24,917 nucleotides of DNA. Source: a virus. Lineage: Duplodnaviria; Caudoviricetes. Position 1 is the first letter of the stretch. Each line of letters starts with the position of its first letter. The notes beneath the pieces are model-generated. The model made no database searches and was not told the origin of the DNA. It saw only the letters and a list, made by a program, of their open reading frames with translations. Shown in pieces: positions 1 through 24,917 of this stretch. A program made the translations under genes and the position numbers. The stretch is from the IMG/VR virus record IMGVR_UViG_3300014656_000129, positions 1 to 24,917 of that record, one strand, 5' to 3'.

Positions 1-1
1 C

Positions 2-151
2 GAGGTGGAGCGGCTGAAAACGCTGCTGCCGCCATTCACCCCCTGCCCTGTCTGTGGGGTGGTCTCCTGGTACCCACCGAAGGAGATGGACCCAGCGGTG
101 GACAGGAGCAAGTGCCTGGCATGTGGGGAACCGAAGGAGGTAGATCCATGA
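2..151 (+). CDS. 3' end of a hypothetical protein with a C-terminal zinc ribbon (5'-truncated by the window)
   Basis: Frame 2 is open from the window edge: EVERLKTLLPPFTPCPVCG...KCLACGEPKEVDP*. It has two CxxC pairs, and its TGA overlaps the next ATG (ATGA at 148-151). Confidence 0.7.
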   Translation, partial: EVERLKTLLPPFTPCPVCGVVSWYPPKEMDPAVDRSKCLACGEPKEVDP

Positions 152-447
152 AAGCCCAAGACCCAGCAGCGATGGAGGTCCGTAAGGCTCATGTCAAGGA
201 GACCAGGCGTTTACTCCTTCGTGACGACGCCTACATCCCATGGCTGGAAGCGGAGCTATTCGACGCCTGCAACGAACTGGACAAACAGACCGCCAGGACC
301 GCCGAGTTGGGATCCAACATCCGTGAAATGGCTAAGGCGGTACATGCCCAGGCCAACGCTATTGATGGAGCCATGCCATCCCATGCTACAGGGATGCGCT
401 CGGCTGCTCGGGCATTCCTGGCACTGGTGGATGAGGTGGATCTATGA
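148..447 (+). CDS. hypothetical phage protein (coiled-coil-like)
   Basis: ATG at 148 is preceded by AAGGAGG, with ATGA coupling on both sides. The ORF-track start at 112 is probably too far upstream. Confidence 0.7.
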   Translation: MKAQDPAAMEVRKAHVKETRRLLLRDDAYIPWLEAELFDACNELDKQTARTAELGSNIREMAKAVHAQANAIDGAMPSHATGMRSAARAFLALVDEVDL

Positions 448-689
448 GCAATGAACGGGAGCTATTGGCGATCCGTGACGAGGTGCTGAACTATACCCCA
501 GAGCAAATCAAGGTGCTCATCTGTGATGACGGTTTTGACACGCTTGTGTGGCTCGTGGACGACAACGCTGATGTCTATTTTAGCCTGTCGCTATTCGGGG
601 TGAAGAGGTTCCCCAGGCCATATCCAGAGATAAAGCTATTGGTCCGGGCAGCTATCGACGTGCTGAACGCTCAGAGGTTGACCAAGTGA
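444..689 (+). CDS. hypothetical phage protein
   Basis: 81-aa ORF with ATGA/GTGA overlaps to both neighbours and GAGGTG upstream. Confidence 0.7.
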   Translation: MSNERELLAIRDEVLNYTPEQIKVLICDDGFDTLVWLVDDNADVYFSLSLFGVKRFPRPYPEIKLLVRAAIDVLNAQRLTK

Positions 690-1042
690 GGATCTGGACC
701 GCCCAATTCGGCTACGACGGCCAGGACCGCGTGGACATCACCAGGGGGTCCGCTGCGGGCGTCAGGGCCTTCGCGCCCAGTTGGAAGCTCGTCAGCGGGG
801 TCAAGGACGGCTCGCTGTCCTGGGGGCGATACACGGAGCTATACCTGGAGGAGATGAGGGTGTCCTGGATTGACCAGCGCAAGTGGTGGGCACGGCTGCT
901 CCGGATGCCCTCGGTGACGCTGGTCTGTTATTGCAAGTTCACCCCCGAGCACCAGTGCCACCGCTTTCTGCTCGCGGACATCCTCGTCCAGATCCAGCAG
1001 CGGTACGGGGTGCCCGTCGAGCGTATGGGAGAACGGCCGTGA
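686..1042 (+). CDS. DUF488-family protein
   Basis: Motifs FAPSWKLV..K.G..SW..Y...Y..EM and VTLVCYC.....CHR.LLA match the DUF488 pattern. GTG start with GAGG upstream. Confidence 0.75.
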   Translation: MRIWTAQFGYDGQDRVDITRGSAAGVRAFAPSWKLVSGVKDGSLSWGRYTELYLEEMRVSWIDQRKWWARLLRMPSVTLVCYCKFTPEHQCHRFLLADILVQIQQRYGVPVERMGERP

Positions 1043-1227
1043 ACCCCAAGCTCCGATACCACGTCATGCGACCGTCCAGGACACCTGGCCAGAAGTACGA
1101 CCTGGTGGCCACAACAGACCGATTGTCCAAGGCATTCAAGTGGGTGGACACCTACGGACTCGGAGCCCGTGTGTTTGACACCAGGGCGTGGATGTTTGTC
1201 GGGAGGCCCAGGACGGAAGCCAAATGA
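1039..1227 (+). CDS. hypothetical phage protein
   Basis: GTG at 1039 overlaps the previous stop (GTGA), with GGGAG upstream. Product MNPKLRYHVMRP... Confidence 0.6.
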   Translation: MNPKLRYHVMRPSRTPGQKYDLVATTDRLSKAFKWVDTYGLGARVFDTRAWMFVGRPRTEAK

Positions 1228-1424
1228 TCGATGAGCAAGGCCGATACCGCAAGCTACTCGCCATCGCGCTCGCGTCAGCAGGCCACTGCCCTGAGAGTAA
1301 TGAATGCCCCGAGGGGTACTGCTGGGAGCATTGGGTACGAGCACTGGATGACGGGACTTCCAGCCTGCGGATACGTGAGGACCCCGGGAGGGGGTTGGAC
1401 CTGGAGTTTACGAACGAGGATTGA
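1224..1424 (+). CDS. small Cys/His-containing hypothetical protein
   Basis: ATGA overlap at 1224-1227. Contains HCPESNECPEGYCWEHW. Confidence 0.6.
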   Translation: MIDEQGRYRKLLAIALASAGHCPESNECPEGYCWEHWVRALDDGTSSLRIREDPGRGLDLEFTNED

Positions 1425-1459
1425 AACCAGCCACGAGTACAAGAAAATGGAGGCGCGAG

Positions 1460-1951
1460 ATGAAAGCCATCACCCTGTGGAGACCCTGGGACCAGACGTT
1501 CTTTCTGGAGGACGAGGCCCTACGCAAGACCGTCGAGAACCGATCGTGGGCTCCACCAAGGACCATCAGGGGGGAGCTGCTCGCCCTCCACGCTGGACTC
1601 AAGTGGGACCAGCGAGGGGCTGATGCCATCGAGCAGATCACAGGGATCACCTATCGCAAGGAGGACTCGGAACCCGGTGTGGCGGTGGGCGTCGTCCGTG
1701 TTGTGGGGTGGATAACCAGGGGTGGCCTGTTCGGGCTGACCTACAACTGGACCCACCCAGGAGACTACGAACCACTCATCTACGATGCTGCCCACTCACG
1801 CTGGTTTTTTGGCCCAAACGGCTGGGTCACCGCAGAACCTTACAGGCTACCCACCCCCGTCCCGTGCGAGGGCGCTCAGGGGCTCTGGGAGCTACCACCG
1901 GACGTGGACGCTGAGGTCCAGCGGCAGATGAGGGAGGCGAGGGGATTATGA
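1460..1951 (+). CDS. ASCH-domain protein
   Basis: MKAITLWRPW...KTVENRSW....RGELLALHAG...AVGVVRV...W......LPTPVPCEGAQGLW is the typical ASCH/ASC-1-like signature. GGAGG precedes ATG 1460. Confidence 0.85.
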   Translation: MKAITLWRPWDQTFFLEDEALRKTVENRSWAPPRTIRGELLALHAGLKWDQRGADAIEQITGITYRKEDSEPGVAVGVVRVVGWITRGGLFGLTYNWTHPGDYEPLIYDAAHSRWFFGPNGWVTAEPYRLPTPVPCEGAQGLWELPPDVDAEVQRQMREARGL

Positions 1952-2226
1952 CCACCCGCATCACAGACGACGAGTTGAACCGGGCCGAGCGGCTGGCGAG
2001 GGACGTGGGGTCCGTCCGCGTCTACAGCACCGAGTTCGACGACTTCTGGGACCCGGCCTTCGCCCTCCGCATGGTCGAGGAGGTGCGGCGGTCGCGGGTG
2101 GTCGAGTCGACCGTGGCCCTGGTGCACGGTGGCGGATATCCGAACAGAACAGATCGGGACCGACTCAATCTGGCAAACCAACGGATGGACGAACTACGCC
2201 GCACGGCGGAAAGGAACGACCGATGA
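1948..2226 (+). CDS. hypothetical phage protein
   Basis: 92-aa ORF, ATGA-coupled on both sides. Confidence 0.7.
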   Translation: MTTRITDDELNRAERLARDVGSVRVYSTEFDDFWDPAFALRMVEEVRRSRVVESTVALVHGGGYPNRTDRDRLNLANQRMDELRRTAERNDR

Positions 2227-2534
2227 AGACCAACACGAGCCAATCGATCCGACAGCTAATCCGCCCCAAGGCGCCCCCGAAGCGTCAGAGCTTCCCACAC
2301 CACGTGCCGTTCGGGCGCTGGCTGGGAGCACTCAGGTCTTGGATTCTGAATGTCCACAAGGGGACCGATAGCAGCCAGTACCTGGAGGACAAGGCCGACT
2401 CCTTCGTCATGCGCGTCTGTAAGCGTCGGCGCAGTAACGACATCCGCAAGAGAGGTATCCAGCGCGCAGCAGTTCGTAGGCGTCAGACCAAGCGCAGGCG
2501 TCAGCGACAGACAGGGAAGGGGTTGGTGCGATGA
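2223..2534 (+). CDS. highly basic hypothetical protein
   Basis: AAGGA upstream, ATGA coupling, and an Arg/Lys-rich C-terminus. Confidence 0.6.
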   Translation: MKTNTSQSIRQLIRPKAPPKRQSFPHHVPFGRWLGALRSWILNVHKGTDSSQYLEDKADSFVMRVCKRRRSNDIRKRGIQRAAVRRRQTKRRRQRQTGKGLVR

Positions 2535-3025
2535 CATCGAGAAAAGGAATTGTAGACGACCCCATGACCGCCCTGGACGTACCCCTGGACAGGGTGTGGT
2601 CGTACCAGCTCGGTAGCAATGGATTTGCAGCTTACATCCGTGCAAGCGACGGGCTCAAGTTGACGATTAGTCCAACAGGCAAAGATGTCCAGGTGGAGAT
2701 ATGGAACAGCGGGTCCATCGTCCACTGCTTCCTATGCGCCCCCAACTTCAGTGTGTCCAGGTACCTCAAGGTGGCCATGGGGGCGATTGTTGTACTGGAG
2801 GCCCCCTACGGGGATTGGGGGGATGAGGACGATCTGGAGGTCGCGGTCAAGCGGTTCAAGGAGACGGGGAGTGACGAGGACTGGCAGATAATCGCCAGGG
2901 CGATGGCCGACTCGGCTATCGGGGATGGGGGAGACGACCCATGGACGCCGCCACCCGGTGACGGGCTCGTCATGAGCATCGAGATGGCCGACTCGGCTAT
3001 CGGGAAGGGGGGCGACGATGACTGA
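2531..3025 (+). CDS. hypothetical protein with an acidic, internally duplicated C-terminus
   Basis: 164-aa ORF in which MADSAIG(D/K)GGDD occurs twice. Confidence 0.65.
   Translation: MTSRKGIVDDPMTALDVPLDRVWSYQLGSNGFAAYIRASDGLKLTISPTGKDVQVEIWNSGSIVHCFLCAPNFSVSRYLKVAMGAIVVLEAPYGDWGDEDDLEVAVKRFKETGSDEDWQIIARAMADSAIGDGGDDPWTPPPGDGLVMSIEMADSAIGKGGDDD
2902..3004. repeat. 22-bp exact direct repeat GATGGCCGACTCGGCTATCGGG (2902-2923 and 2983-3004)
   Basis: Two identical copies 81 bp apart and in frame. The core GATGGCCGA-C-TCGGCTATC is a near-perfect inverted repeat. Confidence 0.9.
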
Positions 3026-3377
3026 TACCCGGGTTACACGAAAGATGTACGAGACGGACGAGCAGCTTCGTCACCGCATACATCTACTGATGGCCAACTC
3101 TGGGACCGTAGCGAGGTTCAAGGGAGAGCTATTGGGGTATGTCAACTCGGAAGATGTGCTTGTCTCCATGCTTGATCTCGGCCAGTTATCTGTTGTCGTA
3201 TCTGTGCGCGACATCAGTATGGAGGAGGCCTTTGAAGAGCTACAACGCCTCATTGAGATCAAGAGACCGAACGCCTGCCAGGTAATACTCACCGTCAAGG
3301 AGGACTTCGGGCATTGCTCCTGGAACCTAGCTGGCGCTGGTGAGACCTTTGCTGGGGATGGGGGCGACGATGAATAA
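3018..3377 (+). CDS. hypothetical protein (weak resemblance to baseplate wedge proteins)
   Basis: 119-aa coupled ORF containing ETDEQLRHRI...SGT and ELQRLIEIKRPNACQV. Confidence 0.6.
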   Translation: MTDTRVTRKMYETDEQLRHRIHLLMANSGTVARFKGELLGYVNSEDVLVSMLDLGQLSVVVSVRDISMEEAFEELQRLIEIKRPNACQVILTVKEDFGHCSWNLAGAGETFAGDGGDDE

Positions 3378-3570
3378 GCGTGAGGCTAAACGTCGGGCTT
3401 GTCGGCTAGCAGCTGCCATTCTGAACCGGGGCGGTGATTGGCCGAGTGCGATTTACGAAGACGAGGACGGTAACGACTCAACAGATGCCGACATCGAGCG
3501 CATGGGAGCAGCGTGGAAGGCCCTCGTGGCTGAGATGTATAGGAGAGGTGGCGACGATGCTGAAGGATGA
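3370..3570 (+). CDS. hypothetical phage protein
   Basis: ATG 3370 overlaps the previous gene end. Product MNKREAKRRACRLAA... Confidence 0.65.
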   Translation: MNKREAKRRACRLAAAILNRGGDWPSAIYEDEDGNDSTDADIERMGAAWKALVAEMYRRGGDDAEG

Positions 3571-4153
3571 CGGGTGGAGCAAGGGTCACAAAATGAGGCT
3601 CGTATTCGGAGAGCACCCAGATGACCGAAGCCATCCCATCGGTCCAGTACGCGCTGGGCTCGCCAAGGCATGTGACGCCATCGACCGCAGGGACGACCAC
3701 ATCGCCTACCTGGAAGGGGAGATCGTGGCTGTCCGTGACGCGCTCAAGGAGCTGCTGGTCCAGGTGGATACAGCAGAGCAGATCCAGGTGGTCATGCGGA
3801 AGCAGCTGTTGGGCTACACCGCCCACAAGCCCATCCCGAAGGAGGCGTGGGACACCCCCATGGACCAGGCCCAGGCCAACGAGGTTATCGAGGAGTTCAA
3901 GCGCCAGGTCGATCCAGCGACGTACCGCGACGATCTAGTCCCCATCAGGGATGTCAAAATCTCCATCGCTGGGGTCGAGATAACCAAGCCCAACGACTGC
4001 CCAGAATTCGACATCATCCCGCTCAGGATCATCGTGGGACACGGGGACGCACCCGAGTTCAGGTGCACGGCCAGGTTCAACCGTCAGGAGGACGGGAGCC
4101 TGCTGCTGGTGGACCCGGTGGTGCTGAGGGAGGGTGGAGGTACAAGACGATGA
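3557..4153 (+). CDS. hypothetical phage protein
   Basis: ATG 3557 is preceded by AGGAGAGGTG. It has a coiled-coil-like middle and ATGA coupling at 4150. Confidence 0.65.
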   Translation: MLKDDGWSKGHKMRLVFGEHPDDRSHPIGPVRAGLAKACDAIDRRDDHIAYLEGEIVAVRDALKELLVQVDTAEQIQVVMRKQLLGYTAHKPIPKEAWDTPMDQAQANEVIEEFKRQVDPATYRDDLVPIRDVKISIAGVEITKPNDCPEFDIIPLRIIVGHGDAPEFRCTARFNRQEDGSLLLVDPVVLREGGGTRR

Positions 4154-4710
4154 CCGATAACCGAGAATTCGAGCTCCAGGACAAGGTGGCCGAGCGGGAT
4201 GCTCGTATCGAGGTGCTGGAGGCTGAGGTCAAGGAGGCTCGCCGTGGATGCGACGTTCGAGACGAGTCGCTGATAAAGGCGCTGGACGAGAGGGACGCCG
4301 TGTTCAAGACCCTGGACTATGCGACGGCGCACGCAGGACGGCTCATGGAGGAGGTTGGCCAGTTGAAGGCGAGGTTATGTCAGCAGAGCGATACTCTCCG
4401 AAACATCGCTGAAAACGTCGAGGGCAATCTCGACATCCCTAAGTTCTACCGCCACGTCATAGTGACCAGGTGCCGCAGCGCAGCGGGGGACGACGGGGGC
4501 GATGTCCAAAATGGACATTTGGCTGGCCACGGTGGACACCACACCCCAGCAGAGCAGCCGGGTGTGGTGTGCGGGGAGTGTGCGCTGTGGGGCACGCCTG
4601 GCGTTGACGGGTACGGCACCTGCGGATGGGACCCCATAGGGCCGCCGTTCACGGCTCCCTGTGAGTGTCGATGGCCCGCCGAATTCCGCCCCCGAAAGGC
4701 CACGCCATGA
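4150..4710 (+). CDS. coiled-coil protein with a C-terminal Cys-rich module
   Basis: ATG 4150 with GGAGG upstream. Heptad-rich N-terminus and C-terminal CGECALW...C.W...C.C.....FRP. Confidence 0.7.
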   Translation: MTDNREFELQDKVAERDARIEVLEAEVKEARRGCDVRDESLIKALDERDAVFKTLDYATAHAGRLMEEVGQLKARLCQQSDTLRNIAENVEGNLDIPKFYRHVIVTRCRSAAGDDGGDVQNGHLAGHGGHHTPAEQPGVVCGECALWGTPGVDGYGTCGWDPIGPPFTAPCECRWPAEFRPRKATP

Positions 4711-4934
4711 GTGAGCGCAAGATATGCCCGGTGATGACGGCTGGAGTCTGGGCGTTCCCAGGACACAATTCGGGACCGCACTACTGCGACGGCTCCCGGT
4801 GCGCGTGGTGGGTAGCCGGCACTCCGTACACGGTGACATACGAGGACGGCGAAGCGGAGTACTACGATCCAGGCACCTGCGCCCGCAACCCCAGCGGCGA
4901 GCCGTACCCCGACCCGGCAGGGGAGGGGGAGTGA
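4707..4934 (+). CDS. small Cys-rich hypothetical protein
   Basis: ATGA overlap. ICP.M....YCDGSRCAWW....GTC pattern. Confidence 0.7.
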   Translation: MSERKICPVMTAGVWAFPGHNSGPHYCDGSRCAWWVAGTPYTVTYEDGEAEYYDPGTCARNPSGEPYPDPAGEGE

Positions 4935-5332
4935 TGAGCGTCTGCACAATGAGCGAGGACGAAATCATGGACGGCATCTGCATCTATGACGAGGCGCTAG
5001 AGCGAGCCATGGTCATCACAGAGAGGGCAGCCGATGACGGGCGCATGGTCTACACGCTTCCAGCGGGCGTCAAGCTGCAGCTGGTGGTCGAGATCGCCGC
5101 TGCTATTCGCAAGCCCTTGCTGCTTCCCCCCGCCCCCGAAGCGAGCGAAGCGGGGGAGCCCGGCGACGGCAAAACCTGCGGTGAGTGTGCGCTGTGGATT
5201 GGCAGGCCAAACGATGCACAGTGGGTCAATTACGGGACCAAGGTTTGCGTGTGGCCGTCCGCGATGTGCAGAGCGGCGAACCGATGCAGCAGCCCCGACC
5301 TGTTCCGCCCGCTGTCCGGGAGCAAGCCATGA
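4934..5332 (+). CDS. hypothetical protein with a C-terminal Cys-rich module
   Basis: GGGAGGGGG upstream and TGATG overlap. The C-terminal CGECALW...C.W...C....C.....FRP is paralogous to that of 4150-4710. Confidence 0.7.
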   Translation: MSVCTMSEDEIMDGICIYDEALERAMVITERAADDGRMVYTLPAGVKLQLVVEIAAAIRKPLLLPPAPEASEAGEPGDGKTCGECALWIGRPNDAQWVNYGTKVCVWPSAMCRAANRCSSPDLFRPLSGSKP

Positions 5333-5529
5333 TGGTCCTCACCTGGCAATGGAAGCACCCAACGCGCAGGGGGGGCGAGGTCGTGGGAGACAAGAACACC
5401 CTGGACGGACTCATGGCCATCCTGGGGCAGCAACCAGGACTCGCGTTCATCCGGCTCTGCTACCTTGGAGGCATCGTGTTCAGGGAACGGGACTTTCAGA
5501 AGCGCGACGAGGAGGAGGGCAAGTTCTGA
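5329..5529 (+). CDS. small hypothetical protein
   Basis: GGGAG upstream and ATGA overlap. It is the last gene of the accessory array. Confidence 0.6.
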   Translation: MMVLTWQWKHPTRRGGEVVGDKNTLDGLMAILGQQPGLAFIRLCYLGGIVFRERDFQKRDEEEGKF

Positions 5530-5587
5530 TGGAGGACCACCGCAGGCTCGACCAGACCCCCCCCACTCGCACCGCGCTCACCATCCC

Positions 5588-5769
5588 TGCACCCATTTGA
5601 CTGCACCCATTCGCTAACCCCTCGCGTGTACTACTGTTTTTGGATTTCATAGGTGCACTTGGTGTAACGGTGGAGCGTTACAACCTGCACCCATTTGCAC
5701 CCAAAAAACGCCAAATGGGTGCACTCGTGGCCCCAGGCTGGCAAACTGCACCCATGGAGGCGCACCCAT
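5588..5769. repeat. cluster of TGCACCCAT-like repeats upstream of terS (candidate pac or terminase-binding region)
   Basis: TGCACCCAT at 5588, 5602, 5686 and 5747, TGCACCCAA at 5696, CGCACCCAT at 5761, and an inverted copy ATGGGTGCA at 5715-5723. Confidence 0.85.
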
Positions 5770-6796
5770 GATGGCCAAGCGTGGTGAGGTTTTGAAGTGG
5801 ATGGAGGAGTACAGCAAGGGGTACAGCCAAGCCGCGCAATACTTCGGGATTTCAGCGAACACGGTCAAGAGCTGGGTCAGGCGAGACCGCATCAGGACTC
5901 ATGGACTCATGGCCGGACAAGGGTTTCGCAACAGGCCCAGGATGGCCCCCAAGAAGACCAATGGAGGTTCCAAGGGCAACGGGTCGCAACACGTCAAGGA
6001 CGAGGGCACAGAGCCCCTCGCCAAAGGTCTACCAGCTGGTGGTAACGGTGGTCCTCCTGCCACCCCCCTCAAGCCATCGTCGCCTCCAGCTGGTAGCAAT
6101 GGGGGTTCAGGGGGTAATGGGAATCGCGCGGGAGGGAACGGCCCAGAGCCACCTACCCCACCTACCCCACCTACCCCCCCGGCACCGACGGTCAAGCCCA
6201 GCGTTGATGCCATTGGCAATCCACTGGAGCACTACGGGCTAACCAAATTCAACGAACAGACCAGGGCGGTGGCTCTTCAGGTGATCCGCCTGGGAGGGAC
6301 AAGGGCGTACGCCGCGAGGGCCGCACGGGTGGCCCTGGGGACGTTTGACGGATGGCTGCGACGAGGTAGGAGCGTCAGGACCCGGCTCCAACGTATCCAC
6401 GACGCAGGGAGACCGCTGCCGCACATAGACGATACGGACTCTACGTTTCTCGGGTTTCTGGCCGACTACGAGCACGCCGAGGCTCAGGCGGTCCAGCTAT
6501 GCCTGGCATCGGTGTTGAAGCAGATCAAGGGCAACGACGAGAAGGGGCCAGACGGTCGCCTGGGGCTCGCCTTCCTCAAGGCCCGCTGGGGCTCCGAGTT
6601 CGTGGACCGGATGGACGTGAGCGTGACCCAGGACGGCACGGTGGACCACCGATTCAGCTTCGACTTCAGTAGAGATACGCCCGAGCAGTTGGCCGAGAAG
6701 CGCCGTCAGGTGGAGGAGCTTAAAAAGCTAAAGAAGCTGGAGGCCAAGGGCATGATCATCAACGCGCGTACCCAACCGCACGACGACGAGGAGTAG
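5768..6796 (+). CDS. terS: terminase small subunit with an extra N-terminal HTH and a Gly/Pro-rich linker
   Basis: Lies immediately upstream of terL. N-terminal HTH (YSQAAQYFGISANTVKSWVRR). The second domain (TKFNEQ...AARAARV..GTFDGWLRRG...EHAEAQA...AFLKARW..EF) is typical of small terminases. Confidence 0.75.
   Translation: MMAKRGEVLKWMEEYSKGYSQAAQYFGISANTVKSWVRRDRIRTHGLMAGQGFRNRPRMAPKKTNGGSKGNGSQHVKDEGTEPLAKGLPAGGNGGPPATPLKPSSPPAGSNGGSGGNGNRAGGNGPEPPTPPTPPTPPAPTVKPSVDAIGNPLEHYGLTKFNEQTRAVALQVIRLGGTRAYAARAARVALGTFDGWLRRGRSVRTRLQRIHDAGRPLPHIDDTDSTFLGFLADYEHAEAQAVQLCLASVLKQIKGNDEKGPDGRLGLAFLKARWGSEFVDRMDVSVTQDGTVDHRFSFDFSRDTPEQLAEKRRQVEELKKLKKLEAKGMIINARTQPHDDEE
6149..6175 (+). repeat. 9-bp tandem repeat CCACCTACC x3 (encodes PPT x3)
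   Basis: Exact tandem copies inside the low-complexity linker of terS. Confidence 0.9.
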
Positions 6797-6797
6797 C

Positions 6798-8387
6798 GTG
6801 CCTCCAGCAGCAGACCACCACACGCCCGTGGTGATGGACCTCCCGACAGACGCAGAGCTACGCAAGATGGAGCAGGCGCTGGACGCTGAGGAGGCTCTGA
6901 GGAGTGTGGCCGAGGATCGCGCCTTGTCCTTGGCCAGCTTTTGCAAGGGTGCCTGGCACGTGCTGGAGCCCTCCCGCCGCCTGCTGTGGAACTGGCATCA
7001 CGACGAGATCTGCTCGGTACTGGAGCAAATCACCGCGGGAACCCTACCCGAGCGCCAGGTGGTGATCTGCGTTGGCCCTCGCTCGCTCAAAACGATGATC
7101 GTGTCGGTGTTCTGGCCAGCGTGGGAGTGGTTGGGCAAGCCCCATGAAAAGACGGTGTTCCTGAGCGTCAACGAGAAGATGGCCAAGGGGTCGTCCGGCA
7201 AGACCAGGGACCTTGTGGTGTCCGGTTGGTACCGGGAGCTGCTGGCCCGCTACCTCGCGTCCCGTGGGCACGACCCTGCGACCGCCTGGACCATCTCACC
7301 AAGCCAGCGAGCCAAGATTCATTTCAGTAACACCGTCCGCGGTGAGCGCTTCTGCCTGTCCATCGGCGCGACCATCATCGGCCAGGGCGCGGACAAGGCG
7401 GTCGTGGACGACCCTGTGGACGCCCAGGACGTCATCTTCGGGGACCCAACACGCATCGCTGAGAGGATGGCTGAGTCCATCGAGTGGTACGACGGTGTGC
7501 TGTCCACGCGCCTGGACGACCCCAAGACGAGCTACAGGCTAGTCATCATGCAGCGGCTCCACCCGGACGACCTGGCCGGGACGCTGATGAAGCGCCCAGG
7601 AGTCCACTCGTTGGTGTTCCCCACGGAGTTCGACCCAGACATCGCAGACCCTCACGACCACCGAACGGTACGAGGCGAGTTGCTCCACGAGGAGCGCATG
7701 GACGCCGAGGCTATAGCTAACGCCCGGGCTTCCCTCAAACGGCACTACGAGTCGCAGCATGGGCAGCGTCCACGGGCGTTTGAGGGCAAGCTGTTCCGTC
7801 CTATATGGTTTACCCAGCGGTACTCAACCCCACCCTGGAGGATGCAGTTTGACGAGGTGGGCATGACGATCGACGCCTCGTTCCGCAAGAGCGCCACCGC
7901 GGCAGACTCAGCCGTGGAGGTCTGGGGCCGCAGGCTCATCGACAAGTACGTGCTGGACGTGTGGGCCGACCGCTGCGAGTACATCGAGCTGGAGCGCAGG
8001 GTCCTGGGCATGGTTAAGCGGTGGCCCCGCATCAACATCGTGCTGGTCGAGGGGCGGGCCAACGGGGACGCTCTGATCTCCCGTTTGCGCTCTGTGGGGG
8101 TCCCCAGCGTGATCCTCTACGACCCCCATGCAAGCAAGACGGAACGCGCTCAGATTGCGAGCGTGCCCGCATACGAGGCGGGGGAGATCTGGCTACCAGA
8201 GGACGGGCTCGTGGATTGGGATGTCCAGGGATTCGTTGACCAGCACGTGGACTGGACGGGCAGTTCGAAGCAAAAGTGTGACATCATCGACGCGGAATCC
8301 CAGCTGATGATCCGGTGGGCCGAGCAAGCGAACAGCGGTGCAGCCGAGCGCGTCCGGCGTCAGGCCGAGACGATGGCAAACCTGTAA
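6798..8387 (+). CDS. terL: terminase large subunit
   Basis: WNWHH adenine-binding region, Walker A-like GPRSLKT, Walker B AVVDDP, IMQRLHPDDLAG coupling motif, and RNase H-like nuclease residues (IDASF, VEGRANG, DIIDAESQ). Confidence 0.95.
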   Translation: MPPAADHHTPVVMDLPTDAELRKMEQALDAEEALRSVAEDRALSLASFCKGAWHVLEPSRRLLWNWHHDEICSVLEQITAGTLPERQVVICVGPRSLKTMIVSVFWPAWEWLGKPHEKTVFLSVNEKMAKGSSGKTRDLVVSGWYRELLARYLASRGHDPATAWTISPSQRAKIHFSNTVRGERFCLSIGATIIGQGADKAVVDDPVDAQDVIFGDPTRIAERMAESIEWYDGVLSTRLDDPKTSYRLVIMQRLHPDDLAGTLMKRPGVHSLVFPTEFDPDIADPHDHRTVRGELLHEERMDAEAIANARASLKRHYESQHGQRPRAFEGKLFRPIWFTQRYSTPPWRMQFDEVGMTIDASFRKSATAADSAVEVWGRRLIDKYVLDVWADRCEYIELERRVLGMVKRWPRINIVLVEGRANGDALISRLRSVGVPSVILYDPHASKTERAQIASVPAYEAGEIWLPEDGLVDWDVQGFVDQHVDWTGSSKQKCDIIDAESQLMIRWAEQANSGAAERVRRQAETMANL

Positions 8388-8389
8388 GG

Positions 8390-8420
8390 CTTGGGCACAA
8401 ATGCCCGAGGGTGATACCTT
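8390..8420 (+). promoter_or_regulatory. hairpin and possible sigma70-like promoter before the portal gene
   Basis: Stem-loop CTTGGGCA-CAAA-TGCCCGAG. TTGGGC-N18-TACCTT with an extended -10 TG. Confidence 0.3.
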
Positions 8421-8439
8421 CCTGCGAGGAGCGTGACGC

Positions 8440-10311
8440 ATGGACAAGCCGACTGACTGGACGACCAAGGACCTGGAGCGGTACGAACTGGCGGTAGAGA
8501 ACGCCCTGCTACTGGCCGAGCGTACAGACTCCATCGTCAACGAGCTGACCGGGCTCGGGACGACGGCGGACAAGGGGCGTGCTGGGCGTCCTGACACGAC
8601 CCAGGACTGGATGGACCCGGACGAACTGGAGGCCTTGTACGAGCACAACGGCATGGCTCGTCGGCTCATCGACATCATCCCCGACGAGTGCATCAGACGC
8701 GGGTGGAAGATTACGGACCCGGGCGGTGACTCGGACCTGTTCAACCATGAGGAACGGCGTCTGGGCCTGGTCAAGAAGGTGGCAGACGGGATGCGCTGGG
8801 GTCGCCTGTACGGCGGTGCCGTCATCCTGATGGTCGTGGAGGACGGGGAGGACGACTGGTCCAAGCCCATGCGGCTGGAGAAGGTCAAGCGGCTCCAGAA
8901 CCTCGTGGTATTCGATTACAACGAGTGCTCCGTCATCAACTACGAGAGCAACATCCACAACCCCAATTACCGCGCTGCGAGCATGTGGCAGTTGACGCCC
9001 ACTGAGGGGTACTGGAACGACACGGGTGGGGCTGATTGGGAGGCTGACCAGAAGCGGCGTCAGGAGGAGACCATCAGTGCTGGCTGGGGCGGGAAGTTGT
9101 CCAACGTCCACCACTCGCGCGTACTGTACTTCCCCGGTGGGCTGCTACCACCGTCCCGTAGGTTCGAGCGTGGGGGCTTCGACCTCCCGATCATGGAGTA
9201 CATATTCGAAGCGGTGCGGGACCTCACCAGCGTGGTCCAGGGGGCGTCCACGGTCGCCCAGGAGCTACGCCGTACTATCCTCAAGATCGACGGGTTCGGG
9301 GCCAGCCAGGTGGGCGACCAGTCGGACCTCGTGCGCTCTCGTATCCGTGCGATTCAGATGGGCATGAGCGTGCTGAATTGGGCCGTCGTCGGGGACGGGG
9401 ACGAGATCGAGCAGCAGACGGCAGACGTCAGAGGTTTCAATGACCTGTCCGACCTCATGTGGCAGATGCTTGCTGGCGTGACGGGGATGTCCATCACCAG
9501 GTTGCGCGGCGATGCTCCAGGCGGGCTCTCGACGGACGACAAGAGCGGTCGCGCCAACTGGACCGACGTCATCGCAGCTATCCAACAGCACTACCTCCTG
9601 GACATCCTGCTGCGCCTGTACTCGGTGATGTACGCCGCGGACGAGGGACCAACCAAGGGCAAGATGCCTGAGTGGTGGGATATCGAGTTTTTGCCCCTGG
9701 CCGAGCCTACGACCGCCGAGACTGCCGCCGAGCGCAAGGTGCGGGCTGAGACCGACGCGATCTATATCCAGGCTGGCGTGCTGTCCGCCGAGCAGGTAGC
9801 CAGCTCCAGGTTCGGTGAGAACGGGTATCAGGACGATATTCAACCCATCGACCATGACGATTTCAACGGCCCCAACCAGATCGTCATGGCCCAGGAACAG
9901 GAGCGGGCTGACGCGAAGTACACCAGCAGCGTGTACGCCGTGCCCGTGGCCGCGAGGGGTCGGGCTCAGTTCGTGCTGGCCTCCCTCAAGAGTGGCAAGC
10001 TCGCTCCCGAGGGGTTGTCTGCTGACGACCAGGCCGCAGCCGAGCACCTGGTCGCCGCGCCGTACCTGACGAGGGAGTACGTGCTGGGGCTGAATATCTG
10101 GTTCGAGGACAACCCATCGTTTCCCCAGACCGTCAGTGCGTGGGAGGTCAAGCCCGATGTGGTCGCCTTCTACGCTCGCGGTGGACAGGCGATGGCCGCT
10201 CGCTCCAAGAGTGTCGCCCAGGCCCAGGCGTTCACCATTCCACCGGACAGCGACGTTACCCCGGACAACGAGGCTCTGGCTGGCGAAGAAGACGGACCAG
10301 CTGGAGGGTAG
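8440..10311 (+). CDS. portal protein (DUF1073-type) with a C-terminal extension
   Basis: Follows terL. Motifs LEALY..NGMARRLIDIIPDECIRRGW, WGRLYGGAVI, VHHSRVLYF, GMSITRL.G..PGGL and IEF.PL.EPT..E.AE. RBS GAGGAG. Confidence 0.9.
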   Translation: MDKPTDWTTKDLERYELAVENALLLAERTDSIVNELTGLGTTADKGRAGRPDTTQDWMDPDELEALYEHNGMARRLIDIIPDECIRRGWKITDPGGDSDLFNHEERRLGLVKKVADGMRWGRLYGGAVILMVVEDGEDDWSKPMRLEKVKRLQNLVVFDYNECSVINYESNIHNPNYRAASMWQLTPTEGYWNDTGGADWEADQKRRQEETISAGWGGKLSNVHHSRVLYFPGGLLPPSRRFERGGFDLPIMEYIFEAVRDLTSVVQGASTVAQELRRTILKIDGFGASQVGDQSDLVRSRIRAIQMGMSVLNWAVVGDGDEIEQQTADVRGFNDLSDLMWQMLAGVTGMSITRLRGDAPGGLSTDDKSGRANWTDVIAAIQQHYLLDILLRLYSVMYAADEGPTKGKMPEWWDIEFLPLAEPTTAETAAERKVRAETDAIYIQAGVLSAEQVASSRFGENGYQDDIQPIDHDDFNGPNQIVMAQEQERADAKYTSSVYAVPVAARGRAQFVLASLKSGKLAPEGLSADDQAAAEHLVAAPYLTREYVLGLNIWFEDNPSFPQTVSAWEVKPDVVAFYARGGQAMAARSKSVAQAQAFTIPPDSDVTPDNEALAGEEDGPAGG

Positions 10312-10314
10312 CCA

Positions 10315-11202
10315 TTGCCCGCCCCACTGCCCAAAACAGCGTTCGGGCTGGTCTACCCAGCAGCTATCGAGGCTCGGTACTGGAGGATGCTCCGTGCTCA
10401 CGTCCTGGAGGTCCAGAGACTTTACCTGGAGGCACTGGAACGCGGGCTCAAGGGGGTAGGTGGATCAATCGACGCACGAGCTGAGAGGGGCGATTCAGCG
10501 ACCTCGGACGCCAGCCAGCTGCTGCGGGTAATGGAGGAGGTCCAGATACCCGCGATGAGCCCGGCAGAGCTGATGGCGATCTCGTCCAGCGTGGACCGTC
10601 ATGTGGCTGGGGAGCTGATGCGGACGGTCGGACGCTCGCTGGAGATGGCTCCGTGGAGAGCTAACCAGGTGGGCATGTACCAGGGCTGGGCTGGGGCCAA
10701 CGCCTCGCTCGTCACGAACATGGACCTGGACATGACCAACGGTATCCGGGACCGGGTGATGACGGCTGTCCACGAGGGCAAGAGCACGCGGCAGCTGGCC
10801 AAGGAGATCCAGGTCCAGACCAAGGTGTCGTCGTCCCGTGCCAGGCTCATCGCTCGCGACCAGGTGGGCAAGATGACGGGGGCTGTCCAAGAGGTCCGCC
10901 AGCGTAGCCTGGGTATCACTGAGTACATCTGGCGGTCGTCTATTGACGATAGGACGAGGGACGGTACGACGGGTCCAGCTGACCATGTGAGCCTGAACGG
11001 CACGACGCAAAAGTGGTCTGACCCGCCGTTCGACGGCAACGAGAACGTCCACCCCGGCTGGGCCATCAACTGCCGGTGCACAGCCGAGTCCATCATCCCA
11101 TCCATCGAGGAGGCCGCTGCGATGGGTGGGGCGACTGAACCCCCGACCATCGGGCCTGACATGGCGTACCAGTGGCAGAAGCGATTTGACCCAGCAGCCT
11201 GA
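10315..11202 (+). CDS. minor head/head morphogenesis protein (Mu gpF / SPP1 gp7 family)
   Basis: RARLIARDQVGK, ITEYIWRSS.DDRTRD, H..LNG...W.DPP and HPG.AINCRC motifs. Follows the portal gene. Confidence 0.92.
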   Translation: MPAPLPKTAFGLVYPAAIEARYWRMLRAHVLEVQRLYLEALERGLKGVGGSIDARAERGDSATSDASQLLRVMEEVQIPAMSPAELMAISSSVDRHVAGELMRTVGRSLEMAPWRANQVGMYQGWAGANASLVTNMDLDMTNGIRDRVMTAVHEGKSTRQLAKEIQVQTKVSSSRARLIARDQVGKMTGAVQEVRQRSLGITEYIWRSSIDDRTRDGTTGPADHVSLNGTTQKWSDPPFDGNENVHPGWAINCRCTAESIIPSIEEAAAMGGATEPPTIGPDMAYQWQKRFDPAA

Positions 11203-11229
11203 CGCCCGTCGCAGTAATGGTCCACCCGC

Positions 11230-11265
11230 AAAAAAGCCCCGACTCCAGGCGGCAGAGCCGAGGCT
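11230..11265 (-). terminator. Rho-independent terminator for the minus-strand cassette
   Basis: Minus strand reads GCCTCGGCTC-(9 nt)-GAGTCGGGGC followed by TTTTTT. The G-U pairs work only on the minus strand, and it lies just 3' of the tRNA. Confidence 0.85.
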
Positions 11266-11271
11266 AGTTTT

Positions 11272-11346
11272 TGGTTGCGCGGGCAGGGTTCGAACCTGCG
11301 ACCTTCGGCTTATGAGGCCGACGAGCTACCACTGCTCCACCGCACG
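11272..11346 (-). tRNA. tRNA-Met(CAT), initiator (fMet)-type, with encoded CCA and atypical C31:G39 and U3:G70 pairs
   Basis: 75-nt cloverleaf CGTGCGG TG GAGC AGTGGTA GCTC G TCGGC CTCATAA GCCGA AGGTC GCAGG TTCGAAC CCTGC CCGCGCA ACCA. The C1xA72 mismatch and A11:U24 pair are initiator hallmarks. Confidence 0.95.
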
Positions 11347-11361
11347 TCCAGCTCTGGAACC

Positions 11362-11622
11362 CTACCTGTCAAACTCCCGCAGCGTCAACTTCGCTGGAAT
11401 CACCATGTCGTTGGCGGTGACCACCTTCATCATTTCCAGGAGCGCACGACGCTTGCTGGAGTAGACCGCTGGCACCCCGTTGATTTCGACGTGGGTAGGG
11501 CGCATATACCTCCCCGGGGTCGAGGTCGGAGTGACGGACACGACCGCCCATCGGTACTTGGTGGACCCGTTCATGATCTCAGCGATACCGTAGGTCACGC
11601 TCTTGTCTTCGGCATTCAGCAT
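11362..11622 (-). CDS. 86-aa hypothetical protein
   Basis: ATG at 11622 with a GGAGGAA RBS, 1 nt after the stop of the Phd-like gene. Ends 15 nt before the tRNA. Confidence 0.75.
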   Translation of the reverse strand: MLNAEDKSVTYGIAEIMNGSTKYRWAVVSVTPTSTPGRYMRPTHVEINGVPAVYSSKRRALLEMMKVVTANDMVIPAKLTLREFDR

Positions 11623-11623
11623 G

Positions 11624-11914
11624 TTAGTCGTTCCTCCCGTGCACCTCGGCTGCAATTCGCACAGTCTCCTTCAGGAATTTCACGTCATCTGGCCAAGGTG
11701 GTCGCTTGTTACCGCTGGCCATGGCGAGGGCCATTTCTATCAACTCGGGAGCCTTGTGGAGACCCCGCAGGAGGTCCACCGTCAGCCTTCCAGGCATGAG
11801 TACCGCGATGCGTTCTCCGTACCGTGTGATGGTGATCGGAGCGCCTGTTTCGTTGGCCGCTTCGACTAGCTTTTTGAAATCCCGCCTCGCCCGTTCGATG
11901 CCATATCTTCTCAC
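11624..11914 (-). CDS. Phd/YefM-family antitoxin-like DNA-binding protein
   Basis: GTG at 11914 with GGAGG 9 nt upstream. The N-terminus MRRYGIERARRDFKKLVEAANETGAPITITRYGERIAVLMP fits the Phd/YefM pattern (..I.EAR..F..L...A....P..ITR.G...AVL.P). Confidence 0.8.
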   Translation of the reverse strand: MRRYGIERARRDFKKLVEAANETGAPITITRYGERIAVLMPGRLTVDLLRGLHKAPELIEMALAMASGNKRPPWPDDVKFLKETVRIAAEVHGRND

Positions 11915-11934
11915 GTGGATGCGCCTCCACGGGC

Positions 11935-11964
11935 AGCGTATCACAGGTCGGATCGTCTTGTGAG
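11935..11964 (-). promoter_or_regulatory. candidate promoter with an overlapping palindromic operator for the Phd-like cassette
   Basis: Minus strand CTCACA-N18-TACGCT with an extended -10 TG. An imperfect palindrome TCACA-N13-TGTGA spans 11941-11963. Confidence 0.45.
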
Positions 11965-12040
11965 GTTTCGTAGATCCAACATTGACGGTCATGCCTGACG
12001 GCAGGTTCCCTAAAGAATACGACGACAACCGAGAGGCCAG

Positions 12041-13534
12041 ATGCCCTATCCGAACCAGCACGCTGTCCGCTACCGAGCCCCAGGGGCGTTCCAGGCGGGC
12101 TCGTACATGACTCTGACCGAGAACATGGCTCCTGGTGTGTCCATGATCGTCGGCAAGCTGAAGGACGGTGGAGCAAGCGCAACCCAGGCTGTGAGGTTCT
12201 CCACGGACAAGTGGACCATCGCCCAGGTCCGCGAGTGGGTGGCCAAGCACGAGGAGACCGAGGGCAAGCCCATCCTGGTGGAGCCTGCTTCCGACGACGG
12301 CCAGGACGACCAACGGGGCGACCAACTGCTGGAGGAGGAGCGGTTCGACCGCGGCACTCTGAGCAAGGTCGAGCGCACCCGCGAGGGGTTTATCAAGGCA
12401 CAGGCGCGATGGGCCAAGGCAGGCATCCTGCGGTACCCCAACGCTGATGGCAGCATCCGTCGTGAGCTGGTGGAGCCTGGGCTACTCGCTGACCAGGCAT
12501 CGCTGGATAGCTACACGAACAAGCCCGTTACGCTGGGTCACCCGCAAGAAGGTGGACGCCTCATACTACTCACCCCGGAGAACGTCCGACGCTGGACCAG
12601 GGGCTCTGTGGGCGACGACGTGACGTTCGACGGGCAGTATCAGTGCGGGAAGCTGACCATCACGGACGGCGAGACCATCCGGGCCATTGAGTCTGGTGTC
12701 CGCGAGCTGTCCCCCGGATACAAGGTCTCCATCGACCCGACCCCTGGAACCCATCCGATTTTCGGTCCCTACGACGCCCGCCAGGTGAGGCGCGAGGGCA
12801 ACCACATAGCGATAACCCCGGCCGCACGCGGCGGTTCGGATTTACAACTGAGAGCCGATTCAAGATTCGCTCTCGACACCACTGGAGGCATCATGGATCC
12901 CGAGCTGATGAAGGCTCTCATTGCCCTGGGGGTTACCTCGGAACGGCTGGTGAAGCACGCGGACAAGCTGGAGCAATTCCAGCTGCGTGGTGACGCAGCC
13001 GACGAGGGTCCCTGGAAAGCCAAGTACGACAAGATGAAGGAGGAGTTCGACGCCCTCAAGGCCGACATGGACAAGCAGAAAGGCGAGTTCGACGCGCTTC
13101 AGGCGAAGTGCGATGCCTTCGAGCTGAAGGCCAAGGACGATCCCGAGGCGGACAAGGACAAGGGCGACAAGCGGGGTGACTCGTTGGAAGCCCGCATCCA
13201 GGCACACAAGGACTGGAACCTTGCCCGCGAGCTGGCCAAGAAGCACGGCATCAAGGACACCCGTGCGGACTCCATGGACGTGAGCGAGTTGAAGCGGGAG
13301 ATCGTCAAGGCCGTCAAGACGGACCTCCCCGCCGACGCAACGCCCGAGTACGTCAATGCGTACTACGATTTCCTCAGAACCAACGGCTCCTCGCGCGCCG
13401 ATGAGCGTGAGGTTCCCGTGCTGGTCCCCCCGGCCAAGCGCCGCAACAAGGGTTCCGATGACACCCGCCACGACGCTGGTGACATCTGGGGCCAGTCCAT
13501 CGACGATGCCTTTGCCAAGGCCGGAGGTGAATGA
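12041..13534 (+). CDS. DUF2213-type head maturation protease/scaffold protein
   Basis: RT.EGF...A..AKAGI..Y...DG..RRE, SLDSY..KPVTLGHP, I.AIESG.RELSPGY and Q.....NHIAI...ARGG....LRAD motifs, followed by a coiled-coil acidic/Lys-rich scaffold region. Confidence 0.9.
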   Translation: MPYPNQHAVRYRAPGAFQAGSYMTLTENMAPGVSMIVGKLKDGGASATQAVRFSTDKWTIAQVREWVAKHEETEGKPILVEPASDDGQDDQRGDQLLEEERFDRGTLSKVERTREGFIKAQARWAKAGILRYPNADGSIRRELVEPGLLADQASLDSYTNKPVTLGHPQEGGRLILLTPENVRRWTRGSVGDDVTFDGQYQCGKLTITDGETIRAIESGVRELSPGYKVSIDPTPGTHPIFGPYDARQVRREGNHIAITPAARGGSDLQLRADSRFALDTTGGIMDPELMKALIALGVTSERLVKHADKLEQFQLRGDAADEGPWKAKYDKMKEEFDALKADMDKQKGEFDALQAKCDAFELKAKDDPEADKDKGDKRGDSLEARIQAHKDWNLARELAKKHGIKDTRADSMDVSELKREIVKAVKTDLPADATPEYVNAYYDFLRTNGSSRADEREVPVLVPPAKRRNKGSDDTRHDAGDIWGQSIDDAFAKAGGE

Positions 13535-14703
13535 CCATGACGATTTCGCTCAATGCTGCTGATGTCCGCACTCGGATCCGTCAGGGGAAAATCGGCCTTT
13601 GCGCCAATGAGTCCTTGGCCAACCGGAGTGTGACCCTCATCAACACGGACCCGCAGGCTGCCAAGGTGGATACCATCACGGTGACCGGCGCGACCAACAA
13701 CAAGGCTTACGTCGAGACCATCGACGGCGTGGACGTGACCTACACGTCGGACGCCACCGCGACCATCGCGGAGATCGCCAACGGCCTGGCCGCAGCCATC
13801 AACGACAACCCGCTCGTGCGCGGGAAGTGCACCGCGGTGAGCGATGGAGCGACCATCGTGACCGTAACCGGCAACTGGCCCGGGATCACCTACACGATCA
13901 CCGACGCCGACGCTCAGCTGACGACTGCCGCCGTGACCGCGGCTGCGAGTGCCGATGCGGTTCCGTTCGGTACCCTGATGGTCAATCCGACCGGGTACGA
14001 GACCGACGAGGCGAACGAGTACGGAGTCCGCGCCAAGAGCACGGCCTTCACCGCTCAGGTGGTCACGGTGACCCCGGTTTACGCTGTGAACACCGACTCC
14101 ATCATCCGGATTCGTGACATGCATACCGGACAGGTCATTGCCGAGACCGTCATGCGGCACGACACCAACATCGGTGACCTCATCACGGAGATCGTGACGG
14201 ACCTGAACACCACGTTGCCCGCTGCCAGCGTGCTCGCGGCAGACGTCGGAGGCACCGCCCTCACCCTGACCGCCGAGGTGGCTGGTCTGGAGTTCGACGT
14301 GGAGGTCGGTGTCGGTGAGGGTGCAGCCGCTGCTCCTTCGACCATCGCCAAGGTCTACACGACCGGGCCGAGCATCGCGACGTCCGTCCTGCGGGCTGCT
14401 CGCGGTGTTTCCCTGTTCAGCGAGAACGACGAGGCCGTGACGGTGGAAGGCACCGATGCCTCCTACGCCGCCAACGTTGGCGTGCGCTCTCTGCTGGAAG
14501 GTCTGGTCTGGGTCGAGTCCAGCCAGGTCATCACCGCTGGCACTCAGGTCTATGTCGAGATGTCAGCCGCAAGCGCCGACCGCGGCAAATTCTACAACAC
14601 CGACAGCGCGACCCGCCTGGCCCTCCCCCGTGAGAAGGCTGTTTGGGAACGTGACGCCGAGAGCGGCAGCGGCAGCATCGCCATGCTGCGCGTCAACTTC
14701 TGA
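13531..14703 (+). CDS. capsid cement/decoration-like structural protein with two inserted domains
   Basis: Lies between the protease and the major capsid gene. AVPFG and Y.....V..L.EG.VWV......AG..VYV......GKF motifs of the cement family flank Thr/Ala/Val-rich inserts. Confidence 0.65.
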   Translation: MTMTISLNAADVRTRIRQGKIGLCANESLANRSVTLINTDPQAAKVDTITVTGATNNKAYVETIDGVDVTYTSDATATIAEIANGLAAAINDNPLVRGKCTAVSDGATIVTVTGNWPGITYTITDADAQLTTAAVTAAASADAVPFGTLMVNPTGYETDEANEYGVRAKSTAFTAQVVTVTPVYAVNTDSIIRIRDMHTGQVIAETVMRHDTNIGDLITEIVTDLNTTLPAASVLAADVGGTALTLTAEVAGLEFDVEVGVGEGAAAAPSTIAKVYTTGPSIATSVLRAARGVSLFSENDEAVTVEGTDASYAANVGVRSLLEGLVWVESSQVITAGTQVYVEMSAASADRGKFYNTDSATRLALPREKAVWERDAESGSGSIAMLRVNF

Positions 14704-14717
14704 GGAGGAGGACTACG

Positions 14718-15875
14718 ATGGAATTCACTGACGTGACCTACATTCCGCTGGAGGGCGGCAAGGCTCAGTCCCTCCCCGACGAGCTGTCATCGCAGATCGT
14801 CTCCACCGTGCGTAATGGCCAGATGGGTGGCGGCGTGCGTGGCGACTCGATGCTCGGCTACACGTGCGAGTCCGACGCTCGCCATATCGCCGTCATGCTG
14901 GAGCGTGACGGACGCAAGCCCGAGGATTTCAGCATCCGTGGTGACGGCGCAGAATACGCGCTGGGTATCCGCGGTGACGCTGCCCCCGCCTATGGTGCCC
15001 TGGCCATGGCTCGGCAGCTGGAGTTCATCTACAAGGAAGTGCTCACCGAGCCCATCCCGCCCCGGAACGGCATGAGCATGTTCCGGCGTGACACGACCGT
15101 CCCCGCAGGAGCCCGCAGCCACACGGTGCGGCGGTTCATGCAGGAGGGTGAGGCGAAGATCTACAGGGGCACGTCCGACGACGTTCCCACGGTCTCCGTC
15201 AGCCAGGACGAGGAGCGGTTCCCGGTGCGTCACATCGTGACGTCATTCCGCAGCGAGCTGTTCCAGTCCCAGTCCAGTGCGTATGCGAACATCCCCGAGC
15301 AGCGGCTCAAGATGCGCGCGGCCCGCCTGGTCATCGAGCAGTACATGAACCGGCTCATCTGGACCGGCTCGACCGTGCACAACCTGTACGGTGCGCTGAA
15401 CTACCCCTACGGCCAGGTGCGCGTGCCCATGGTGACGATCAACGGAGACAGCTCCCCGACCGACATCATCAACACGATCAACGACGTGCTGGACTTCCCC
15501 GAGGAGGAGTCTGACCAGGCGTTCGCCCCCAACCGCGTGAGCATGGGTACGGATGTCTACAACTACTTGGCCAAGACCCGCATCGGGTCGGTCAACGACA
15601 CGACCATCCTGCAGTTCCTGAAGACCGCTCACCCCGAGATCAAGGTGTGGGCCAAGGCGAACGAGCTGCGGCAGTCAGGTCCGTCGAGCACGTCGGGCTT
15701 CCTGGCCTATGACGACTCGCCGCTGGGCATCACCTACGTGGTGCCGCAGGGGATCACTCCTCTGCCCTTGCAGCTGTCTGGGTTCGCCCAGGTGCGCTAC
15801 GTCTACGCCTCGTACGGCGGCGTGGTCCAGCGCAATTCCGGTTCCAACATCCTCGCCTGGTTCGACGCCAGCTGA
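14718..15875 (+). CDS. major capsid protein (DUF2184 / HK97-fold)
   Basis: Strong RBS GAGGAGGA. ARQLEFI..EV, VP.GA.S.T, DVP.V, AAR..IE...NR..W.G....LYG.LN.P and ..GGV... motifs. Typical position and size (385 aa). Confidence 0.9.
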   Translation: MEFTDVTYIPLEGGKAQSLPDELSSQIVSTVRNGQMGGGVRGDSMLGYTCESDARHIAVMLERDGRKPEDFSIRGDGAEYALGIRGDAAPAYGALAMARQLEFIYKEVLTEPIPPRNGMSMFRRDTTVPAGARSHTVRRFMQEGEAKIYRGTSDDVPTVSVSQDEERFPVRHIVTSFRSELFQSQSSAYANIPEQRLKMRAARLVIEQYMNRLIWTGSTVHNLYGALNYPYGQVRVPMVTINGDSSPTDIINTINDVLDFPEEESDQAFAPNRVSMGTDVYNYLAKTRIGSVNDTTILQFLKTAHPEIKVWAKANELRQSGPSSTSGFLAYDDSPLGITYVVPQGITPLPLQLSGFAQVRYVYASYGGVVQRNSGSNILAWFDAS

Positions 15876-15890
15876 GGGTGATTTCGTGGC

Positions 15891-15950
15891 TGGCGCTGGG
15901 GGGAGTCGTAGAGTGCGTCTCCAACGGCTCTCCCCGGCACCATGCTTTTA
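15891..15950 (+). terminator. long stem-loop after the capsid gene (terminator, attenuator or stability element)
   Basis: TGGCGCTGGGGGGAGTCGT (15891-15909) pairs with ACGGCTCTCCCCGGCACCA (15924-15942) at 18 of 19 positions, counting G-U. Followed by TGCTTTTA. Confidence 0.6.
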
Positions 15951-15986
15951 CTGACCTACCTACCCTGGAGACGCGAGGAACAGCAG

Positions 15987-16298
15987 ATGCCAGCCACAAA
16001 AGCTACCCCCAAGAAATTCGAGTTCAAGGCTCCTGTGGGCGTCAAAGCCTATCGGGTGCGAAACACCAAGAAGCAATCCTATTCCTTCATCACCGTGGTG
16101 GACGGCGAGGCGTGTGAAATGCACATCGCCAGCCGGATGGACATGGACGAGAACGGCAACCCCAAGCGCAACGACGGCCGAACAGCCGAGCCCGAGTACA
16201 CGCTGGAGCAGTACGCTGCCCTGATGGAGCTCAAAGCGTTCAGGGGGCTCGTCGCTGACGGGACCTTTGCCGAGTACCCCGTGGGCGGAACGGCCTGA
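15987..16298 (+). CDS. hypothetical head-associated protein
   Basis: ATG 15987 with GAGGAA upstream. Lies between the capsid gene and the head-tail adaptor. Confidence 0.7.
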   Translation: MPATKATPKKFEFKAPVGVKAYRVRNTKKQSYSFITVVDGEACEMHIASRMDMDENGNPKRNDGRTAEPEYTLEQYAALMELKAFRGLVADGTFAEYPVGGTA

Positions 16299-16301
16299 CC
16301 G

Positions 16302-16727
16302 ATGGCGTTCACTACCCTCCAGATATTCCGCATCGTCGCCAGCGAGTTCAGTGCAACTGCTGACGCCGACGTGGAGAACTGGATCGAGCTGGCTGCGTCC
16401 CGCCACAGTGGGTCGCAGTTTGGCTCGAACTACGAGCAGGCGATGGCGTACTACACCGCCCACATGATGACGATCCAGGCCCGCGCTGCGGCGTCCCCTG
16501 CGTCCGCTGGAGGGGGTGGGGCTCCCGTAGGTGGGGTAACTAGCCAGAAGGCTGGGGATATCTCTGTGGGCTATGGTGGGGCCGCTGCGGGTGGTAGTAC
16601 ATCCGTCGCCTGGGACCGCGTGGACGCGAGCCTGACGCAGACCGGATATGGCCTGGAGTACCTGACGATCCGCGGTACCCGCGCGGTCGTGTTCCCGTAT
16701 ATGTCCGAAGCCGGGGGGACCTCTTGA
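16302..16727 (+). CDS. head-tail adaptor (DUF4054-type)
   Basis: FR....EF, A.AYYTAH.M, S.K.GDISV.YG and L.QT.YG.EYL motifs. Confidence 0.88.
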   Translation: MAFTTLQIFRIVASEFSATADADVENWIELAASRHSGSQFGSNYEQAMAYYTAHMMTIQARAAASPASAGGGGAPVGGVTSQKAGDISVGYGGAAAGGSTSVAWDRVDASLTQTGYGLEYLTIRGTRAVVFPYMSEAGGTS

Positions 16728-17212
16728 TGCCCCCCTCCGTTGAAGACATCGACATGGGCTACAAGAAGTTTATGGCGACGATGGCCGACATGGCTGGCGA
16801 GGTGGGCGTGGACGTCGGGATTCTTCAAAAAGACGGGTCACAAAACTATGATAAGGGTGATGCTACGCTGGCCCAGGTGGCGACCTACAACGAGTTCGGT
16901 TCCAAGGACGGTAAGCACCCACCAGAGCGGTCGTTCCTGCGGAGCACAGCTGACACCAACCGCACGAAGTACGCCGACCGGATCCAGAAATCCGTGGAAG
17001 CAGCGGTGGATGGCAAGCTGCACATCGAACGGGGCCTGGGGCTCGTAGGCGAGATGGCGAAGAACGACGTGGTGCGGACCATCGACACGCTCAAGGACCC
17101 CAAGAACGCCGACTCCACCGTTGCCCGCAAGGGGGCAAACAACCCGCTGGTGGATACCGGACGGCTGAAGCGGTCCATCGCCTACGAGGTCACGAAAGGG
17201 GGGAGCAAATGA
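16724..17212 (+). CDS. neck/virion morphogenesis protein
   Basis: VGI, LA.VA..NEFG, PPERSFLRST and NA.STVARKG.NNPLVDTG.L..SI.Y motifs. Confidence 0.88.
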   Translation: MMPPSVEDIDMGYKKFMATMADMAGEVGVDVGILQKDGSQNYDKGDATLAQVATYNEFGSKDGKHPPERSFLRSTADTNRTKYADRIQKSVEAAVDGKLHIERGLGLVGEMAKNDVVRTIDTLKDPKNADSTVARKGANNPLVDTGRLKRSIAYEVTKGGSK

Positions 17213-17448
17213 CAGATCCAGCGAAAACTCTTTATGAGGTCACTCTCCCTGCTTGCTGTCGCCTCTCGGATGACGCTCAACTGGCTGAGACCCTCTATTG
17301 CTGTTTCAACTGGTGGCGGGATGTAAGGGCCATTGCAGCCGATCCAGCGTGGACCCCCTGCCTCACGTGGGAAGAGCTAGATCCAGATGTAGCCGAACAG
17401 TGGGAGCGACGTGCTGATCTCATTCTTGAGTTGAGGGAGATCAAATGA
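17209..17448 (+). CDS. small Cys-rich hypothetical protein (paralog of the next gene)
   Basis: ATGA-coupled. EV.LP.CC...D.A..AE.LYC..N....PC..W.EL...V...W pattern. Confidence 0.7.
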   Translation: MTDPAKTLYEVTLPACCRLSDDAQLAETLYCCFNWWRDVRAIAADPAWTPCLTWEELDPDVAEQWERRADLILELREIK

Positions 17449-17681
17449 CGTCAGACGAATACCGCGTCGAGGTCTCATTCCCTCTGTGCTGTATCCCCAC
17501 GGACGGTGCGAGTATCGCTGAGATCCTGTACTGCACGTACAACCGGGGCGGCGACCACCGGACGGCTGGGCTCAACTTCGCTGGCGACCCGTGCCCCATC
17601 TGGGCTGAGCTACCCTCCAACGTGCGGGCGAAGTGGGTTGCTGTAGCGATGGCTGTCACCGCGTGCAAGGGGGTCGGATGA
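17445..17681 (+). CDS. small Cys-rich hypothetical protein (paralog of the previous gene)
   Basis: ATGA-coupled with GAGGGAG upstream. Same motif pattern as 17209-17448. Confidence 0.7.
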   Translation: MTSDEYRVEVSFPLCCIPTDGASIAEILYCTYNRGGDHRTAGLNFAGDPCPIWAELPSNVRAKWVAVAMAVTACKGVG

Positions 17682-17917
17682 CCATTACCGACATCCTGGC
17701 AAACACGCCACACGACAATGCCTCCGTAAAGTGCCCGCGCTGCGGGTACAAATGGGAAGCCGTCTATCCGTCAGAGGGTACGGTGTCCCTCGATTGTCCG
17801 GAGTGCCACCACAACGAGCCGCTGCTGGCCCTGTTCGTGAGGGGACAACTCGGGTTTGACATGAGAACGCGGTGCTTAATTGCCGCATACAAGATGGCCG
17901 TCTGGGGGAAGTGTTAA
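17678..17917 (+). CDS. small zinc-ribbon protein
   Basis: ATG 17678 overlaps the previous stop. Contains CPRCG.KW...DCPECH. Confidence 0.7.
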   Translation: MTITDILANTPHDNASVKCPRCGYKWEAVYPSEGTVSLDCPECHHNEPLLALFVRGQLGFDMRTRCLIAAYKMAVWGKC

Positions 17918-18265
17918 GTGATCCTCGGTGCCCAGGACGTGACCTTGCATCGCTACGGTATCGGCTCCCGCGGGACTGACGGACGGTTCACGCGCGGTGC
18001 TGCTACGGTGTCCACGATTCAGGCGACGGTCCAGCCGATGAACGGCAAGGAGCTATCCACGCTCCCTGAAGGAGACCGCACGCGACGAGGGATCAAGCTG
18101 TACACGACCACCCAGCTGCTCACGGCTGACCAGGACGCCAAGCGGCTCTCAGACCGCATCATCTACCAGACGGAGACGTTCGAGGTCCGGCACGTGGACC
18201 AGCAGCCCAGGGTCATTCCTCACTACCGGGCGTATGCAGTACGGCTGGACGAGGCGACGACCTGA
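17918..18265 (+). CDS. head closure / head-tail connector protein
   Basis: TI.ATVQP....EL..LPEG.R....IKLYT...L......SD.I.Y....FEV..V....HYRA motif, consistent with gene order. Confidence 0.8.
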   Translation: MILGAQDVTLHRYGIGSRGTDGRFTRGAATVSTIQATVQPMNGKELSTLPEGDRTRRGIKLYTTTQLLTADQDAKRLSDRIIYQTETFEVRHVDQQPRVIPHYRAYAVRLDEATT

Positions 18266-18837
18266 TGGGCACCAAGGAAGACATCACCCAGGCTTTTCGG
18301 GCATTCGCCAAGGCGTACTCCATCAGCGGTACACCGCTCACCAATGAGCAGGTGATTCCAGCTGACGACGACGGCCCTCGACCAGCCTCCCCGTACCTGG
18401 TAGTCAACGTGCTCGTGAGCGACATTGCCATCGGGCGTGACGAACTGCTGGGCGACCTTGACGGGGTGACCGCAGCTCCCGAGTGGAAGCAGCGAGGACA
18501 GCGCCTGGCCACCGTGGAGATCCAAGGGTTCGGATCTGCAGCTGGGGACTGGTTGGGGCGGCTTGCGATGAGCCACCTGCTACCCGCAGCCGTGGCCATC
18601 TTCGACGCAGCGACCATCGACGTCAGCCCGATGGCGGGTGGAATACGTGACCTGAGTGCCATGCTGGATACGTCCATCGAGGACAGATCCATCATGGAGT
18701 GGGAGGTCACGTACGAGCTGACCACCGACAGCGCCGACGCCGAGGCCGGGGTGGAGCTGGAACACGTTGTCATAACGACTGTCCACGACGAGGGCGACCC
18801 AACCGAGTGGACGAGGATTGATACGATCGACCTGTAA
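18265..18837 (+). CDS. tail terminator / neck terminator protein
   Basis: VI.AD..GPRP..PY..V, VEIQ.FG and DLS.MLD...E.R pattern. Directly precedes the sheath gene. Confidence 0.7.
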   Translation: MGTKEDITQAFRAFAKAYSISGTPLTNEQVIPADDDGPRPASPYLVVNVLVSDIAIGRDELLGDLDGVTAAPEWKQRGQRLATVEIQGFGSAAGDWLGRLAMSHLLPAAVAIFDAATIDVSPMAGGIRDLSAMLDTSIEDRSIMEWEVTYELTTDSADAEAGVELEHVVITTVHDEGDPTEWTRIDTIDL

Positions 18838-18863
18838 CGCGCACAGCGCGGGAGGATACGAAC

Positions 18864-19952
18864 ATGCCGTATGCAGCTGGAAACTTGAGTTTTGAACTAT
18901 TCCTCGCGCCCATCCCAGCGACCCCGGCGAGCTTCACCGGGATGTTGCTGCTGGCTGACCAGGCCCTAGGCACGACCCTCGGTGGCGTGGACCGCTATCG
19001 CCAGTACAACGACTACGCCTCGATGGTCACTGATGCGGCGGTATTATCCGCTGCGGTACTCCAGGCTGGACAGGACTTCTTCGCCCAGCCAGGGAACAAA
19101 GCGTACCTGCTCGTCGGTCGTATTAACACGGGTGGCGCTGAGACCTATTCCACTGGCGCGGTGCTCGTGAAAGCGGCCATTGCCGCTGCCGGGGCGACCT
19201 ATTGGGGAGTGTGCCTGGACAAGCGCACCACCGCCGAGATCCTGCTGGTCGCCGCCGACATGGCCACGGACGAGTACGGCATGTGCTTCATCCAGTCGGC
19301 TGACGCAACCTGGCTGACCGCAGGTTACCCAGCCGCCCTGACCGCCCTGGAGAACAACGAGCGGTGCTCAGTCTGCTACCACGACACGGACACCGAGTGG
19401 ATGGATACCAGTTGGTTCGGTAACCGCTTGGCCTTTGATCCGGATGAGGCGTCCGCTGGATGGCCCGCTAGCCTGGCCAACGTCGCCAACAACGCCACTG
19501 ACCCGACTGCTGCCCAGCAGGTGTTCCTGGAGGCCAACGAAGGCAACCTCGGTCTGGAGTGGGGCAACGCCACCTTCTGGGTCGGGAACGGCGTCAACTG
19601 TGCAGCCCGTCCCATCGACCACATCCTGTCCAGCGACTGGTTCATCGGCCGCAGCCGGGAACGGCTCGTCACGCTGGTGCAGTCGTACTCCGCACGCGGC
19701 CAGAAGATCACTATCGACACGCGCGGCCAGTCGGTCGTCGCTGGCGAGCTGGAAGCCCAGCTGAAGGTCGGGCTGGACGTGGGCCACTTCCTTGTCGAGT
19801 CCCCGGTGGACTCCGAGATCGTCAGTGCCATCGTGCCGCAAGCCATCACCGCGGCGGACATCACCGCTCTCCGGATGCGCTACTCCGTCACTCTGGTCCT
19901 GGCCACCGGAGCCGTGTCCTTCCCTGTCACCGTCTACGCCCAGGCATCATAA
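18864..19952 (+). CDS. contractile tail sheath protein (DUF3383-like)
   Basis: YR.Y, A...FF.Q, GV......ID.I...DW...R..E, KI.....G...V...L...L..G...GH and R.......LA.....V.V motifs. Precedes the tube gene. Confidence 0.78.
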   Translation: MPYAAGNLSFELFLAPIPATPASFTGMLLLADQALGTTLGGVDRYRQYNDYASMVTDAAVLSAAVLQAGQDFFAQPGNKAYLLVGRINTGGAETYSTGAVLVKAAIAAAGATYWGVCLDKRTTAEILLVAADMATDEYGMCFIQSADATWLTAGYPAALTALENNERCSVCYHDTDTEWMDTSWFGNRLAFDPDEASAGWPASLANVANNATDPTAAQQVFLEANEGNLGLEWGNATFWVGNGVNCAARPIDHILSSDWFIGRSRERLVTLVQSYSARGQKITIDTRGQSVVAGELEAQLKVGLDVGHFLVESPVDSEIVSAIVPQAITAADITALRMRYSVTLVLATGAVSFPVTVYAQAS

Positions 19953-19973
19953 AGCCGGGTTGAGGAGTAAACC

Positions 19974-20420
19974 ATGGGTCGAGCCAAGCATCACAATCTG
20001 GACGCCGTTATCGCGTCCCTGGGAGGCATCCTGCTCTCCGGGTACGGCGACTCCGACGCCCTGACCATCGAACCCAATTCAGACTCCGCGGACGTGTCCG
20101 TGGGGGCGGACGGGGAGACGGTCGTCAACGTGATCAATGACGACAACTACCTGCTGACGATCCACCTGATGGAGACCAGTGCGGCGGTGGTCCAACTGGA
20201 CGTGCTGTACAAGGCGCAGCGGACCGCCATGCGGATTGGCCCATTGCTCCCACAGCCGTTCCGCATGTCGGACCCGATCTCCGGTGAGTCGGTCTCCACC
20301 GACCGCACGGTGTTCCTGCGGCCCCCTGACCGATCCAAGGGGAGCAAGTCGGGGATGCGGGAGTACAAGCTGCTGCTGTCCGCGCCGACGATCATTCCGC
20401 CCGCGCTGAACGTAGTGTAA
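19974..20420 (+). CDS. tail tube protein (DUF3277-like)
   Basis: V..S.GG..LSGYG..D..TIE, VGADGE and .TI.L..TS motifs. 148 aa, directly after the sheath gene. Confidence 0.85.
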   Translation: MGRAKHHNLDAVIASLGGILLSGYGDSDALTIEPNSDSADVSVGADGETVVNVINDDNYLLTIHLMETSAAVVQLDVLYKAQRTAMRIGPLLPQPFRMSDPISGESVSTDRTVFLRPPDRSKGSKSGMREYKLLLSAPTIIPPALNVV

Positions 20421-20456
20421 ACCCCGGGCGAGAGCCCGTAGACGAGGAGCTGTTCC

Positions 20457-20966
20457 ATGCCACAGGAACAACATGAGTTCACCCTGGACGACGCCGACGA
20501 CGCGCCGCACACCTATCTCATGCACGAGCTACCCCCCAAGGTGGGGATGCGCCTGTGCTTCCGGCTGTACGGGGCGCTATCCGCCCCCCTGACCCGTGTA
20601 CTCGGGACAGCCGTGACGGAGCTGGAGGCGATGATGTCGGGGGCCAGTACCCTGAAGGACCTCCTGGACGACCCACGGGTCATTGCGAGGCTAACGGGGG
20701 CGCTCAAGGGCGTGGACTGGAGTGCCTTGGGTTCCGACGTGGGGGCTGTCCTACGTGACCCCAACCTGGCCGACGACTGCCGGGAGCTGCTGTCCACGAC
20801 GTTCAGAGACGGTACCAGGCTGACTGCTGGCGGGTACGACCTGGCTTACCAGGGGAACTACATCGAGCACCACAGGGCTATCCTGGAGGCGGTGAAGTAC
20901 AACCGTTTTTTTCCGGGGTTCTCTACCTCGCTGAGCGTGGCGACGTCGAACCAGTCGAAGGAATAA
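20457..20966 (+). CDS. tail assembly chaperone (gpG-like)
   Basis: Lies between the tube and tape measure genes, with RBS GAGGAG. Ends ..Y.G.Y.E......EA.KYN.FF and contains a slippery T7 run. Confidence 0.75.
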   Translation: MPQEQHEFTLDDADDAPHTYLMHELPPKVGMRLCFRLYGALSAPLTRVLGTAVTELEAMMSGASTLKDLLDDPRVIARLTGALKGVDWSALGSDVGAVLRDPNLADDCRELLSTTFRDGTRLTAGGYDLAYQGNYIEHHRAILEAVKYNRFFPGFSTSLSVATSNQSKE

Positions 20967-21178
20967 CGCCAGCCGTCAGGATTGCCGTGCGCCGAGCTGC
21001 TCGGTACGGCGTCAGGGACGAGGAGATGTTCATGCTGCGACCAGCACGAGACGAACGACTCCCGGACGGTGTAGGTGACATCAAGAGCACCTGGTCCTGG
21101 GTAGACCTGCTGAACGCTCATGTATTCCTTGACGCCTTGGACGAGGCCCACCCACCGAAGACGAGGGATGACGACTGA
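20912..21178 (+). CDS. -1 frameshift extension of the tail assembly chaperone (gpGT-like)
   Basis: T TTT TTT at 20906-20912. The -1 frame is open from 20912 to the TGA at 21178 and ends WSWVDLLNAHVFLDALDE. No clear RBS before GTG 20987. Confidence 0.75.
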   Translation, partial: SGVLYLAERGDVEPVEGITPAVRIAVRRAARYGVRDEEMFMLRPARDERLPDGVGDIKSTWSWVDLLNAHVFLDALDEAHPPKTRDDD

Positions 21179-22749
21179 TGGCCGGTGAGACCACGATCCG
21201 CAGCTTGCTCGTCCGTCTCGGCGTAAAGACCGACGACAAGAAGCTCGCCAAATTCGACCAAAGTATCGATAAGGCCAAGCGGAATATGGCTATTGCTGGC
21301 ACGGCTGCTGTTGGCCTTGTAGCTGGCATCGCTGCCATCGTGGTGAAGGCTGCTCAGTACGGCGACGCGATGGCGAAGAACGCCCGCATGACGAGCCACA
21401 CGGTCACGGGTCTCCAGGAGATGGACTACGTGTTCCAGCGATCTGGCTCCACGCTGTCGGCGTACATTGCTGCCCAGCGCCGGTTCCCCAAGATGCTGCT
21501 GGACGCGAAGCGTGGCTTGTCTACGTCCACGGATACGCTCAAGGAATTGAATCTCAGTTACAAGGATTTGATCGATCTATCACCGGAGGACGCCTTCACG
21601 CGGGTAGCTGACGCTCTCAAGGGGGTAGACAACGACATGACCCGTGCTGCGCTTGCCCAGGAGGTGTTCGGGCGTGGTGGTATGGAGATCCTGAAGATCG
21701 TCAACGACCAAGAAAACAGCGTTGCGAGCTTGCGCGAGGAGGCGCGAGCCCTGGGCTACATCATGTCAGAGGAGACGGCCAAGGCGTCTGAAGAGATGGT
21801 GGACCGCCTGCTGGACCTCAAGATGATGGGCCTGGGCGTCCGCAATATGTTCGCGGACAGCTTGATCCCCAAGACCAATGAGTATCTGACGCTTGCTCGG
21901 GACTGGTACGTCGCCAACCGGAATCTCATCGAGCAGCGCGTGGACAAGATGGCTGAACGGATCGCTAACGGTATCGAGCGAGTCGCGAAATTCGGGCGCA
22001 AACTGGATGAGGTTGCTCAGTCTTTTGGTGGTTGGAAAAAGGTACTGACGCCAATCGTTACCGCGGTCGGAGTGTTGGCAACAGCGCAATTCGTGGCTCC
22101 TCTTATAACTGCCGCTGGGTCGATGGCTTCCATGGCTGCTGCTGCTGGGGTTGCGTCGATTGCTGTAGGAGCGACCCTGGTTGGTGGTTTGATCGTGGTC
22201 CTCGCTCTCATTGTGGAGATCGCTCTCGTTATGGACGATTTCAACATCGCACTCCAGGGTGGGGATGCGATGCTGACCGATACCGTTCAGACGTGGCTGT
22301 CGTACCGGGACGCGCTTATGGAGAGCCATGGTCTGCTGGGAGCATCCTTGCTTGCCATGGCTGAGATGAATCCATGGGCGGCGAAGATTCGCGACTCGTG
22401 GTTCAGCATAGAAAAGTATTTGGGTGGCAGCTGGGGCTACATCAAGAAGATGGTCGGAGTAGCCAACAAGATTTCTCCATACCTGGAACTGGTATCACCC
22501 GTCGCGTACCTCCAGGGGACCACGCAGAGGGCAGCACGGTCTATGGGAGAAGGATTGGCTGGGAAGGCGGTCTCAGGTTCCAAGGGGGCGGCCCCCGAGC
22601 TGTACGGTGGCAAGCGTGTAAGCGTGGCTGGAACGACCGTCAACATCTACGGCGTGGAGGGTGCGGCCGAAGCACGGAATGTCATCACTCGGGAGATCAA
22701 CCTGAAGCAGCGCCAGGCGGCAGCAGCGCTGTCTGGGAGTGAGTACTGA
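21178..22749 (+). CDS. tail tape measure protein
   Basis: TIRSLLVRLG.KTD N-terminus, Ala-rich helical composition, SPEDAF..VADAL....R.ALA.EVFGRGG motif and hydrophobic segments. Follows the chaperone. Confidence 0.9.
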   Translation: MAGETTIRSLLVRLGVKTDDKKLAKFDQSIDKAKRNMAIAGTAAVGLVAGIAAIVVKAAQYGDAMAKNARMTSHTVTGLQEMDYVFQRSGSTLSAYIAAQRRFPKMLLDAKRGLSTSTDTLKELNLSYKDLIDLSPEDAFTRVADALKGVDNDMTRAALAQEVFGRGGMEILKIVNDQENSVASLREEARALGYIMSEETAKASEEMVDRLLDLKMMGLGVRNMFADSLIPKTNEYLTLARDWYVANRNLIEQRVDKMAERIANGIERVAKFGRKLDEVAQSFGGWKKVLTPIVTAVGVLATAQFVAPLITAAGSMASMAAAAGVASIAVGATLVGGLIVVLALIVEIALVMDDFNIALQGGDAMLTDTVQTWLSYRDALMESHGLLGASLLAMAEMNPWAAKIRDSWFSIEKYLGGSWGYIKKMVGVANKISPYLELVSPVAYLQGTTQRAARSMGEGLAGKAVSGSKGAAPELYGGKRVSVAGTTVNIYGVEGAAEARNVITREINLKQRQAAAALSGSEY

Positions 22750-23300
22750 TGGCTGGGCACATCACTCTCATCAACCCCACCCTGGGCTCGCTGGTATTCG
22801 ACGGCGTGGTGCGCGTGGGGTTCGAGGAGTCCGCTCGCGTGACCCAACATCCTATCGAGGACGGGACAACTATCACCGACCACGTTCAGGCCGAGCCGTT
22901 ACCAATCATCATCGAGGGGGCTGTGAGCCAGTCCCCGTGGCCCGACTCCCCAAATGCCCTATCGCTGAACCCATCTATTGATGCGGTCAGCTGGTTGCGT
23001 AGCTCGATTGGGGTTCTCCTGACGGTGGTCTCCCTGCGTGACGGCACGTTTACCAACATGGCGATCCAGCGGTTTTCGCACGAGACAACCAAGGTGACGG
23101 GAAAGCGCTTCTCGGTGGAGTTAATCCAGATCATCATCGCAGCGACGGGCGTGACGATCATTCCGCCGAGCGCCCCAAGCTCGTTTCAAGCTGGTGAGGA
23201 CGTGGGCTCGCAGGCGATGACCGAGGTGGGTGTTGACGAGTCATCCCAGGCTGGACAAGCGCAATCTATTATTCAGGCGATAAAGGGGTTGATGAGCTAA
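22749..23300 (+). CDS. baseplate/tail tube initiator protein (Dit-like)
   Basis: FDG.......A.VTQHPIE.G..ITDH....P....EG.VS and TV.......NMAI motifs. Follows the tape measure gene. Confidence 0.8.
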   Translation: MAGHITLINPTLGSLVFDGVVRVGFEESARVTQHPIEDGTTITDHVQAEPLPIIIEGAVSQSPWPDSPNALSLNPSIDAVSWLRSSIGVLLTVVSLRDGTFTNMAIQRFSHETTKVTGKRFSVELIQIIIAATGVTIIPPSAPSSFQAGEDVGSQAMTEVGVDESSQAGQAQSIIQAIKGLMS

Positions 23301-23668
23301 TGGCGTTCATCTTGACCACGTTCCCCCAGCTACCAGACACCACCCAGACGGTGACGGTCGGGGAACAGCAGTACGCCATCCGGCTTTACTGGCGAGAGCG
23401 GCTCCAGGGCTGGTACATGAGCATCTGGCTGGCTGACGGGACTGCCGTGTTGCTCGGTCGTAGACTGTCGTCCGACTACGGCCCCATGATAGGGATCGTG
23501 CCGTTGAATCGGCCTGCTGGTGAGTTTCTGGTACAGGGGCCAAGCGGGTACAACCGGCTCGACCTCGGATCTCAAGAGGGGGCAGCTATGCTCCTGTGGT
23601 ACTTTGGCGTGGAGGACTTCCCGGCGTCCACGTCTGACGATCTGGACATGACATACACCGTCCCGTAG
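23300..23668 (+). CDS. small baseplate protein
   Basis: Q.VT.....Y..RL.W.ER...WYM.I...DG...L.G.RL pattern, in the usual position before the hub gene. Confidence 0.75.
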   Translation: MAFILTTFPQLPDTTQTVTVGEQQYAIRLYWRERLQGWYMSIWLADGTAVLLGRRLSSDYGPMIGIVPLNRPAGEFLVQGPSGYNRLDLGSQEGAAMLLWYFGVEDFPASTSDDLDMTYTVP

Positions 23669-23685
23669 GGGCGTAGGAGGATGCG

Positions 23686-24036
23686 ATGACGAAAAAGGAA
23701 AAATCCGAGCAAACGTCTCTCACCAAGGACCCCGTGCTGGTTGCCCTGTCTGCCAAGTACGGGACCCCGGTGGCGTCCCTAGTGGAGATGGCCGAGTGCC
23801 TGACCACGGACCTGGCAGCAGAGATCCTGGTGCGTGTCGGTGGGGCTGGTGATGAGGGAGACCCACTCCCCGTTCGGCTGCTCGGCGTCCTGGAGCGGAT
23901 CTCCAAGGACAGGGGTGGTCGAGTCCATCGGCTGAACACCTGCCGCAATGTCTGCGGTGACGACGGGCTGGCCTCGGCCATGCACTTCACCATCAAGCGC
24001 ATGAGGCGCGAGCGCGGCGAGCAGCCGTACACCTGA
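23686..24036 (+). CDS. hypothetical protein inserted among baseplate genes
   Basis: Has its own RBS (AGGAGG) and no recognised motif. Confidence 0.65.
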   Translation: MTKKEKSEQTSLTKDPVLVALSAKYGTPVASLVEMAECLTTDLAAEILVRVGGAGDEGDPLPVRLLGVLERISKDRGGRVHRLNTCRNVCGDDGLASAMHFTIKRMRRERGEQPYT

Positions 24037-24046
24037 GAGGTATCGT

Positions 24047-24865
24047 GTGGAGCTGTATGGCCGAACATCTGCCCTCCAGATCGGTGTTGCCGGATCCGCT
24101 GGCATCACGTCGTCAGGGCTGCGTATCCGGTTCCGCATCGAGTGCTCCCGCACGGCTGCGCCCAACAAGGCTGAGCTGACCATCTACAACTTGAGCAGGG
24201 CGAGTCGCACGCTGCTCCTGGTACCCACCGTCACCGTGCGATTCCTCGCTGGGTACACCGCCCCCTCGCTGCTGTTCGCCGGGAACCCGATCAAGGGCGG
24301 TATCGCCATCGAGCGCCAGGGGCCGGACACCGTTACGACGGTCTCAGCTCAGGACGGTGGCAACGCGCTGAAGAATACGCGGATCGAGCTGTCCTTCACG
24401 ACGGCGACCAAGCTGTCCCAGGTGTACGCCGCGGTGCTGGCCCAGCTGGCAATCGCGCCTGGAGTGGTCCAGCTGGCCAACGACATCGAGCTATCATCCG
24501 GGTTCGCCTACGTGGGACCAGCTGGCCCGCTGCTCAACCGCCTGGCTCTGATGTCGGAGGGCGACTGGTGGGTATCAGACGAGACCCTGTACCTGATAGG
24601 TAATGGGCTCTCAGCTGGGACTCCCGCGGTCACGTTCAGTGCCACGGCACGCAGCCTCATCGGTGAGCCAACGGTCAGGGCAGACGGGCGAGTAGAGGCC
24701 CGGGGACTACTGTCTCCTACGCTTCGACCAGGCGGTCTGTTTACGATCCAGTCGTCCAAGACCAATGGAACCTACGTGGCCGAGGATGTTGTGTTCGTCG
24801 GGGATACAGGTGGCTGGGAGACCCCGTACTACACCGAGGCGGTGGGGAAGCCGCTGGCAGCATGA
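24047..24865 (+). CDS. baseplate hub protein
   Basis: LRI.F.I......PN.A.L.IYNLS, V...AGY....LLF.G, R.GPD.VT...A.DG, LIG.P and LL.P.LRPG motifs. Confidence 0.85.
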   Translation: MELYGRTSALQIGVAGSAGITSSGLRIRFRIECSRTAAPNKAELTIYNLSRASRTLLLVPTVTVRFLAGYTAPSLLFAGNPIKGGIAIERQGPDTVTTVSAQDGGNALKNTRIELSFTTATKLSQVYAAVLAQLAIAPGVVQLANDIELSSGFAYVGPAGPLLNRLALMSEGDWWVSDETLYLIGNGLSAGTPAVTFSATARSLIGEPTVRADGRVEARGLLSPTLRPGGLFTIQSSKTNGTYVAEDVVFVGDTGGWETPYYTEAVGKPLAA

Positions 24866-24917
24866 GCGACAACATCACATCGAACAACCCGAGCCTGGAG
24901 GACGTCATCGCTGAGGC
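24862..24917 (+). CDS. start of the next baseplate gene (probably the spike), 3'-truncated
   Basis: ATGA overlap with the hub stop. MSDNITSNNPSLEDVIAE is open to the window edge. Product inferred from gene order only. Confidence 0.5.
   Translation, partial: MSDNITSNNPSLEDVIAE

Follow-up and report, generated by a model that had tools for sequence, protein, structure and literature searches.

A compact minus-strand cassette in the head operon of a groundwater phage carries an initiator-type tRNA in which the third pair of the anticodon stem is flipped from the canonical G31:C39 to C31:G39. This tRNA is preceded by a Phd/YefM-domain gene and an 86-aa gene, and a sister phage carries other letters in its place. 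The flip recurs in viruses and is nearly absent among cellular housekeeping copies. We favor, tentatively, the reading of the cassette as a moron-like unit, probably autorepressed by its Phd protein, with an exchangeable initiator-type C31:G39 tRNA that likely escapes VapC-type nucleases.

Genomic setting and organization of the cassette

The window analysed here is an entire contig of 24,917 nt, recorded as a linear virus of about 41% completeness, and in this fragment no integrase and no host or lifestyle clues were found. The sequence comes throughout from groundwater metagenomes (eight runs from five studies among the runs listed, with no RNA run among them, four of the eight being a possible source of the virus record itself). 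According to profile searches, the plus strand encodes a myovirus terminase-head-tail module. The cassette had been placed between a MuF-like and a protease gene by an earlier note made from the sequence alone, and both flanks were indeed identified by profile (PF04233 and DUF2213). Its G+C content is slightly below that of the surroundings (0.58 against 0.63-0.64). The features are as follows.

10315-11202, plus strand: MuF-like head morphogenesis gene (PF04233), flank, profile match
11230-11265, minus strand: intrinsic-terminator-like hairpin and T run (stem 11265-11235, five T)
11266-11360, no strand assigned: exchangeable slot, from the stop codon of the 86-aa gene to the terminator (comparison with X7)
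11272-11346, minus strand: initiator-type tRNA-Met(CAU) (ARAGORN; Rfam 64.8 bits)
11362-11622, minus strand: 86-aa gene, three-cluster family without known domain (ORF call, homologues)
11624-11914, minus strand: Phd/YefM-domain gene, 96 aa, GTG start (ORF call, PF02604 and TIGR01552)
11633-11637, minus strand: Shine-Dalgarno GGAGG of the 86-aa gene, within the 3' end of the Phd gene (sequence)
11924-11928, minus strand: Shine-Dalgarno GGAGG of the Phd gene, 9 nt upstream of the GTG (sequence)
11935-11964, minus strand: weak candidate for a promoter/operator (visual match to 7 of 12 consensus bases)
12041-13534, plus strand: DUF2213 head maturation protease gene, flank, profile match

The terminator of the earlier note is borne out by the minus-strand hairpin and its five T: the stem has a z of -2.8, with 2 of 200 shuffles equally good, and it pairs well solely on the minus strand because 4 of its 13 pairs are G.U. 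The promoter and palindrome of that note are not supported, as no sigma-70-like site was detected and the five-base inverted repeats are at chance level (3, against 2.55 in shuffles). A 174-aa plus-strand ORF running across the cassette was rejected, since its third-position G+C is 0.50, below the 0.66-0.87 of the called genes. Elsewhere in the window, a DUF488-N3a gene (PF22751, 47.5 bits; 686-1042, plus strand) lies among the small genes left of the terminase, the portal gene (8440-10311) has about 140 residues outside its family match, and the protease has about 100 additional N-terminal residues ahead of DUF2213.

The Phd/YefM-domain gene and the 86-aa gene

The Phd/YefM-like assignment of the 96-aa protein withstood the profile check in both Pfam and NCBIfam, where the curated cut-offs were exceeded for PF02604 (35.8 bits, cut-off 29.8) and TIGR01552 (35.9, cut-off 20.8), the match being confined to the N-terminal residues 1-41. 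In agreement, 29 of 30 matches of the protein in the Atlas fall in PF02604 clusters. The C-terminal tail of 55 aa is unrelated to the family and, having 9 basic residues to 8 acidic ones, is not acidic. No close relatives were found beyond its own cluster in the protein collection, viral contigs, phages and plasmids. A longer start giving 122 aa (P0008) was rejected, since the GTG has a Shine-Dalgarno sequence and aligns to position 1 of the model. In Synechococcus phage S-CBS4 (L362:2132-2422), a minus-strand gene of 96 aa with the annotation “repressor” diverges from the DUF2213 protease gene and occupies the slot of the Phd gene, the two proteins having no sequence match.

The 86-aa gene lies 1 nt downstream of the Phd gene and has its own ribosome-binding site, as described earlier. 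A search among 1.84 billion representatives gave four matches, two of them full-length homologues (P0004, 55%; P0006, 38%) and the remaining two repeat proteins; because two distant full-length homologues exist, the ORF is very likely a real gene. The protein has no match in Pfam at E 0.1 or in PHROGs, no noteworthy hit in NCBIfam or PADLOC at E 1, no PDB sequence match at E 10, and no profile match to the known Phd partners VapC/PIN, RelE/YoeB and Doc/Fic. Its AlphaFold models are of low confidence (pLDDT 47.5 and 46.8) and place four strands before one helix. A complex predicted from the 86-aa protein and two copies of Phd scored 0.01, which gives no verdict and is not counted as evidence. 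Neither protein has relatives in viral contigs or phages, and a metagenome scan returned solely the window's own contig (L121).

An initiator-type tRNA with a flipped third pair

The tRNA-fMet reported earlier is confirmed by ARAGORN and Rfam; it begins 15 nt past the 86-aa gene and its CCA is encoded. The initiator marks present are the CAU anticodon, the unpaired C1xA72, G2:C71, A11:U24 and A73. In the acceptor stem, U3.G70 is found, not C3:G70, together with C5:G68. C3:G70 is a formylation element of initiator tRNA; the U3.G70 of the window tRNA is shared by 3 of 73 parsed C31:G39 variants and 5 of 64 canonical viral copies. The anticodon stem consists of G29:C41, G30:C40 and the flipped C31:G39, and the canonical three consecutive G:C pairs (29-31:39-41) are not found in it.

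The same flip of the third pair (“3rd CG”, GC/GC/cg) keeps E. coli alive after deletion of all four of its initiator genes, the middle G:C pair of the stem being the critical one (PMC5389676). This middle pair (G30:C40) is intact in the window tRNA. Since the engineered flip is viable and the critical pair is kept, the natural flip is predicted to be functional too, and the C31:G39 tRNA is predicted to start translation normally. The natural exceptions given in the same source are A29:U41 and G31.U39, not C31:G39.

The flip falls on a known nuclease site. An enteric VapC cuts tRNA-fMet between A38 and C39 (PMC4105405); with G in place of C39, therefore, the base on the 3' side of the cut is lost. 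The window tRNA thus differs from the canonical initiator at this site, the host copy being assumed canonical. VapC recognition depends on both sequence and stem-loop structure (PMC8522696, PMC7180214, PMC4705866). The earlier note had proposed a counter-defense acting in two ways: the altered base next to the VapC cut fits the replacement toxin target, and the antitoxin mimic found no direct support, as was also the case for toxicity of the 86-aa protein. No assay or paper was found in which C31:G39 blocks any VapC; literature on phage initiator tRNAs with C31:G39, or on phage tRNAs that adjoin a gene of the Phd type, was likewise not found, in a search outside of which most subscription journals lie.

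Distribution of pair 31:39 in viruses and cellular genomes

A 17-base pattern with C31:G39 occurs at 119 viral loci (about 130 estimated), of which 115 are ARAGORN tRNAs, and 95 different viral sequence contexts contain the flip. Among the 73 of these 95 that were parsed, G2:C71 is present in 68, C3:G70 in 67, A73 in 69 and an unpaired 1x72 in 43, with U24 fixed by the search pattern. When positions 31 and 39 were left free, the 120 viral loci sampled from an estimated total of about 1,700 matches contained 121 matches, 94 with G:C and 27 with other pairs, all 27 without C39. Restricting the count to called viral initiator-type tRNAs, 24 of 110, about a fifth, are altered at 31:39 and lack C39, and 86 are canonical, some of which may be host attachment sites. 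The bacterial comparison, 120 genomes of one phylum with the center genome excluded, gave a single non-C39 match against 124 canonical ones, the latter held by 78 genomes. The difference (24 of 110 against 1 of 125) has a Fisher p of 8e-8, to be read with the caveats that rows are not independent, that all patterns fixed G29 and G30, and that the viral and bacterial samples differ in host taxa. The other 31:39 states, in 92 distinct tRNAs, are U.G (33), A:U (27), G.U (17), U.U (13) and U:A (2), some of them poorly paired.

Among 185,579 species genomes, the C31:G39 pattern is found in about 170 stretches; 55 of the 120 fetched are tRNAs, many of them in tRNA arrays, and some adjoin phage genes (23 loci viewed). 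A canonical copy is also present in 36 of the 48 genomes with a C31:G39 tRNA (50 of the 55 loci). Therefore, the viral and genome counts, together with the coexisting canonical copies, indicate that the C31:G39 variant is accessory and virus-enriched. In several actinobacterial genomes (Actinoplanes and Winogradskya among those with a name), C31:G39 is located in accessory tRNA arrays (L246, L251, L263, L283, L288, L290 and L350), with canonical copies elsewhere.

Cultured phages also carry such tRNAs. In Rhizobium phage RHph_TM3_3_3 (L364:1347-1422), A29:U41, G30:C40 and C31:G39 are found in a tRNA ahead of late genes; the combination of A29:U41, an alphaproteobacterial feature, with C31:G39 suggests an independent origin. 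Vibrio phage phi-ST2 (L489:96-172) has a variant initiator-type tRNA with U31.G39. Bordetella phage PHB04 (L487:601-676) contains an unannotated tRNA-Met-like gene with a canonical anticodon stem and C11:G24.

An exchangeable slot within a unit that is not fixed

A sister phage contig from run X7, a different study (63,531 nt, depth 79), has 82 other letters at 11266-11360 and lacks the tRNA, and is identical to the window over the terminator and over 11361-12639, which includes both ORFs. By visual inspection, neither a T-loop nor a CCA end is present in the 30 replacement letters nearest the terminator. This single contig is the one in which the swap is known. In the MuF region, X7 differs from the window at 30 places and by an 18-nt gap, with nearly identical neighbors, and 21 of the 28 listed coding changes (window 10600-11265) are at third positions, so that the 3' part of the X7 MuF gene resembles a patch acquired by recombination, with its end at the tRNA slot. 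Run X6 is identical to the window across 10300-12281, runs X4 and X5 carry the tRNA in shorter pieces, and X1-X3 carry its 3' end.

The earlier note had suggested looking for synteny of the Phd gene, the 86-aa ORF and tRNA-fMet in other phages. No such conserved trio emerged: besides the absence of the tRNA in X7, none of 198 virus records with non-C39 tRNA patterns contains PF02604, which the same search detects in the window, and no match to the Phd or 86-aa protein was retrieved in 485 fetched loci. The 198 records exclude near-duplicate loci and two chance matches and include 50 that are at least 90% complete, and their zero stands without a base rate from random viruses. A PIN domain was similarly absent from 80 of 80 variant-tRNA virus records. 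By these comparisons, the three parts of the cassette do not form a fixed system.

Forty loci were chosen in which the variant tRNA stands alone or nearly so, and 150 of their 152 neighboring ORFs were scanned; 12 of these loci adjoin head, terminase or tail genes, and at L081 the variant tRNA directly follows a MuF gene. Thus, the variant tRNA moves into late operons on its own. Toxin-antitoxin pairs adjoin 2 of the 40 loci, with HicAB facing the tRNA at L066; at L045 (2059-3054), TacA (PF08681) and a GNAT toxin-like gene share the strand of a C31:G39 tRNA and lie 127 nt ahead of it. For GNAT toxins of the AtaT kind, the target is Met-tRNA-fMet.

Relatives were also sought through the flanks, where the portal search gave none and the MuF search one at 28%. 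Of five distant phages (27-30% protease identity), three have a gene ahead of the protease that stops 114, 54 or 29 nt short of it, annotated as head morphogenesis in phiEt88 only; in the other two the junction holds one small gene (B054) or several (S-CBS4).

Interpretation of the cassette

Phd domain dimers repress their own promoters, and an orientation opposite to the surrounding late operon is a typical trait of morons that are expressed in lysogens. In the moron-like reading, a promoter within 11915-12040 would drive phd, the 86-aa gene and the slot, the transcript ending at the hairpin, and a Phd domain dimer would repress this promoter. The tRNA would be excised from the transcript, charged and formylated, and, if active in the host and nuclease-resistant, would allow initiation to continue once tRNA-fMet is depleted by a toxin of the host or of a rival; the Phd and 86-aa proteins need not share a pathway. 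Given this orientation, the unit could equally well protect a lysogen or act as a counter-defense in lytic growth.

The Phd and 86-aa genes could instead constitute a new type II toxin-antitoxin pair serving addiction or lysogen defense, with the tRNA as passenger or self-shield, which we regard as possible but doubtful. The antitoxin-first order, the 1-nt gap, the sizes of 96 and 86 aa and the presence of both genes, together and identical, in X7 are those expected of such a pair, and Phd-type antitoxins swap partners widely (PMC10440598); the TacA-GNAT genes near a C31:G39 tRNA in an unrelated phage (L045) also point this way. Nevertheless, the 86-aa protein is without a match in the domain, defense and PDB sequence collections searched, its Atlas structure neighbors are viral proteins without names, its lone His is absent from the equivalent site in P0004 and P0006, and the Phd tail is not acidic. 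The predicted order of four strands and a helix (pLDDT 47 models) also differs from those that we take to be the orders of RelE, PIN and Doc. Self-protection by the tRNA is further disfavored by the lack of PIN domains in the 80 variant-tRNA records and by the tRNA-less X7. A plainer role, in which the tRNA is dosage cargo for late initiation, its flip tolerated under relaxed selection and Phd a mere regulator, would agree with the viability of an altered third pair in E. coli (PMC5389676), the many and partly ill-paired 31:39 states of the 92 distinct tRNAs, the 86 canonical copies among 110 and the dispensability of the tRNA in X7. Indeed, since E. coli tolerates an altered third pair, drift could yield an equal enrichment. 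We nonetheless consider this role unlikely, as the flip requires two compensating changes and yet recurs in 95 distinct viral contexts, is nearly absent among cellular housekeeping copies, and appears from RHph_TM3_3_3 to have arisen independently.

A coordinated double counter-defense, in which Phd acts as a decoy antitoxin against a host VapC and the toxin's target is replaced by the tRNA, would explain why one unit combines a gene of the Phd family with a tRNA changed where VapC cuts; orphan antitoxins are known phage counter-defenses (PMC11825919) and VapCs can defend against phage (PMC13273310). It is very unlikely in view of the absence of PF02604 from the 198 variant-tRNA records, the retention of Phd without the tRNA in X7, the match of the DNA-binding half alone to the family, and the neutralization of VapC toxins mostly by their cognate antitoxins alone (PMC7180214). 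The broader proposal that a rewritten 31:39 pair is a widespread phage answer to initiator-tRNA nucleases, here coupled to a Phd decoy as a two-layer anti-VapBC system, seems to us quite unlikely.

If the flip confers resistance, as the moron-like reading supposes, a recurring class of phage initiator tRNAs would be explained, fMet-cutting toxins would be a real pressure on phages, and a viable two-base change would be useful for probing VapC specificity. The cultured carriers RHph_TM3_3_3 (C31:G39) and phi-ST2 (U31.G39) permit direct testing, and the window and X7 form a natural pair with and without the tRNA. The Phd and 86-aa unit, for its part, may be an unknown toxin-antitoxin pair.

Comparison with known systems

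Like phage morons (PMC3594210), the cassette is a small unit within a morphogenesis operon and has its own terminator; the corresponding junction is short in three of five distant relatives and holds other small genes in two. It differs from them in a G+C content that is little lower, in its exchangeable tRNA slot and in a promoter that is only a weak candidate. With the type II antitoxins of the Phd/YefM family (Phd-Doc, YefM-YoeB, Phd-type VapB), the Phd protein shares the N-terminal DNA-binding domain and its gene the leading position in a tight two-gene arrangement. In contrast to these, the downstream gene matches no known toxin family and the C-terminal half is neutral and unrelated.

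The tRNA shares CAU, C1xA72, A11:U24, A73, G29:C41 and G30:C40 with bacterial tRNA-fMet and the engineered “3rd CG” mutant, and its third pair is flipped exactly as in that viable mutant (PMC5389676), from which it differs in being natural and virus-enriched and in carrying U3.G70 and C5:G68. Enterobacterial phages are described as generally avoiding tRNA-fMet (van den Berg 2023, PMC10264068), and a study of Sf14 tRNAs reportedly found no nuclease-evading role of this kind (PMC12482277). With the nuclease-evading phage tRNAs described to date (PMC10264068, PMC11555353), the window tRNA has in common an alteration at or next to the cut site; here, in contrast, the tRNA is an initiator and the alteration is in the anticodon stem, at 31:39, rather than in the loop.
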